From Muribaculaceae bacterium (lineage in GTDB: Bacteria > Bacteroidota > Bacteroidia > Bacteroidales > G3-4614): a stretch of 64,000 nucleotides of DNA. This document shows, piece by piece, positions 1 through 64,000 of the stretch. Within the stretch, counting starts at the first letter, position 1. The number at the start of each line of letters is the position of its first letter. A program made the position numbers and the translations under genes. The notes under the pieces are model-generated. The model saw nothing but the letters and a program-made list of their open reading frames with translations, did no database searches and was not told the DNA's origin. The stretch is taken from assembly GCA_017546805.1 (NCBI GenBank), contig JAFYRT010000032.1, forward strand, positions 13,574 to 77,573. Direction: 5' to 3'.

Positions 1-61
1 TGGTTTGAGATAGAACTAATTACTTAATTTTATTATATATTAACTAAACACATCTTAAAGA

Positions 62-2776
62 ATGAAGAGAGTTTATACCTTTGGTAACGGACAAGCAGAA
101 GGCCGTGCCGATATGAAAAATCTTCTTGGAGGTAAAGGTGCGAACCTTGCAGAGATGAACTTAATTGGAGTTCCTGTTCCTCCTGGTTTTACCATCACAA
201 CTGAAGTTTGTACTACTTACACAAAAGAGGGCAAAGAGGCAGTTGTTGCAATGATTAAAGAAGAGGTTGAGAATGCAATCGCTTATGTTGAGAGTCTAAT
301 GGGAACTAAATTCGGTGATCCTAAGAACCCACTATTGGTGTCAGTTCGTTCAGGAGCAAGAGTTTCAATGCCCGGTATGATGGATACAGTACTTAACCTT
401 GGTATTACTGAAGAGGTTGCTGAAGGTATCGCTGAGAAATCAGGCAATCCTCGTTTTGCATGGGACTCATACCGTCGTTTCGTACAAATGTACGGAGACG
501 TTGTTCTTGGAATGAAACCCAAAAGCAAAACAGACATCGATCCATTCGAGGAAGTAATGGACAAAGTTAAAGAGGCTAAAGGAGTAAAATTAGATACTGA
601 ACTTGACGTTGAAGATCTTAAAGAGTTGGTAAAACTTTTCAAGAGCGCAGTTAAAGAGAGGACAGGTAAAGATTTCCCCGACAATCCTTGGGAGCAACTT
701 TGGGGTGCTATCTGTGCAGTATTTGACAGCTGGATGAACGAGCGTGCTATCTACTACCGCCGTATGAACCAAATTCCTGAAGAATGGGGAACTGCTGTTA
801 ACGTACAAGCAATGGTATTCGGTAACATGGGTGAAACATCTGCTACAGGTGTTGCGTTTACTCGCGACGCTGCTACAGGTGAGGACATCTTCAATGGAGA
901 GTACCTAATCAACGCACAAGGTGAGGACGTTGTTGCAGGTATCCGTACTCCTCAACAAATCACTCTTGAGGGTTCACGCCGTTGGGCAAAACTTCAAGGA
1001 ATCAGCGAGGAAGAGCGTGCTGCTAAATATCCTTCACTTGAAGAGGCTATGCCTGTATGTGCTAAAGACCTTATTGAGACTCAACAAAAATTGGAAGATT
1101 ACTTTACAGATATGCAAGACCTTGAGTTTACTATCCAAGATGGTAAATTGTGGTTGTTACAAACTCGTAACGGTAAACGTACAGGTGCTGCCATGGTAAA
1201 AATTGCTATGGACATGCTTCGCGATGGACAAATCGACGAAAAAACTGTATTGAAACGTATGGAGCCTCAAAAACTTGATGAGTTGCTACACCCAATCTTT
1301 GACAAAGTAGCTCTTAAAGAGGCACAAGTAATGGCAAAAGGTCTTCCTGCATCTCCAGGTGCTGCATCTGGTCAAATCGTATTCTTCGCTGACGACGCAG
1401 AGGCTTGGGCAGAGAAACGTAAAAAAGTTATCCTTGTTCGTATCGAGACTTCTCCAGAGGACCTTCGCGGTATGAACGTAGCACAAGGTATCCTTACAGC
1501 TCGCGGTGGTATGACATCTCACGCTGCCGTAGTTGCTCGTGGTATGGGTAAATGCTGTGTATCTGGTGCAGGAGAAATTATTATCGACTACAAAGCTCGT
1601 ACAATTGAGATGAGCGGTAAAGTATACAAAGAGGGTGATTGGATTTCATTGAACGGATCTACAGGTGAAGTTTACGACGGTCAAGTAAGAACTGTTGAAG
1701 CTGACTTGAGCGGAGACTTCGGTGCTATCATGGATATCGCTGAGAAATTCACTCAAATGGATGTTCGTACAAACGCTGATACTCCTCGCGATGCTGAGGT
1801 TGCTCGTAAATTCGGTGCAAAAGGTATCGGTCTTTGCCGTACAGAGCACATGTTCTTCGAGGGAGATCGTATCAAAGCTATGCGTGAGATGATTCTTTCT
1901 AAAGACGAAGAGGGACGTCGCGAAGCACTTAAAAAACTTCTTCCAATGCAACGTCAAGACTTCTACGGAATCTTCAAAGCAATGGATGGATTTGGTGTTA
2001 CTATCCGTCTACTCGATCCTCCTCTACACGAATTCGTACCTCATCAATTAGCAACTCAAAAAGAGCTTGCAGAAGAGATGGGATTGACTATCGAAGAGGT
2101 TAAAAATGCAGTTGATGCTCTAGCAGAGTTCAACCCAATGCTTGGACACCGTGGTTGCCGTCTTGGATGTACTTATCCTGAGATTACAGAGATGCAAGCT
2201 CGCGCTATCATCGAGGCTGCTATGGACGCACAAGCAGAAGGTACAGTTGTAACTCCTGAGATTATGGTTCCTCTTGTAGGTTCTTTGAACGAGCTTAAAA
2301 TGCAAGCTGAGGTTATCACAGCTACAGCAGAGCAAGTATTTGCAGAGCGCGGAGCAAAAGTTGACTATAAGATCGGTACTATGATTGAGGTTCCTCGCGC
2401 AGCTCTTACAGCTGACGAGATTGCTAAAGTTGCAGACTTCTTCTCATTCGGTACTAACGACCTTACTCAAATGACATTCGGATTCTCTCGCGACGATGCT
2501 GGAAAATTCTTGAAAGTTTACCAAGAGAAAGGTATCTTGAAAAACGATCCATTCCAAATCTTAGACCAAGAGGGTGTTGGACAACTTGTTAAGATGGGTA
2601 CTGAAAAAGGACGTTCAACTAAGAGCCACTTGAAAGTTGGTATCTGTGGTGAGCACGGTGGTGAGCCTTCATCAGTTAAATTCTGTGCTTCACTTGGTAT
2701 GAACTATGTAAGCTGTAGCCCATTCCGCGTGCCTATCGCTCGCGTAGCGGCGGCTCAAGCTGCAGTTGAGAAATAA
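62..2776 (+). CDS. ppdK: pyruvate, phosphate dikinase
   Basis: 904-aa ORF. It has an N-terminal ATP-grasp-like region, the phosphohistidine swivel motif GGMTSHAAVVARGMG, and the C-terminal PEP/pyruvate-binding motif GICGEHGG. A hairpin plus T-run follows it. Confidence 0.95.
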   Translation: MKRVYTFGNGQAEGRADMKNLLGGKGANLAEMNLIGVPVPPGFTITTEVCTTYTKEGKEAVVAMIKEEVENAIAYVESLMGTKFGDPKNPLLVSVRSGARVSMPGMMDTVLNLGITEEVAEGIAEKSGNPRFAWDSYRRFVQMYGDVVLGMKPKSKTDIDPFEEVMDKVKEAKGVKLDTELDVEDLKELVKLFKSAVKERTGKDFPDNPWEQLWGAICAVFDSWMNERAIYYRRMNQIPEEWGTAVNVQAMVFGNMGETSATGVAFTRDAATGEDIFNGEYLINAQGEDVVAGIRTPQQITLEGSRRWAKLQGISEEERAAKYPSLEEAMPVCAKDLIETQQKLEDYFTDMQDLEFTIQDGKLWLLQTRNGKRTGAAMVKIAMDMLRDGQIDEKTVLKRMEPQKLDELLHPIFDKVALKEAQVMAKGLPASPGAASGQIVFFADDAEAWAEKRKKVILVRIETSPEDLRGMNVAQGILTARGGMTSHAAVVARGMGKCCVSGAGEIIIDYKARTIEMSGKVYKEGDWISLNGSTGEVYDGQVRTVEADLSGDFGAIMDIAEKFTQMDVRTNADTPRDAEVARKFGAKGIGLCRTEHMFFEGDRIKAMREMILSKDEEGRREALKKLLPMQRQDFYGIFKAMDGFGVTIRLLDPPLHEFVPHQLATQKELAEEMGLTIEEVKNAVDALAEFNPMLGHRGCRLGCTYPEITEMQARAIIEAAMDAQAEGTVVTPEIMVPLVGSLNELKMQAEVITATAEQVFAERGAKVDYKIGTMIEVPRAALTADEIAKVADFFSFGTNDLTQMTFGFSRDDAGKFLKVYQEKGILKNDPFQILDQEGVGQLVKMGTEKGRSTKSHLKVGICGEHGGEPSSVKFCASLGMNYVSCSPFRVPIARVAAAQAAVEK

Positions 2777-2801
2777 TAAACTCAAACTACAATAAACGCT
2801 A

Positions 2802-2832
2802 AGAGGTCGGTTTTCAACCGACCTCTTTTTTT
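2802..2832 (+). terminator. intrinsic terminator of ppdK
   Basis: Stem agaggtcggtt / aaccgacctct with a 3-nt loop, followed by tttttt. Confidence 0.8.
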
Positions 2833-2851
2833 ATGCAAGTGGATATATAAT

Positions 2852-2903
2852 TAAGAAAAAGAAAAACCGAAATTCAGATACAATAAATATCTAAATCTCG
2901 GTT
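2852..2903 (-). terminator. intrinsic terminator downstream of the FGE-family gene
   Basis: The minus strand reads aaccgagatttagata ... tatctgaatttcggtt (16-bp stem with one G-U pair), followed by a T-rich run (ttttcttttt). Confidence 0.65.
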
Positions 2904-2932
2904 TATGAAAGAACTATATTTATTCTAATTTT

Positions 2933-3727
2933 TTAAGGCATACAAACTACACGAAATCCTATTTTATTGTTAGTACAGGATGATATTTCATAGGCTCTAT
3001 AAGTTGCTCTACATTTTGGAGCATTATCGTTCCAACATCCACCTCTTAGTACTTTATAGTTTCCTACTTCACTTTTATATTCAGATTTATACTTCTTGAT
3101 ATATAAGATATAATTATCTACACACCATTCATATACGTTTCCACTCATATCATATAGACCTAATTTATTAGGTTTTTTCAAACCAACAGGATGAACCTCT
3201 CCTTCGCTATTTAAACTATACCATGCAACTTTATCTATATTAGATCCTCCACTATAACTTTTCGCAATTGTTTTTCCTTCAAGTGCGGCATATTCCCATT
3301 GTTCTTCTGTTGGTAATTGGTATTTTTTTCCTGTTAATTGGCTCAATTTTTCACAAAACAACACTGCATCATTCCAGCTAATATTGGTTATTGGGAAATC
3401 GCCACCCTCTTCTATTTTAATACCTCTATTCATTATTGCCTCCCATTGTTTTTGAGTAATCTCAAATGCAGCTATATAATATGGTTCCATATTTATTTCA
3501 GTAACAGGTCGCTCATCGCTATATCCTCCTTCCTCCGAAGTATTTCCCATTATAAACGGACCTCCTTTTACATAAACCATCTTCAAATTCAGATTTTTTA
3601 TATCTTCAACATAATTTTTCATTCCTTTGGGTAAGGAATCAACATCCTCATACCTATTCTTTTTCGCATGGACACTTAATATGACAATTGAAGACAACAT
3701 AAGTACAAAAAACAGAACATTTCTCAT
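2933..3727 (-). CDS. secreted formylglycine-generating-enzyme (SUMF1/FGE) family protein
   Basis: 264 aa with an N-terminal signal peptide (MRNVLFFVLMLSSIVILSVHA). FGE-sulfatase domain hallmarks are present: YDMSGNVYEWC and RGGCWNDNAPKCRATYR. Confidence 0.8.
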   Translation of the reverse strand: MRNVLFFVLMLSSIVILSVHAKKNRYEDVDSLPKGMKNYVEDIKNLNLKMVYVKGGPFIMGNTSEEGGYSDERPVTEINMEPYYIAAFEITQKQWEAIMNRGIKIEEGGDFPITNISWNDAVLFCEKLSQLTGKKYQLPTEEQWEYAALEGKTIAKSYSGGSNIDKVAWYSLNSEGEVHPVGLKKPNKLGLYDMSGNVYEWCVDNYILYIKKYKSEYKSEVGNYKVLRGGCWNDNAPKCRATYRAYEISSCTNNKIGFRVVCMP

Positions 3728-3789
3728 CGTTATTAAATTTTTATATTTCCCCTACTCTATTACAGATTTTCGGAATTCTCTGACAAAAC

Positions 3790-3940
3790 AAAAAAGGTGT
3801 GTTTCTGATTCTCATACCTTATATATAGATATAGTCACAGAAACACACCTCCGAAAATGGGGTGCATCCACTTGTGCCTTTTCTCTGCGTATATTTTGAA
3901 AGTTTGGTCGTTTTCGGTTACGAGAAATCAGCGATGCCTA
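3790..3940 (-). ncRNA. candidate structured small RNA, unit 1 (short paralog of unit 2)
   Basis: The minus strand has the 5' element GTAACCGAAAACGACCAA (plus-strand coords 3904-3921) enclosed by stem TTTCTC/GAGAAA. The 3' terminator is GGTGTGTTTCTG (3838-3849) / CAGAAACACACC (3796-3807) followed by T6. An imperfect -7-like box TAAATTTA lies at 3946-3953. The only ORF is a 10-codon remnant (MHPIFGGVFL). Confidence 0.4.
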
Positions 3941-4001
3941 ATATGTAAATTTAATCTTTATCTCCTTTTCTTTTTAATTAATAATTTTATTTTTTGACAA
4001 T

Positions 4002-4175
4002 AAAAAAGGTGCATTCCTACGCTCATTCTAAGTAACCGAGGTACGACCAAGCACCTAAACGCATTAAAACAAGCAAAAGGAATACACCCCAAATGGGCAT
4101 ACTCTTGTAATGCTTATTCGTTTGCGTTTGCTTAATTTGGTCGTTTTCGGCTACGAACGAATAGCTGTATTTAGT
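4002..4175 (-). ncRNA. candidate structured RNA or small mRNA, unit 2
   Basis: A -7 promoter box TATTTTTG lies at 4184-4191 (minus). The 5' element is GTAGCCGAAAACGACCAA (4137-4154), enclosed by stem TATTCGTT/AACGAATA. An internal segment TTGGTCGTACCTCGGTTAC (4032-4050) is complementary to that 5' element. A long-range terminator stem GGTGTATTCCT (4078-4088) / AGGAATGCACC (4008-4018) is followed by T6. Stem changes relative to unit 1 are compensatory. Confidence 0.45.
4023..4100 (-). CDS. possible 25-aa hydrophobic peptide inside unit 2 (MPIWGVFLLLVLMRLGAWSYLGYLE)
   Basis: ATG..TGA ORF, hand-translated. The N-terminus MPIWGVFL resembles the unit 1 remnant MHPIFGGVFL. The codons for AWSYLGY overlap the segment that pairs with the 5' element. 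There is no independent evidence of translation. Confidence 0.2.
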   Translation of the reverse strand: MPIWGVFLLLVLMRLGAWSYLGYLE

Positions 4176-4224
4176 ATATAATACAAAAATAATATTTATT
4201 TTTTTAATATCACTTTCTTTAGAT

Positions 4225-4256
4225 AAAAAAAAGGAGTCGCACTAATGTACGACTCC
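4225..4256 (-). terminator. intrinsic terminator after the phosphohexomutase / small membrane ORF
   Basis: Minus strand: ggagtcg tacattagtg cgactcc followed by T8. Confidence 0.75.
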
Positions 4257-4281
4257 TAAATATCTGTCCCTTTTATAAGGC

Positions 4282-4410
4282 TTATTTTACATTTTTAAGC
4301 CACTCAGGCAGTTTTTTTCTTCCGACAAAATAGTAGAATATCAATCCTAACCAACTTGTCAAAAGCAAAAGAATAATTGCTAATAGTTTTGCTATACCGG
4401 CAAGTGGCAT
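4282..4410 (-). CDS. small membrane protein, PLDc_N-like (PLD nuclease N-terminal domain family)
   Basis: Below the ORF-track cutoff; hand-translated as MPLAGIAKLLAIILLLLTSWLGLIFYYFVGRKKLPEWLKNVK. The hydrophobic helix followed by a Y..GR+K tail is typical of PLDc_N. The in-frame upstream sequence (IYIIGVVLCVKAIVEIWN) looks like the first helix of the domain but has no ATG/GTG/TTG, so the true start is uncertain. Confidence 0.45.
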   Translation of the reverse strand: MPLAGIAKLLAIILLLLTSWLGLIFYYFVGRKKLPEWLKNVK

Positions 4411-4508
4411 ATTCCAAATCTCAACTATTGCCTTAACACATAGGACTACTCCTATAATATAAATGCGAACATTTTTCTCTCTTTTTATTAGAAGTTAAAC
4501 TTTTTTAT

Positions 4509-6257
4509 TTATACTCCAAGAGAAGATGCAACAGCTTTAATTTTACCCTCTGCCGCAGCATTTACAGCTTCATACTCTGCAGGTGAAGACAATATACCAC
4601 GAACCTCAACATAGAACTTGATTTTTGGCTCTGTTCCTGAAGGACGTATTGATACTTTTGTTCCATCCTCAGTAAAGTATTGAATTACATTTGCTGTTGT
4701 TGGCATATCCAATACAAATGTTTCTCCTGCCAATATATCTGTTCCTTTTAATGTTGCAAAGTCTTTTATCAAAACAACTTTTGATCCTGCAATCTCTGAA
4801 ATTGGATTAGCACGGAAGTTTTTCATCATTGCCTCAATCTCCTCTGCTCCACTCTTACCTTTACGGACAACTGAGATTCCTTTCTCTTTTGAGAATCCAT
4901 ATTTCACATAGATGTCTTGTAACATCTCGTATACTGTTTTTCCATTCTCTTTAGCCCATGCTGCAGCCTCTGCCATCATTGGAATTGCAGATACGGCATC
5001 TTTGTCACGAACGAAGTCCTCTACCAAGAATCCGTAGCTCTCTTCTCCTCCTCCAATGTAACGCTCTTTTCCTTCAAGCTCACGAATTACTGCTGCAATC
5101 CATTTGAATCCTGTGTAGCAATCGTAACATTTAATATTGTTTTTGTCTGCGATGGTTTTAATCAACTCGCTTGTTACAATTGTTTTTACAATAAACTCGT
5201 TTCCTTTTAATGTTCCCATCTCACGAGAACGAGTCATTATATAGTTCAATAGTAGGATTGCTATTTGGTTTCCGTTTATAAGTACAAACTCTCCTTTATC
5301 GTTTTTAACAGCTACTCCAAGGCGGTCTGCATCTGGGTCTGATGCCATGATAATATCTGCATCAACCTCTTTACCTTTTTCTATCGCCATGTTCAATGCA
5401 GCAGGCTCCTCTGGGTTTGGAGATGCTACTGTTGGGAAGTTTCCGTCTGGAATGTCTTGCTCTGGCACGTTAATGATATTTGTAAATCCAAATGCACGTA
5501 GTGCTGCAGGAACCAATTTAACTCCTGTTCCGTGTATTGGAGTATAAACAATTTTCATATCGCTGTTGCGTGCAACCAAGTCGGGAGATAGAGAAAGTTC
5601 TTTTATTTTATTTACATAGATATCGTCAATCTCTTGTCCGATTACCTCAATTAATTCGGGATTTCCTTGGAATTTGATATCCTCAATTCCTGCAACTTTG
5701 TTTACCTCAGCAATTGTGTTTTTGTCGTGTGGAGATATCATTTGTGCTCCATCGTTCCAATATGCTTTGTATCCGTTATACTCTTTTGGATTGTGAGATG
5801 CGGTCAAGATAATACCGCTTTGGCATCCCAATTCACGAATTGCAAATGACATCTCAGGTGTTGGGCGCAATGACTCAAATAAATATACTTTGATTCCGTT
5901 TGCAGAGAAGATATCAGCAGAAATTTCAGCAAATTTACGGCTGTTGTTACGGCTATCATGTCCGATTACCACTTTAATTTGTGGCAATTCTGCAAACTCT
6001 TTTTTTAGGTAATTTGAAAGACCTTGTGTTGCAGCACCTACGGTATAGATATTCATACGGTTGGTTCCTACACCCATGATTCCACGCAAACCTCCTGTTC
6101 CAAACTCCAAATCACGATAGAAAGCATCTATCAACTCTGTTTTGTCCTCTTGCTCTAAAAGTCTTTTCACTTCGGCACGAGTCTCAGCGTCGTAACCTTC
6201 GCCCATCCATACTTGAGCTCTCTCTGTTACTTGTTTTAATAATTCGTCGTTTTGCAT
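4509..6257 (-). CDS. phosphoglucomutase/phosphomannomutase family phospho-sugar mutase
   Basis: 582 aa with the alpha-D-phosphohexomutase active-site serine loop TASHNPKEYNGYK and the Mg-binding loop SDPDADR. Confidence 0.9.
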   Translation of the reverse strand: MQNDELLKQVTERAQVWMGEGYDAETRAEVKRLLEQEDKTELIDAFYRDLEFGTGGLRGIMGVGTNRMNIYTVGAATQGLSNYLKKEFAELPQIKVVIGHDSRNNSRKFAEISADIFSANGIKVYLFESLRPTPEMSFAIRELGCQSGIILTASHNPKEYNGYKAYWNDGAQMISPHDKNTIAEVNKVAGIEDIKFQGNPELIEVIGQEIDDIYVNKIKELSLSPDLVARNSDMKIVYTPIHGTGVKLVPAALRAFGFTNIINVPEQDIPDGNFPTVASPNPEEPAALNMAIEKGKEVDADIIMASDPDADRLGVAVKNDKGEFVLINGNQIAILLLNYIMTRSREMGTLKGNEFIVKTIVTSELIKTIADKNNIKCYDCYTGFKWIAAVIRELEGKERYIGGGEESYGFLVEDFVRDKDAVSAIPMMAEAAAWAKENGKTVYEMLQDIYVKYGFSKEKGISVVRKGKSGAEEIEAMMKNFRANPISEIAGSKVVLIKDFATLKGTDILAGETFVLDMPTTANVIQYFTEDGTKVSIRPSGTEPKIKFYVEVRGILSSPAEYEAVNAAAEGKIKAVASSLGV

Positions 6258-6374
6258 ATATTTATTTTTTTAAGTTGTCCAATCCACAAATTTAAACATT
6301 TAATTTATATTTTGTTCTTTTTTAGTTCATTTTTTTCTTCTCAAATTGCTTATTTACCAATTGAGCAACAGTTC

Positions 6375-8066
6375 TTAATAACATAGCACTCCTTTATATT
6401 CCCTCTTATTCCCACAATTATCTATTGCAGTGAAAGTTATAGAATAGTTATTCCCTGAAGAATATTTTTGAGTATTTATCTTATATCGGGCTATTTTATC
6501 TTTTATATCGTATGTAAACAATACAAATTCGCCGTCAATCTCTCCTCTGAAATATCGTAATCCACTCTCTAAATCTTTTACAGTAAAACGCAACTCCCCA
6601 TTTATTATACCATGATACTTTATATGCGGTTTTTCTAAATCGGCTTTTACTACATATTGTCCAAAGTTTTGCACTTGTGTTGTAAGCCAACCCTCTTTAT
6701 ATGTTGATATATACTCTTTTGATACTTTACCTCTGTTTTTTCCTACACTGTTTATTGATGCAATATAGTATTTTGTCTTATCGGAAAGAGTATCTATATC
6801 TATCTTTATAGAGAGTCTGCACTTTTTATCTACTCCAAGATAATATGGCTCCATACTATGTATTTGTGAGTAATTACCTTTTAATATGGAGTCTGTTTTT
6901 ATGTATTGAGGTGCATAATCATCATATAAGGCATATGCAGGAATTGTGAATTTGAATTGATCTTCATCAACTATATATGATTGATTATATGGAACTTTTT
7001 CACACTCTAATATTGGCAAATCGCTCCTCTCTCCCTCTATTTCAAAAACGCATTCATCTTTATTGCCATAATAATCAGCAACCTCATATCTAAATTTATA
7101 TATTCGCTCCTCATCTATTGTTATAACTCCTCTATTCTTAACATCTTCCTCTTCATAGAAATTAAGGGTATTACCCTTTGCTATGTAACTTAACATAAAG
7201 AGGGAACGATTTTTTAACCACTCTTCACTATCTATATAACTGTTTATTTGGCGTCCTTTGTCAAACGATAGCGTATCAATATGAGATGAGTATATCAACT
7301 CGTCATCTTTATATAGCTTTACATAGTGTACTCCATATATATTGCTCATTCCATTCATATAGTCGAATGCCTTTAGTGCTAATATAATATCGCCCCACGC
7401 CTTTATCCTTGCAGATATTTTTTTATTGCCATTTTCTGTTGTTACACTCTTTATGGTCTTAGTATTGTTTGAGCTATTTACAACTCCATTATAAGGTATT
7501 ATGGCTACTGCTTTTATCTGAGGCGAACGCGTATCTGTCACCTTGTCCTTTATATATGTCAGCGGTTCAATGGGATTTTCGGATTGTGTATCACGAATTT
7601 CGAAATGAAGATGTGGTCCTCCACTACTTCCTCTATTTCCTGTATATGCAACAATTTCCCCCTTCTCTACCTTTAATTCGTTTGGAGAGAATGTAAGATT
7701 AACTGCATAATATTCCAAGTTGTTTTGTTGTTCGGTAACTATTTTTTCTATTTTAGGAGCATATGCATTAAGGTGAGCATAGACACTTGTTACTCCGGAA
7801 GGATGCGTTATATATAGAGCATTTCCATATCCCCCTGCATCTACCGATATTCGAGAGACATAACCTGAATCAACAGCATGGACAGGAGTTCCGATTGAAG
7901 CTCTAAAGTCTAATCCTGAATGAAAATGGTTTGTTCTTAACTCTCCAAAATTTCCTGTTAGTTGTAAACTTCTGTTTAATGGAGGTAATTGTTGTGCTAT
8001 ACATATACAATTTACTGCGCATAATATCATAATTATGCACAGTAAATATATCTTTTGTTTTATCAT
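6375..8066 (-). CDS. M23 family (LytM-type) metallopeptidase
   Basis: 563 aa with a signal peptide and the M23 zinc motifs HFHSGLDF and GGPHLHFEIR. Confidence 0.85.
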   Translation of the reverse strand: MIKQKIYLLCIIMILCAVNCICIAQQLPPLNRSLQLTGNFGELRTNHFHSGLDFRASIGTPVHAVDSGYVSRISVDAGGYGNALYITHPSGVTSVYAHLNAYAPKIEKIVTEQQNNLEYYAVNLTFSPNELKVEKGEIVAYTGNRGSSGGPHLHFEIRDTQSENPIEPLTYIKDKVTDTRSPQIKAVAIIPYNGVVNSSNNTKTIKSVTTENGNKKISARIKAWGDIILALKAFDYMNGMSNIYGVHYVKLYKDDELIYSSHIDTLSFDKGRQINSYIDSEEWLKNRSLFMLSYIAKGNTLNFYEEEDVKNRGVITIDEERIYKFRYEVADYYGNKDECVFEIEGERSDLPILECEKVPYNQSYIVDEDQFKFTIPAYALYDDYAPQYIKTDSILKGNYSQIHSMEPYYLGVDKKCRLSIKIDIDTLSDKTKYYIASINSVGKNRGKVSKEYISTYKEGWLTTQVQNFGQYVVKADLEKPHIKYHGIINGELRFTVKDLESGLRYFRGEIDGEFVLFTYDIKDKIARYKINTQKYSSGNNYSITFTAIDNCGNKREYKGVLCY

Positions 8067-8081
8067 ATTTCTATATTGATT

Positions 8082-9473
8082 TTACCAACACTCAATATCG
8101 GGAGTGTCAAGTTCTTTTATCCTACTCTTTTTGAAAATAGGTACTACTATTCCCTCTTTGCGTTGAGCTTTGTAATCGGTTAAAAGGAGGTATGTGTATT
8201 TACCCAATTTCGTTATCGATAACATATTTATAAGTACTATAAATATCATAAACAAATCAGCCATCGCCCATACTACATCTAACGGAACGACTGCCCCTGC
8301 CATTACTATCAATATCATTAGTACTCTGAAAATATTTACCAAAAGGTTGTTGTCTTTTATAAATCGGATATTTGCTTCGCCATAATACGAGTTGCTGATA
8401 CATGTACTAAATCCGAAGAAGAATACAATTATAGCAATAAAATGGTACGCCCAAGCCCCTGTTGTTGAGCTCAAAGCATATTGCGTCAGAGCTATTCCCT
8501 CTATATTTTCGGGGGCATCAGCTGCTCCTATGAATATCATAAACGCAGTACAGCTACATATTAGAAGAGTATCTACGAACACTCCCATTGCTTGTACAAA
8601 TCCCTGATTCACTGGATGTTTAACATCTGCTGTTGCTGCAGCATTTGGTGCAGAACCCATACCTGCTTCGTTACTAAACAAGCCTCGTTTTACACCCATC
8701 ATTATTGCTGCTCCAACTCCACCTGCCACAACCTGATTTATCCCAAAAGCAGAGTCGATAATCATTTTTAATATTGTTGGTATTTGATTAATGTTTGCCA
8801 ACACTATACATAAAACCACCAATATATAGGCAAATGCCATTAAAGGAACCAACATAGAGGTAACTTTTGCCACTCGCCCTACTCCTCCAAAAATTGTCAA
8901 TGCCATTAATACTCCTATTATTATGGCACTCCATAATGGAGCTACTCCGAATGCCTCTTCACTCGACAATGCAATTGTGTTTGATTGTACCGAACAAATT
9001 ATAAAGCTAAATGTAAACACAGATAATATAGCAACTACAATTGCCCATGTTTTACTTTTTAACCCTTTGTTGATATAATAAGCAGGTCCTCCTATGAAAA
9101 AGTTTCCATCTTTCGATTTATAGAGCTGCGCAAGTGTTGACTCAACAAATGATGTTGCAGAGTTCAGTATTGCCATCATCCACATCCAGAATATTGCCCC
9201 GGGACCTCCCATTGTTATTGCTAATGCAACTCCTGCAAGATTTCCCACTCCTACTCTGCTTGCCAACGACATTAGAAATGCCTCGATAGATGATATCGTT
9301 CTATTTTCGCCCGACTGTTTTTGTGTAGTTCCTTTTAATGTTCGCAACATTTCAGGCAACATTGTTATTTGTACGGCTTTGGTTTTGATGGTAAACCATA
9401 AGGCCAATACCACCATAACCTCAACCATTAAGTAGTTCCACAAAAAGTCAATAACAGATGAAAATAGTTCCAT
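8082..9473 (-). CDS. alanine/glycine:cation symporter (AGCS family)
   Basis: 463-aa polytopic membrane protein with the AGCS-typical segments GVGNLAGVA..GGPGAIFWMW and GLFSNEAGMGSAP. Confidence 0.85.
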   Translation of the reverse strand: MELFSSVIDFLWNYLMVEVMVVLALWFTIKTKAVQITMLPEMLRTLKGTTQKQSGENRTISSIEAFLMSLASRVGVGNLAGVALAITMGGPGAIFWMWMMAILNSATSFVESTLAQLYKSKDGNFFIGGPAYYINKGLKSKTWAIVVAILSVFTFSFIICSVQSNTIALSSEEAFGVAPLWSAIIIGVLMALTIFGGVGRVAKVTSMLVPLMAFAYILVVLCIVLANINQIPTILKMIIDSAFGINQVVAGGVGAAIMMGVKRGLFSNEAGMGSAPNAAATADVKHPVNQGFVQAMGVFVDTLLICSCTAFMIFIGAADAPENIEGIALTQYALSSTTGAWAYHFIAIIVFFFGFSTCISNSYYGEANIRFIKDNNLLVNIFRVLMILIVMAGAVVPLDVVWAMADLFMIFIVLINMLSITKLGKYTYLLLTDYKAQRKEGIVVPIFKKSRIKELDTPDIECW

Positions 9474-9479
9474 TTTATT

Positions 9480-12224
9480 TTATCCTTTTAGTGCTTTTAT
9501 TCGCTCTTCAATAGATTTGATTTTGCTCTCTGCATCGCTTTGTTTCTTACGCTCCAATTCCACTACTTTTTCAGGAGCATTAGCAACAAATCGTTCGTTT
9601 GAGAGTTTACCCATTACTGTTCGCAAGAAACCTTGTTGATATTTCAAATCCTCTTCAAGTTTCTTAAGTTCAGCCTCAACATCTATATTTCCCTCCATTG
9701 GCACAGCATACTCTGTTGTTCCTACCATAAAGGTTATTGATGTTGCCGCCTTCTCTGCAACAACTTCTATTGATGAAAGGTTTGCCAATTTAGCAATTAT
9801 TGAATCTGCATATGAATTATGCTCTCCCAAAATTTGTAATGACAATTGATTTTTGTTTGGAATATTTTTTTGTAGACGTATTGTTCTTACTCCTGCTATT
9901 ATATTTTTTGCAGACTCTATGTTTGCCACTACATCCTCGTTATATTCCTCTACTTTAGGCATTGGAGCAACCATTATTGATTCTCCCTCTTTACGCTCTG
10001 CTATATGTTGCCACAACTCTTCTGTGATAAATGGCATGAATGGGTGTAACAGACGCAATAACATATCAAAATACTCCAAAGTTTTTGCAAATGTTACTCC
10101 ATCAATAGGCATTCCGTATGCAGGTTTTATCATCTCCAAATACCACGCTGAGAACTCATCCCAGAATAGTTTGTACACTGCCATCAAAGCCTCTGACAGA
10201 CGATATTTGGTGAATAAATCTGCAACCTCTGCATTAACTTTCTTCAATTCAGAATCAAACCACTCTACTGCTATTTTAGCACTTTCAGGTTGTTCTATTG
10301 TATTGTCTACCTGCCATCCGTTTACAAGACGGAATGCATTCCAGATTTTGTTATTGAAGTTACGTCCTTGTTCACAAAGTGTATCGTCAAACAGAATGTC
10401 GTTTCCTGCAGGAGCAGACAACATCATTCCCATACGTACTCCATCAGCTCCGTATTTTTCAATCAAATCCAATGGATCTGGCGAGTTACCTAATGATTTA
10501 GACATCTTACGTCCAATCTTATCGCGTACAATTCCTGTGAAATATACATTTTTGAAAGGCATATCTCCCTTGTACTCATAGCCTGCCATAATCATACGAG
10601 CCACCCAGAAGAAGATAATATCAGGACCTGTTACCAAATCGGCAGTTGGATAGTAATAGTTTATCTCCTCATTGTCGGGATTGTTTATACCATCAAACAA
10701 TGATATTGGCCACAACCATGATGAGAACCATGTATCAAGTGCATCATCGTCGTGTTTCAACTCTTCTTTGGTTATATTCTCATATCCGGGTAGAGCTTTT
10801 GCCAACTCCAATGCTTTGTCGATATTCTCTGCAACAACATATTTCTCCTCTTCTCCTTCGCCTGTTGGTAAGAAGTATGCCGGTATACGATGTCCCCACC
10901 ATAATTGACGGCTGATACACCAGTCTTGAATATTCTCTAACCAATTTTGATATGTTGTTTTATATTTTGCAGGATAGAATTTCAACTCATCGTTCATTAC
11001 AGGTGGTAATGCTATATCTGCAAAATGTTGCATTCTCAAGAACCATTGCATACACAAACGTGGTTCTACTGCTGTATCAGCATTTCTCTCTGAGTATCCA
11101 ACTTTGTTATCATAATCCTCAACTTTCTCAAGCAATCCTGCCTCTTTCAAATCTATAGCAATTTGCTTGCGAACATCCATTCTATCCATTCCAACATACA
11201 TTCCTGCTGCTTCGCTTAATGTTGCATCGGCATTGAATATGTCAATGGTTTCAAGATTGTGAGTTTTACCTAACATATAGTCGTTGGTATCGTGAGCAGG
11301 CGTAACTTTCAAACATCCTGTACCAAACTCTATTTCAACATAACGGTCCTCAATAACAGGAATTACTCTGTTTACCAAAGGTACAATCACGTTTTTACCT
11401 TTCAGCCATGAGTTTTTGGGGTCTTTAGGGTTTATACACATTGCTGTATCACCCATGATTGTCTCGGGACGAGTTGTTGCCACAACTGCATATCTGCGAC
11501 CTTGCTCATCACGGTGTAGAATTTGATGTTTTACTGTTGCATCAAATGCATCTGTTGGAGCAAGAGTTACTGCATCGTTCTCCTCCCCATCTGTTGAACC
11601 CGCAGGCTCATCAACGTAATATCTTAAGTAATAAAGTTTACTCTTTTCGTCTTTATATATTACCTCCTCATTGCTGAGTGCTGTTTGAGCTTTTGGATCC
11701 CAATTGACCATTCTCAAACCACGATATATTAGACCTTTGTTATATAAATCTACAAATACCTTTATAACGCTCTCGCTACGTTTTTCGTCCATTGTAAAGG
11801 CTGTTCTATCCCAATCGCAACTTGCTCCCAATTTGCGAAGTTGCTTAAGAATTATACCTCCATGCTCATCTGTCCACTCCCAAGCGTGTTTCAAAAACTC
11901 TTCACGAGTTAGGTCACTCTTTTTGATTCCTTGCTCGGCTAATCTTTTTACAACTTTAGCTTCTGTTGCAATCGAAGCATGGTCTGTTCCGGGAACCCAA
12001 CATGCATTTTTTCCATCCATTCTTGCACGACGTACCAATATGTCTTGAATGGTATTGTTTAGCATGTGTCCCATGTGCAATACTCCTGTTACGTTTGGTG
12101 GAGGTATTACTATTGTGTATGGCTCTCTTCCATCGGGTACAGATTTAAACAATTGATTGTTTAACCAATATTCATACCACTTTTTCTCTACTTCAGAGGG
12201 ATCGTATTTTGATGCTATTTCCAT
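9480..12224 (-). CDS. valS: valine--tRNA ligase
   Basis: Class I HIGH-type motif [18 protein letters not shown] motif KMSKSLGN, and a C-terminal coiled coil. The track ORF begins at a TTG (12242); I use the ATG at 12224 (MEIASKYDP...). Confidence 0.93.
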
Positions 12225-12315
12225 AGTCTTATTTAAAAGCAATAAGGAGTTGAGTAAAAAAATTTTTATTCAACTCCAATATTAGAAATTATTTATAATA
12301 TCTTTTACGCTGTTT

Positions 12316-12660
12316 TTAATCTTTCTTTAGAGACATCTCCTCATCAGCATTGCGGAAATATACTTCGCCTGCTTTATACTCCTCAGTTGCAATCAACGTT
12401 GGTTTTGGCATACGCTCATAGTATTTTGAAATCTCAATTTGCTCACGATTCTCAAATACCTCTTCCAATGAAGTGTCTTGAGCTGAAGATGCATAGTCTT
12501 GCAACTTTTTCTCCAAATCAGTTTTCATTTCGGCAGCAATTTGGTTTGCTCTTTTAGAGATAATTGCTACTGTTTCATAAATGTTTTCTGTGTCTTTACT
12601 CAACTCGATGATATCTCTTGTTACGGTTGAAGTAGGAACATTTGCTTTCTTGTAATCCAT
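12316..12660 (-). CDS. rpoZ: RNA polymerase omega/Rpb6-like subunit
   Basis: 114 aa with a core NIYETVAIISKRANQI resembling the omega/Rpb6 fold signature. It sits immediately downstream of bamD, as in other Bacteroidales. Confidence 0.6.
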   Translation of the reverse strand: MDYKKANVPTSTVTRDIIELSKDTENIYETVAIISKRANQIAAEMKTDLEKKLQDYASSAQDTSLEEVFENREQIEISKYYERMPKPTLIATEEYKAGEVYFRNADEEMSLKKD

Positions 12661-12672
12661 ATCTTATTTATG

Positions 12673-13482
12673 TTAATCGTTTACGTATTTTTGTGCTGTC
12701 TTTAATATTCTATCCGCCTCTTTTAAATATTTCCCTTCAGGGAACTCATTTGTATAGTTGTAATATTCATCTATTACTCCTCTAAAACGTTCTTTCTTCT
12801 TTTCAAGTACACTTTGTTGTGCCTCTTGATAACGCGAACGTAATATGTACATTACCAAATCCTCCTTATATTTTGTATAAGGATAGTCCATTATGGCATT
12901 ATTTGCTGTAATTATAGCCGATTGGTAATTGTTACCTCTATAATCGCCCAAATCATAATAGAGTTTTACTGTCAACAACTCTTTCTCTGCCAACTTCTCT
13001 TGAAGCTCGACAATCAGATTTTGAACCTCCTCTGCTTTATCGCTTTTAGGATAGTAATCAAGGAAATCCTTTAATTCGTCTATTGCCTTGTAAGTATCTG
13101 TCTGATCCAACTTTGGTTCAGGCGACGCTTTTGAATATCCTATTCCTGTGTAATATCGAGCCAACTCGGTATATTCTCCTCGAGGATAATTTCTGTAATA
13201 CGCCTCAAAATATGCTCCTGAAGCTGTGTAGTCTTTTTGCATAAAGGCACTACGTGCCAATAGATACAAAGACTCCTCTGCTTTATCAGTTCCTTTATAG
13301 AGGGTTATTACATCTTTAAGTAAGTTGTATGTACGAGCATATTTACCTTGTTCAAAGTATATTTTTGCATACTCGTATCGCAATTCGTAATCGGTACTTT
13401 TTAACAATTTATTGTACTCGTTACAAGATGCAACCACAAAGCAAATTGCTACAACTGATAATATTTTTGCTATTTTAGACAT
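12673..13482 (-). CDS. bamD: outer membrane protein assembly factor BamD (TPR lipoprotein)
   Basis: Lipoprotein signal (VVASC) and TPR-like repeats (YEYAKIYFEQGKY, YLLARSAFMQKDY). The track start is a TTG at 13494; I use the ATG at 13482 (MSKIAKIL). A TAAATTTG box lies at 13492-13499. Confidence 0.85.
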   Translation of the reverse strand: MSKIAKILSVVAICFVVASCNEYNKLLKSTDYELRYEYAKIYFEQGKYARTYNLLKDVITLYKGTDKAEESLYLLARSAFMQKDYTASGAYFEAYYRNYPRGEYTELARYYTGIGYSKASPEPKLDQTDTYKAIDELKDFLDYYPKSDKAEEVQNLIVELQEKLAEKELLTVKLYYDLGDYRGNNYQSAIITANNAIMDYPYTKYKEDLVMYILRSRYQEAQQSVLEKKKERFRGVIDEYYNYTNEFPEGKYLKEADRILKTAQKYVND

Positions 13483-13650
13483 AATTCGATGCAAATTTAC
13501 AAAAAAATAGCCTAATTACGAAATGAGAAATGCGTTTTTGTGCATTTTTGTCGCTTATTTTGTTTCTAAATTATAAACAATACTTTTTTAATAGAGTTTT
13601 GCTTTTTGGTATATATCAATATTTGTATCTTTGTTGTTCAATTTTTTTAT

Positions 13651-15687
13651 ATGGATTTTATTCTCAAATCGGATTTTAAGCCTACAGGTGACCAACCGGA
13701 AGCTATTAAAGAGTTGGTTAATGGTATTGAACAGGGACTACCTGCTCAAACCTTGTTGGGTGTTACCGGTTCGGGTAAAACATTTACTATGGCCAATGTT
13801 ATTGAGAGGGTAAAAAAGCCCACTCTGATATTAAGCCACAACAAGACTCTTGCAGCTCAGTTATATAACGAATTTAAGGGATTTTTCCCCGACAATGCTG
13901 TAGAGTATTTTGTATCGTATTACGACTATTATCAACCAGAGGCTTACATTCCAAGTTCTGACCTTTATATAGAAAAAGACCTTGCCATTAATGAAGAGAT
14001 TGATAGATTGAGATTATCAACTACATCTGCTCTTCTTTCGGGAAGAAGAGATGTTGTTGTTGTATCATCAGTTTCATGCTTGTATGGTATTGGAAATCCT
14101 CAAGATTTCAATAGCAACCTACTACACATTAATTGTGGAGACAAAATGGAGCGCAACGACTTTTTGAGAATGCTGGTTGATGCTCTGTACTCTCGCAATG
14201 AAACCGAAGTTGTACGAGGCACATTTAGAGTAAAAGGTGATACGGTTGATATATATTTGGCATACGACAACATAATCTTGCGTGTCATGTTTTGGGGCGA
14301 TGAAATTGACTCTATTGAGACAATTGATCCCATTTCGGGTAGTGTTACGGGGAACTTCTCATCCTTTAATATCTACCCCGCAAATCTTTTTGTCACATCA
14401 AAGGAGCGCATAGATAATGCCCTTGCACAAATTGATGTGGATTTAAGTAAGCAGGTGGTATTCTTTAATAGTGTTGGCAAAGAGGCTGAAGCAAAGAGAA
14501 TATACGAACGAGTTTCGTACGATATGGAGATAATTAAGGAGATTGGATACTGCTCTGGAATTGAGAATTATTCAAGATATTTTGACGGCAGAGAAGAGGG
14601 TTCACGTCCTTTCTGTTTGCTTGATTATTTTCCAAAAGATTTTTTGCTTATCATTGATGAAAGTCATGTTACCGTTCCTCAAATAAGAGGCATGTACGGA
14701 GGCGACCACTCTCGTAAATTAAACTTGGTGGAATATGGATTCAGACTCCCTGCGGCTATTGATAACAGACCTCTTAAATTTAACGAGTTTGAGGCATTGA
14801 CCCCTCAAACCATATACGTAAGTGCAACTCCTGCCGATTATGAGTTAGAAAAATCGGAAGGAGTTGTCATTGAACAGATTATCAGGCCCACAGGGCTTTT
14901 AGACCCAATTATAGAGGTTAGACCAAGCCTTAATCAGATTGACGACTTATTAGAGGAGATTCAGATACGCATTGAACGAGACGAAAGAGTTATGGTTACT
15001 ACCTTAACAAAAAAGATGGCAGAGGAGCTAAACTCGTATCTTTTACGTTTAGGTATAAGGAGTAACTATATACACTCTGATATTGAAACATTTGATAGGG
15101 TTGAAATTTTAGCAGGATTAAGAAATGGAGCCTACGATGTTTTGATTGGCGTAAACCTTTTAAGGGAGGGTTTGGACTTACCCGAAGTTTCGCTTATGGT
15201 TATTTTGGATGCAGATAAAGAGGGTTTTTTACGCAACGAACGTTCGCTGACTCAAACTGCAGGAAGGGTTGCTCGTAATCTTAATGGTACAGTAATTATG
15301 TATGCCGACAAGATTACTCCAAGCATGAAAAAAACTATTGACGAAACCAATAGACGCAGAGCTAAACAAATGAAATACAACGAAGAGCATGGTATTACTC
15401 CCCAAGCCATTAAAAAGTCACAAACTACATTATTGACAGGCAGTAGCTCTTCAAAACTTAAAAACGAGGCAATACAATATAGCAAGGAGTTTGACTACGA
15501 GGTTAATGTTGCAGCAGACCCTGTAGTTGCATACATGGATAAGGATTCCTTGAAAGCCTCGATTGAAAAGTGTCGTGTTGCCATGGGTAAAGCCGCAAAA
15601 GATTTGGAATTTATTGAGGCAGCACGTTTAAGAGATGAATTATTGAAATTGGAAGATTTATATAAAGAGAAATTCGGAGATAAATAA
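13651..15687 (+). CDS. uvrB: excinuclease ABC subunit B
   Basis: Walker A GVTGSGKTFT, DESH box IIDESHVT, helicase motifs, and a C-terminal UVR domain (EAARLRDEL). I use the ATG at 13651 (MDFILKSDFKPTGDQ), which lies just after a TATCTTTG -7 box at 13626-13633. The TTG at 13606 is upstream of that box. Confidence 0.95.
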   Translation: MDFILKSDFKPTGDQPEAIKELVNGIEQGLPAQTLLGVTGSGKTFTMANVIERVKKPTLILSHNKTLAAQLYNEFKGFFPDNAVEYFVSYYDYYQPEAYIPSSDLYIEKDLAINEEIDRLRLSTTSALLSGRRDVVVVSSVSCLYGIGNPQDFNSNLLHINCGDKMERNDFLRMLVDALYSRNETEVVRGTFRVKGDTVDIYLAYDNIILRVMFWGDEIDSIETIDPISGSVTGNFSSFNIYPANLFVTSKERIDNALAQIDVDLSKQVVFFNSVGKEAEAKRIYERVSYDMEIIKEIGYCSGIENYSRYFDGREEGSRPFCLLDYFPKDFLLIIDESHVTVPQIRGMYGGDHSRKLNLVEYGFRLPAAIDNRPLKFNEFEALTPQTIYVSATPADYELEKSEGVVIEQIIRPTGLLDPIIEVRPSLNQIDDLLEEIQIRIERDERVMVTTLTKKMAEELNSYLLRLGIRSNYIHSDIETFDRVEILAGLRNGAYDVLIGVNLLREGLDLPEVSLMVILDADKEGFLRNERSLTQTAGRVARNLNGTVIMYADKITPSMKKTIDETNRRRAKQMKYNEEHGITPQAIKKSQTTLLTGSSSSKLKNEAIQYSKEFDYEVNVAADPVVAYMDKDSLKASIEKCRVAMGKAAKDLEFIEAARLRDELLKLEDLYKEKFGDK

Positions 15688-15688
15688 A

Positions 15689-17545
15689 ATGGCACCTAAC
15701 AACAAACCCGACTTGAAATTATGGTTACCTACCACTAAGAAAGAGATGGAAATTCGTGGATGGGACTATGTTGACGTTATTATTTTTACCGGTGATGCAT
15801 ATGTGGATCACCCATCGTTTGGTGCCGCTGTTATTGGCAGAACTCTTGAAGCAGAAGGCTTACGTGTAGCAATTGTTCCACAACCTAACTGGAGAGATGA
15901 TTTACGCGATTTCAAAAAGCTTGGTAAACCACGTCTGTTTTTTAGTGTATCGGCAGGTGCTATGGACTCTATGGTAAACCATTACACCGCAAATAAAAGA
16001 TTAAGAAGCGACGACGCATACACACCCGATGGTAAAGCGGGAATGCGCCCCGACTACCCTACCATTGTATATAGCAACATTCTAAAGGATATTTTCCCTG
16101 ATACACCTGTTGTCATTGGTGGCATAGAGGCATCAATGAGAAGATTGGCTCACTACGATTATTGGCAAGACTCTTTTAGGAAGAGTATCCTAATAGACAG
16201 CAAAGCAGATATATTGGTTTATGGAATGGGAGAAAAACCAGTTAAAGCTATTGCGCATGAGTTAGCCTGTGGTAAAAAAGTTTCAGAACTTAAGGATATT
16301 CCTCAAACTGCAGTAATATGCGATACAGATGCTGCTATAAACGATGAAAAGAATATTATCCTCCACTCATACGAAACATGTCTAAAGGACAAACGTAAAG
16401 ATGCTGAAAACTTTAAAATTATAGATGAAGAGAGTAATAGAGTAACGGATATTACTCTTTGGCAAAAATATAATGAGTGTACGGTTAAGGTAAATCCTCC
16501 TTTTGAACCAATGAGTGAAGAGGAGATTGATGCCTCTTTTGACTTGCCTTACACCCGACTTCCACACCCAAAATATGCAGGAAAAAGCCTTTCGGCATAC
16601 GAGATGATTAAATTCTCGGTTAATCTGCATAGAGGTTGTTTTGGAGGTTGTGCCTTTTGCGCTATTGCTGCTCACCAAGGCAAACATATTACATCTCGTT
16701 CGGAACGTTCTATTTTAGAGGAGGTAAAGAAACTTACCCTTATGTCTGACTTCAAAGGATATCTATCTGATTTGGGTGGACCATCAGCCAATATGTATAA
16801 GATGGGAGGTAAGAACAAAGAGTTGTGCAAAAAGTGCAAACGTCCATCATGTTTACATCCTAAGATGTGTAAAAATTTAAAATGCGACCATTCTCATCTT
16901 ATAGATTTGTACAAAAAAGTGGATGCCATTAAAGGAATAAAAAAGAGTTTTATTGGTAGCGGAATAAGATACGATATGCTTATGCAACGTTTTGATGATG
17001 AGAATATGAACGTGGCTGCAAAAAAATATACCGAAGAGGTTATTAGCAAACACGTTTCGGGAAGACTTAAAGTAGCTCCGGAACACACATCTGACAAAGT
17101 GTTGAATATTATGCGAAAACCCTCTTTCTCGATGTTTGGAGAGTTTAGAAAAGTTTTTGATAAGACCAACCAAAAATATGGTCTCAACCAACAACTCATC
17201 CCCTATTTTATATCCAGTCATCCCGGTTGCTCACTGGTTGACATGGCAGAGCTTGCTGTTATTACTAAAGGATTGGATTTTAAACTTGAGCAGGTGCAAG
17301 ATTTCACTCCTACGCCTATGACTCTTTCTACTGAGATATTTTATACAGGAATTAATCCGTATACAGGAGAAGAGGTCTATACTGCTAAAAATAAAAATGA
17401 CAAACTTGCACAAAGAGAGTTTTTCTTCTGGTATAAACCCGAAAACAAAAGCAATATAAGAGCCACCCTTAAACGTATTGGGCGAGAAGATTTAGCAGAT
17501 AAATTGCTTGGAGCAAAACCAAACAAACCTAAAGGGAGAAGATAG
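15689..17545 (+). CDS. YgiQ family radical SAM protein
   Basis: 618 aa with the Radical_SAM_N-type N-terminus (IIFTGDAYVDHPSFG) and the cluster motif CFGGCAFC. It starts 1 nt after the uvrB stop. Confidence 0.88.
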   Translation: MAPNNKPDLKLWLPTTKKEMEIRGWDYVDVIIFTGDAYVDHPSFGAAVIGRTLEAEGLRVAIVPQPNWRDDLRDFKKLGKPRLFFSVSAGAMDSMVNHYTANKRLRSDDAYTPDGKAGMRPDYPTIVYSNILKDIFPDTPVVIGGIEASMRRLAHYDYWQDSFRKSILIDSKADILVYGMGEKPVKAIAHELACGKKVSELKDIPQTAVICDTDAAINDEKNIILHSYETCLKDKRKDAENFKIIDEESNRVTDITLWQKYNECTVKVNPPFEPMSEEEIDASFDLPYTRLPHPKYAGKSLSAYEMIKFSVNLHRGCFGGCAFCAIAAHQGKHITSRSERSILEEVKKLTLMSDFKGYLSDLGGPSANMYKMGGKNKELCKKCKRPSCLHPKMCKNLKCDHSHLIDLYKKVDAIKGIKKSFIGSGIRYDMLMQRFDDENMNVAAKKYTEEVISKHVSGRLKVAPEHTSDKVLNIMRKPSFSMFGEFRKVFDKTNQKYGLNQQLIPYFISSHPGCSLVDMAELAVITKGLDFKLEQVQDFTPTPMTLSTEIFYTGINPYTGEEVYTAKNKNDKLAQREFFFWYKPENKSNIRATLKRIGREDLADKLLGAKPNKPKGRR

Positions 17546-17557
17546 GTAGTGCAACAA

Positions 17558-18472
17558 CTAACAACTCTTATAAAGTTCTAATATCTTTGATACTTTATCA
17601 GAAGTTGAAAGGTTGTAGTCAATCCAATTTATTTTGAAACCACGACGTTCCATACCTCTAAACCATGTCATTTGTCGTTTTGCAAACTGATGTATGGCAA
17701 TCTCTAAGCCTGAGACCATCTCATCATATGTTGTTTTTCCAATGACATATTCTGTCAGGTATTTATACTCTAATCCATAATAGATTAAATCATCGGGAGC
17801 AATACCTTCATTTAACAACGCCTCTACCTCGGCAACCATTCCCTGATCTAATCTTTCATGTAAGCGTTTTGTGATATTCGCCCTACGAGTTTCCCTATCA
17901 ATATCTATAGCCACAAGTAATGTATCAAGAGGCTTATCCTCTAACTCAGGTTGAGGTAAAGTTTTATAGTACTCAGCTATCTCAATTGCTCGTATAGCTC
18001 GTTTGCAACTATCAACATCGGTTGTATTATGCAGTGTTTTGTATTGCGTCAATATTGTAGTTAACTCATCCAATGTTTTATCGGCAAGAGAATCTCTTAA
18101 TTCGCGATTCTCCGGCACTTCGGGCATTGCATAACCCTTTAACACGGTTTCTACATAGAGACCTGTCCCTCCGCAAATTACAGGCAATTTACCTCGTGTT
18201 TTAATATCGTTTAGCGCTGTGGTAAAATCGCGTTTGTATTGGTATAAGTTATATTTATATCCAGGTTCACAAATATCTATAAGATGATATGGTATTAGTG
18301 TTCCATCGTATGTATATTCGCTTATATCTTTTCCTGTTCCCAAATCCATACGACGATATATTTGACGCGAATCTGCAGAGATTATTTCACCTCTGGTTTC
18401 ATGTGCCAACTTTACTGCCAACGATGTTTTTCCTGATGCAGTTACCCCTATTATGGTTATTGGTTTTGTCAT
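17558..18472 (-). CDS. miaA: tRNA dimethylallyltransferase
   Basis: P-loop GVTASGKTSLAV and IPPT motif SADSRQIYRRMDLGTGK. Confidence 0.92.
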   Translation of the reverse strand: MTKPITIIGVTASGKTSLAVKLAHETRGEIISADSRQIYRRMDLGTGKDISEYTYDGTLIPYHLIDICEPGYKYNLYQYKRDFTTALNDIKTRGKLPVICGGTGLYVETVLKGYAMPEVPENRELRDSLADKTLDELTTILTQYKTLHNTTDVDSCKRAIRAIEIAEYYKTLPQPELEDKPLDTLLVAIDIDRETRRANITKRLHERLDQGMVAEVEALLNEGIAPDDLIYYGLEYKYLTEYVIGKTTYDEMVSGLEIAIHQFAKRQMTWFRGMERRGFKINWIDYNLSTSDKVSKILELYKSC

Positions 18473-18479
18473 TATAAGA

Positions 18480-18998
18480 TTAAGCTTTATTTCCGTTAAT
18501 ATCTAAATTCAAATTCGGAATTATATGTTTTTTTATGAAATCTATCTCTTCGAAGAGTATATCATTTCCCATTACATCGTCTGTACCAATCTCTGATGGA
18601 TATAATACTACTCCCTCTTGATATTTTTTTACCTCCTCTATTTTTTGTTGAGCAAAATAGAAACAAACTGCAAAATCATACTTTTCACTCTTTTTATAAT
18701 ATCTCAAAAGAAAACGCATATCAACAGAAGGCAATGCTTTGCTCAAACGCTCAAATGCAGTTTCATAATCTTCACCAAGTTTCAAAATAGTAGAATAAGG
18801 AGTATCATACATACTTCCGTCAAAGAAAGATTCTGTTGAGAATATAAACTCTTTCTCTTCTGAGAGAAGAATTACTCTTATAAATAATACTTTGTATTTT
18901 CTTGGATTTTTTTTGTACTCCGAAAAAGAGACAGATCCAATAACATTATTATTGTCATTAATCAATGCCAATAAACTATCATCTTCAATTCCTATCAT
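18480..18998 (-). CDS. hypothetical protein
   Basis: 172-aa ORF tightly packed upstream of miaA on the same strand. It has no signal peptide and no motif I recognise. Confidence 0.55.
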   Translation of the reverse strand: MIGIEDDSLLALINDNNNVIGSVSFSEYKKNPRKYKVLFIRVILLSEEKEFIFSTESFFDGSMYDTPYSTILKLGEDYETAFERLSKALPSVDMRFLLRYYKKSEKYDFAVCFYFAQQKIEEVKKYQEGVVLYPSEIGTDDVMGNDILFEEIDFIKKHIIPNLNLDINGNKA

Positions 18999-19055
18999 TT
19001 GAAAAATATTATTTAAGTTATTGATTCAATATTATAAAGATATTTTACAATCAAA

Positions 19056-21224
19056 CTACTTAGTATTTCGCTTTATGAAATCGCAAATACGAGTATATAG
19101 ATGCAAACGATTTTCATAACCCAAAATAGAGTGATTGCAATCGGGATAAAGTTGCATATCAAACTGTTTTCCTGCACGAATAAGAGCTGTGGTATATTGC
19201 ATTGTATTTATAAAGCGTACATTATCATCTGCTGTACCTGTTATTAATAACAAATTACCATTTAAATCTGATGCTTTCAACAGTGGAGATGTTACTTTAT
19301 AACCATCTTCATTTGCTTGAGGTGTATTCATATAGCGCTCTGTATATATTGCATCATAGAAATTCCAATCGGTAACAGGAGCTACAGAAACTCCGTTTTT
19401 AAATATACCTTTACTTGTTGACAAAGCCATTAGTGTATTATATCCGCCAAAACTCCACCCGTAAAGAGTTATATTGTCTTTATCGACATATGGAAGTGTT
19501 GAAATGTATTTAGCTGCAGATATTTGGTCTTGACTCTCATATATTCCCATTTTACGGTATATGCAGTGTGAAAACTCTTCACCACGTCCACCTGTACCTC
19601 GAGGATCGACACATACAACCAAATATCCTTCGCCTACCATATAATGAAGCCAATCAAAAGCTTCCCAACGATTAAGTACTCTTTGAGAACCCGGGCCACT
19701 ATATTGCATCATTATTACAGGATATCTCTTATTTGCGTTAAAATCGAGAGGTTTCAAAATATATCCGTTTAGTGATATTCCATCTTCATTAGTAAACGAG
19801 AAAAACTCTTTATCTGTAAACTTAACACCCTTTATGCTCTTGTTATCTTCAATGTTTTTTACTGTTTTACCTGATTGTGTATTCAACAAAGTTACCTCAT
19901 ATGGAGTTGTAATATTTGAATATGAGACTATGGCATAGGTTGCTGAAGGATTTACATCTGCTGTCACATATCCTCCTTTTTTGCTCAACATGGCAACCTT
20001 TCCGCTTGTATCGACTTTGTAAAATCCACTATATATTGCACCTTCGGGATTTGCTGTATAATAGAAGTTCTTTTTACCATCAGAACCCAAGAACGAGATA
20101 ACATCCCACTTACCTGATGTTAATTGACGAATAAATTTTCCGTTTACAGAATATTGATATAGATGACGATTTCCATCACGCATTGATGGCATTACAAAAT
20201 AGTTATCAAAGAACATTATATTGTTATAGCTCTTTTCATCGACCCATGTTTTGCTACTCTCTTTTACCAATAGTTTAGAGCCCCCCGATTTTGGGTTTAC
20301 GCTATATACATTCAATAGATTTTGTTCGCGATTGAGTGTCATTACTGCAAGAGATGTTGAATCTCGAGTAAATAGTATACGAGGTATGTAGCCACCCTCT
20401 TCTACAGGTACATTCATTTTTTTGACAACTCTTGACTCTACTGTATATGTATAGACTTCTGTCACAGAGCAGTCTGTTCCAGAAACCGGATATTTATATT
20501 TATATTCAGATGGGTATGTTTCGTATGATTGTGCAGATTGATTGGGTTGATAAATCTGCATCGAAGTACTCTTTACATTACCCTCATTAGTACGCAAGAA
20601 TGCCAATGTTTCACTATCTGAAGACCATGTCAAAGAGTTGACAAATCGAAACTCCTCCTCATATGCCCATGATGTTACTCCATACATCAACGTATCTTGC
20701 TTAGCTCCTTGTGTTACCTCTGATTGTGAATCGTAATCCAACTTCTTGAGGTATATATCTCCATCCATTACAAATGCCACCATACGACCGTTTGGAGAAA
20801 TGGTTGCCAATTGTTGTTTTCGAGCATCCTTTGTAAGGGGTTTCACCAAATTACGTTTTACCTCTACTGTGTAATATTTTGCTTTATAAGAAAGACGATA
20901 TATCTTCTCTTTTTCAGTATGAAGGAGAATATATCTAAAATCACGACTCATTTCAAATCCATCAAATTTATTGAATTTGCAATCACGTGCTGTTGCTGTA
21001 TTAAAGATAGTATCAACTACATTCCCTGTAGCATACTCATACTTAAATATCATTGTTCTTTCAGGGTTAGCAACTGCATAATATTTTCCGTCGGCAGATG
21101 ATACCACTTTAGACATTGTAGTTGCCTTGTATTTGTTTGAGGCTATTTCTTCCAATGTTATGGTAGCTGAAGCATAAAACAGAGATGAAGCAAATAGTGT
21201 TAGTATTGTCAATAATTTTTTCAT
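19056..21224 (-). CDS. dipeptidyl-peptidase IV (S9B family serine peptidase)
   Basis: 722 aa with a signal peptide and an N-terminal DPPIV-type propeller. The C-terminal alpha/beta hydrolase carries the nucleophile motif GWSFGGY, and later DDNV and NHSI consistent with the Asp/His of the triad. Confidence 0.88.
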   Translation of the reverse strand: MKKLLTILTLFASSLFYASATITLEEIASNKYKATTMSKVVSSADGKYYAVANPERTMIFKYEYATGNVVDTIFNTATARDCKFNKFDGFEMSRDFRYILLHTEKEKIYRLSYKAKYYTVEVKRNLVKPLTKDARKQQLATISPNGRMVAFVMDGDIYLKKLDYDSQSEVTQGAKQDTLMYGVTSWAYEEEFRFVNSLTWSSDSETLAFLRTNEGNVKSTSMQIYQPNQSAQSYETYPSEYKYKYPVSGTDCSVTEVYTYTVESRVVKKMNVPVEEGGYIPRILFTRDSTSLAVMTLNREQNLLNVYSVNPKSGGSKLLVKESSKTWVDEKSYNNIMFFDNYFVMPSMRDGNRHLYQYSVNGKFIRQLTSGKWDVISFLGSDGKKNFYYTANPEGAIYSGFYKVDTSGKVAMLSKKGGYVTADVNPSATYAIVSYSNITTPYEVTLLNTQSGKTVKNIEDNKSIKGVKFTDKEFFSFTNEDGISLNGYILKPLDFNANKRYPVIMMQYSGPGSQRVLNRWEAFDWLHYMVGEGYLVVCVDPRGTGGRGEEFSHCIYRKMGIYESQDQISAAKYISTLPYVDKDNITLYGWSFGGYNTLMALSTSKGIFKNGVSVAPVTDWNFYDAIYTERYMNTPQANEDGYKVTSPLLKASDLNGNLLLITGTADDNVRFINTMQYTTALIRAGKQFDMQLYPDCNHSILGYENRLHLYTRICDFIKRNTK

Positions 21225-21325
21225 TGCATATTAGTCTTTTATTCTAAAATACAAATATAGGCAATTTTTAGGGATATAACAACATAGTCATTTATTATAA
21301 AAACCTAACAAATAAAAGTAAATAC

Positions 21326-21358
21326 AAAAAAATTGAGGCTGCTTAAAGCAACCTCAAT
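21326..21358 (-). terminator. intrinsic terminator ending the SusC/D locus transcript
   Basis: Minus strand: attgaggttgc ttta agcagcctcaat (one G-U pair) followed by T7. Confidence 0.75.
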
Positions 21359-21383
21359 TCCTTTTTAATATTATGTTGTAATA

Positions 21384-24300
21384 TTATTTTACAAATTTCA
21401 CAACCTCATTACCTGCTTTAAGGATATATACACCTTTGTTCAATCCTGCAGTTGCAATCTCAGTAGCTGCTTTAGCTGCTTTAACGCAACGTCCTTGAAC
21501 ATCGTATATCTCAGCATTTACAGGCTCTGCAAAGAAATAAACTCCATTAATGTATGTAATATTTGAAGTTTCTGATACAACTGCCTCTTCAACACCTGAA
21601 ATCCACTCATATGAGAAGAATGAGATATTTGTATTAGTTCCGTCAACATTTACAAGTACTGCATAATCATCGCTGTATGCCATTGCTGTTGCATAACGAA
21701 CGATTCCTGTACTCATATTTCCGTTAGCACTAACATTGTAGTTTAGAGTTTCTGTTACAAGTTCAGTATTCATATTCACAACATTGGCAACTACATATAC
21801 ATTTCCTTTGTATAAAACCATTCCTGTAGCCTCTTCATAGTATGTATTTGTAGCTCCTTCGTCTATAGCATCTGTTTTAACCCACTCTTTCTCAAGTGTT
21901 GCAGCATCTAAAGCTACTACATATACATCAGATGCACCTACTGCTACTTTTGAATTATCAAATGCCAATGTTTCATTGAATGTTCCTGCAATAAACATTT
22001 TACCTGCATAGACATCAATTCCTGAAATTGAATAGAATGAAGCCCAAGCAGAATTAGAAATATTTGAGAATTTAGCCAATTCAACAGAACCATCTTCTAC
22101 TTTAGCAACAAAAGCTCCGTGCTCAGTAAGACCTTCAAAATCATCTACCATAAATGATGCCTCTTTTGTTTCAACAGAAGATGAAACAGCCAAATCGCCA
22201 TATCCCATAGCTGCAATATATACTACCTCTTTATCAACTGTAAAATCAACAGCTTCATATTTAGAAGTAACATAATTATCATCATAAGCCATTCCTACCT
22301 CTGCAATTTTTTCTGTATACTCCAATTCCTCATCAAACATTACGATTGCTGAATATGGAGAATCCATATATGCCGCATAGAAATAGACGAAATATTTAGC
22401 CTCGAATGTCAAATCTCCAACTGTGATATCTCCATTTGATACAAATTCTACATACACTTGTTCTCCTACAGCAACTATTTTATCAATTGTTACGTATGGA
22501 ATATCACCCCAAAACTCTTCTGCAGAGAAACCGTATGAGTGAGAAGCATTGTATGTTTTAACAGACAACAAGTTTCCGTTAGCATCATATCTTGCCAAGA
22601 AAGCTGATGGTTTTTCAACAAAATAATCACCATATTCACCTGTAATAACTTCGTATTCACCTTCTACACCTTCAACATCTGTAACGTAAACCTCATCAGT
22701 AAACGAACCTGCTACGTATAGGTCTCCCTCTGGACCTGCTGCAATTGCTGTAATATCTATAGCTCCGTAAATTGCAAATGCATATTTCTCGTTTCCTTGA
22801 ATGTCATATTTAGCGACGTATGCTCCAATACCTAAATTTGGAATAGTGTTTCCTGCAAAGTCGAAATCTTGGTTCATTGTTCCTGTTACATATAGGTTAC
22901 CCTCTGCATCTATTGCTGAAGGCGAAGATACTACTGCATCTCCTGCTTGCTCTACTGCAGAGATTGAAGAGTTCCACATATTTGTTTTCAATATCTCTCC
23001 ATTGATTACCATTATCTCTTCCTCTGTCTCCTCTTTTGAAACATTTATTTTTCCATATTTTAGGGTAGAAGTTGTTCCGTTGTTCAAAACAGAAGCAGCT
23101 TTATCACCTTTGTATGCAATCGCTGTTGCTTGCTCTTCAGCCAAAGCTGATACTGCTCCATCGAAAGAAACAACAGTATTGCTTGCAGATACTACACTAT
23201 AATCTGATATCTTTTTAACATTTGCAACTATACGAACTTCGTTAGGATATATCATTGCTCCAACTACATTTTCGTATTGTTGATTTACTACATCGTTTTT
23301 ATCAGGAGTTGCTACAACCCAATTTGACGATAGATCTGAAGTTTTAAATGAAGCAACATAAATGTTAGATGTTGATACCTCTTCTCCATTATTTACTGTT
23401 GATAGAGTATTATCAAATGGGCAATATCCACGGAATGTTCCTACAATATAAAGATTTCCGCCTACAACGTTCATTGCAGAGATTTTATCATAAGAATCAG
23501 AAGTAATATCTGTTGAAATGTTATTGTATGAACAGAATTGTGATGTAGCTCCTACTTTTGCAACTAATGCTCCGTGCTCATTTGTTCCATAACCATCAAC
23601 AAAGAAAGAAACCTCTTTTGTTTTATCTAGTGTTTCACATACAAACTCTCCATATCCTTGGAATGCAACATAAACATCTGAACCAACAACTGCAAAGTTT
23701 ACTGTTGTTACAGCATATTGCATATCAGTTGTAAAGTCCTCTTTTGAACTCATATTTGCTACCAATGTAGGGCTATCCATTTCATTTGCATCAAGAGAGA
23801 ATACTACAGCAGATGGTAGGTCTGCATACATAAAACCCCATACGAAGTTATATTTACCTTTCAATGAAAGTGAAGAGCAAATATTAACATCACCAACGTA
23901 GATTGCACTAACATATACTTTGTTATTTGCAGCAACTACTTTATTGATTCTAAAATAGGGAGTATCATAATATCCCCAAGAATCAAGAACATCTTGATTA
24001 GTTGTTGGCATAATCTCTTGTGCAGAAGCAACTGTTCCATTAGCATTGTACTTAACGACAAATGCTGCTGTTTGGTCTGCAGAACCTGTTAACTCTTGAT
24101 ATGTTTGAGCACCTGCATTACAAACATAAATCATGTCTGTAAATGATCCTGCAACATACAAGTTACCTGCGGCATCAGCATCCATAGCAGTCACTGTTGC
24201 TGCTCCTTGAATTGCTGTAGCCCACACTACATTTCCTGCAGCATCGTATTTTACAATGTAAGATGCCAAGCCTATTGGTTCCAATTCAAATGAACCAAAA

Positions 24301-24494
24301 GTTGCTGCGGTTGTCAATGCACCTGATACATACAAGTTACCGTTGTTATCTATTGCCATAACGCCACTTGTAGCATCGGAAGCATTCTCTACAGTCGTGA
24401 ATGTTTTAGTCCACGCCGTACTGCTCAAAACTTGAGCATTAATTGCAGTTAACGACATAAACGCAACTACAACTGCTAGTAATAGTTTTTTCAT
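21384..24494 (-). CDS. secreted, internally duplicated beta-propeller-repeat (SBBP-like) protein with T9SS C-terminal sorting domain
   Basis: 1036 aa with a signal peptide. Two homologous halves each contain D..GNLYV.G.F-type repeats (AAGNLYVAGSFTDMIYV versus EGDLYVAGSFTDEVYV). The C-terminal ~80 aa ends in GVYILKAGNEVVKFVK, typical of a type A T9SS CTD. Confidence 0.8.
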   Translation of the reverse strand: MKKLLLAVVVAFMSLTAINAQVLSSTAWTKTFTTVENASDATSGVMAIDNNGNLYVSGALTTAATFGSFELEPIGLASYIVKYDAAGNVVWATAIQGAATVTAMDADAAGNLYVAGSFTDMIYVCNAGAQTYQELTGSADQTAAFVVKYNANGTVASAQEIMPTTNQDVLDSWGYYDTPYFRINKVVAANNKVYVSAIYVGDVNICSSLSLKGKYNFVWGFMYADLPSAVVFSLDANEMDSPTLVANMSSKEDFTTDMQYAVTTVNFAVVGSDVYVAFQGYGEFVCETLDKTKEVSFFVDGYGTNEHGALVAKVGATSQFCSYNNISTDITSDSYDKISAMNVVGGNLYIVGTFRGYCPFDNTLSTVNNGEEVSTSNIYVASFKTSDLSSNWVVATPDKNDVVNQQYENVVGAMIYPNEVRIVANVKKISDYSVVSASNTVVSFDGAVSALAEEQATAIAYKGDKAASVLNNGTTSTLKYGKINVSKEETEEEIMVINGEILKTNMWNSSISAVEQAGDAVVSSPSAIDAEGNLYVTGTMNQDFDFAGNTIPNLGIGAYVAKYDIQGNEKYAFAIYGAIDITAIAAGPEGDLYVAGSFTDEVYVTDVEGVEGEYEVITGEYGDYFVEKPSAFLARYDANGNLLSVKTYNASHSYGFSAEEFWGDIPYVTIDKIVAVGEQVYVEFVSNGDITVGDLTFEAKYFVYFYAAYMDSPYSAIVMFDEELEYTEKIAEVGMAYDDNYVTSKYEAVDFTVDKEVVYIAAMGYGDLAVSSSVETKEASFMVDDFEGLTEHGAFVAKVEDGSVELAKFSNISNSAWASFYSISGIDVYAGKMFIAGTFNETLAFDNSKVAVGASDVYVVALDAATLEKEWVKTDAIDEGATNTYYEEATGMVLYKGNVYVVANVVNMNTELVTETLNYNVSANGNMSTGIVRYATAMAYSDDYAVLVNVDGTNTNISFFSYEWISGVEEAVVSETSNITYINGVYFFAEPVNAEIYDVQGRCVKAAKAATEIATAGLNKGVYILKAGNEVVKFVK

Positions 24495-24544
24495 AAGCTT
24501 ACTAATTTAATTAATAATATTGTTTATTTATCTCTTGTTCTCGT

Positions 24545-25906
24545 TTATTGCCAAAGTTCCAAACCTGGATTAGCCTCAACAGCCTCAGTTGGGAAACGCA
24601 ATGTATAACGAGCATCTGCTTGCTCCAATACAAATGTCTCCTCGGTTTTATCGGCTGTAGTATAAACTTTTGTTATTTGGGGTTGTGTCGTTCTTCTTAA
24701 ATCAAACCAACGATGTCCTTGATATGCCATCTCTCTTTGACGTTCTGCCGCAATCTCCTCTCTTAAGGCATCTTTATCCATTGCGTCCAAAGCTTTTGAA
24801 TATGTATTATAGTTAGTAGCTTTATATCGTTTTTGCATTAACTCTTTAATATATTTCAAAGCATTGTTTTTATCATTCAATTCGTTTGCTGCCTCCGCGG
24901 CTATTAAATAGAACTCTCCTGAACGGAAAGAACAACGTTCATTGTCATAATCATCTTTCTCCTTGCGCAATACCCATTGTTTTAGAGTTTTTGCTTTGAA
25001 GTATGTACTTTTTCGTTGGTCTCCTGTACGATACATAGATAACAAATCGGGATTTACATAACCGATTGATGATATTGAGGTTGTTATTATTTGTTCCAAA
25101 GCCATTATTGACTCAACCGATTTATAATTTGTCGGTTTGGTAGATGTAGATGCTACCAAGTCTTGAAGAGCAGGATATTTTTCTATTACTTTTTCTGCCT
25201 CATCAAATGCCAATTGCCAATCACCCATATATAGGGCAACTCTTGCTCTGAATGCACTTACGACATCTTTGCTGAATCTATAATTATAGCCTTGCTCCCA
25301 CTTCTCTACATTCATGTATTCATCAGCGACAGCTATATCATTCAATATTTGTTTATAAACATCTGCAACACTACTACAACTTAACACCGCATTTACATCT
25401 GCTTTAAGTTGCAAAGGTATTCCTCTAGTTGTTTCGGGTGTGCAATTTGTATATGCAGGTGCATATAGATTTACCAATAAGAAGTGCATATATGCTCTCA
25501 ACATATAACTTTCTCCCACCAATTGTTTAATCTCAGCATCTGTTGCTTTTGTTATCTCTCTTTGATGCTCTATTATGTAGTTTGCAATATAGCATGTATG
25601 ATAATATCTGCGCCAACCAAAATATAGAGCAGATGGGTTACGGTTATAATCTGTCCAATTCCATATATCATAATATGAATCGTAATCGTATCCCGACATT
25701 GTTGATGCATCTGCTGCCATCTCATCACTACGAAGTGTTGTCATTCCTCTATCTTCGGGAACTTTGTCATAAACATATGTTAGCAAAGCTCTATACTCTT
25801 CGCCTGTTTCAGCAATTACCTTTCCTGTTGGACGAATATCAAGAAAATCGTTACAACTTGTAAAAAGTAAAGCCACTAATGCTATTGTTATATATTGTAG
25901 TTTCAT
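24545..25906 (-). CDS. SusD/RagB family nutrient-binding outer membrane lipoprotein
   Basis: 453 aa with the lipobox LFTSC followed by NDFLD. It has a TPR-like alpha-helical composition and the SusD-typical C-terminus (RWFDLRR ... P..E...NP). It lies directly downstream of the SusC gene. Confidence 0.9.
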   Translation of the reverse strand: MKLQYITIALVALLFTSCNDFLDIRPTGKVIAETGEEYRALLTYVYDKVPEDRGMTTLRSDEMAADASTMSGYDYDSYYDIWNWTDYNRNPSALYFGWRRYYHTCYIANYIIEHQREITKATDAEIKQLVGESYMLRAYMHFLLVNLYAPAYTNCTPETTRGIPLQLKADVNAVLSCSSVADVYKQILNDIAVADEYMNVEKWEQGYNYRFSKDVVSAFRARVALYMGDWQLAFDEAEKVIEKYPALQDLVASTSTKPTNYKSVESIMALEQIITTSISSIGYVNPDLLSMYRTGDQRKSTYFKAKTLKQWVLRKEKDDYDNERCSFRSGEFYLIAAEAANELNDKNNALKYIKELMQKRYKATNYNTYSKALDAMDKDALREEIAAERQREMAYQGHRWFDLRRTTQPQITKVYTTADKTEETFVLEQADARYTLRFPTEAVEANPGLELWQ

Positions 25907-25928
25907 ATTGTTTTCCTTTCTTAATGTT

Positions 25929-28900
25929 TTAGAAGTTTACATTTAAACTGAATATAACACTCTTTGGCAATGGTGTTGCATATGGATTACCCATTGTTTC
26001 AGGATCAAGGTAATTTGTATAGTCTCCAGCTATTACAAACAAGTTACGTCCTTCTAATGATACAGAGGCTGTGCGCACGCCTAATTTTGTAAGCCAATCG
26101 CCTTCGAAATTGTATCCTAAACGTATGCTTTGACATCTCATATAATTACATTTTTTTACCCAAATATCCAAATTATTGAACGATCCATAATTTTCATAGA
26201 AACGAATCTCTGAATTATGTATTCCGTCATCTGTCATTAAGGTTGGTAAATATGTATCTTTATTGGTTGAAGTCCAACGATTCAAGATATCTTGGTTTGT
26301 ATTTAATCCTCTATCAAAATATAATGAATTATATGATGGTTGTACTCTTACTTTTGCTCCGAAGTTAAATGTAAAGTTTACATTCAATGTCCAGTTTTTA
26401 TATTCAAAGTTGTTGATGAAACCTCCAGAAATAAGTGGATCGGTAGAACCCATATATGTATATAGTTCACGTTGCTCTGCAGCTGACAACTGACTTGCTC
26501 CGTTTTTATCCAATTTAAAGAACTCCTCTGCTGATACTGCACGACCATCTTTGGTTTTATACAAAGGATAACCATACTCATCCAATCCTGCTGTTTCGTA
26601 TGCAAATATTGCACCTACAGGATATCCTTCGCGTGATGGATATGTTGAGTTTTCAGCAACAGTCTCTTGTAATACTGTATTTTGGTTATATCCAATGTTG
26701 ATGTTAGTTGTCCAACTAAAATTTGGTGTATAGATGTTACGAGTTGCCAAACCAACCTCAAATCCTTGGTTCTCCATACTTGCCCAGTTAATGGTTGTTG
26801 AAGCAAAACCTGTTTCCAATGGCAACATTCTCATACCGATAAGGTCAGTACTTCTACGATAGTAGTAATCTACTGTTAGAGATATTGCTCTTTTTAGAAA
26901 AGCAATATCAAATCCGGCATTGATATTTTGAGTTTTTTCCCAACGCAAATCAGGGTTTGGAGCAGACTCACTCTCAATTACATCCTCTAAATAGTCAGGA
27001 AGTATTTGTAGTTTATTGAATTTTCCAACCAAATAAGGAGAAGTATTTTTATCGATATTTCCTTGCAATCCGTATGATATACGAAGATTTAAATCATCAA
27101 TAGGTTTTACCCCTTTTAGCCAATACTCTTCTTTCATACGCCACAATCCGCTGACTGAGTATAGAGGTAGGAATCGATACTCTTTTGCTACACCAAATAC
27201 ATCAGAACCATCAAAACGGATACTTCCTCCAAGAGTGTATCGGTCTTTGAATGTATATGATGTTGTTGCAAAGAATGATGCGTATGCATTCTCGGTAAAT
27301 GTTTCAGACGATAATGGATTGGATTCTGCCAACTTTTGAGTTGGGAACATAACCGGCTGTATAGTTAATGTTCTTGGGTCATATCCGTATGCCAAAGTAT
27401 AGTTTGTTTCTGATTTTATACGACGTAACTCAGCACCCAACATCACCTCAAAATCGTGATGTTTACGATATGTTTGTTTATATTCTGCTAAAGTTTTCCA
27501 AGTCCATTGCGATGTATGGCCTTGATTTACTTTATGCATACCTCCTTTAGGAAGGAAAGTTTCTCCATTATAACGTTTGTCATACTTCTCATATCTCATT
27601 GCGTAGCTATCTTCTCCTGCATAACGATCAAGTTTGTATCCGTCGTATTGAAGTCCGGCTTGTGTTGAAATTTTGAAGTATTCGTTAAATCGAAGTTGTG
27701 CGTCAAAAATAGCCATCAACGAACGGTCGATACGCTCATTTGAAGTATTTTCGCGCTCCTCCATTATATTGAAGTCCAAATCTGTTTCAGCTCTACCCTC
27801 CACGTTTTTATCATATACATAATTTCCATATTCATCATATATCAATTGATATGGATTGGCTATACGAGAATAATATATTGGATTGGTAAAACTGTTATAA
27901 TCTGTCATATATGTATCTTGCTTGCGTTGGTTGGCATAAACAGATGCTCCCAATTTCAAGAATTTATTGATTCTGTAATCGGTTTTTAATGTCATATTGA
28001 AACGATTGTTTTCAACACCTCTTACATTACCTTGCTCATCATACCAACCTACAGATGTATAGTAGTTAACTTTATCTGTTCCGCCTGATAGACTTAAATA
28101 ATACTCTTGGTTCAATACTGTACGGAAGAGGGCATCATTCCAATCGGTATTTATGGTACGTAAATTGTTTATTTGATTTTGAGCTTCGGGACTCAACGCT
28201 TCCCAACCTCCTGCTTTATATGCAGACGTCTCGCCTAAATTTGAAAGGATTTGTGCTACCGCTCCCTTATTTTCGCGATAAGTGTAATCAGTTTTCAAAA
28301 GATCCAGCTCTAAATTAACTTTCTCATCAGAGTTCAATAGATTCAGGCGGTCGATGCTTAAACGTGGATTGACTGTAAGTTTCGCTGATAGGTTAATTTG
28401 CGGTTTTCCTTGTTTACCTTTTTTTGTTGTTATGACGATAACACCATTTGCTGCACGTGCTCCATAAATTGCTGTTGCTGCAGCATCTTTCAATACTGTA
28501 ATATTCTCAATATCTGCTGGGTTTATACCGGCAATTGATGTTTGATAGATATTATCAATATCTTTAAGTTCTTCCATTGCAGGTACATCAGTTCCTTCCA
28601 AAGGTATTCCATCCAACACCCATAATGGGTCTTGAGTTCCATTCATTGAAGCAGTACCACGGATTCTGATCTTAACGGGAGCTCCAGGTGCACCAGAAGA
28701 TGCCATTGTTGTCAATCCGGCAACTTGTCCAGCAAGAGCTTGGTCAATGTTTTTAATTGTACCTACCTTCTCTTCTGAGATACCAACAGTACTTACCGAA
28801 GCTGTCAATTTACGTCGTTCAATGTTTTGGTAACCTGTTACAACTACCTCATCCATAACCTTTGAATCGGCACGTAATATTACATCGTATTTGCTTTTAT

Positions 28901-29177
28901 CTCCAACTTTTACATATTGAGTTGCATAACCAACAAAGGTTACATAAAAGCCCTTTACTGCAGAAGATACTGAAATTGAGAAATTTCCGTCTATATCCGA
29001 CACTGTTCCTGCCGCAGGATGATTTTTGTCATTAAATTCCATTCTGATAGCAGCACCAATCAGTGGCTCATTATTGAAATCTCCATCAAGAACTCTTCCT
29101 GTGATTGTTCTATTTTGTGCCGACAAAGAAAAAGCTACGGCAACAAACAAAATTAATGTATATAATCTCTTATTCAT
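25929..29177 (-). CDS. SusC/RagA family TonB-linked outer membrane transporter
   Basis: 1082 aa with a signal peptide and a CarboxypepD_reg-like N-domain (ITGRVLDG...). The plug motif is NITVLKDAAATAIYGARAANGVIVITTKKG, and the protein ends in a C-terminal beta-barrel terminating in F. Confidence 0.93.
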   Translation of the reverse strand: MNKRLYTLILFVAVAFSLSAQNRTITGRVLDGDFNNEPLIGAAIRMEFNDKNHPAAGTVSDIDGNFSISVSSAVKGFYVTFVGYATQYVKVGDKSKYDVILRADSKVMDEVVVTGYQNIERRKLTASVSTVGISEEKVGTIKNIDQALAGQVAGLTTMASSGAPGAPVKIRIRGTASMNGTQDPLWVLDGIPLEGTDVPAMEELKDIDNIYQTSIAGINPADIENITVLKDAAATAIYGARAANGVIVITTKKGKQGKPQINLSAKLTVNPRLSIDRLNLLNSDEKVNLELDLLKTDYTYRENKGAVAQILSNLGETSAYKAGGWEALSPEAQNQINNLRTINTDWNDALFRTVLNQEYYLSLSGGTDKVNYYTSVGWYDEQGNVRGVENNRFNMTLKTDYRINKFLKLGASVYANQRKQDTYMTDYNSFTNPIYYSRIANPYQLIYDEYGNYVYDKNVEGRAETDLDFNIMEERENTSNERIDRSLMAIFDAQLRFNEYFKISTQAGLQYDGYKLDRYAGEDSYAMRYEKYDKRYNGETFLPKGGMHKVNQGHTSQWTWKTLAEYKQTYRKHHDFEVMLGAELRRIKSETNYTLAYGYDPRTLTIQPVMFPTQKLAESNPLSSETFTENAYASFFATTSYTFKDRYTLGGSIRFDGSDVFGVAKEYRFLPLYSVSGLWRMKEEYWLKGVKPIDDLNLRISYGLQGNIDKNTSPYLVGKFNKLQILPDYLEDVIESESAPNPDLRWEKTQNINAGFDIAFLKRAISLTVDYYYRRSTDLIGMRMLPLETGFASTTINWASMENQGFEVGLATRNIYTPNFSWTTNINIGYNQNTVLQETVAENSTYPSREGYPVGAIFAYETAGLDEYGYPLYKTKDGRAVSAEEFFKLDKNGASQLSAAEQRELYTYMGSTDPLISGGFINNFEYKNWTLNVNFTFNFGAKVRVQPSYNSLYFDRGLNTNQDILNRWTSTNKDTYLPTLMTDDGIHNSEIRFYENYGSFNNLDIWVKKCNYMRCQSIRLGYNFEGDWLTKLGVRTASVSLEGRNLFVIAGDYTNYLDPETMGNPYATPLPKSVIFSLNVNF

Positions 29178-29202
29178 AAAATGAATATATAAAAGTTATT
29201 CT

Positions 29203-31806
29203 CTATTTTTCTAATCCCAATGCAGCTTGAATACGCATTATCATATCTTCGTAATGCAATTTAGTTGTCTTATCGGAAGAGCTCATTTTACTCTTCAATA
29301 GTTTTATAATGTTCATTAATTCTCCACGCTTGATACTTATAGCATCACTTTCTCGAGATATTTGGTTTGTTGTAGAGAAAATATATCTTGGAGCCGATGA
29401 TAATCCTCTCTCATTCATTGCCTCTTCGCTACACAACATACAATTGTGATGAGAGTCTAATAACGGATGCTCTGAGTATAAGTCTTTTGAACCTGCATTT
29501 ATCTTTATTCCTTGACATTCTGATGCAGATGTGATTAACGCATCAACAAAACTTTTTTGGATATTACGCTCCATTATGTCAGGATTTTTCCCTTTTATTG
29601 TTTTTGCAAAAATGTGATTGTGAATCATATCCATCATCTCATATGCCGAAAATGCTTTATCTCCGTTTTCATATTCATTCTCAAGCATGCGACATATTCT
29701 TTCGTTAATCAACAAATCCCAGAACATATAGTTGTATTGATTACGGTATGAGACAAATGGATGTTGTTCCATAACTCCCACTGGGGTATTTCTAAGGACG
29801 TATGAATATTTTGTTATATCTGCTCCAAATAACCACTCAGGATATGTAAACAACTCATCCAATAGGAATTGAAGAGCATCTTTTTGACGTTCTTTCTCAA
29901 CATAGGTATATGTTTTCAATCCGTCACCTATTATTGTGTTTTCTAAATAGATTCCACCAATGTTTGCCAATACATGATAGTGATATAGGCTCCATTGGAA
30001 TATTATACCTGCATACAATTCAGCTGCGTCATCATATGTTTGTTCAGGTGTATTTTTCTTAGTCCACTCTACAACATTAGGAACAATTCTTTTAAGATTT
30101 TCAATGCCCAAACGTGCTGCGCGCATTGCATTGTCTCCTAAATCTTCGCTCATTGCACGAGGGTCTATCGCTGTACGTGCAGATTGTGCCTCGCTATAAC
30201 GATATAGTGAAGAATTGTAGAGTTTCAATAGCTCTGCCAATTTTACTTTAGCCTCCTCTTCTGATGGATACCAACGATATCCCCACTCTACAGCCAATAG
30301 GTCGTATGGACCAATGTTAGGAGATAGTATTTTTACGCCATCTTCGGGTTGTGCTATGTAGTTGAAACGTGCATAATCCATAATAGAAGCAGATGTTCCT
30401 CCTATTCTATTTGTAAATGACACAGATCTTAAAGAGTCGACAGAATATGCTGCCGATGCTCTCATATTATGGCGCAATCCCAATGAGTGACCTACTTCAT
30501 GACAAGCTACAAATTTTGCAGCTTCTCCCATCAGTGTATCAGGTAATACTGATTGTCTTGCTGCTGGATTTACGGCTGATGTTTGTACGTGAATCCACTC
30601 TTTCAAAAGAGATTTAACATTATGCCACCAAATTATGTCTGCCTCCAATATCTCTCCAGAACGGGGGTCTATTGTAGAAGGTCCCATTGCATTTGCTTTG
30701 GTTGATGCAGCATGTGTAAATACCGAATATTTCATATCATCTCCCTCGGCTGCAATACTATCGGTATACTCTTTTACTTGAATTGCATTTTTAAATCCTG
30801 CCATCTCAAAAGCGACATTCCAATCCAAAATACCCTCTTTTATATAAGGTATAAGTTTTGTAGGCATTGCCGGGTCAATATAGAAGACTATAGGCTTAAT
30901 AGGCTCTACCAAGTCACCTTTTAGATATGCTTCTTTATCTGAAGGCTCTAATCTCCAGCGAGTTATATAGCGTTTACGCTCCACCGATTGTTGATCGTCG
31001 GTATATTTTAACATTGGAACTGAGAAGTAACCAATTCTGTTTATCTCCTCACGAGGAAGCATTGGTTGCTCGGGCAACAGAGTAAGAGTTGAGCTTACTA
31101 CTGTTGTTATATTTACTTTAGATGTACCCTCAGATACTTTTGTTGTTAACTCTGATGTTGCTGTAAGGTTATTCTCAAAAGATTTAACACTTATAATACG
31201 AGAAAGGCTTGACGAAACGGGTGTTCCCAAATTTATTTTGGCAAACACATCGTTTATGCAATTATCTGTTCCATTGAACAAATCATTAATCTTAATTACC
31301 ACTGATTGACTATCGGGAGAAACCGCCTCTACTTTTATGCGAGCCAATATTGGGTTTATATAATTGTCCTTTACAGAAGAACCGATTGCATCATTTTCTG
31401 AGAATTCGAGTGCTTTGCGATATTGACGAATTGTTACATTTTTGAATTTATCTTCATTTTCAAAACTTATTATTTGATTTTGATAGACAATTCCTTTGTT
31501 TATTCCTGCGATATTCAACTCTTGTTGAACCTTTTGCATTCTGTTTACCACCAAGAAGTTGCGTCCAAAAAGATTTGTTGGGATTTCGATATAGAAAGTA
31601 TCTCCCTTTGCTATTACATTAACAACCCCACTCATAGACAAAGAGTCACGTCCTGTCATCTTTTTATATGCGGACTCTTTCACCACCTCCTCAGTTTTTG
31701 ATTTTTTTCTGCTACTTTTATTCACTTGTTTAGCTGCAAATGCAGATTCATTTATGAATAAATATGCAAATGTGAAAATTGACACAAAAATTAATATCTT
31801 CCTCAT
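29203..31806 (-). CDS. secreted zinc metalloprotease (Met-zincin, DUF5117/DUF4953-type)
   Basis: 867 aa with a signal peptide and the zincin motif HEVGHSLGLRHN. This large multidomain architecture is common in Bacteroidota 'zinc-dependent metalloprotease' proteins. Confidence 0.8.
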   Translation of the reverse strand: MRKILIFVSIFTFAYLFINESAFAAKQVNKSSRKKSKTEEVVKESAYKKMTGRDSLSMSGVVNVIAKGDTFYIEIPTNLFGRNFLVVNRMQKVQQELNIAGINKGIVYQNQIISFENEDKFKNVTIRQYRKALEFSENDAIGSSVKDNYINPILARIKVEAVSPDSQSVVIKINDLFNGTDNCINDVFAKINLGTPVSSSLSRIISVKSFENNLTATSELTTKVSEGTSKVNITTVVSSTLTLLPEQPMLPREEINRIGYFSVPMLKYTDDQQSVERKRYITRWRLEPSDKEAYLKGDLVEPIKPIVFYIDPAMPTKLIPYIKEGILDWNVAFEMAGFKNAIQVKEYTDSIAAEGDDMKYSVFTHAASTKANAMGPSTIDPRSGEILEADIIWWHNVKSLLKEWIHVQTSAVNPAARQSVLPDTLMGEAAKFVACHEVGHSLGLRHNMRASAAYSVDSLRSVSFTNRIGGTSASIMDYARFNYIAQPEDGVKILSPNIGPYDLLAVEWGYRWYPSEEEAKVKLAELLKLYNSSLYRYSEAQSARTAIDPRAMSEDLGDNAMRAARLGIENLKRIVPNVVEWTKKNTPEQTYDDAAELYAGIIFQWSLYHYHVLANIGGIYLENTIIGDGLKTYTYVEKERQKDALQFLLDELFTYPEWLFGADITKYSYVLRNTPVGVMEQHPFVSYRNQYNYMFWDLLINERICRMLENEYENGDKAFSAYEMMDMIHNHIFAKTIKGKNPDIMERNIQKSFVDALITSASECQGIKINAGSKDLYSEHPLLDSHHNCMLCSEEAMNERGLSSAPRYIFSTTNQISRESDAISIKRGELMNIIKLLKSKMSSSDKTTKLHYEDMIMRIQAALGLEK

Positions 31807-32104
31807 TATCCCAAACTTATACTACAAACTCCACCAATATATATATGAATTATATACAGAAAAGTTCTTCTGAATTAATATTTACAAATGAATTTATACT
31901 TATATTTAAGGTACAAAAATACATTAATAATATTAAATTAAAAAATTTTTGGATACACAATTATTATATAATAAGTATATTTAATATCTTTGTGAAAGCA
32001 TTTAAGCACGTTTTTGTTTTAAATTAAAATTTATGCGTCTTTCATTATTTTTCATACAAAAACAGCTCAACATGCATAATTATTGCAAATTTTAATATTT
32101 TGAC

Positions 32105-33970
32105 ATGAACTACGGTTTTATTAAAGTTGCTGCGTCAACACCTCTTTTAAAGGTGGCTGACACAGAATACAATTCGGACAGAATAATAGAGGTGATTAAG
32201 AGTGCTAATGAACAAGGCGCTAAAATTGTTGTATTCCCGGAACTTTCAATTACATCTGCTTCGTGCGGAGATATGTTTGCAAAAAATTCTCTGCTATCTG
32301 CAGCGAGAGCAAGTCTTAAAAAGATTATTGACGAAACAAAAGAGATAAAATCTTTAATCATTGTCGGACTCCCCGTTGTAGTAAAAGGAAAAACATACAA
32401 TTGTTCGGTAGCATGCCAATATGGTAAGATTTTATGCATAATCCCCAAAAGAGACTTGACCAATCAAGAGTCAAGATGGTTTACTTCGGGACGTGGAGTT
32501 GACACCTCTACTACCCTATGCGGTCAAACCGTAAATATAAAAGACAAAGCCGTCCTATCTTCTCAGGAGATTACTCTTTCCATTGCCATGGGCAACGATA
32601 TATTAAGAGGTGAATATAATTCCGAAATTATTGCAATACCATATGTATCGCCAGAATTGGTTGGTCAATATAAAAACACCAAGAAGAGTATTAAAACATT
32701 CTCTCTAAATTATAATTCCGCCATTGTTTTTGCTTCGGCAGGAAAAGGTGAATCATCTACTGATTTTGCATATGCAGGAGGCTCTATCATTGCCGAAAAT
32801 GGAGATATTTTAGCTGAAGGCGAAAAATTTGCAAAAACAGACTCGCTTATCATTTCCGAAATTGATACTGACATTATTAAATACGAAAGAAGCAAAATTT
32901 CGAACAATTACGCTTTCGACGATAAAACATTTGAATTTTATATAAGTGCTGACAAAGAGTTTAACTTAAGCAGAAAGATTAACCCCACTCCATTTATTCC
33001 AACAGATAAAGACGCTCTTTCGGAGAGATGCGAGGAGATTTTCAATATACAAACCGCAGCTCTTATAAGAAGAATGGAGCATACCAATTCTAAAAAAGCC
33101 GTAATTGGCATTTCAGGAGGATTAGATTCAACCCTTGCTCTTCTGGTTGCCGTTAACGCATTTGATAAAATGGGCATTGACAGAAGCGGAATAACCGCCA
33201 TTACAATGCCGGGGTTTGGAACAACAGACAGAACCTACACCAATGCAGTAAACATGATTAACAGCTTAGGGGCTACATTTAAAGAGATATCTATTAAAGA
33301 TGCTTGCATACAACATTTTAAAGATATTGAACACGATGCTGACACTCATGATATCACATTTGAAAACTCTCAAGCTCGCGAACGCACTCAGATTTTAATG
33401 GACTATGCCAACAAAACAGGTGCTCTGCATTTGGGAACAGGCGATATGAGTGAACTTGCCTTGGGTTGGGCAACATATAACGGCGATCATATATCTATGT
33501 ACAATGTAAACGGTTCAATTCCTAAAACATTGGCAAAATATATGGTGGCATGGGTTGCTCTACGCAACGAAGGAGAAATTCGCTCAACACTTCTTGATGT
33601 GGTAAACACTCCTATTTCTCCGGAGTTGACACCTGCAGACGAAAACGGAAACATTAAACAAAAGACAGAGGATATTGTAGGTCCATACAAGTTGCACGAC
33701 TTCTTTCTATACAACTTCCTACGATATGGATTCTCTGTTTCAAAAATATTCTTCTTAGCAAAAAATGCTTTTGAAGGAAAATACGATAGTGAGTGCATAA
33801 AGAAATGGCTTACCACATTTATGAGACGCTTTTTCCAACAACAGTTTAAGCGTTCATGCTTGAATGACGGGCCGGCAGTAGGTATAATTTCGCTATCCCC
33901 TCGCGGTGGGCTTGTAATGCCAAGCGACATGTCGGCAACAGTATGGTTAAGTGAGTGCGAAAAGTTATAA
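32105..33970 (+). CDS. nadE: glutamine-dependent NAD+ synthase
   Basis: 621 aa with an N-terminal CN-hydrolase (glutaminase) domain and a C-terminal synthetase domain carrying the PP-loop GISGGLDST. Confidence 0.9.
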   Translation: MNYGFIKVAASTPLLKVADTEYNSDRIIEVIKSANEQGAKIVVFPELSITSASCGDMFAKNSLLSAARASLKKIIDETKEIKSLIIVGLPVVVKGKTYNCSVACQYGKILCIIPKRDLTNQESRWFTSGRGVDTSTTLCGQTVNIKDKAVLSSQEITLSIAMGNDILRGEYNSEIIAIPYVSPELVGQYKNTKKSIKTFSLNYNSAIVFASAGKGESSTDFAYAGGSIIAENGDILAEGEKFAKTDSLIISEIDTDIIKYERSKISNNYAFDDKTFEFYISADKEFNLSRKINPTPFIPTDKDALSERCEEIFNIQTAALIRRMEHTNSKKAVIGISGGLDSTLALLVAVNAFDKMGIDRSGITAITMPGFGTTDRTYTNAVNMINSLGATFKEISIKDACIQHFKDIEHDADTHDITFENSQARERTQILMDYANKTGALHLGTGDMSELALGWATYNGDHISMYNVNGSIPKTLAKYMVAWVALRNEGEIRSTLLDVVNTPISPELTPADENGNIKQKTEDIVGPYKLHDFFLYNFLRYGFSVSKIFFLAKNAFEGKYDSECIKKWLTTFMRRFFQQQFKRSCLNDGPAVGIISLSPRGGLVMPSDMSATVWLSECEKL

Positions 33971-34064
33971 TTCTTTATTTTTAAAGCGTAAATAAGAATA
34001 ATTTACACACTACTATACAGTATTTATTCATAAATTAAAAGCATATATACATTATTTATACACA

Positions 34065-34097
34065 CCTCGCTAAAAATATACAATTATTTTAGCGAGG
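34065..34097 (+). terminator. probable terminator after nadE
   Basis: Stem cctcgctaaaa / ttttagcgagg with an 11-nt loop. The downstream T-run is weak (taattattt). Confidence 0.5.
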
Positions 34098-34305
34098 TAA
34101 TTATTTAAATATCAAACATTAATAGATAAAAAAGGTTATTTTTATAAAATTATATTACAATAAATATAGTGTTAAATAAATATTTTATTACTTTTGCATC
34201 TTCAAATTGAGATTTTTATATTATTACATCTTTTACTTAACAAATATAAGATACCAAACGAAAGAAGTGATAATATGTAATTAATAAGAATAAATTAATT
34301 AGATT

Positions 34306-36588
34306 ATGTCAAAAATTACAAAAGAGGCTGCCCTTGAGTATCACCGTAATGGCAAGCCCGGAAAAATTGAAGTTATACCAACAAAACCTTATAGTACACA
34401 AACCGACCTATCTCTTGCATACTCACCTGGTGTAGCAGAGCCATGTTTGGAAATTGAAAAAAATCCCCAAGATGCTTATGAGTATACTGCAAAAGGAAAT
34501 CTTGTTGCAGTTATCTCTAACGGTACTGCGGTATTAGGATTGGGAGATATAGGCGCTCTTGCAGGAAAACCTGTTATGGAAGGAAAAGGCTTGTTGTTTA
34601 AAATATTTGCTGACGTTGATGTATTTGACATTGAGGTTGACGAAAAAGACCCTGAAAAATTCATTCAAGCAGTAAAAGCCATCTCTCCTACTTTCGGAGG
34701 TATCAACCTTGAGGATATTAAAGCTCCTGAATGTTTTATTATAGAGGATAGACTTAAAGCAGAATTGAACATCCCCGTTATGCACGACGACCAACATGGA
34801 ACTGCAATTATTTCGGGTGCAGGTTTAATTAACGCATTGGAGCTTCAAGGTAAAAAAATTGAAGACGTTCGTTTGGTTGTAAATGGAGCCGGTGCTTCTG
34901 CCACATCTTGTACAAGACTTTATATGAGCCTTGGTATCAGACGCGAAAATATTGTAATGGTTGACAGTAAAGGTGTTATCAACAGCAAACGTCAAGGCCT
35001 TACTCCTCAAAAACAAGAGTTTATGACAACTCGCGAAATAAACACTTTGGAGGAGGCAATGGTTGGAGCAGACGTATTCTTAGGTCTTTCAAGAGCAGAC
35101 GTTCTTACTCAAGATATGATTCGTTCAATGAACGATAAACCTATTGTTTTTGCGTTGGCTAATCCAAATCCCGAGATTGCTTACGACAAAGCAAAAGAGT
35201 CTCGTCCTGACCTTATATTTGCAACAGGACGTTCGGACTATCCTAACCAAATCAACAACGTGTTGGGATTCCCATACATATTCCGTGGAGCATTGGACGT
35301 TCACGCATCTGCAATAAACGAAGAGATGAAACTTGCTGCTGTTTATGCAATTGCAGCTCTTGCCAAAGAGCGCGTTCCCGATGTTGTTAACGCAGCATAC
35401 AATATTAATAAAATAAGCTTTGGACCTGAATATATTATACCTAAAGCTCTTGACCCACGCTTGCTAACACGCGTTGCTCCTGCTGTTGCAAAAGCAGCTA
35501 TGGACACAGGCATTGCTGCAAAACCAATTACCGATTGGAATGCCTACAAAAACAGTTTAAGAGCAAGAATGGGATATGACAACAAATTGGTTCGTCAATT
35601 AACAGAAACAGCAAAAGCTAACCCCAAACGTGTTGTATTTGCCGAGGCTAACCACGTTAACATGCTTACTGCAGCTGTTACAGCATACAAAGAAGGAATT
35701 TGTACTCCTATTCTATTGGGCAACGAAGAGATGATTGCAAAAACAGCTGAGCGCAATCACCTTGACCTTGCAGATATTGAAATTGTAAACCTTCGTCACG
35801 ACAGAGAGGCTGACAGACGTTGCAAATATGCAACTATATTGGCAGAAAAACGTCAACGTCAAGGCGTTACATTTGCAGAAGCATACGAAAAGATGTTCGA
35901 CCGTTCATACTTTGGTATGATGATGGTTGAGTGCGGAGATGCAGATGCATTTATAACAGGTACATATACCAACTATAACGAAGCAATACAAATAGCAAAA
36001 GATGTTATCGGTATTCGTCCCGAATACAAACACTTTGGTGCAATGCACATTGTTTCAACTAAAAAAGGTACTTTCTACCTTGCAGACACATTGGTTAACC
36101 GCAAACCGGATGATGAAACTTTGGTGGATATAGCAAGACTTTCTGTACACACAGTAAACTTCTTTGCTCAAGACCCCGTAATGGCAATGATTTCATATTC
36201 AAACTTTGGTTCTGACAATCAAGGAAGCCCTGCTCAAGTACACAGCGCAGTACAAAAGTTACACTCTCAATATCCCGACATTATTGTTGACGGAGAGATG
36301 CAACTTAACTTCGCAATGGATAAGAGATTACGCGATAACACATTCCCATTCTCTAAACTAAATGGCAAAGATGTAAACACCCTTATTTTCCCCAATTTGA
36401 GTGCAGCAAACAGTGCATACAAACTTCTTTTGGAGATGGGTGTTAATGAAAGCGTTGGTCCAATTCAAATGGGATTGAACAAACCTATCCACTTTACAGA
36501 TATTGAAAGTTCTCCCCGCGACATTGTCAACCTTACAACCGTAGCGGTTATCGATGCAATTGTGGATGAGAAATTACACAACAAATAA
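34306..36588 (+). CDS. maeB: NADP-dependent malic enzyme (malic enzyme fused to a PTA-like domain)
   Basis: 760 aa. The N-terminal malic enzyme has the NAD(P)-binding loop VNGAGASA, and the C-terminal ~330 aa is a phosphate-acetyltransferase-like domain, the MaeB architecture. Confidence 0.9.
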
Positions 36589-36604
36589 TTCTGAAAAGTT
36601 CATA

Positions 36605-36652
36605 AAAGCGAAAGAGGCTGTTTCAAAAATGAAGCAGCCTCTTTCGCTTTTA
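36605..36652. terminator. bidirectional hairpin terminator between maeB and the methyltransferase gene
   Basis: 16-bp stem aaagcgaaagaggctg / cagcctctttcgcttt, flanked by A-runs and T-runs. It lies between convergent genes. Confidence 0.75.
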
Positions 36653-37351
36653 TAAGTAAAAATCATTAGTAAGTTCTTTATATTGTAAAGTATAAGAACC
36701 TTCGCCTGTGGTTATTATAAGTGTATCTATTGTGTATTGCGATTGTTCTCTACTCCACTCTGTCAGTACTCGTTTCGGTTCTGCACCTTCTATTGTTACA
36801 ACCCAAGTTAATCGGCGAAGATAGAATCCTTGCATAAGAGCTGTTTGTGCGAGAAACGAATAGCTATCGGCAGGAGTAATCATAGAGAATAATCCTTTAG
36901 GAGAGATTATATCTTTCACTCCTTCAAACAGGCTTTCAAAACTCAACGAAGCTGTATTACGAGCCGATACCCGTTTTAAATCGGGTGAAAATGTATCTTC
37001 AGTAAAAAAAGGTGGATTTGATATTACTATGTCATACCTTTTGGCACAATCTTTAGAGAAACTGACAAAATTTCCACAAATGGCATTTATTGAGTTGTTC
37101 CACTGTGATGAAGCAAAATTATTTTTTGAATCTCTTACTGCTCCCTCATCAATATCAATGGCATCAATATTCAACTTACCGTTTGAACGTTGCGCCATTA
37201 TCAATGACAATATGCCCGAACCACAGCCTATATCCAGCAAAGCACCATCATTGCTTGGCATTGCAGCCCAAGCTCCAAGTAAAACTCCGTCGGTTCCTAC
37301 TTTCATAGCGGAGTTTCGGTCGTCTATTGTAAAATGCTTAAATCTGAACAT
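36650..37351 (-). CDS. tRNA1(Val) (adenine37-N6)-methyltransferase (YfiC/TrmN6-like)
   Basis: SAM-binding loop LDIGCGSGILSL and catalytic motif NPPFF. I use the ATG at 37351 (MFRFKHFTI), not the 10-codon upstream extension. Confidence 0.8.
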   Translation of the reverse strand: MFRFKHFTIDDRNSAMKVGTDGVLLGAWAAMPSNDGALLDIGCGSGILSLIMAQRSNGKLNIDAIDIDEGAVRDSKNNFASSQWNNSINAICGNFVSFSKDCAKRYDIVISNPPFFTEDTFSPDLKRVSARNTASLSFESLFEGVKDIISPKGLFSMITPADSYSFLAQTALMQGFYLRRLTWVVTIEGAEPKRVLTEWSREQSQYTIDTLIITTGEGSYTLQYKELTNDFYL

Positions 37352-37526
37352 AGTTATATCAAGGAATAAACATAAGTGCAAATTTACTCTATTTTTTAAT
37401 TTACACCATAATAAGAGTATAATTTTGGCACAACTATTGCATTATACTGTACGGTCTTTGACTCCATGATTTTATGGAGTTAAAATGACATATATGACAA
37501 TTTGACACAATAAGAGATTGTAGATT

Positions 37527-39998
37527 ATGAGTAATTTTTCAAATAATAAAGACGAAATGTCATTTGTTCCTATTATCGTTGATGTAGACGGTAATCCTGA
37601 CATGACTTGTTCTGACGTACAAACAGAGGACTTACCTATTCTTCCATTAAGGGATATGGTTTTGTTTCCAGGAGTTACAATGCCAATTCTTGTTGGCAGA
37701 AAATCGTCTCTTGCACTAATAGACGAGGCTTTTGCCAATAAAAAACATATTGGTGTTACATGCCAAAAAAATCCAAGCATCGAAGAGCCGGGAATTAACG
37801 ACATATACACTATTGGTGTTATTGCAGAGATTGTTAAGGTTTTTCAACTACCAGATGGTAACACATCGGTAATTCTTCAAGGAAAACAACGATTCACCTT
37901 GTTGAACATTACACAAAACAACCCATACTTAAGAGGTGAGGTTGCTCTATTGGATGAATTGGCAGTAAATAAACGCGACAAAGAGTTTAAGGTTCTTGTT
38001 AATGCCATAAAGGATACAACAAGTGAATATCTTAAATATTTGGGAGAACCTTCGCGTGAACTATTGAGCTCGTTAAGAAATATCGACGGCAGCAATGGTT
38101 TGCTAATAAACTTCCTATGTACAAACATTCCTTTTGACACAAAACGCAAAGAGTCGCTTTTGGCTGAGAGTTCTATTAAAGAGAGAGGATTCCTTCTTTA
38201 TTCAGAACTTGGAAAAGAGTTGCAGTTGATGGAGATAAAAAAAGATATCCATAACAAAACACATCAATACATCTCTCAACAGCAACGCGAGCACTTCTTG
38301 CAACAACAGATAAAGACAATTCAAGAGGAACTTGGAGATACTTCTGATAGTGATATTGACGAACTATTAGAGAAAGCCGACAAGAAGAAATGGAGCAAAG
38401 AGGTACGTGCTATCTTTGACAAAGAGATTAAAAAGCTTCAACGCTTTCACCCTCAATCTCCCGACTTCTCGGTACAATACAACTACGTTGAGAATTTCCT
38501 TGATTTGCCATGGGGCGAATATACAAAAGACAACTTCAACCTTGACAATGCAAAAAAACAGTTGGATAAAGACCATTTTGGATTGGAGAAGGTTAAAGAC
38601 CGCATTATAGAACACCTTGCAGTGCTTAAATTGCGTGGCGATATGAAATCGCCAATTCTATGTTTGTATGGCCCTCCGGGAGTTGGTAAAACATCTTTGG
38701 GACGTTCAATTGCAGAGGCATTGAACCGCAAATATGTAAGAGTTTCGTTTGGTGGTTTGCACGACGAAGCAGAAATCAGAGGACACCGACGAACATACAT
38801 CGGAGCTATGCCCGGACGTATTATTCAAGGATTACAAAAGGCTAAAAGTTCAAATCCTGTATTCGTTTTGGACGAGATTGACAAAGTTGGAAACGATTAC
38901 AAGGGAGACCCTGCTGCTGCACTTTTAGAGGCATTGGACCCAGAACAAAACAATGCATTCCACGACAACTACCTTGATGTTGACTACGACCTATCTAAGG
39001 TGTTGTTCATTGCAACTGCAAACAACCTTGGTTCAATAAGCCGTCCCCTACTCGACCGTATGGAACTAATAGATGTTTCGGGCTACATAATGGAGGAGAA
39101 AGTTGAGATTGGACGCCGTCACCTTGTTCCAAAACAGTTGTCAGAACACGGTCTGCAAAAAGGAGATGTTTCAATTCCCAAAAAGACAATGGAAGCCATT
39201 ATTGAAGGCTATACTCGTGAATCGGGAGTGAGAGAATTAGATAAGAAGATTGCTAAAATAATGCGTCGTATTGCCCGTAAAAAAGGAGCTGAAGAGGAAT
39301 ATAACAAAACAATATCTGTTACAGATCTTAAAGAGTTGCTTGGCGAAAAAGAGTATTCAAAAGAGATTTACGAGGGTAACGAGTATGCAGGTGTTGTTAC
39401 AGGTTTGGCATGGACTGCTGTTGGTGGAGAGATTCTATTTATTGAATCGAGCCTATGCAAAGGTAAAGGTGAAAAACTTACACTTACCGGAAACCTTGGC
39501 GATGTAATGAAAGAGTCTGCCGTAATTGCATTGCAATATATTAAATCGCACGCAGAAGAGTTAGGCATTGACGAAGATGTATTTGAGAAATGGAATTTGC
39601 ATATTCACGTTCCCGAAGGTGCAATCCCTAAAGATGGGCCATCGGCAGGTATAACAATGATAACCTCAATTGCATCGTCATTCACTCAACGCAAGGTAAA
39701 AGCAAATCTTGCAATGACAGGAGAAATTACTCTTCGCGGACGAGTATTACCTGTCGGAGGAATAAAAGAGAAAATTCTTGCCGCTAAACGTGCAGGAATA
39801 AAAGAGATTATTCTTTGCGAGCAAAACAAAAAGGATATTAACGAAATTCAACCCGAATACCTAAAAGGATTGACATTCCATTATGTAAATAACATCTCGG
39901 AGGTATTGGATATTGCATTGACAGAGAAGAAAGTTAATCGTCCACTTGTACTTAACTACAAAACACAAGCAACACAAGCACAAGCTCCTTTGCAATAG
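37527..39998 (+). CDS. lon: ATP-dependent Lon protease (endopeptidase La)
   Basis: 823 aa with the LON N-domain, AAA+ Walker [10 protein letters not shown], and a proteolytic domain containing [11 protein letters not shown] (catalytic Ser). Confidence 0.95.
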
Positions 39999-40027
39999 AG
40001 TTTTTAGCTTTTAGTTGTTAGAAAAAT

Positions 40028-40069
40028 AGAGAGGCTGTGTCAAAATGCAAATTTTGATATCAGCCTCTT
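40028..40069. terminator. long hairpin after lon
   Basis: agagaggctgtgtcaaaat / attttgatatcagcctctt (one mismatch). The T-run is clearer on the minus strand (ctattttt) than on the plus strand. Confidence 0.5.
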
Positions 40070-40231
40070 AAGATTTGTAAGAATTAATAAAATACAAGGC
40101 GTTGAAATTTAGGGTGAAATGAGTGTACATATGTACATGACTGAGCCCTAATATTGAAAACAACACAGTAGTTTGTCAATTATGACACATCGCCTTTATT
40201 AGTTTAAGAAGTTTTATATACAACTCAAATG

Positions 40232-40262
40232 TTTGTTATTATCTAACTTTTTAATACCTTTG
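40232..40262 (+). promoter_or_regulatory. Bacteroidota-type sigma-A promoter (TTTG-N19-TACCTTTG)
   Basis: -33 TTTG at 40232-40235 and -7 TACCTTTG at 40255-40262, with a 19-nt spacer. It lies about 320 nt upstream of the 40587 ATG. Confidence 0.6.
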
Positions 40263-40586
40263 AATTTGAAAATACATTTTTAATATAAAATCAGAATTGC
40301 CTATGATGGATTAGCGTATAATTGATACGCACATTTTAAGACATATTTGGGAAAAGCGTTTTTAGCATTTATTCTTCTGCTCATAAAGTTTGGCGACTTA
40401 CAAGGCAAAGGTTGAATAATAGTTAAGAGACTTGTACGTATTATATCAATACGTATGGGTATTATTTTATTTATTAATTTATGTCAAATACCTATGAACA
40501 TGGACACTTAAAGTTCCGTGCTTTTTTTATGCACGGATTTTAAAAATAAAACATTCTTATAATCACTTAAAATCCGAACAGAAGCG

Positions 40587-42683
40587 ATGAAAACAGTATT
40601 TTTTACGAAAAGAGCATTATCTATAATGCTTTCAATAATACTTATAACAATAACCGTATCTTGTACCGAAGATTATGGACCTCGGATTGAGAAGCTAAAA
40701 GAGGACGTATCAAGCCTTAAAACTTCAGTTGATAAGTTAAAAGAGGCTTACGAGGACGGTAAAATAATAAACAATGTAGAACCTATTACAACAGGCGTAG
40801 GAGGATGGAAAATTACATTCTCAGATAACACTGATATTACTCTACAAAACGGCACCAATGGTATCAATGGCAAAGACGGGGTCAATGGAGAGGACGGATT
40901 AAATGGTACTGACGGAAAGGATGGAATTGACGGAAAGGATGGAATTGACGGAATAACTCCATATGTAAAAATTGACAACAATTGCAATTGGACTGTTTCG
41001 TATGACAACGGAAAAACATATACTCCAATAACAGATGCAGAGGGAAATAGCATAACAGCCAAAGGCATTGACGGAGGAGATGGTATATCGGTAGATATAC
41101 GAGTAAATAATGATGGAAATTACGAAATAATAACCTACGTTGAAAACAAAAGCAATCCTATAACAGTATTGCCTACCCCTTATAGTGCAAACCCTGACAA
41201 TCAAATAACTTCAATTGTTGAGGATAGCGAAAGAGGAATGGTAACCATAACCATGTCGAGTGGCAAACAATACAACTTCGGACAAGCTTTAAATTATCCC
41301 ACAACTATAGTAATCTTAAATGATGAAATTTTAGTTGAAGAAGAAGAGTCTACAGCAGAGATAGAGTTCTATATCAACCCCTCAAATGCGAAAATAACAA
41401 AAGAGGATATCGTAATAAATCAAATAACAATAAAGAACCAACTAAAAAGCTATGCAAATCCAACTCCAAACTATGAAATAATAAGTCTAGAAAGCGTAGC
41501 AAATTCAAAAGGAGAACAATCACCAGGTCACTACAAACTAACCATAAAACAGATAGGAGAAATTGGAGTATATCGTGAAACATGCACATTGGTAATAAGC
41601 AGTAAAGATGCTCAAAACAATAATATTGAGATAACATCAGAAAAGTTTTACCTAACAACACGGATAACACATACTCTTACTGTAATATCCGAAGAAGGTG
41701 GTAATACCAATATTTCAAAAACTCAAGTTGAGCATAATGAACAAGTGACTATTACTGCTACGCCTGAAGATGGATACCGTTTTGTAAGTTGGAGCGTAAA
41801 TGGAGAAAAAGTTAGTTGCATTAATCCTTTCTCAATTAATGTAACCTCAGATGTGGAGGTAGTTGCAAAATTTAAAGAGTTACCCAAACAGCCTTTGAGA
41901 ATTTTAGCTATAGGAAACAGTTGGTCAACCAATGCTACTCAGTATTTAAAAAACATTTTGGTAAACCTAGGTATTGAAGCTACTGTCTACAACGTAGTAA
42001 AGGCAGGTGCTTCATTAAAAGGTTACTACAATAATACCATAAACAATACGAGAGAGTATTTCTGGACAATAAACGGAGTAAGAGATGATAATGATGGGAA
42101 TAAATATTCTATAAGTGAAATATTAGATAAAGGAGAATTTGATATCATTACCATACAACAGGCAAGTGGGGATGGAGGTGCATATAACACATTCCAACCT
42201 TACATAAATAAGTTTATCTCTTTTATCGAAGAGAAGGAACCATACGATCCTATCATATATTTTCATTCTACATGGGCATTCCCGAATCAGTGCGATCATC
42301 CATATCTTGAGAGCAAATATGAAGGCAGTAGTGATGTAATGTATTCATCAATTTTCTCTACATGGAGAAATATTATTAAGGACGAAAATATGGATAAGAT
42401 TATTCCTTCGACATATGCAGTACAGGAAATCAGAAAAATTGAAGGAATTGGAGATATTGACAAACCAGACGGAAGACACCTTTCTCCTATAGGATGTTTT
42501 ACGGTTGGTTGTGTATGGGCTGAAACGTTTATAAGAGACCTTGGTTTAAACAAAACTATTTTTGATTTGACTTACAACCCTGCATCTTTGAGTAGCGAAC
42601 ATTTCAATCTTATAAAGAACATTGTTCATACCGCTGTAGAACGTAGAGGAATAGATTATAATATTTTTAATGCCTTTGAATGA
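40587..42683 (+). CDS. surface lipoprotein with coiled-coil, collagen-like G-X-Y stalk, InlB-B-repeat-like domain and C-terminal DUF4886 (SGNH-hydrolase-like) domain
   Basis: 698 aa with lipobox TVSC followed by an acidic TEDY. The coiled-coil is IEKLKEDVSSLKTSVDKLKEAYE. There are eleven uninterrupted G-X-Y triplets (GTNGINGKDGVNGEDGLNGTDGKDGIDGKDGIDG). An Ig-like repeat follows (TVISEEGGNTNISKTQVEHNEQVTITATPEDGYRFVSWSVNG). The C-terminus starts LRILAIGNSWS, typical of DUF4886. Confidence 0.8.
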   Translation: MKTVFFTKRALSIMLSIILITITVSCTEDYGPRIEKLKEDVSSLKTSVDKLKEAYEDGKIINNVEPITTGVGGWKITFSDNTDITLQNGTNGINGKDGVNGEDGLNGTDGKDGIDGKDGIDGITPYVKIDNNCNWTVSYDNGKTYTPITDAEGNSITAKGIDGGDGISVDIRVNNDGNYEIITYVENKSNPITVLPTPYSANPDNQITSIVEDSERGMVTITMSSGKQYNFGQALNYPTTIVILNDEILVEEEESTAEIEFYINPSNAKITKEDIVINQITIKNQLKSYANPTPNYEIISLESVANSKGEQSPGHYKLTIKQIGEIGVYRETCTLVISSKDAQNNNIEITSEKFYLTTRITHTLTVISEEGGNTNISKTQVEHNEQVTITATPEDGYRFVSWSVNGEKVSCINPFSINVTSDVEVVAKFKELPKQPLRILAIGNSWSTNATQYLKNILVNLGIEATVYNVVKAGASLKGYYNNTINNTREYFWTINGVRDDNDGNKYSISEILDKGEFDIITIQQASGDGGAYNTFQPYINKFISFIEEKEPYDPIIYFHSTWAFPNQCDHPYLESKYEGSSDVMYSSIFSTWRNIIKDENMDKIIPSTYAVQEIRKIEGIGDIDKPDGRHLSPIGCFTVGCVWAETFIRDLGLNKTIFDLTYNPASLSSEHFNLIKNIVHTAVERRGIDYNIFNAFE

Positions 42684-42697
42684 AAATAGCATAATCA

Positions 42698-43801
42698 ATG
42701 AAATATTATAATAGAATATTAACCTTGATAATAATTTTTACTGCTTTATATTTTACATCATGCAGTGAAGATTATGACTATGAAACAGACTACTCAAATG
42801 TTTCGCGTTATATTAGTGTGGTTGCTAATGAAGGAGGAACAGCACAAATATCTAAAACCAAAGTTAATTATAACGGAGAAGTAACCTTTACTGCTACTCC
42901 CGAAGAGAGTTACCGCTTTGTAAATTGGAGTGTCAATGGAGAAAGAATTAGTAGCATTAATCCTTTGGTTATTAACGTTACCTCTGATATGGAAGTGGTT
43001 GCTAAATTCAATAAGAAAATAACTCAACCACTAAAGATATTGGCAATTGGTAATAGCTGGAGCAATAATGCAACTATATATTTAAATGAGATTTTAAAAG
43101 ATTTAGGTGTAGAATCGACAATTTATACTGCCATAAAAGGGAGCGGGAAACTTGAAGATTGCTATTACAATATTCTCAATAATACAAAAGATTATTCCAT
43201 TGTAATAAACGGCAAATATGACAAAGAGTTTGCAAATAGTTACTCAATTAGTGAAATATTAGATATTGACGATTTTGATATTATCACCCTACAACAGCAA
43301 AGCGGAAATGCCGGTATATACAACACGTATCAACCATATTTGAACAGTGTAATTAAGTTTATTGAAAGTAAGGAGACAAATGATCCTATAATATATTTTC
43401 ACTCGACATGGAGTTATCCAAAAGGTTGTAATCATTTCGATTTTAATAAATATAAAAACAATAGTTATATAATGTATTTCTCCATTATGTCTACATGGAG
43501 AAAAGCTATAAAAGATGAAGGGATTGACAAAATTATCCCTTCGACATATACTGTTCAAAAAGTTCGTGAAATTGAAGGAATTTATGATATTGACAAACCC
43601 GACGGAAAACACCTCTCATCGAATGGATGTTTTGCTGTTGGTTGTGTATGGGCTGAAACTTTTATACGAGAACTTGGTTTAAACAAAACTATTTTTGAGT
43701 TGAATTACAATCCTACATCGTTAAGCAACTCACATTTCAATCTTATAAAAAACATTGCCTTTACTGCCGTAGAACGTAGAGAAATAGATTATGGGATTTA
43801 A
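42698..43801 (+). CDS. lipoprotein with InlB-B-repeat-like domain and DUF4886 (SGNH-hydrolase-like) domain; tandem paralog of the C-terminal half of the preceding gene
   Basis: 367 aa with lipobox FTSC followed by an acidic SEDYDYETDY. It aligns along its whole length with residues ~360-698 of the upstream protein, including LKILAIGNSWS and GCFAVGCVWAETFIRELGLNKTIF. Confidence 0.8.
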   Translation: MKYYNRILTLIIIFTALYFTSCSEDYDYETDYSNVSRYISVVANEGGTAQISKTKVNYNGEVTFTATPEESYRFVNWSVNGERISSINPLVINVTSDMEVVAKFNKKITQPLKILAIGNSWSNNATIYLNEILKDLGVESTIYTAIKGSGKLEDCYYNILNNTKDYSIVINGKYDKEFANSYSISEILDIDDFDIITLQQQSGNAGIYNTYQPYLNSVIKFIESKETNDPIIYFHSTWSYPKGCNHFDFNKYKNNSYIMYFSIMSTWRKAIKDEGIDKIIPSTYTVQKVREIEGIYDIDKPDGKHLSSNGCFAVGCVWAETFIRELGLNKTIFELNYNPTSLSNSHFNLIKNIAFTAVERREIDYGI

Positions 43802-43863
43802 TTTCTAAAATTGAAATGAAAAGGATTATGCATACTCCTTTTATCTTAAAAATTTGATAGCTA

Positions 43864-43978
43864 ACGCTTCGCTTAGTTTTTAGTTGTTGGTTGTTAGTTG
43901 TTAGTTGTTAGAAAAGAGCGGAAGACCATACGGACTTCCGCTTTATCTCAGAGCTTTATTAGAAAGGTTTAGATACAA
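43864..43978. repeat. intergenic direct repeat, copy A (heptad tract plus hairpin)
   Basis: The unit reads acgcttcgcttagtt, then (TAGTTGT)-like x5 at 43874-43911, then hairpin agcggaag/cttccgct at 43917-43942, then ttatct..gag.ttt..agaa...atacaa. It is homologous to copy B. Confidence 0.7.
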
Positions 43979-44011
43979 CTAACTTGGTGGAGAAAACGAC
44001 GGGAGCAATTG

Positions 44012-44116
44012 ACGCTTCGCTTAGTTGTTAGTTACCAGTTATTAGGCACAAAAATAAGCGGAAGACCTTGGTCCTCCGCTTTATCTTTGAGGTTTGTCAG
44101 AATGGGTAAAATACAA
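44012..44116. repeat. intergenic direct repeat, copy B (degenerate heptads plus hairpin)
   Basis: Same architecture as copy A, with hairpin agcggaagacc/ggtcctccgct at 44057-44080. On the minus strand the hairpin is followed by TTATTTTT, so it probably serves as the pgk terminator. Confidence 0.7.
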
Positions 44117-44212
44117 GTTAATGAGATTTTGAATGAAGCGAGCATACTAACGTATGTGAGCAAATTCAAAATTGATAGTAACGATGTAGTTTGCCCGTTA
44201 TCACAAACCGAA

Positions 44213-45463
44213 TTAGCCTTTGATAGCCTTAATACCTGGCAAAACCTTACCCTCAATAGCCTCTAACAAAGCACCACCACCTGTTGATACATAAGATACT
44301 TTGTCAGCCAAACCGAATTTGTTTACACAAGCAACTGAGTCTCCACCACCTACTAGTGAGAATGCTCCGTTCTCTGTAGCCTCAACGATTGCGTCAGCTA
44401 TTGCACGTGAACCAGCTGTGAAGTTATCGAACTCGAATACTCCTGCAGGACCGTTCCAAAGAATTGTTTTTGCATCTTTGATTGCGTTTGCGAACAATAC
44501 ACGAGTATCAGGACCTGCATCAAGACCTTCCCATCCTTCAGGAATTGCTCCAACAGGAACGATTTGAGTGTTTGCATCGTTGCTGAATGAGTCAGCACAT
44601 ACGCAGTCTGTTCCAAGTACAAGGTTTACTCCTTTTTCTTTTGCTTTTGCCATGATATTTAGAGCAAGGTCAAGTTTATCTGTCTCGCAGATTGAAACTC
44701 CTACTTCTCCACCCATTGCTTTAGCAAATGTATATGTCATACCACCGCAAAGGATTAGGTTATCTACTTTGTCCATCAAGTTCTCGATGATACCGATTTT
44801 TGTAGATACTTTTGATCCTCCCATGATTGCAGTGAAAGGACGTTTGATATTATTAAGTACGTTCTCAACAGCGTTTACCTCTTTTTCCATTAGGTAACCC
44901 AACATTTTGTTATCTGCATCGAAGTAGTCAGCGATAACTGCTGTTGAAGCGTGTTTACGGTGTGCTGTTCCGAAAGCGTCGTTTACATAAGCATCAGCAT
45001 AGCTTGCAAGTGTTTTTGCAAACTCTTTTTGGCTTGCTTTCATTGCCTCTTTTGCCTCTGCATATGCTGGATCTTCTTTATCAATTCCTACAGGTTTTCC
45101 CTCCTCCTCTGGATAGAAACGAAGGTTCTCAAGCAATAGAACTTCGCCTGGTTTAAGTGCTGCTGCAGCCTCTGCTGCTTTTGCACAGTCAGGTGCAAAT
45201 TGTACTTCAACACCAAGTTTCTCTGCTACTACATCTTTGATTTGTCCTAAAGAGTATTTAGCATTTACTTTTCCTTTGGGTTTACCCATGTGTGACATGA
45301 TGATTAATGAACCACCGTCAGCAAGAATTTTTTTAAGTGTAGGAAGTGCTCCGCGAATACGAGTATCGTCAGTAACTTTTCCATTCTCATCAAGAGGTAC
45401 ATTAAAGTCAACGCGAACGATTGCTTTTTTACCTGCAAAATTGTAATTGTCGATTGTTTGCAT
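44213..45463 (-). CDS. pgk: phosphoglycerate kinase
   Basis: 416 aa with the N-terminal signature RVDFNVP and the C-terminal nucleotide-binding region GGGDS...STGGGA. Confidence 0.95.
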
Positions 45464-45553
45464 AGTTTTTTATTTTAATTTGGTTATAGTTTCATTTATA
45501 TGAGTGCGAAGTTAATAAAAATATTCTGGATTTCAATATTAAACGTAGTTTAA

Positions 45554-47590
45554 TTATGGTATTATTCGTCTATCGGGCGAATATATGAGTGCTTCTATTG
45601 CATCTTGTCCATTGAGTGTTGTAAATACAAAGGCATACATCCATTTTACCAATCGCACTTGGTGGGTATTGAATGTGCCTACGGGCAGTTTTATAAACAC
45701 TTTGTTCCACCCTTTGTTTAACTGCACAGGTATTGGAGTACGCGATACCATGTTTTCGTTTTTGAGTGTTATTTCGTTACTCTTTTCGGTATGTGTATTT
45801 TCCCAAACAGGTGCAGATATTTCTACGTCATTTAGCCATATTCTACTGCCCTTATAATCCCATGCTCCTTGTGGTGCAGGCAAATCTTTTTCGGAACGGC
45901 TATAGTTTTGAAACTCTATCATTGCTCCCACTGTTTGCTCTTTGGGTGAATATACGTAGGTATAGGCATATGCCGTATGATTTTCTTGTGGTGCAGAATA
46001 GAATGCAGGTACTAATGTTCCCCATACGTGACGAAGATATACCGACCCTCCTACTGCTTGTTTTACGTTGTAGGTTTGTCCGTTATATGAATATGATTCA
46101 GCTATTGCGTTTTCTGGTGGGAATGATGCTGTTAACTCTCCGTTATTTGGGAAAGCGTCTGTTATATTCCAACGTATGTTTGTTTGCTTTACATACGGTA
46201 TTGGTTCGCCTTTAAGATAGTTTGCTTTGTGGTACAAGAAACGTTTTTCCCAATCTTTATATTCGTAATCATCTGCTTGGGTTCTTACTCCTATCTCATC
46301 GAAATATCCTTTTCCGCCACCCAACCAAGCTCGCTCTGCCATTGCTAATGTTGATGCCCACACTTGGTTTTGTGATATTATCTCTTTGTCGTCAGACAAC
46401 AACCTATCATTCCAAAAAGCAAGTATTACTCCTGCATATTGGTCACTACCCTCTGTTTGACGTGCTATGGTTGAGTGATATAGCGACACGATATCGGCAA
46501 AGTTATCGAAATGGTTGGTGTAGTGAAAACGACAGTCGATTGTTGGAACTCCTTCGGTTGGTTTTCCTGCATAGCTCCACATCTGTGTCATATCTATTTC
46601 TGAGGATGAATAGTGATACCCGGGATTCCACGATACTACTTTTTTGCCTTGCGCTCGTATATGAGAAACCATCACGGGTACAAAATCTGTCCAATCGAGT
46701 GTACCTCGGTCTTCGTCGCGAAGTTCATCTGTTCCTATGTGCATCCACTCTGTTCCTTCGAATGTTTGGCATGCCTCGGTCATTATTTCTCTCATCTCGG
46801 CAACTCCTTCGGATGTTAACATACTATGTCCCATTGCTTTGCGATATGCTAAACTATGCCCGGGCATATCAATTTCGGGAATAATGGTTACTCCATGTTG
46901 ATTTGCCAATTTTACAAGTTCCTTGGCTTGCGAGATTGTATAATATCTTCCGTGTAATCGTGTATAACTGCTATCGGCATTTAGTTGTGGATATACTCTA
47001 CTCTCCAAACGCCATCCTTGATTATCAGTTAGGTGCCAATGGAATGTGTTTACTTTAAAACGTGACATTTTAATTATCTCGTTTTTAAGTTCTTCAAACT
47101 CTATGTAACTGCGACCTACATCGTGCATATAGCCTCTTATTCTGAACGAGGGCCAATCGGTTATTTCACATGCAGGTATCTCTCCATTCATACCCTCTGC
47201 CAATTGCCATAGTGTTTGAACAGCCCAATATGCTCCTCGCAAAGTTTTGGCATTTATAGTAATTTTTGAGTTGGAAACTACAAGGTTATATGCCTCATCT
47301 TGAAACTCTGCACCTTTTACCTCGTCTACAAGATTTACAACTATCTCTCGCTCACTACGATTGCATATAGTTCCGCCATATGTTTTTACAAGAGTGTGTA
47401 ACTGTTTATCTACCGCAGGCTCGTTTTCTGTGATTGTTGGCAACATCAATTTTACCTCATAAAAAATTGCAAACTTCTCACTATTCGAGAAGTTTGCAAT
47501 CTGTGGTTTTGGTAAAAGATGTTCCTCTGATGCTCTTATTGAGAATACATATGATACTATCAATAAAAGGGAAAGGATTATCTTTCTCAT
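45554..47590 (-). CDS. beta-N-acetylhexosaminidase (GH20)
   Basis: 678 aa with a signal peptide and the GH20 catalytic-domain motifs FHWHLTDNQGWR and HIGTDE (the D-E pair). Confidence 0.88.
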   Translation of the reverse strand: MRKIILSLLLIVSYVFSIRASEEHLLPKPQIANFSNSEKFAIFYEVKLMLPTITENEPAVDKQLHTLVKTYGGTICNRSEREIVVNLVDEVKGAEFQDEAYNLVVSNSKITINAKTLRGAYWAVQTLWQLAEGMNGEIPACEITDWPSFRIRGYMHDVGRSYIEFEELKNEIIKMSRFKVNTFHWHLTDNQGWRLESRVYPQLNADSSYTRLHGRYYTISQAKELVKLANQHGVTIIPEIDMPGHSLAYRKAMGHSMLTSEGVAEMREIMTEACQTFEGTEWMHIGTDELRDEDRGTLDWTDFVPVMVSHIRAQGKKVVSWNPGYHYSSSEIDMTQMWSYAGKPTEGVPTIDCRFHYTNHFDNFADIVSLYHSTIARQTEGSDQYAGVILAFWNDRLLSDDKEIISQNQVWASTLAMAERAWLGGGKGYFDEIGVRTQADDYEYKDWEKRFLYHKANYLKGEPIPYVKQTNIRWNITDAFPNNGELTASFPPENAIAESYSYNGQTYNVKQAVGGSVYLRHVWGTLVPAFYSAPQENHTAYAYTYVYSPKEQTVGAMIEFQNYSRSEKDLPAPQGAWDYKGSRIWLNDVEISAPVWENTHTEKSNEITLKNENMVSRTPIPVQLNKGWNKVFIKLPVGTFNTHQVRLVKWMYAFVFTTLNGQDAIEALIYSPDRRIIP

Positions 47591-47608
47591 TATAAAATTA
47601 TTATAGTC

Positions 47609-48439
47609 TTATACTATTCCTCTTTCTTTCAAAATCTCTTCCATCTCTTTTTGAACCTCAGCTGCTGCTTGTGCTGCTGCCTCGGCAAAGTCCTCGCCTT
47701 TTGATACGTAAATTACGCCACGAGATGAGTTTACCAATAGTCCGCAATCATCAATCATTCCGTATTTACATACGTCTTGAAGGCTTCCTCCTTGCGCTCC
47801 TACTCCTGGAACCAATAGGAATGATTGGGGTGCTACTTTACGCACGTCTGTGAAACGTTCACCTTGTGTTGCTCCAACCACGAACATCATCTCTTCGGGT
47901 GTTGCCCATGTTTGTGCTGTACGCATAACTCTCTCAAATAGTTGCTCTCCCTCTGTATCTTTTATCATTTGGAAATCGTGCGATCCTTTGTTTGATGTCA
48001 ATGCAAGAAGGATTACCCATTTGCCTTCGTAACCTAAGAATGGTTTTACGCTATCCTCTCCCATGTAAGGCGCTACGGTTACAGAGTCGATATTTAGATG
48101 ATCAAAGAACGAACGTGCATACATCTCTGATGTGTTACCAATATCGCCTCGTTTTGCATCGGCAATGATAAACATATCTGGATAGTTTGTTTGGATGTAT
48201 TTTACTGTTTTTTCAAATGCTATCCATCCCTCTACTCCTAAACTTTCGTAAAACGCCAAATTTGGTTTGTATGCTACGCAATATTGTGCTGTTGCATCAA
48301 TTATTGCTTTGTTAAACGCAAATATAGGCTCCTCCTCTGCTAATAGGTGTTGAGGAATTTTTTTAATGTCTGTGTCAAGACCTACGCACAAAAACGAGCG
48401 TTTACGTTTAATGTTCTCAAAAAGTTCTTTACGTGTCAT
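47609..48439 (-). CDS. pyrF: orotidine 5'-phosphate decarboxylase (type 2)
   Basis: 276 aa with motifs VGLDT and [12 protein letters not shown], characteristic of the long-form OMP decarboxylase. Confidence 0.9.
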
Positions 48440-48459
48440 ATTTTTAGTTGCTTTGCAAC

Positions 48460-48485
48460 AATTAGGAATTAGAAATTAGGAATTA
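48460..48485. repeat. 7-nt periodic tract (AATTAGG/AATTAGA) immediately upstream of pyrF
   Basis: aattagg aattaga aattagg aatta. In the pyrF sense orientation it reads TAATTCC TAATTTC TAATTCC TAATT. Confidence 0.7.
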
Positions 48486-48562
48486 TGCGATTTAGCGAAT
48501 ACAATACCAAACTTGTTTGAGCATTGTTGAGCGTAAGCATATTCAACAAGCGAAAGCTTGTT

Positions 48563-48630
48563 AATTAGAAATTATATAACAATTACTAAAACTAATTACT
48601 CATTACTAATTGCTAATTACTAATTAATTA
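48563..48630. repeat. 7-nt periodic tract (ATTACTA-like) abutting the prfA stop codon
   Basis: About nine units with period 7 (attacta attgcta attacta attaatt ...). In the sense orientation it reads TAATTAG x several. It overlaps the prfA stop codon at 48628-48630. Confidence 0.7.
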
Positions 48631-49737
48631 TAGTTCACTCTCTTTTAGTCTCTCTGCATTTTCAGCAATCATTAGGTTGTCGATGCAATCTTGAATATCT
48701 CCATCCATAAATGCTGAAAGGTTGTAAATGGTATAGTTGATACGGTGATCGGTTATACGTCCTTGTGGATAGTTGTAGGTTCGTATTTTTGCCGAACGGT
48801 CTCCTGTTGATACCATTGTTTTACGTTTGCTTGATATATCGTCGATATATTTTTGATGCTCTTTGTCGTAAATGAATGTTCGCAAACGAGCCAATGCTCT
48901 CTCTTTGTTTTTGGGTTGGTCACGAGTTTCGGTACACTCAATCAAAATCTCCTCTGTTTCGCCTGTATTGGGATTTTTCCACATATAACGCAAACGTACT
49001 CCTGACTCTACTTTGTTTACGTTCTGTCCTCCTGCTCCACCCGAACGGAATGTATCCCATTTGATTTCGCCTTCGTTGATTTCAACATCGAATTGCTCTG
49101 CCTCAGGCAATACTGCTACTGATGCTGCCGATGTATGAACACGTCCTTGTGTTTCGGTTACAGGTACGCGTTGCACACGGTGTACTCCTGATTCGTATTT
49201 TAGTGTTCCGTATACTTTCTCTCCCGATACCGAGCAAATTATCTCTTTAAATCCACCACTTGATCCTTCACTGACGCTTGACACCTCTAATCTCCATCCT
49301 TTAGTCTCGCAATATTTAGAGTACATTCTGAATAGGTCTCCTGCAAAGATTGCAGCCTCGTCTCCTCCTGTTCCTCCACGAATTTCAAGAATTGCATTTT
49401 TGTCATCTTGTGGGTCTCCTGGTACAAGAAGTAGTTTTATCTTCTCCTCTATTTCGGGCAATGCACTATTGTTCAAGTCCAACTCCTCTTTTGCCATTTC
49501 GCGCATTTCAGGGTCAGACTCGTTTTCCAATATATCCTTTGCCTCGGCTATCGTATTTAAACAGCCTTCATACTCTTTTTTTGCCTCAACTATTTTCTCA
49601 AGGTCTTTATACTCTTTTGTGAGTTTTACATATCTCCTTTGGTCTGCAATTGTCTCTGGGTCTGTTATAAGAGTTGCCACTTCGTCGAAACGAAATTGCA
49701 GCGTTTCTAATTTATCAAGCAATGAATTGTTACTCAT
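48628..49737 (-). CDS. prfA: peptide chain release factor 1
   Basis: 369 aa with the GGQ motif SGGAGGQNVNKVES and the RF1-type P-x-T tripeptide (PVT). Confidence 0.95.
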   Translation of the reverse strand: MSNNSLLDKLETLQFRFDEVATLITDPETIADQRRYVKLTKEYKDLEKIVEAKKEYEGCLNTIAEAKDILENESDPEMREMAKEELDLNNSALPEIEEKIKLLLVPGDPQDDKNAILEIRGGTGGDEAAIFAGDLFRMYSKYCETKGWRLEVSSVSEGSSGGFKEIICSVSGEKVYGTLKYESGVHRVQRVPVTETQGRVHTSAASVAVLPEAEQFDVEINEGEIKWDTFRSGGAGGQNVNKVESGVRLRYMWKNPNTGETEEILIECTETRDQPKNKERALARLRTFIYDKEHQKYIDDISSKRKTMVSTGDRSAKIRTYNYPQGRITDHRINYTIYNLSAFMDGDIQDCIDNLMIAENAERLKESEL

Positions 49738-49774
49738 AGTTTTTTATATGATTTTCTAGTCTGCAAAGATACTG

Positions 49775-49819
49775 AAAAAAAAGTGAGCAACAAAGTTTTT
49801 ATCACTTTGGTTACTCACT
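49775..49819 (-). terminator. intrinsic terminator ending the aromatic amino-acid operon
   Basis: Minus strand: agtgagtaaccaaagt ... actttgttgctcact followed by T8. A TATCTTTG -7 box for prfA follows it. Confidence 0.8.
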
Positions 49820-49836
49820 TTCTTTTATTTAAAGCT

Positions 49837-50610
49837 CTATTTTAGCTTTTCGCGTATTGCATCTAAATATTTTATCATTCCATCGGCATCTTTTTTAGAT
49901 ACCATCTCTTGCAAAACCGAGAGTTGCTTTTGTATATCCTCCAGCTGTTGTGGCGTGTGAGGATTAAACAATATTTCGGTTAACAGATAATCATCTTCTG
50001 ACAACAATCCCCTCGCGATGTTCATGTGTTTTTTGAACGTTGTTCCGGGTGCATCCTGATGTTTCATTACACTTGCAAAGACCAATGTTGATGCAAATGG
50101 TATTGATAGAGAGTATGCTATTGTTTCGTCATGCTCTTTGAATGAGTACTCAAATATGTTGAGATGCAAACGACTGTAAAGGTCTTTGAAGAAGACTTTT
50201 CCCAAATGGTCACTCTCTGATATTATTATTGTGTTTTGAGTACTTAAATCGCTCAAATTGGCAAACGTGGGACCAAACATAGGGTGAGTAGAAACAAAGG
50301 GGCGTTTTACCTCTTGATAAAACTCTGGCAATCCTGTTTTCACAGACGCTATATCTGATATTATACACCTTTCGGGCAAATATGGAAGAACCTCTTTAAA
50401 TGCCTCAATTGTATACTTTATTGTTACTGCGTTTATCAACAAATCAGGAGCAAACTCTTTTACCTCATCTAAAGATGAAAATCTCAATGTATTAAAGGTA
50501 AATCGCAGACGATTGGGATCTTTGTCGAACATTGCAACTTCGTGGTCGAAGCTCAACACATCGGCAAAGAATGCTCCCATTTTACCCGCTCCCATTATTA
50601 GTATTTTCAT
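49837..50610 (-). CDS. tyrA: prephenate dehydrogenase
   Basis: 257 aa with the Rossmann N-terminus MKILIMGAGKMG. Its size and position downstream of DAHP synthase/chorismate mutase match Bacteroidales aro operons. Confidence 0.8.
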   Translation of the reverse strand: MKILIMGAGKMGAFFADVLSFDHEVAMFDKDPNRLRFTFNTLRFSSLDEVKEFAPDLLINAVTIKYTIEAFKEVLPYLPERCIISDIASVKTGLPEFYQEVKRPFVSTHPMFGPTFANLSDLSTQNTIIISESDHLGKVFFKDLYSRLHLNIFEYSFKEHDETIAYSLSIPFASTLVFASVMKHQDAPGTTFKKHMNIARGLLSEDDYLLTEILFNPHTPQQLEDIQKQLSVLQEMVSKKDADGMIKYLDAIREKLK

Positions 50611-50692
50611 AATTTTTTTATTTGCTTATATTGTAGGCGTAGCACTACGCCCAACTAACAAATTGCGGACGTAGCAGGCTACGTCCCTACTT

Positions 50693-51766
50693 TTAAGATT
50701 CCGCTTTTAATATCTCTACTTGTTGACGTACACTCTCCTCGTGAATTGCTTGCATAACTGTAAGCATAAAATCGCCCTTCATTTCGGCAGCCTCGGCTTG
50801 TTCTACTCGTTTTTTCAAAATCTCATCATAACGTGCTGCTTGCAAAACAGTCATTTTATGCTCTTTTTTGAATTTTCCAATCTCACGAGATACTCTCATT
50901 CGTTTTGCAAGAAGATCTATCAACTCGTTATCCAAAACGTCTATTTGTTTACGCAAATCTCCTAAGTCTTCAGTTGTTGTGTGAACATCGCGAATTACCA
51001 AATCATCTAATAACAAATCCAATGCTCCGGGAGTTATTTGTTGATTTTTATCACTCCATGCGTAATCGGGCGAGCAGTGAGTCTCTATGATAAGGCCATC
51101 GAATCCCATATCCATTGCATGTTGCGAAAGAGGTGCTACGAAATCGCGTTTTCCTCCAATATGACTTGGATCGCAGAATATTGGCAAGTTGGGGAAACGA
51201 CGACGCAACTCTATGGGTATGTGCCATTGTGGTGAGTTACGGTATACTTTTTCGTCGTAGTTACTGAATCCGCGATGTATTGCTCCAATTTTACGCAATC
51301 CTGCATTGTATATACGTTGAATACCTCCAATCCACAACTCTATATCGGGGTTTACGGGATTTTTAACAAGTACAGGGATATCTGCTCCTTTTAAGGCATC
51401 TGCAATCTCCTGCATTGCAAATGGATTGGCTGTTGTTCTTGCTCCTATCCACAATAAATCAACTCCGTGTTTCAATGCTTCAAGTACATGGTATTGGTTT
51501 GCAACCTCGGTAGCCACATACATTCCTGTTTCGGCTTTCACTTTTTTCAACCACAATAAGCCTTCGCTTCCTACTCCCTCAAAACCTCCCGGTTTGGTAC
51601 GTGGTTTCCAAATTCCTGCTCGGAATATTTTTACTCCACGTGATGCTAAATCACGAGCCGTTTCCATTACTTGGTCTTCTGTCTCTGCACTACAAGGGCC
51701 TGCTATTACCAAAGGACGTTTATCGTCTAATCCGGGTAAAGTGATTTTTTCAAATTGCATTTCCAT
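50693..51766 (-). CDS. bifunctional 3-deoxy-7-phosphoheptulonate synthase / chorismate mutase (type II)
   Basis: 357 aa. The N-terminal ~260 aa is a KDO8P-synthase-like class I-beta DAHP synthase. The C-terminal ~90 aa is a helical CM-II domain (LRKQIDVLDNELIDLLAKRMRVSREIGKFK). Confidence 0.85.
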   Translation of the reverse strand: MEMQFEKITLPGLDDKRPLVIAGPCSAETEDQVMETARDLASRGVKIFRAGIWKPRTKPGGFEGVGSEGLLWLKKVKAETGMYVATEVANQYHVLEALKHGVDLLWIGARTTANPFAMQEIADALKGADIPVLVKNPVNPDIELWIGGIQRIYNAGLRKIGAIHRGFSNYDEKVYRNSPQWHIPIELRRRFPNLPIFCDPSHIGGKRDFVAPLSQHAMDMGFDGLIIETHCSPDYAWSDKNQQITPGALDLLLDDLVIRDVHTTTEDLGDLRKQIDVLDNELIDLLAKRMRVSREIGKFKKEHKMTVLQAARYDEILKKRVEQAEAAEMKGDFMLTVMQAIHEESVRQQVEILKAES

Positions 51767-51799
51767 AATCGTATATATTTTATTGTTTATTATTCGTTT

Positions 51800-52963
51800 T
51801 TATAATATTGCTTTTATTCTCTCTTTTGCCTCTTTTAATTTCTCTTCTGTTGCACACAATGATATGCGTATAAAATTTTCTCCTTCGCTACCGAATACCA
51901 TTCCAGGGGTTATAAATACTCTTGCTTCGTATAGGATTTTATCTGCCAACTCTGCTCCATTTTTATACTTTTCTGGAACTTTTGCCCAAAGGAACATTCC
52001 ACGTTGTGCCGAATCGAACTTACATCCTAACATCGTTGCTATTTCTTCTGCCAACTCCCTACGAGGACGATAGATGTTGTTTATCTCCTCATACCACTCC
52101 TCTCCTAACATCAATGCCTCTGATGCAGCCAACTGCATTGAGCGGAATGTTCCTGAATCTATGTTGCTTTTTACTTTTAATATCCACGATACAAATTGTG
52201 CATTTGAAGCCAACATGCCTACACGCCAACCCGGCATGTTATGAGATTTACTCATTGAATTTAGCTCTATGCAAATATCTTTTGCTCCTTCAACTGATAA
52301 GATACTCAACGGATTGTTGTTTAGGATAAAACTATATGGATTGTCGTTTACAATTATTATTCCGTGTTTCTTACCAAATGCTACCAATTTTTCAAACAAC
52401 TCTTTTGTTGCCACTCTTCCTGTTGGCATATTTGGGTAGTTTACCCACATTAATTTTACGTTTGAAAGATCGTTTTTCTCTATCTCTTCAAAATCGGGCA
52501 ACCAATCGTTCTCCTCTTTTAGATTATAGGTTATTATGTTAGCCTCTGCTAATCTACTAACTGAACTGTATGTTGGATATCCCGGATTTGGAACCAACAC
52601 CCCATCTCCTGGATTTAAGAATGCTAACGATATGTGTAATATTCCCTCTTTTGAACCTATCAAAGGTTGTATTTCTGTTTTAGCATCCAACTCAACACTA
52701 AACCATTTTGAGTACCAAGTAGAGAACGACTCTCTCAATTTTGCTATTCCTACATATGGTTGGTATCCGTGAGCATCGCTTTGCTCTGCATCGTTACATA
52801 AAGCATCTATAACATCTTTGTGTGGCGGACGATCAGGACTTCCAATTCCCAAACTGATTACATTCAACCCTCGTGCATTCATTTCCGCTACCTCTTTCAG
52901 TTTTTTTGAAAAGTAGTACTCGCTTACTGTGGCTACTCTGTTTGCCGGTGTTATATTTTTCAT
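51800..52963 (-). CDS. class I/II PLP-dependent aminotransferase (probable aromatic/prephenate aminotransferase)
   Basis: PLP-lysine region SMSKSHNMPGWRVG. It is the first gene of the aro operon. I use the ATG at 52963 (MKNITPANRV), 14 nt after the attenuator T-run. Confidence 0.85.
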   Translation of the reverse strand: MKNITPANRVATVSEYYFSKKLKEVAEMNARGLNVISLGIGSPDRPPHKDVIDALCNDAEQSDAHGYQPYVGIAKLRESFSTWYSKWFSVELDAKTEIQPLIGSKEGILHISLAFLNPGDGVLVPNPGYPTYSSVSRLAEANIITYNLKEENDWLPDFEEIEKNDLSNVKLMWVNYPNMPTGRVATKELFEKLVAFGKKHGIIIVNDNPYSFILNNNPLSILSVEGAKDICIELNSMSKSHNMPGWRVGMLASNAQFVSWILKVKSNIDSGTFRSMQLAASEALMLGEEWYEEINNIYRPRRELAEEIATMLGCKFDSAQRGMFLWAKVPEKYKNGAELADKILYEARVFITPGMVFGSEGENFIRISLCATEEKLKEAKERIKAIL

Positions 52964-52976
52964 AGTTGTGATAAAT

Positions 52977-53003
52977 AAAAAAATCCCGCTCATGAGAGCG
53001 GGA
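52977..53003 (-). terminator. attenuator terminator of the aro operon leader
   Basis: Minus strand: TCCCGCTC tcat GAGCGGGA (perfect 8-bp stem) followed by T7. Confidence 0.8.
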
Positions 53004-53059
53004 CTTTGTATTTTTCTTTAATATTATTTTTTTAATCTCACATACACAAACTCCCGCTC
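52977..53059 (-). promoter_or_regulatory. transcription attenuator with mutually exclusive antiterminator and terminator
   Basis: Segment 1 GAGCGGGAGTTTG (53047-53059) starts immediately after the leader stop codon. It can pair with segment 2 CAAAGTCCCGCTC (52996-53008) as 8 bp + 4 bp around one mismatch. Segment 2 is also the 5' arm of the terminator. Confidence 0.7.
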
Positions 53060-53125
53060 TTACTTAGCAAAAAAGTAAAAGTAATAAAAAAAGAAGTATG
53101 CAAATGTAGATTGTAAATTTTTCAT
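53060..53125 (-). CDS. Phe/Tyr-rich leader peptide MKNLQSTFAYFFFYYFYFFAK
   Basis: Hand-translated 21-codon ORF (ATG..TAA) with 7 Phe and 4 Tyr among its last 14 residues. It lies between a consensus promoter and the attenuator hairpins. Confidence 0.7.
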   Translation of the reverse strand: MKNLQSTFAYFFFYYFYFFAK

Positions 53126-53159
53126 CGCTTAAAATACGTTTATTAGGTTTCAGACGTTG

Positions 53160-53190
53160 CAAAGGTATAGATATTTTTTTTTCTTCCAAA
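53160..53190 (-). promoter_or_regulatory. Bacteroidota-type promoter of the aro leader (TTTG-N19-TACCTTTG)
   Basis: On the minus strand, -33 TTTG is at 53187-53190 and -7 TACCTTTG at 53160-53167, with a 19-nt spacer. The leader ATG is about 35 nt downstream. Confidence 0.6.
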
Positions 53191-53282
53191 TTTTTTTCCA
53201 AGAATTTTAAAAAAAATTTTTACTCGGAAATATCTATAATGTTTTTCGCCTTGATAATCAACAATATTAAAGTTTATATTTT

Positions 53283-54395
53283 TTAATAGACAAACGGCGG
53301 TGGCGACATCATGGTAGAGGGCATATATCCCGGACCCCACTCATTCCAAGGAGTGAGAACTATTCTTAGGTTGATATCTCCATAGGTATGCAACTCGAAT
53401 ATCGGATTTTCTCGACAATTCAAATAGACCAACGATGGACATAGAGATACATCGAGTGTAGATATGGAGTTATCACTGCAATTGAGATGTTGCAATAGTG
53501 TTCTTGCGTGCAAATCAAGATTATCAATACTGTTATAAGAACAATCAATAAACGAAAGGTATCCACAGCCTTCAATATTTAATTCTCTTATACCGTTATA
53601 TGAACAATCGAGATAGGAGAGATTTGGCAGGTTATTTACAGAAAAATATTCCATATTGTTATTACTGCAATAAAGAGTTGTTAGACGAGTCAAATCGGAT
53701 GGTGTAAATTGCGTTACATTGTTGTTGTCAATATTCAAATTTGATAACAATGGAATGTTTGTCAAATCTATTTCTGATAGATTATTATATCCACAATAGA
53801 GATTCATTAATGAATCGCAACCAGAAACTGTTATGGTCGTTAGTTTACACCCTTGTATATTGAGAGTTTTCAAACTCTTTGAAACCGATGCATCAAACGA
53901 TGCAAAGTTATTGTCTCCACAATTCAGAAATTGCAAGGATGGAAGTTGTGATAAATCAAGCGAGGTTAGACGATTTTTAAAACATAACAATCGTTGTAAA
54001 GAGGGACAATTTGTTATATTCAACTCCTCGATATGATTATTAGAAACGTTCAACGTTTTCAGTTTTTCACATCCTGACAGATTTACCGCAGAGAGCTTAT
54101 TCCTTGATAAATCTACACTTTGCAGAGCCTTCATCTCCGATAAATCCAAACTTCCCGAAAGAGAGTAACCTCGCCACATAATGGATTTTACATGTCCATT
54201 ACTCCACTCCACCCCATTCCACGAAGTTGGGGAATTCAAATCTTTTATACCGATCAGTTGCGCATTGCTTTTGTTTGAGTGCGAAGGGTGCTGTAAAAAT
54301 GTTTTTAACTGTTTAACTTCGGTTTTAGAGAGCTGTTGCGCATTTACCATTATTGTTGTAATCACAACAAGTGTTAGAAGCAAATATCTTTTCAT
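53283..54395 (-). CDS. secreted leucine-rich repeat protein
   Basis: 370 aa with a signal peptide (VNAQ) and about 12 tandem ~22-residue LRRs (L..L.C..N.L..LDLS..P.L). There is no recognisable T9SS CTD, and the C-terminal tail is unusual (GPGYMPSTMMSPPPFVY). Confidence 0.8.
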   Translation of the reverse strand: MKRYLLLTLVVITTIMVNAQQLSKTEVKQLKTFLQHPSHSNKSNAQLIGIKDLNSPTSWNGVEWSNGHVKSIMWRGYSLSGSLDLSEMKALQSVDLSRNKLSAVNLSGCEKLKTLNVSNNHIEELNITNCPSLQRLLCFKNRLTSLDLSQLPSLQFLNCGDNNFASFDASVSKSLKTLNIQGCKLTTITVSGCDSLMNLYCGYNNLSEIDLTNIPLLSNLNIDNNNVTQFTPSDLTRLTTLYCSNNNMEYFSVNNLPNLSYLDCSYNGIRELNIEGCGYLSFIDCSYNSIDNLDLHARTLLQHLNCSDNSISTLDVSLCPSLVYLNCRENPIFELHTYGDINLRIVLTPWNEWGPGYMPSTMMSPPPFVY

Positions 54396-54465
54396 ACGAC
54401 AAAAAAAATAGTATATGCGTTAAACATATACTACTTATAAAAAGTTTTGCTAAACAACAAATATG

Positions 54466-55308
54466 CTATTTTATCAATTCAATGGTCTTTGGTGTAATAT
54501 TAATAAGTTTTGCTTTATATAATGAACCTATTGCTTTTTTATAGCTCTTTTTACTACATCCAAATATTTCGGCAATCTCTTCGGCTGATGATTTATCTGA
54601 CAAAGGTATTATTCCGCCCGATGCTTTTAATTTTTCGAATATCTCTTTTGCAAGTGCATCCATTGCCTCTACATCGTATCCTGTCTTTTGGAGTGTAATA
54701 TCCAATTTCTCGTCACTGCGAATATGTTTTACATAACCCTTTATTCTATCTCCTTTTTGTATGGGAACAAATATCTCATTATCGTATATCATTCCACTAT
54801 GGCGACTGTTTACTATAACTTTCCACCCTAAATCTGTTTTTTGAGTCACAAGCAAATCAACCTCTTGGTTATACTCATATTCAACAGGTGTGTTATCTAA
54901 AAACTTATTGAGTTTTGCCGAAGCCACAAGTCTGCGACTTTCAACGTCGGCATAGATATATACTATATATTTATAGCCCTGCTTCATCTCGCTGCGTTGC
55001 TCACGAAAAGGAACCAACAAATCTTTTGGTAATCCCCAATCCAAGAACGCTCCTACCCTGTTTACTGATGCAACCTGCAAATATGCAAACTCTCCTGCTT
55101 GTGCAAATGGACGAAGAGTTGTTGCTATTATACGATCTTCTGAGTCGAGATAGAGAAAGACCTCTAATTCATCTCCAACCATTGTTCCTTTGGGAATATA
55201 TTTTGTTGGGAGCAATATCTCTCCAAACTCTTCACCTCCATCGAGGTACATTCCAAAATCTAACTCTTTAACCACTTTAAGAGTGCAATATTTTCCTAAT
55301 TGTATCAT
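54466..55308 (-). CDS. S1-like RNA-binding domain protein (CvfB/YitL family)
   Basis: 280 aa with repeated S1-like OB segments and a C-terminal winged-helix-like tail (IAEIFGCSKKSYKKAIGSLYK). Its start overlaps the tilS stop (ATGA). Confidence 0.75.
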   Translation of the reverse strand: MIQLGKYCTLKVVKELDFGMYLDGGEEFGEILLPTKYIPKGTMVGDELEVFLYLDSEDRIIATTLRPFAQAGEFAYLQVASVNRVGAFLDWGLPKDLLVPFREQRSEMKQGYKYIVYIYADVESRRLVASAKLNKFLDNTPVEYEYNQEVDLLVTQKTDLGWKVIVNSRHSGMIYDNEIFVPIQKGDRIKGYVKHIRSDEKLDITLQKTGYDVEAMDALAKEIFEKLKASGGIIPLSDKSSAEEIAEIFGCSKKSYKKAIGSLYKAKLINITPKTIELIK

Positions 55309-56630
55309 CTCTGTTTTATTGTAAATTTTACCACTCTTTGCGTAGAGGGTGTTACTTTATATTTATCGCTTTGACGTTCTCCCACCAACCACAATATCTC
55401 CTCTCCTGCAACCAAGAGCCATATCCTCTCTTTTTGTATGAGAGAGAATTTGTGAGTGGTAAAATAATCACTTAATTTTTGTGTTCCTTTCATACCAAAG
55501 GGCAAGAAGCGGTCTCCCATGCGCCAATGTCGCAGAATCAAATTTTGAGGTAATTTATCGGCATCGAAATATGCACAACTTTTGTCCCTTGTAAAGGGAG
55601 GCAACTCCTCTACTGAAATATATTCTGCCCTCAACATCTCCTCGGCAGGATAGTATATTAGGAAGTTATCTTCTTTTCCTAAAGGTGCAACAATGAGTTT
55701 ATCTCTGTCTTTTATTATACGGTGCGTAAGTGAAAAGAATCTCTTTCCTGACTCCTCAGAAAATGACGAAATAATATCATTCAACTGCGATGTTAAAAAG
55801 CCATATGGTTTCAATATTTCATACAATATTGTACGAACTGCTGTCTCTGAAGTGAGTTTTTGCAAATTGATATACACAACCTCATCTCGAATATCAACCA
55901 TTGACTCTATTTTTTTATTTAGAGCTTCACGATATATCAACTCTGTTTCGCTTAAATGAACTGCTGTTGCCTCTATTGCCTCGTAAACCGAAGGATTAAT
56001 CTCTTTCATTAATGGCAATATTCGATTGCGTATCTTGTTTCGAACATAGACACTCTCTTTATTGGAGCTGTCAATTACATAACTTAAAGAGCTTAATGCT
56101 ATATAATTTTCAACATCTTCGCGCGACAAACCAAGTATAGGGCGAATAACCGCTCCATTAAGCGAAGAAATACCTGTAAGCCCAGATATTCCTGTTCCCC
56201 TGATAAGATTTATCAATACCGTCTCAACGGAATCGCCGCGATGGTGTGCCACTGCCAAATATCTGCATCCAAGAGCTACGCGTTGAGTCTCAAACCACTC
56301 ATATCGCAATTCTCTACATGCCATTTCAACCGATATCTTCTTCTCGGCTGCATATCTTAGAGTGTCGAATTTCACCTCAATATATGGCACACCCAATTTT
56401 GTTGCTATCTGCTTTGCAAAATTGCGATCTCTATCAGACTCCTCTCCTCTCAACCCAAAATGACAATGTGCTGCAAAACAACAATATCCCAGTTCCTTTA
56501 GAATTGAAAGCAAAGCAACTGAATCTGCACCTCCGCTCAAACCAACAAGTATTTTGTCGTTTTGAACAAGTGGTATATTTTGTTGAATATACTCTTTTAC
56601 TTGCGATAATATTTGTTGTTTTGTTGTCAT
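55305..56630 (-). CDS. tilS: tRNA(Ile)-lysidine synthase
   Basis: 441 aa with the PP-loop GLSGGADSVAL and a TilS C-terminal substrate-binding domain. Confidence 0.9.
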   Translation of the reverse strand: MTTKQQILSQVKEYIQQNIPLVQNDKILVGLSGGADSVALLSILKELGYCCFAAHCHFGLRGEESDRDRNFAKQIATKLGVPYIEVKFDTLRYAAEKKISVEMACRELRYEWFETQRVALGCRYLAVAHHRGDSVETVLINLIRGTGISGLTGISSLNGAVIRPILGLSREDVENYIALSSLSYVIDSSNKESVYVRNKIRNRILPLMKEINPSVYEAIEATAVHLSETELIYREALNKKIESMVDIRDEVVYINLQKLTSETAVRTILYEILKPYGFLTSQLNDIISSFSEESGKRFFSLTHRIIKDRDKLIVAPLGKEDNFLIYYPAEEMLRAEYISVEELPPFTRDKSCAYFDADKLPQNLILRHWRMGDRFLPFGMKGTQKLSDYFTTHKFSLIQKERIWLLVAGEEILWLVGERQSDKYKVTPSTQRVVKFTIKQR

Positions 56631-56767
56631 TAAATGGTGTATGGTGTAAAAATCTACTGCGAAAATAATATTTTTAGAGCTATGGTGGAAATATTTATGA
56701 TAGTTTAATTATAAAAAGTCGCTTTAAATTATTATTTTTGCAAAGTTTTAAATAAAATTACTCTGTA

Positions 56768-57787
56768 ATGATAACAAAAATAGAGAATCTTAAAAAGGAA
56801 ATTGAAGCGTTAACAGCATCAAATGCCGAAGAGGTAGAGGCTTTACGCATTAAATATTTGAGCAAAAAAGGTGAGGTAACTTCGTTATTCAACGACTTTA
56901 GAACAGTACCTGCAGAACAAAAACGTGAGGTTGGTAAACTTCTTAACGAACTTAAAGAGTTTGCAACTGAAAAAATCAACACTATAAAAGAGGAGATTTT
57001 GAGCAACATTAAAGAGGATGACACTATCGACCTTACTCGTTCGGCTTATGTTTTGAAAAGAGGAACTCGTCACCCATTGGCTATTGTAAAGAATGAGATT
57101 TGCGATATATTTGGTAAACTTGGTTTCTCAATTGCTGAGGGTCCTGAGGTTGAGGATGATTGGCATGTATTTTCATCATTGAACTTTGCAGAAGACCACC
57201 CTGCTCGTGACATGCAAGACACTTTCTTTATTACTCGTAACCCCGATGTTCTTTTGCGTACACATACATCATCGGTTCAATCTCGCGTAATGGAGAAAAC
57301 ACAACCACCTATCCGCATTATATGTCCAGGACGTGTTTACAGAAACGAGGCTATCTCGGCTCGCGCACACTGTTTCTTCCACCAAGTTGAAGCATTGTAC
57401 GTTGATAAAAACGTAACATTTGCAGACCTTAAACAAGCTCTATTGTTCTTTGCAAAAGAGATGTTTGGTCCTGAAACAAAAATACGTTTGAGACCTTCAT
57501 ACTTCCCATTTACCGAGCCTTCGGCAGAGATGGATATCTCTTGTAACCTATGCGGAGGAAAAGGATGTTCGTTCTGTAAAGGTACAGGTTGGGTTGAAAT
57601 TCTTGGTTGCGGTATGGTTGACCCCAACGTTTTGGAAGCATGCGGTATTGACAGCAAAGAGTATACCGGTTACGCTTTAGGTATGGGTGTTGAGCGTATT
57701 ACAAACCTCAAATACCAAGTTAAAGACTTGCGTATGTTCTCTGAAAACGACAAGCGTTTCTTGGAGGAGTTTGAGGCTGCTTTATAG
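56768..57787 (+). CDS. pheS: phenylalanine--tRNA ligase alpha subunit
   Basis: 339 aa with an N-terminal coiled coil and class II motifs (HPARDMQDTF, FRNEAISARAH, GMGVERI). Confidence 0.95.
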   Translation: MITKIENLKKEIEALTASNAEEVEALRIKYLSKKGEVTSLFNDFRTVPAEQKREVGKLLNELKEFATEKINTIKEEILSNIKEDDTIDLTRSAYVLKRGTRHPLAIVKNEICDIFGKLGFSIAEGPEVEDDWHVFSSLNFAEDHPARDMQDTFFITRNPDVLLRTHTSSVQSRVMEKTQPPIRIICPGRVYRNEAISARAHCFFHQVEALYVDKNVTFADLKQALLFFAKEMFGPETKIRLRPSYFPFTEPSAEMDISCNLCGGKGCSFCKGTGWVEILGCGMVDPNVLEACGIDSKEYTGYALGMGVERITNLKYQVKDLRMFSENDKRFLEEFEAAL

Positions 57788-57790
57788 AGA

Positions 57791-58450
57791 ATGAAAATTC
57801 AAGACAGATATAACAATATTATAGATTGGTTTAAAACCAATATGCCCATAGCTGAAACGGAGTTAAATTACGAAACTCCGTTTCAGTTGCTTATTGCCGT
57901 CATACTTTCGGCTCAATGTACCGACAAAAGGGTAAATATGATTACCCCTGCCCTTTTTGAAGCATACCCCACCCCTGAAGTTCTTGCCGCTGCCACCCCC
58001 GAAGCAGTATTTGAATTGATAAGCAGTGTTTCGTACCCAAACAACAAGGCAAAGCATCTTGTTGGAATGGCAAAGAAGTTATTGTCTGATTTTAACGGAG
58101 ATGTTCCTGCCGATATTGACCAACTGCAAACATTACCCGGTGTGGGCAGAAAAACAGCAAACGTGATTGCGGCTGTTGTTTTCAACAAAGAGGCTATGCC
58201 TGTTGATACACATGTTTTCAGGGTGTCAAACAGAATTGGGCTTACCAACAATTCCAAGACTCCACTACAAACAGAAAAGACTCTTGTTAAATATATTCCG
58301 GGAGAATTGCTTCCTATTGCACACCATTGGCTTATTCTTCATGGCAGATATGTTTGCAAGGCTCGCAAACCCGACTGTTTGAATTGTGGCATTAAAGAGT
58401 GGTGTAAAAGTTATAATAAAGAGTATTCATCAAAAACAGATATAGTATGA
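57791..58450 (+). CDS. nth: endonuclease III
   Basis: 219 aa with HhH-GPD (LPGVGRKTANV) and the C-terminal 4Fe-4S cluster C-x6-C-x2-C-x5-C (CKARKPDCLNCGIKEWC). Confidence 0.92.
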   Translation: MKIQDRYNNIIDWFKTNMPIAETELNYETPFQLLIAVILSAQCTDKRVNMITPALFEAYPTPEVLAAATPEAVFELISSVSYPNNKAKHLVGMAKKLLSDFNGDVPADIDQLQTLPGVGRKTANVIAAVVFNKEAMPVDTHVFRVSNRIGLTNNSKTPLQTEKTLVKYIPGELLPIAHHWLILHGRYVCKARKPDCLNCGIKEWCKSYNKEYSSKTDIV

Positions 58451-58842
58451 AAAACGTTTTAAGAACAACATTTTTAATTGTTATAATGTATTGTTTTATG
58501 GCATGCGTAAATGCCTCAGACAACAAAAGCAACGATATAATTCTTGAACCTAAGGAATACATGGAGACATTGAAAGCTGACTCCACAGCATTTCTATTGG
58601 ACGTTCGCCGTGCAAGTGAATATGCAGAAGGGCATATACCTGGAGCCGCACAACTTGATGTTACTAACGAAGCTGAATTCCTAAAAGGAATAGAGAGTTT
58701 AGATAAAGAGAAGACAATATACATCTACTGCCGTAGCGGACGCAGAAGCCGTATTGCAGCAAAACACCTGATAGATAAAGGCTTTAATGTTGTTGACCTA
58801 AAAGGTGGTTATAGCGCATGGGAGACAATGTTTAATAATTAA
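58447..58842 (+). CDS. exported rhodanese-like domain protein
   Basis: 131 aa with a signal/lipoprotein-like N-terminus (CFMAC) and the active-site loop CRSGRRS. Its start overlaps the nth stop (ATGA). Confidence 0.8.
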   Translation: MKNVLRTTFLIVIMYCFMACVNASDNKSNDIILEPKEYMETLKADSTAFLLDVRRASEYAEGHIPGAAQLDVTNEAEFLKGIESLDKEKTIYIYCRSGRRSRIAAKHLIDKGFNVVDLKGGYSAWETMFNN

Positions 58843-58848
58843 ACGCTT

Positions 58849-59331
58849 CTAAAACAATTCAGTAATAGTTGCCCCAACATAATCAATCAATTGTTGGGGA
58901 TTTATTTTTAATTGTAATCCCCTAACCCCTGCGCTAACATATATATAAGGGAAATCAGTTGCAGTTGAATGAAAGAATGTCGGATATGGCTTCTTCATTC
59001 CTATAGGACAACATCCTCCTCGAATATAACCCGTAAGTGGCAATAACTCTTTCATTGCAATCATCTCTGCACTTTTGTTGCCCGACACTTTTGCCGCATA
59101 CTTAAGATTAACTTCACAATTCCCGGGAATTACACACACAAACAAGCCATTGCGGTCTCCGCGCAATACAAGAGTTTTGAATACCTGATTTATATCTTCT
59201 CCCAATTGGTCAGCAATATGCTGAGCTCCTAAGTCACTCTCATCTACAATATATGGTATCAACTCGTATGGTATCTTTGCCGCATCCAACAGACGTGCAA
59301 CATTTGTCTTATTTATCTTTTGAGGTTTCAT
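58849..59331 (-). CDS. ybaK: Cys-tRNA(Pro)/Cys-tRNA(Cys) deacylase YbaK
   Basis: 160 aa with YbaK/EbsC-type editing-domain features (KTLVL, GGCCPIGMKK). Confidence 0.8.
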   Translation of the reverse strand: MKPQKINKTNVARLLDAAKIPYELIPYIVDESDLGAQHIADQLGEDINQVFKTLVLRGDRNGLFVCVIPGNCEVNLKYAAKVSGNKSAEMIAMKELLPLTGYIRGGCCPIGMKKPYPTFFHSTATDFPYIYVSAGVRGLQLKINPQQLIDYVGATITELF

Positions 59332-59387
59332 TATTGTTATGAAGCAAATAATAACTACAAAGATATAAAAGTTTATAGTTATACACT

Positions 59388-59418
59388 ATTGTTTTTATTT
59401 ATATATTTTGTATCTTTG
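59388..59418 (+). promoter_or_regulatory. probable thrS promoter (ATTG-N19-TATCTTTG)
   Basis: -7 TATCTTTG at 59411-59418 and an imperfect -33 ATTG at 59388-59391, with a 19-nt spacer. This implies a ~90-nt 5' UTR. Confidence 0.45.
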
Positions 59419-59466
59419 TGAAGATAAACTATATATAGAAAAAAGGATTATTATTGTCAGTATGAT

Positions 59467-59503
59467 AATTCCTAATTCCTAATTTATAATTCCTAATTAA
59501 TAA
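59467..59503 (+). repeat. 7-nt periodic tract (AATTCCT-like x5) in the thrS 5' UTR
   Basis: aattcct aattcct aatttat aattcct aattaat. This is the same unit and the same sense orientation as the tract upstream of pyrF. Confidence 0.7.
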
Positions 59504-59515
59504 CAAGATAGTCTG

Positions 59516-61489
59516 ATGATTAAAGTTTCATTACTTAACGGAAATGCTCAAGAGTTTTCGACTGAGAGCAACGAGGTATCACTAATAGATGTATTAAAAT
59601 CTATTGATCCTCAACTTTTAAATAGTGTTGTTGCCGTAAAAATAAACGGCGAAATTACCGATTTAAGAACGACTATCACCACGGATTGCCAAATTGAACT
59701 TGTAACCACAGATAGCAAAGAGGCTCTTCATATTCTTCGCCACACTGCAACTCACATTATGGCAGAGGCTGTTAAACACATCTTCCCAGAGGCTAAAGTT
59801 ACTATTGGTCCTGCAACAGAAACAGGATTCTTCTATGACTTCGAATGCTCTCCTTTCAGCAAAGAGGATTTGGAGAAGATTGAGAAAGAGATGAAGAAAA
59901 TCATTAAATCGAATCCAAGAATTGAACGTAAGGTTGTTTCAAGAGAAGAGGCTTACGAACTAATGAAGGCTAAAAACGAGCCTTTCAAATTGGAACTTAT
60001 CGATGCTATTCCTGAGGGAGAGACTATCACTCTTTACTCGCAAGATGATTTCGTAGACCTATGTATGGGTCCACACTTGTTGAATACAAAGATGATTAAG
60101 GGCTTTAAATTATTGTCTACTTCAACAGCTTATTGGCGTGGTGATAAAAACAATGCTTCACTTTCTCGTATCTATGGTACAGCATTCTTCACCAAAGAGG
60201 ATTGCGATGCTTATCTTGCACACTTGGAGCATATCAAAAACATTGACCACAACAAAATTGGTCGCGAAATGGAGTTGTTCACCACTGTAGATGTAATTGG
60301 ACAAGGATTGCCTTTACTTATGCCTAAAGGTGCTAAAATAGTTCAAACACTTCAACGTTGGATTGAGGATTTGGAAGATAACGAATGGGGTTACATAAGA
60401 ACTAAAACTCCTTTGATGGCAAAGAGCGACTTGTATAAGATTTCGGGACACTGGGATCACTACAAAGATGGTATGTTTGTTCTTGGTAACGAGGAGACAG
60501 ACAAAGAGGTATTTGCTCTTCGTCCTATGACATGTCCATTCCAATATTTCGTATATAAAGCAACTCAACACTCATACCGCGATCTTCCTTTGCGTTATAG
60601 CGAGACCTCTACTCTATTCCGTAACGAGGACTCAGGAGAGATGCACGGTTTGACACGTGTTCGCCAATTTACAATCAGCGAGGGACACTTGATTGTTCGT
60701 CCCGACCAAATGGTTGAGGAGTTCAAAAACTGTTTGGCATTGGCTAAACACGTTATGGTAACTCTTGGATTGCAAAATGACGTAACATACGTTCTTGCAA
60801 AATACGACCCTGCCAATACAACTAAATATATTGGTACTGCTGAGGTTTGGGAAGAGACTCAAGAGCATATTCGTCAAATGTTGCGCGAACTTGAAATTCC
60901 ATTTGTTGAGGAAGTTGGTGGTGCTGCATTCTACGGTCCTAAAGTTGACATAAATGCTAAAAACGTATATGGCAAAGAGGATACAATGATTACTGTTCAA
61001 TGGGATGCTCTATTGAGCGAACAATTTGACATGTACTACATCGACCAAAACGGAGAGAAAGTAAGACCTTATATCATCCACCGTACAAGTATGGGATGCT
61101 ACGAGCGTACTCTTGCTTGGTTGATAGAGAAATATGAGGGTAAATTCCCAACTTGGTTGTCACCCGAGCAAGTTCGTGTATTGCCTATTTCAGACAAATA
61201 CATGGAGTATGCAGATAAAGTTGCTGCAGAACTTAAACGTAACGGTGTACTTGTTACTGTTGACGGAAGAGCTGAGAAAATTGGTTACAAAATCAGGGAT
61301 GCACGCAACAACCGCGTTCCATATATGTTGGTTATAGGACAACAAGAGGAAGAGAGCAACTCGGTTGCAGTTCGCAGTCGCTTTGCAGGCGATGAGGGTA
61401 GCAAACCTTTGAACCAATTTGTATCGGAAATTTGCGAAGAGATTAGGACTAAGACCATTCGCAAAGAGGTTCCTCAAGAGAATAAATAA
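59516..61489 (+). CDS. thrS: threonine--tRNA ligase
   Basis: 657 aa with a TGS domain, the second additional domain (HTATHIMAEA), the class II core (FRNEDSGEMHGLTRVRQF) and an anticodon-binding domain. Confidence 0.95.
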   Translation: MIKVSLLNGNAQEFSTESNEVSLIDVLKSIDPQLLNSVVAVKINGEITDLRTTITTDCQIELVTTDSKEALHILRHTATHIMAEAVKHIFPEAKVTIGPATETGFFYDFECSPFSKEDLEKIEKEMKKIIKSNPRIERKVVSREEAYELMKAKNEPFKLELIDAIPEGETITLYSQDDFVDLCMGPHLLNTKMIKGFKLLSTSTAYWRGDKNNASLSRIYGTAFFTKEDCDAYLAHLEHIKNIDHNKIGREMELFTTVDVIGQGLPLLMPKGAKIVQTLQRWIEDLEDNEWGYIRTKTPLMAKSDLYKISGHWDHYKDGMFVLGNEETDKEVFALRPMTCPFQYFVYKATQHSYRDLPLRYSETSTLFRNEDSGEMHGLTRVRQFTISEGHLIVRPDQMVEEFKNCLALAKHVMVTLGLQNDVTYVLAKYDPANTTKYIGTAEVWEETQEHIRQMLRELEIPFVEEVGGAAFYGPKVDINAKNVYGKEDTMITVQWDALLSEQFDMYYIDQNGEKVRPYIIHRTSMGCYERTLAWLIEKYEGKFPTWLSPEQVRVLPISDKYMEYADKVAAELKRNGVLVTVDGRAEKIGYKIRDARNNRVPYMLVIGQQEEESNSVAVRSRFAGDEGSKPLNQFVSEICEEIRTKTIRKEVPQENK

Positions 61490-61516
61490 TTTTGTTTTCA
61501 TATTATATCCCGAAAG

Positions 61517-61545
61517 AGGCTGGACCAAATGGTTCAGTCTTTTTC
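61517..61545 (+). terminator. intrinsic terminator of thrS
   Basis: aggctggacc aaat ggttcagtct (10 bp including two G-U pairs) followed by ttttt. Confidence 0.65.
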
Positions 61546-61564
61546 TATTTAAACCACTCCATAT

Positions 61565-61595
61565 TTTGACATACAGATATTTATTTTTACTTTTG
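61565..61595 (+). promoter_or_regulatory. Bacteroidota-type promoter of the S8 peptidase gene (TTTG-N19-TACTTTTG)
   Basis: -33 TTTG at 61565-61568 and -7 TACTTTTG at 61588-61595, with a 19-nt spacer. The ATG is at 61619. Confidence 0.6.
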
Positions 61596-61618
61596 CTAAA
61601 TAATTCAATGTCATTATC

Positions 61619-63778
61619 ATGAGAAAACTATTAACTCTTTTAATTCTTATATTCGCAACAATATCATATGTTCAAGCGAACAACAATAAGTTATCAATAA
61701 ACACTCGTAACTTAATACGAGATATAAATGAGAGCAAGAAATCTATGCTAAAATCTTCGAGCGAAGAGTTTTCAAAGATTGGAGCATACATAATTATGGA
61801 AGATGGTGCAGACCCCTACTCTTTGGAGGAGTACGGTGTTGAGGTTAATATGGTATTGGACTCTATTGTATCGGCACGCATTCCACTCGATGCCATCGAT
61901 AATATCTCCACCCTCGACATAATTAAAAAAATTGATGCAGGCGGTAGGGTTAAACCTAAAATGGATAAGGCAAGAGAGGCTGCAAAAATAAACAATATTA
62001 TAAGTGGCATTGATTTACCATCGGCATACTTTGGAAAGGATGTTGTTATTGGTATAATTGACTGCGGCATTCAGTTAGACCACATAAACTTCTACGACGA
62101 AAACGGGAACCTTCGTATAAAACGATTCTGGAACCAACATGTAAGTACAGGAACTCCTCCCGAAGGTTACAGCTATGGAAGTGAGTATAAAACCCAAGCG
62201 GAGATTGAGGCAGCAGGATATGACGAAACATCGGAGACTCACGGTAACCATGTTACAGGTGTTGCCGCAGGCAGCTATAAAGGCAATGAATTTTATGGAG
62301 TAGCACCTCAAAGCGACATTGTTTTTGTCAGCTACAACTACAATGATAATACTGTTGGCTGGAATTCGATAAGTGATGCTATATGTTATATTTATGACTA
62401 TGCCGACAGTGTTGGCAAACCATGCGTTGTTAATATAAGTTTGGGAGACACATACGGTCCTCACGATGGTTGCTCTATTTTTGACCAAGTTTGCGATGCA
62501 TTGCAAGGCGAAGGTAAACTTATTGTTGGTAGTGCAGGAAACGAGGGAACAAACAGACAACATATAAAGAAGACTTTCACATCTACCCAAGATAGTTTGA
62601 GAACATTTGTATCGTTGCTTACCAAATATGGCTCATATTATGCCACTCAATGCGACTTCTACGGAGAACAAAACAAAGAGTTTAAAGTTAAAGTGTGCGT
62701 TGTAAAAACAAGCAACGGAAACATTGTTAACGAAACAGATATTATATCTTCAAACAATATTGGAACTCATACATTCTATCTTTCAAAGGTTAATAATATC
62801 GGAGCCCTTGCATCTATTCAGATAAATTGTGAACTTTATCCAGGAAACAACAAACCTCACGTTTGTGTTGTTGGATTGGCAAGTTCTGTTACAACAGGCT
62901 ACACTTTAGGATTTAAAGTTATTGGAGAAAACGGGAATACAGTTCATGCTTGGACAGACGACTATTACAGCCGATTTACAAACAAATCAAATCTTGAAGG
63001 CTGGACTCCTGGAGATTTAGAGAGCAATATTGCCGAAATTGGAGGTACAGGTAAACGAATTATAAGTGTTGGAGCATATAAGACCAAAGTTTATAGCTCA
63101 ACATCATACATTGGAGAGATATCATCTTTTTCAAGTGTAGGACCTACTGTTGACGGAAGAATGAAACCCGACATCACCGCACCAGGAGAGTATATTGTAT
63201 CTTCATACAGCAACTATTCGACAATAGTCAGCAACAATGCCACAAACATAAGCAGAGGCGACACCGTTAATGTTGACGGAGTAAACTACTATTGGGGTAC
63301 TATGCGAGGAACTTCAATGAGTTCTCCAATTGTTGCAGGAACTTTGGCTTTGTGGTTGGAGGCCAATCCAAACCTTACACCTGAAGATGTCAGAGAGATT
63401 TTTAGCGAAACAGCAATTAGAGATAGCGAAACAGGTAGCGAACCCAACAATACTTGGGGATACGGAAAACTCGATGCTTGGAACGGTTTGAAGAAAGCTT
63501 TGGAATTAACAGGCATTGAAGATAGTTATACCGTTTCTGACAAAGAAGCTGTAAAGGTTTTTGCTTATAATGGAGATGCTAAAGTGTTATTTACGCAGAA
63601 CGTAAACAACTGTTCTATTTCTATTTACGATATCACAGGTAAATGTTTATACAACTCTTTTGTTGGCAATGCAAATGCAGGAGAAGAGGTTTCTGTCAGC
63701 CGTAAAGTGGCTAATGGTATTTACATTATAAAAATAAATGGTGACAATCTTTCAACTGCCACCAAAATTGTTCTATAA
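61619..63778 (+). CDS. S8 family (subtilisin-like) serine peptidase with T9SS C-terminal sorting domain
   Basis: 719 aa with a signal peptide. Catalytic triad context is IGIIDCG (Asp), HGNHVTG (His) and GTSMSSP (Ser). The C-terminal ~80 aa (IYDITGK...GIYIIKINGDNLSTATKIVL) is typical of a T9SS CTD. Confidence 0.88.
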   Translation: MRKLLTLLILIFATISYVQANNNKLSINTRNLIRDINESKKSMLKSSSEEFSKIGAYIIMEDGADPYSLEEYGVEVNMVLDSIVSARIPLDAIDNISTLDIIKKIDAGGRVKPKMDKAREAAKINNIISGIDLPSAYFGKDVVIGIIDCGIQLDHINFYDENGNLRIKRFWNQHVSTGTPPEGYSYGSEYKTQAEIEAAGYDETSETHGNHVTGVAAGSYKGNEFYGVAPQSDIVFVSYNYNDNTVGWNSISDAICYIYDYADSVGKPCVVNISLGDTYGPHDGCSIFDQVCDALQGEGKLIVGSAGNEGTNRQHIKKTFTSTQDSLRTFVSLLTKYGSYYATQCDFYGEQNKEFKVKVCVVKTSNGNIVNETDIISSNNIGTHTFYLSKVNNIGALASIQINCELYPGNNKPHVCVVGLASSVTTGYTLGFKVIGENGNTVHAWTDDYYSRFTNKSNLEGWTPGDLESNIAEIGGTGKRIISVGAYKTKVYSSTSYIGEISSFSSVGPTVDGRMKPDITAPGEYIVSSYSNYSTIVSNNATNISRGDTVNVDGVNYYWGTMRGTSMSSPIVAGTLALWLEANPNLTPEDVREIFSETAIRDSETGSEPNNTWGYGKLDAWNGLKKALELTGIEDSYTVSDKEAVKVFAYNGDAKVLFTQNVNNCSISIYDITGKCLYNSFVGNANAGEEVSVSRKVANGIYIIKINGDNLSTATKIVL

Positions 63779-63796
63779 ATTAGAAATAATTTCTAT

Positions 63797-64000
63797 TTAC
63801 ATATCTAAAAGTCCATCGGGGAGGTTCATTGCAATCTCCCTTTTTTCGTCATCAATATTCTCTACAAAATCGTCAGTAGCAGGAATAAGCAATTCCTCCC
63901 CACTCTCTGTTACAACAGAAAACAATATATTTGCCGTACTATCATCAACACCCTCTATTGTTCCTATCAGCTTACCATCGGAATATATTTTGTAACCCAA
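63797..64000 (-). CDS. rimM: 16S rRNA processing protein RimM (C-terminal part; gene runs off the window)
   Basis: PRC-barrel-like C-terminus (GKLIGTIEGVDDSTANILFSVV...LIPATDDFVENIDDEKREIAMNLPDGLLDM) with the stop at 63797. Confidence 0.7.
   Translation of the reverse strand: MGYKIYSDGKLIGTIEGVDDSTANILFSVVTESGEELLIPATDDFVENIDDEKREIAMNLPDGLLDM

What the first reader, a model, noticed from the sequence alone, without database searches (positions are those of the whole stretch)
52977..53190. Phe/Tyr-rich leader peptide with antiterminator/terminator switch upstream of the aromatic amino-acid operon
Seen directly, in order on the minus strand:

- A consensus TTTG-N19-TACCTTTG promoter.
- A 21-codon ORF, MKNLQSTFAYFFFYYFYFFAK, with 7 Phe and 4 Tyr codons clustered in the last 14 residues.
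- GAGCGGGAGTTTG immediately after its TAA stop. This segment can pair with CAAAGTCCCGCTC about 40 nt downstream (12 bp).
- That second segment is also the 5' arm of a perfect 8-bp hairpin, TCCCGCTC-tcat-GAGCGGGA, followed by T7. The hairpin sits 14 nt before the aminotransferase ATG.

Established knowledge: this is the logic of ribosome-mediated attenuation, as in the pheA, trp and his leaders. A ribosome that reaches the stop codon masks segment 1, so the terminator forms. A ribosome stalled on Phe/Tyr codons leaves segment 1 free, so the antiterminator forms.

Inference: the aminotransferase / DAHP synthase-CM / prephenate dehydrogenase operon is controlled by charged tRNA-Phe and tRNA-Tyr. 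Mixed F/Y control fits an operon containing tyrA. No prephenate dehydratase gene is present at the 5' end here. Trp leaders are described for Bacteroidota, but I cannot say whether this Phe/Tyr leader is already modelled.
Basis: partly seen in the sequence, partly recalled or inferred. Interest (0 to 1): 0.62.

Follow-up and report, generated by a model that had tools for sequence, protein, structure and literature searches.

The report
Phe/Tyr leader-peptide attenuator of Bacteroidota
A 21-codon upstream reading frame packed with phenylalanine and tyrosine codons, followed by two mutually exclusive RNA hairpins, most likely turns this gut bacterium's aromatic amino-acid genes on only when Phe or Tyr runs short; the mechanism is textbook, but this Bacteroidota version is widespread and not catalogued.

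Summary
- a Bacteroidetes-type promoter;
- the 21-codon ORF MKNLQSTFAYFFFYYFYFFAK;
- an antiterminator arm directly after the stop codon;
- an intrinsic terminator with a T7 tract, 13 nt before the aminotransferase ATG.

Both helices are longer than reported: the antiterminator has 15 bp and the terminator 12 bp.

The element is not a chance arrangement. The same layout precedes the orthologous operon in about 150 Bacteroidales loci. Both helices covary. The distance from the last F/Y codon to the antiterminator stays at 12-18 nt, while the stop codon position varies by about 50 nt. A covariance model built without the window scores it at 90.7 bits. A pattern scan found the family in Flavobacteriales, Chitinophagales and Marinilabiliales too.

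The best explanation is classical ribosome-mediated transcription attenuation that senses Phe and Tyr supply. This rests on sequence and comparative evidence only; there is no experiment.

The element is not in Rfam 15, Pfam or NCBIfam. One 2010 paper notes in a single sentence that Bacteroides may use a pheL gene. The window copy is unusual because the prephenate dehydratase gene that normally follows the leader is missing.

The parts
53160..53190 (-). Bacteroidetes-type promoter: -33 TTTG (53190-53187), 19-nt spacer, -7 TACCTTTG (53167-53160). The inferred transcription start is a few nt downstream, giving a 5' UTR of about 30 nt before the leader ATG.
   Evidence: Read directly. The pattern occurs 4 times in the window against 0.56 expected. 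A TAnnTTTG motif sits 25-35 nt upstream of the leader ATG in most orthologous loci. The start site itself is inferred, not mapped.
53060..53125 (-). Leader ORF of 21 codons plus TAA: MKNLQSTFAYFFFYYFYFFAK.
   Evidence: A homologous F/Y-rich mini-ORF is present in 73 of 80 loci and in further loci.
53069..53104 (-). Regulatory codon run, codons 8-19: F A Y F F F Y Y F Y F F (7 Phe, 4 Tyr).
   Evidence: It is unique in six frames of the window, with 0 hits in 30 shuffles. F and Y interchange at these positions across the family.
53092..53112 (-). Putative segment 1 (anti-antiterminator). This is leader coding sequence that pairs with segment 2 and its 3' flank in the minimum-energy fold. A second short arm, CUUUUACUU at 53081-53073, pairs with AAGUAAGAG across the stop codon.
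   Evidence: Minimum-energy folds. Comparative support is weak: 71% of cells paired against 49-60% when the partner is slid, and the structure was derived from the window itself. Treat as inconclusive.
53044..53059 (-). Segment 2, the 5' arm of the antiterminator: GAGCGGGAGUUUGUGU. It begins directly after the TAA stop.
   Evidence: Duplex with segment 3 of -24.8 kcal/mol. The hairpin is -21.8 kcal/mol. It covaries with segment 3.
52996..53011 (-). Segment 3, shared by both structures: AUACAAAGUCCCGCUC. It is the 3' arm of the antiterminator, and 53007-52996 is the 5' arm of the terminator.
52977..52991 (-). Segment 4, the 3' arm of the terminator: GAGCGGGAUUUU (52991-52980). The T7 tract is 52983-52977 and the loop UCAU is 52995-52992.
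   Evidence: The terminator scan gives a 12-bp stem with 6 G-C pairs and a 4-nt loop. The hairpin is -19.7 kcal/mol. RNAalifold gives it as the consensus, with 7 of 11 pairs covarying. 93.7% of cells are paired.
51800..52963 (-). First structural gene: a class I/II PLP aminotransferase of 387 aa. Its role as an aromatic or prephenate aminotransferase is inferred from the operon context.
   Evidence: NCBIfam aminotransferase models at E about 1e-126, below the equivalog cut-offs. Orthologues sit in the same operon in all related loci.
50693..51766 (-). DAHP synthase fused to chorismate mutase (357 aa).
   Evidence: NCBIfam: DAHP synthase models over residues 15-256 and chorismate mutase models over residues 263-355.
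49837..50610 (-). Prephenate dehydrogenase (257 aa), probably the last gene of the regulated operon. The next gene, prfA, has its own promoter-like site at 49794-49764.
   Evidence: NCBIfam prephenate dehydrogenase models. Promoter pattern.

Best explanation
This is a classical ribosome-mediated transcription attenuator that reads Phe and Tyr supply through the speed at which a leader peptide is translated.

Transcription starts at the TTTG/TACCTTTG promoter, and a ribosome begins translating the 21-codon leader. Three outcomes follow.

1. Charged tRNA-Phe and tRNA-Tyr are plentiful. The ribosome runs to the stop codon at 53062-53060 and covers segment 2 (53059-53044). Segment 3 then pairs with segment 4, the terminator forms, and RNA polymerase stops at the T7 tract, 13 nt before the aminotransferase gene.
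2. Either amino acid is short. The ribosome stalls inside the 12-codon F/Y run and leaves segment 2 free. Segment 2 pairs with segment 3 as soon as segment 3 is made (15 bp). The terminator cannot form, and polymerase reads on into the aminotransferase, DAHP synthase/chorismate mutase and prephenate dehydrogenase genes.
3. No ribosome is on the leader. The coding region probably pairs with segment 2, so the terminator forms by default.

Shown here: the sequence elements, their conservation, covariation of both helices, the conserved spacing, and co-transcription of the leader with the operon in relatives. Inferred: the start site, the stalling, the switch itself and its response to Phe and Tyr.
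For: **Anatomy.** All parts are present, and the F/Y run is unique in the window.

**Conservation.**
- 73 of 80 orthologous Bacteroidales loci carry an F/Y-rich mini-ORF plus both helices.
- 77 of 87 further loci are hit by covariance model R1.
- R1 was built without the window. It scores the window at 90.7 bits, E = 2.8e-14, and that is the only significant hit in the 64 kb.

**Terminator.** 93.7% of cells are paired, with 106 cells changed on both sides against 34 in shuffles.

**Antiterminator.**
- On a plain MAFFT alignment 79.3% of cells are paired, against 39-48% when the partner is slid.
- 92 cells are changed on both sides against 43 in shuffles, with 0 of 500 shuffles reaching this.
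- The core switches together on both arms: GCGGGA/UCCCGC, GCAGGA/UCCUGC, ACAGGA/UCCUGU, ACGGGA/UCCCGU.
- A second set of loci gives 80% paired against 40-55% slid.
- The per-sequence segment 2:3 duplex has a median of -17.4 kcal/mol, median z about -5. Only 28 of 7400 shuffles were as good.

**Geometry.** The first nt of the last F/Y codon lies 12-18 nt (mode 14) before the first paired nt of segment 2 in all 74 leaders. The stop codon ranges from 9 nt before to 42 nt after that point. So the regulatory codons are positioned relative to the helix, not the end of the peptide. The distance matches the 3' reach of a ribosome footprint, which is established knowledge.

**RNA rather than peptide is conserved.** The nucleotides of segment 2 are kept whether they are translated (Bacteroides ...KVEREFVCIK) or lie after the stop (window: TAA then GAG CGG GAG TTT GTG).

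**Folding with a masked ribosome.** I masked a 30-nt footprint and refolded. With no ribosome, a ribosome at the stop codon, or a stall at the last Phe codon, the terminator forms. With stalls at codons 13 or 16, the antiterminator is the minimum-energy fold.

**Logic.** In 69 of 72 relatives the leader precedes the operon prephenate dehydratase - aminotransferase - DAHP synthase/chorismate mutase - prephenate dehydrogenase. That operon makes both Phe and Tyr.

**Co-transcription.** RNA-seq contigs of B. xylanisolvens run from the leader through the operon. A bovine metatranscriptome contig from a relative about 93% identical spans 53107-52791.
Against: - There is no experimental evidence of any kind for this leader or its relatives. 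No short terminated transcript was seen, because only assembled contigs without local depth were available.
- The segment 1:2 pairing needed for default termination has only weak comparative support.
- In the equilibrium model only stalls in the middle to late part of the run give the antiterminator. Stalls at codon 10 or codon 19 do not. The model ignores kinetics.
- Attenuation of this type needs tight coupling of translation to transcription, and as far as I know that has not been demonstrated in Bacteroidota.
- Bacteroidota mRNAs mostly lack Shine-Dalgarno sites, so efficient translation of the leader is assumed rather than shown.
- In five relatives with the same arrangement as the window (no prephenate dehydratase gene), the three read in detail have a hairpin without a clean U tract. 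An intrinsic terminator is therefore not universal in the family.
Confidence: 0.87

Rival explanations
1. The ribosome-sensed leader acts through Rho-dependent termination or polarity, or on translation of the first gene, and not through the intrinsic terminator. Stalling versus completion of the leader would change access for Rho, or the structure in front of the aminotransferase start.
For: Five relatives share the window's arrangement, with the leader directly before the aminotransferase. The three of them read in detail (L057, L078, L079) have a hairpin without a clean U tract. The terminator lies only 13 nt from the aminotransferase ATG in the window.
Against: The window and nearly all other family members have a canonical G+C-rich stem followed by 6-9 U. 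The competing helix overlaps exactly the 5' arm of that stem and covaries with it. The start codon itself is not inside the hairpin.
Confidence: 0.05
2. The switch is set by something other than tRNA charging. Candidates are a nascent arrest peptide that senses free Phe or Tyr (as TnaC senses Trp), an RNA-binding protein, or direct ligand binding by the RNA.
For: An aromatic-rich nascent chain could in principle interact with the ribosome exit tunnel. No experiment excludes a trans-acting factor.
Against: The peptide has no conserved arrest motif. Run length, the F/Y order and the C-terminal tail all vary, and the stop codon moves by about 50 nt. Stalling caused by excess amino acid would induce a biosynthetic operon, which is the wrong sign. 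Outside the two helices and the codon run, the 32-nt spacer is A-rich and not conserved, so there is no aptamer-like fold. No riboswitch, T-box or protein-binding leader family matches.
Confidence: 0.04
3. The short transcript or its peptide is a product in its own right: a small hydrophobic peptide, or a small RNA released at the terminator. Regulation of the downstream operon would then be incidental.
For: Attenuator-derived RNAs and leader peptides with trans functions exist in Sinorhizobium (rnTrpL and peTrpL; abstracts listed). The terminated leader RNA would be about 175 nt and stably capped by a hairpin.
Against: The element is always on the coding strand directly upstream of the same aromatic amino-acid operon, in about 150 loci here and 70 more across the phylum. 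Only the F/Y composition of the peptide is conserved. No protein family model matches it. A trans role would add to the cis role, not replace it.
Confidence: 0.03
4. It is a chance arrangement: a T-rich intergenic stretch that happens to read as Phe/Tyr, next to an ordinary terminator of the upstream gene.
For: The region is A+T-rich (29% G+C). In other frames the same run would read as Leu or Phe/Thr. Rfam's Leu_leader also gives a weak match.
Against: The ATG-defined F/Y frame, the helices and the spacing are conserved across an entire phylum. Shuffles never reproduce the run or the fold.
Confidence: 0.01

Closest known systems
pheL-pheA attenuator of Enterobacteria, Vibrio and Shewanella (Rfam RF01859 Phe_leader)
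   Same: Both have a short leader ORF with a run of Phe codons, an antiterminator and terminator pair, and an intrinsic terminator before the Phe biosynthesis gene. The logic of ribosome stalling is the same. In most relatives of the window the leader also precedes a prephenate dehydratase gene.
   Different: The match is below the family threshold, 36.1 against 55 bits, and comes mainly from the U-rich run and the terminator. The run mixes Phe with Tyr codons (with Trp codons too in other orders). The operon also makes Tyr and carries the first step of the common pathway. The promoter is of the Bacteroidetes type. In the window the dehydratase gene is absent.
Putative pheL of Bacteroides noted by Gurvich et al. 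[quoted passage not shown]
   Same: It is almost certainly the same element. [quoted passage not shown] It reported that Bacteroides 'potentially use a pheL gene'. The Bacteroides loci analysed here (B. nordii, B. xylanisolvens, B. cellulosilyticus, B. finegoldii) belong to the same alignment and model as the window.
   Different: The paper gives one sentence in its main text, and I did not check its supplementary material. It mentions no Tyr codons, covariation or distribution beyond Bacteroides, and reports no experiment. The window copy would have escaped that screen because no pheA follows it.
Bacteroid-trp leader (Rfam RF01692; Weinberg et al. 2010, PMC2864571)
   Same: It is a leader motif of Bacteroidetes upstream of aromatic (Trp) biosynthesis genes, listed as cis-regulatory and not a riboswitch. 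From my own knowledge it contains a short Trp-codon ORF and a terminator.
   Different: It is a different family. There was no match in the window even at E up to 10. It has different regulatory codons and a different operon.
Multivalent attenuators of E. coli: the thr leader (Thr and Ile codons) and the ilvGMEDA and ilvBN leaders (Ile, Leu, Val codons)
   Same: One leader carries codons for more than one end product of a branched pathway, so shortage of any one of them relieves termination. This is textbook knowledge and was not tested here.
   Different: The amino acids and the lineage differ, and there is no sequence relation.
F/Y uORF candidates upstream of shikimate-pathway genes in other phyla (Stav et al. 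2019, PMC6429828, Fig. 6b; uORFC-13-1 upstream of aroF in Acholeplasma, Brewer et al. 2021, PMC8632094)
   Same: These are short upstream ORFs with Phe (and Tyr) codons next to a terminator stem, before aromatic pathway genes. They are interpreted as attenuators.
   Different: The lineages are unrelated and the motifs were defined independently. None is from Bacteroidota.

Membership tests
Classical ribosome-mediated (leader-peptide) transcription attenuators, as a functional class | A short ORF in the 5' leader with a cluster of codons for the end product(s) of the operon | tested here: met
   11 of 12 consecutive codons are Phe or Tyr. The operon encodes DAHP synthase/chorismate mutase, prephenate dehydrogenase and an aminotransferase. 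The feature is conserved in about 150 loci.
Classical ribosome-mediated (leader-peptide) transcription attenuators, as a functional class | An intrinsic terminator between the leader ORF and the first structural gene | tested here: met
   12-bp stem with 6 G-C pairs and a T7 tract, 13 nt before the ATG. It covaries.
Classical ribosome-mediated (leader-peptide) transcription attenuators, as a functional class | A mutually exclusive antiterminator that uses the 5' arm of the terminator | tested here: met
   15-bp helix between 53059-53044 and 53011-52996. It is -21.8 against -19.7 kcal/mol for the terminator. Covariation is seen in two alignments.
Classical ribosome-mediated (leader-peptide) transcription attenuators, as a functional class | Geometry: a ribosome at or past the end of the run masks the antiterminator arm, and a ribosome stalled in the run leaves it free | tested here: met
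   The spacing from the last F/Y codon to segment 2 is 12-18 nt in 74 of 74 leaders, whatever the stop codon position. Masked-footprint folding gives the expected states. Both are computational tests.
Classical ribosome-mediated (leader-peptide) transcription attenuators, as a functional class | Segment 1:2 pairing (pause hairpin or anti-antiterminator) that gives termination when the leader is not translated | tested here: inconclusive
   It is present in the window's minimum-energy fold. Across the family 71% of cells are paired against 49-60% slid, and the structure was derived from the window itself.
Classical ribosome-mediated (leader-peptide) transcription attenuators, as a functional class | Read-through responds to the supply of the cognate charged tRNAs | not testable with these tools
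   Only assembled RNA contigs were available. They show co-transcription of the leader and the operon, but no local depth and no Phe/Tyr conditions.
Rfam RF01859 Phe_leader (gamma-proteobacterial pheL) | Covariance-model score at or above the gathering threshold of 55 bits | tested here: not met
   36.1 bits, E = 8e-4. No family reaches its threshold at this site in the whole-window scan.
Rfam RF01692 Bacteroid-trp and RF01743 leu/phe leader | A covariance-model match | tested here: not met
   Neither appears among the 26 matches listed at E up to 10 for 52000-54000.
Bacteroidota Phe/Tyr leader family, defined here by model R1 and equal to the putative Bacteroides pheL of PMC3082878 | A match to a covariance model built from other members only | tested here: met
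   90.7 bits, E = 2.8e-14, full-length match at 52974-53086 on the minus strand. It is the only hit in the window below E = 0.05.
Bacteroidota Phe/Tyr leader family, defined here by model R1 and equal to the putative Bacteroides pheL of PMC3082878 | Location directly upstream of a prephenate dehydratase gene that heads the aromatic operon | tested here: not met
   There is no prephenate dehydratase in the window, and the leader abuts the aminotransferase. Of 72 relatives, 69 have the dehydratase. The same dehydratase-less arrangement recurs in L057, L078, L079, L104 and L108 and in Marinifilum L232. The location is therefore typical of the family but not obligatory.

The most novel reading that the evidence does not exclude
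This leader is one copy of a phylum-wide attenuator that may be the main regulator of aromatic amino-acid biosynthesis across Bacteroidota.

- It takes more than one input: Phe or Tyr, plus Trp codons in Chitinophagales and Flavobacteriales.
- It evolves as a module. It occurs as tandem copies with non-cross-pairing stems, and it has been re-attached to the aminotransferase gene several times after loss of the dehydratase gene.
- Its conservation would be indirect evidence that transcription and translation are tightly coupled in Bacteroidota.
Probability: 0.45. Interest if true: 0.45.

Novelty: new member of a known kind. Interest (0 to 1): 0.33.

Why it matters
**Annotation.** About 150 loci here, and many more across Bacteroidota, carry a well-defined cis-regulatory element that current annotation misses. 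It is absent from Rfam 15, Pfam and NCBIfam. A 2013 survey based on Rfam models found only two RNA regulogs in Bacteroidaceae and suggested that amino-acid attenuators arose in gamma-proteobacteria (PMC3766115). The alignments and model made here would be enough for a new family entry.

**Biology.** The element gives a testable account of how gut Bacteroidales set Phe and Tyr synthesis. A conserved leader-peptide attenuator also implies ribosome-polymerase coupling in a phylum whose translation initiation is unusual.

**Practical use.** It is a compact natural Phe/Tyr-responsive switch that could serve as a sensor part in Bacteroides engineering.

None of this changes how attenuation is understood. 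The mechanism is the textbook one.

Tried and rejected
- **Rfam.** A permissive scan of 52000-54000 and a gathering-threshold scan of the whole window found no family at threshold. The weak Phe_leader and Leu_leader matches come from the U-rich run and the terminator.
- **Peptide families.** NCBIfam and Pfam searches with four leader peptides found nothing.
- **RNA evidence for the window organism.** It is an uncultured gut (probably ruminant) bacterium. One bovine metatranscriptome holds a relative about 93% identical, available as contigs only.
- **RNA evidence in a cultured relative.** The B. xylanisolvens runs are also held as contigs only. They show read-through transcripts but cannot show a drop in depth at the terminator.
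- **B. thetaiotaomicron transcriptome paper (PMC7366714).** It makes only a general remark that some long 5' UTRs hold sORFs reminiscent of leader peptides. The supplementary files held did not mention the operon or an F/Y peptide.
- **Earlier attenuator surveys.** Vitreschak et al. 2004 and Lopatovskaya et al. 2010 are not held in the library. From memory they predicted attenuators in Bacteroidetes, and I could not verify which operons.
- **Segment 1:2 helix.** I tested it and left it as inconclusive.
- **RNAalifold on the full alignment.** It returns only the terminator. The antiterminator had to be tested as a named alternative structure.
- **Prephenate dehydratase elsewhere in the window.** None was found. 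Whether the organism has one elsewhere in its genome could not be checked.
Full report
**1. The observation**

On the minus strand the window reads, in order:
- TTTG (53190-53187), 19 nt, TACCTTTG (53167-53160);
- a 34-nt gap;
- ATG AAA AAT TTA CAA TCT ACA TTT GCA TAC TTC TTT TTT TAT TAC TTT TAC TTT TTT GCT AAG TAA (53125-53060), which translates to MKNLQSTFAYFFFYYFYFFAK;
- GAGCGGGAGTTTGTGT (53059-53044);
- a 32-nt A-rich spacer;
- ATACAAAGTCCCGCTC (53011-52996);
- TCAT;
- GAGCGGGATTTT, whose T run continues to 52977;
- 13 nt, then the ATG of an aminotransferase gene at 52963.

Three small corrections apply.
- The antiterminator is 15 bp with one G-G mismatch, not 12 bp.
- The terminator stem is 12 bp, not 8.
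- The mechanical ORF list starts the aminotransferase at an in-frame ATG in the terminator loop (52993). That should not be taken as the real start.

The features are not what chance gives.
- The promoter pattern occurs 4 times in the window against 0.56 expected.
- The F/Y run is the only one of its kind in six frames, and none appeared in 30 dinucleotide shuffles.
- The leader folds with z = -4.07 against its shuffles.

**2. Surroundings**

Downstream on the same strand lie four genes:
- a class I/II aminotransferase (52963-51800);
- a DAHP synthase fused to chorismate mutase (51766-50693);
- a prephenate dehydrogenase (50610-49837);
- prfA, which has its own promoter-like site at 49794-49764.

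Upstream are a leucine-rich-repeat protein, a CvfB-like S1-domain protein and TilS. None is related to the pathway. No prephenate dehydratase is encoded anywhere in the 64 kb. The organism is an uncultured gut bacterium, and its DNA is found in gut and bovine or sheep gut metagenomes. The closest aminotransferase in the species-representative genome set is 75% identical and belongs to an uncultured Bacteroidales bacterium.

**3. Relatives**

I fetched the 80 best loci encoding the aminotransferase, all from Bacteroidales.
- In 73 of them a mini-ORF with at least 7 Phe/Tyr in 10 codons lies upstream and is followed by an antiterminator and a terminator. Examples are MNRFSFTYYFYYFYFSRVKAGVCM in Parabacteroides, MKALYNTYFFFFYYFYFSNKVKREFVCVR in Phocaeicola and MTRFFTYFYFYFYFSR in Paludibacter.
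- Of the other seven, five are cut off at a contig end. Model R1 later hit four of the seven (L014, L041, L048, L068).
- In 69 of 72 loci a prephenate dehydratase gene lies between the leader and the aminotransferase.
- In three loci (L057, L078, L079) the leader abuts the aminotransferase, as in the window.
- Each leader is preceded at 25-35 nt by a TAnnTTTG motif.

**4. The two helices**

I aligned 74 leaders with MAFFT, using no structural information (alignment A1).

Terminator:
- RNAalifold returns it as the consensus, with 7 of 11 pairs showing changes on both sides.
- Counted as a named structure, 93.7% of cells pair, against 38-58% when the partner is slid.
- 106 cells are changed on both sides against 34 in shuffles.

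Antiterminator, named from the window sequence:
- 79.3% of cells pair, against 39-48% when slid. About ten Paludibacter-type sequences are misaligned by MAFFT in segment 2, which lowers the figure.
- 92 cells are changed on both sides against 43 in shuffles, with 0 of 500 shuffles reaching this.
- The covariation is easy to see by eye. Segments 2 and 3 read GCGGGA/UCCCGC in Bacteroides, Phocaeicola and the window, GCAGGA/UCCUGC in Parabacteroides and Paludibacter, ACAGGA/UCCUGU in Dysgonomonas, and ACGGGA/UCCCGU or GUGGGA/UCCCAC in others.
- Taken sequence by sequence, the best duplex between the region after the run and segment 3 has a median of -17.4 kcal/mol and a median z of about -5. Only 28 of 7400 shuffles were as good.
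- A second alignment of 78 further hits was fitted to a model that does not contain this helix. It gives 80.1% paired against 40-55% slid.

A third pairing, of the leader coding region with segment 2, appears in the window's minimum-energy fold. Its comparative support is weak, 71% against 49-60%, and it was derived from the window itself. I leave it open.

**5. Geometry**

Across the 74 leaders the first nucleotide of the last F/Y codon lies 12-18 nt (mode 14) before the first paired nucleotide of segment 2. The stop codon lies anywhere from 9 nt before to 42 nt after that point.
- About 40% of leaders stop just before segment 2, as the window does.
- About 60% are translated through it.

The nucleotides of segment 2 are the same either way. 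Bacteroides reads ...AAA GTA GAG CGG GAG TTT GTA TGT... as K V E R E F V C. The window has TAA in place of the GTA codon and keeps GAG CGG GAG TTT GTG after it. So selection acts on the RNA helix and on the position of the regulatory codons, not on the peptide's tail.

The distance is what the 3' edge of a ribosome footprint would need. A ribosome stalled in the run just clears segment 2, and one that has passed the run covers it.

Folding the window leader with a 30-nt footprint masked gives these states:

| Ribosome position | Minimum-energy result |
|---|---|
| No ribosome | terminator |
| At the stop codon | terminator |
| Stalled at the last Phe codon (19) | terminator |
| Stalled at codon 13 or 16 | antiterminator |
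| Stalled at codon 10 | terminator |

This is an equilibrium picture and ignores the order of synthesis.

**6. One family, phylum-wide**

I built a covariance model from 73 leaders without the window (R1).
- It scores the window at 90.7 bits, E = 2.8e-14. That is the only significant hit in the 64 kb.
- It hits 77 of 87 further loci, always on the coding strand upstream of the operon.

A DNA pattern built from the last F/Y codons and the terminator arms was scanned over one genome per species.
- 81 loci carry an F/Y-rich mini-ORF over the match.
- 70 of those are followed within about 100 nt by a prephenate dehydratase homologue.
- They include Flavobacteriales (Flavobacterium, Cellulophaga, Flagellimonas, Salinimicrobium), Chitinophagales (Niastella, Ginsengibacter, Ferruginibacter, Sediminibacterium, Hanamia) and Marinilabiliales (Marinifilum).
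- R1 scores these at 35-68 bits.

Because the pattern requires the TCCYG/YRGGA stem, this is a lower bound on the spread and a biased sample.

**7. Transcripts**

No run with raw reads was available.
- Assembled RNA-seq contigs of B. xylanisolvens run without a break from upstream of the leader through the dehydratase and aminotransferase genes.
- A bovine gut metatranscriptome holds a 316-nt contig from a relative about 93% identical. It spans 53107-52791, covering the leader codons, the terminator and the start of the aminotransferase.

This shows that read-through transcripts exist and that the leader is part of the operon mRNA. It says nothing about premature termination or its regulation.

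**8. Mechanism**

With charged tRNA-Phe and tRNA-Tyr in good supply, the ribosome clears the run and masks segment 2, so the terminator forms. With either in short supply, the ribosome stalls in the run and segment 2 captures segment 3, so transcription continues.

Mixed F/Y control fits an operon that in most relatives makes both Phe (dehydratase) and Tyr (dehydrogenase) and carries the first committed step of the common pathway. Any one stalled codon is enough, so the expected logic is Phe-short OR Tyr-short, as in the multivalent thr and ilv leaders of E. coli.

Rivals are listed with their weights in the Rival explanations section: Rho or translational control, a nascent arrest peptide or trans-acting factor, an independent peptide or small RNA, and chance. 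Together they get about 0.13.

**9. What is known**

- Rfam 15 has no family for this element. The gamma-proteobacterial Phe_leader reaches 36.1 of 55 bits, and Bacteroid-trp and the Lactococcus leu/phe leader do not match at all.
- Pfam and NCBIfam have no model for the peptide.
- Gurvich et al. [quoted passage not shown] That is a prior sighting of the same element, with no detail in the main text.
- A survey of RNA regulons based on Rfam models found none of the amino-acid attenuators in Bacteroidaceae (PMC3766115).
- The B. thetaiotaomicron transcriptome paper mentions leader-like sORFs only in general terms (PMC7366714).
- F/Y uORFs before shikimate-pathway genes have been described in unrelated phyla (PMC6429828, PMC8632094).
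- Two older comparative papers may name Bacteroidetes attenuators: Vitreschak et al. 2004 and Lopatovskaya et al. 2010. They could not be read.

**10. Verdict**

It is a textbook mechanism in a lineage where it has been barely noted and never curated or tested. The window copy is a rearranged member that has lost the dehydratase gene. I rate it a new member of a known kind with interest 0.33. A specialist would not be surprised by the mechanism, but the family is clean, large, phylum-wide and missing from the databases.

Noticed in passing
L001:2868-2996 and 3009-3137; L003:2859-2988 and about 2997-3140; L004 likewise; L232:5941-6038 and 6079-6189: Some genomes carry two complete leader-attenuator units in tandem before the operon. 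Both units are F/Y-rich. Where read (L001, L003), the two units use different helix cores, for example AACGGGAU/AUCCCGUU and then GGUGGGA/UCCCACC, so they should not cross-pair.
   Followed up: partly
L163, L169, L170, L175, L183, L187, L205, L208, L211, L222, L228, L245, L258 and others: 20 of the 81 leaders found by the pattern scan have one or two Trp codons next to the F/Y run. Examples are MNMQAIMNNWFYFFFYFYF... and MNNLFIWNAWYYFYFY.... The ones with visible record titles are mostly from Chitinophagales and Flavobacteriales. This suggests sensing of all three aromatic amino acids in those orders. None of the 74 aligned Bacteroidales-set leaders (A1) has a Trp codon.
   Followed up: partly
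L057:3808-3966, L078:3793-3950, L079:571-725 (the same contigs as L113, L110, L111); also L104:1336-1459 and L108:1335-1455: A group of Bacteroidaceae genomes assembled from metagenomes, mostly of ruminants, shares the window's arrangement, with the leader directly before the aminotransferase. In the three read in detail the terminator-like hairpin is followed by an interrupted U-poor tail (for example GGGACUUACAUAUAUAU), not a U tract. Termination there may be weak or work differently.
   Followed up: partly
L232 (Marinifilum sp. chromosome), about 6228 onward: In this member of Marinilabiliales the tandem leader is followed directly by an aminotransferase 53% identical to the window's, again with no dehydratase gene between. 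The dehydratase-less arrangement has therefore arisen more than once.
   Followed up: partly
window 52993-52991 (-): An in-frame ATG in the loop of the terminator (ucAUGa) makes a mechanical ORF call extend the aminotransferase by 10 codons into the terminator. Gene callers may mis-start this gene.
   Followed up: yes
window 50667-50686: A perfect 8-bp palindromic hairpin, GGACGTAGC-CTGC-TACGTCC as reported by the scan, lies in the 82-nt gap between the DAHP synthase/chorismate mutase gene and the prephenate dehydrogenase gene. It has no clear U tract on either strand. It may be an intra-operon stability or processing element.
   Followed up: no
window 49764-49794 (-): A second perfect TTTG-N19-TAnnTTTG promoter pattern lies just upstream of prfA. 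prfA and pyrF are therefore probably not part of the attenuated operon.
   Followed up: no
window 3749-3783 (-): The only Rfam match above a gathering threshold in the whole window is a DUF805b RNA (RF02914, 42.2 bits).
   Followed up: no
L231 (labelled Erythrobacter sanguineus, metagenome-assembled) and L225 (labelled Microgenomates group bacterium): Contigs binned to non-Bacteroidota genomes carry leaders of the Bacteroidota type. L231 has a Flavobacterium-like leader followed by a dehydratase gene. These are probably misbinned contigs.
   Followed up: no
window 53104-53069 (-), and the family consensus TTTTACTTTTACTTT: The regulatory run would read Leu-Leu-Leu-Leu (UUA CUU) or Phe-Thr in the other two frames. 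This explains the weak Rfam Leu_leader match. The conserved ATG fixes the F/Y frame in all loci.
   Followed up: partly
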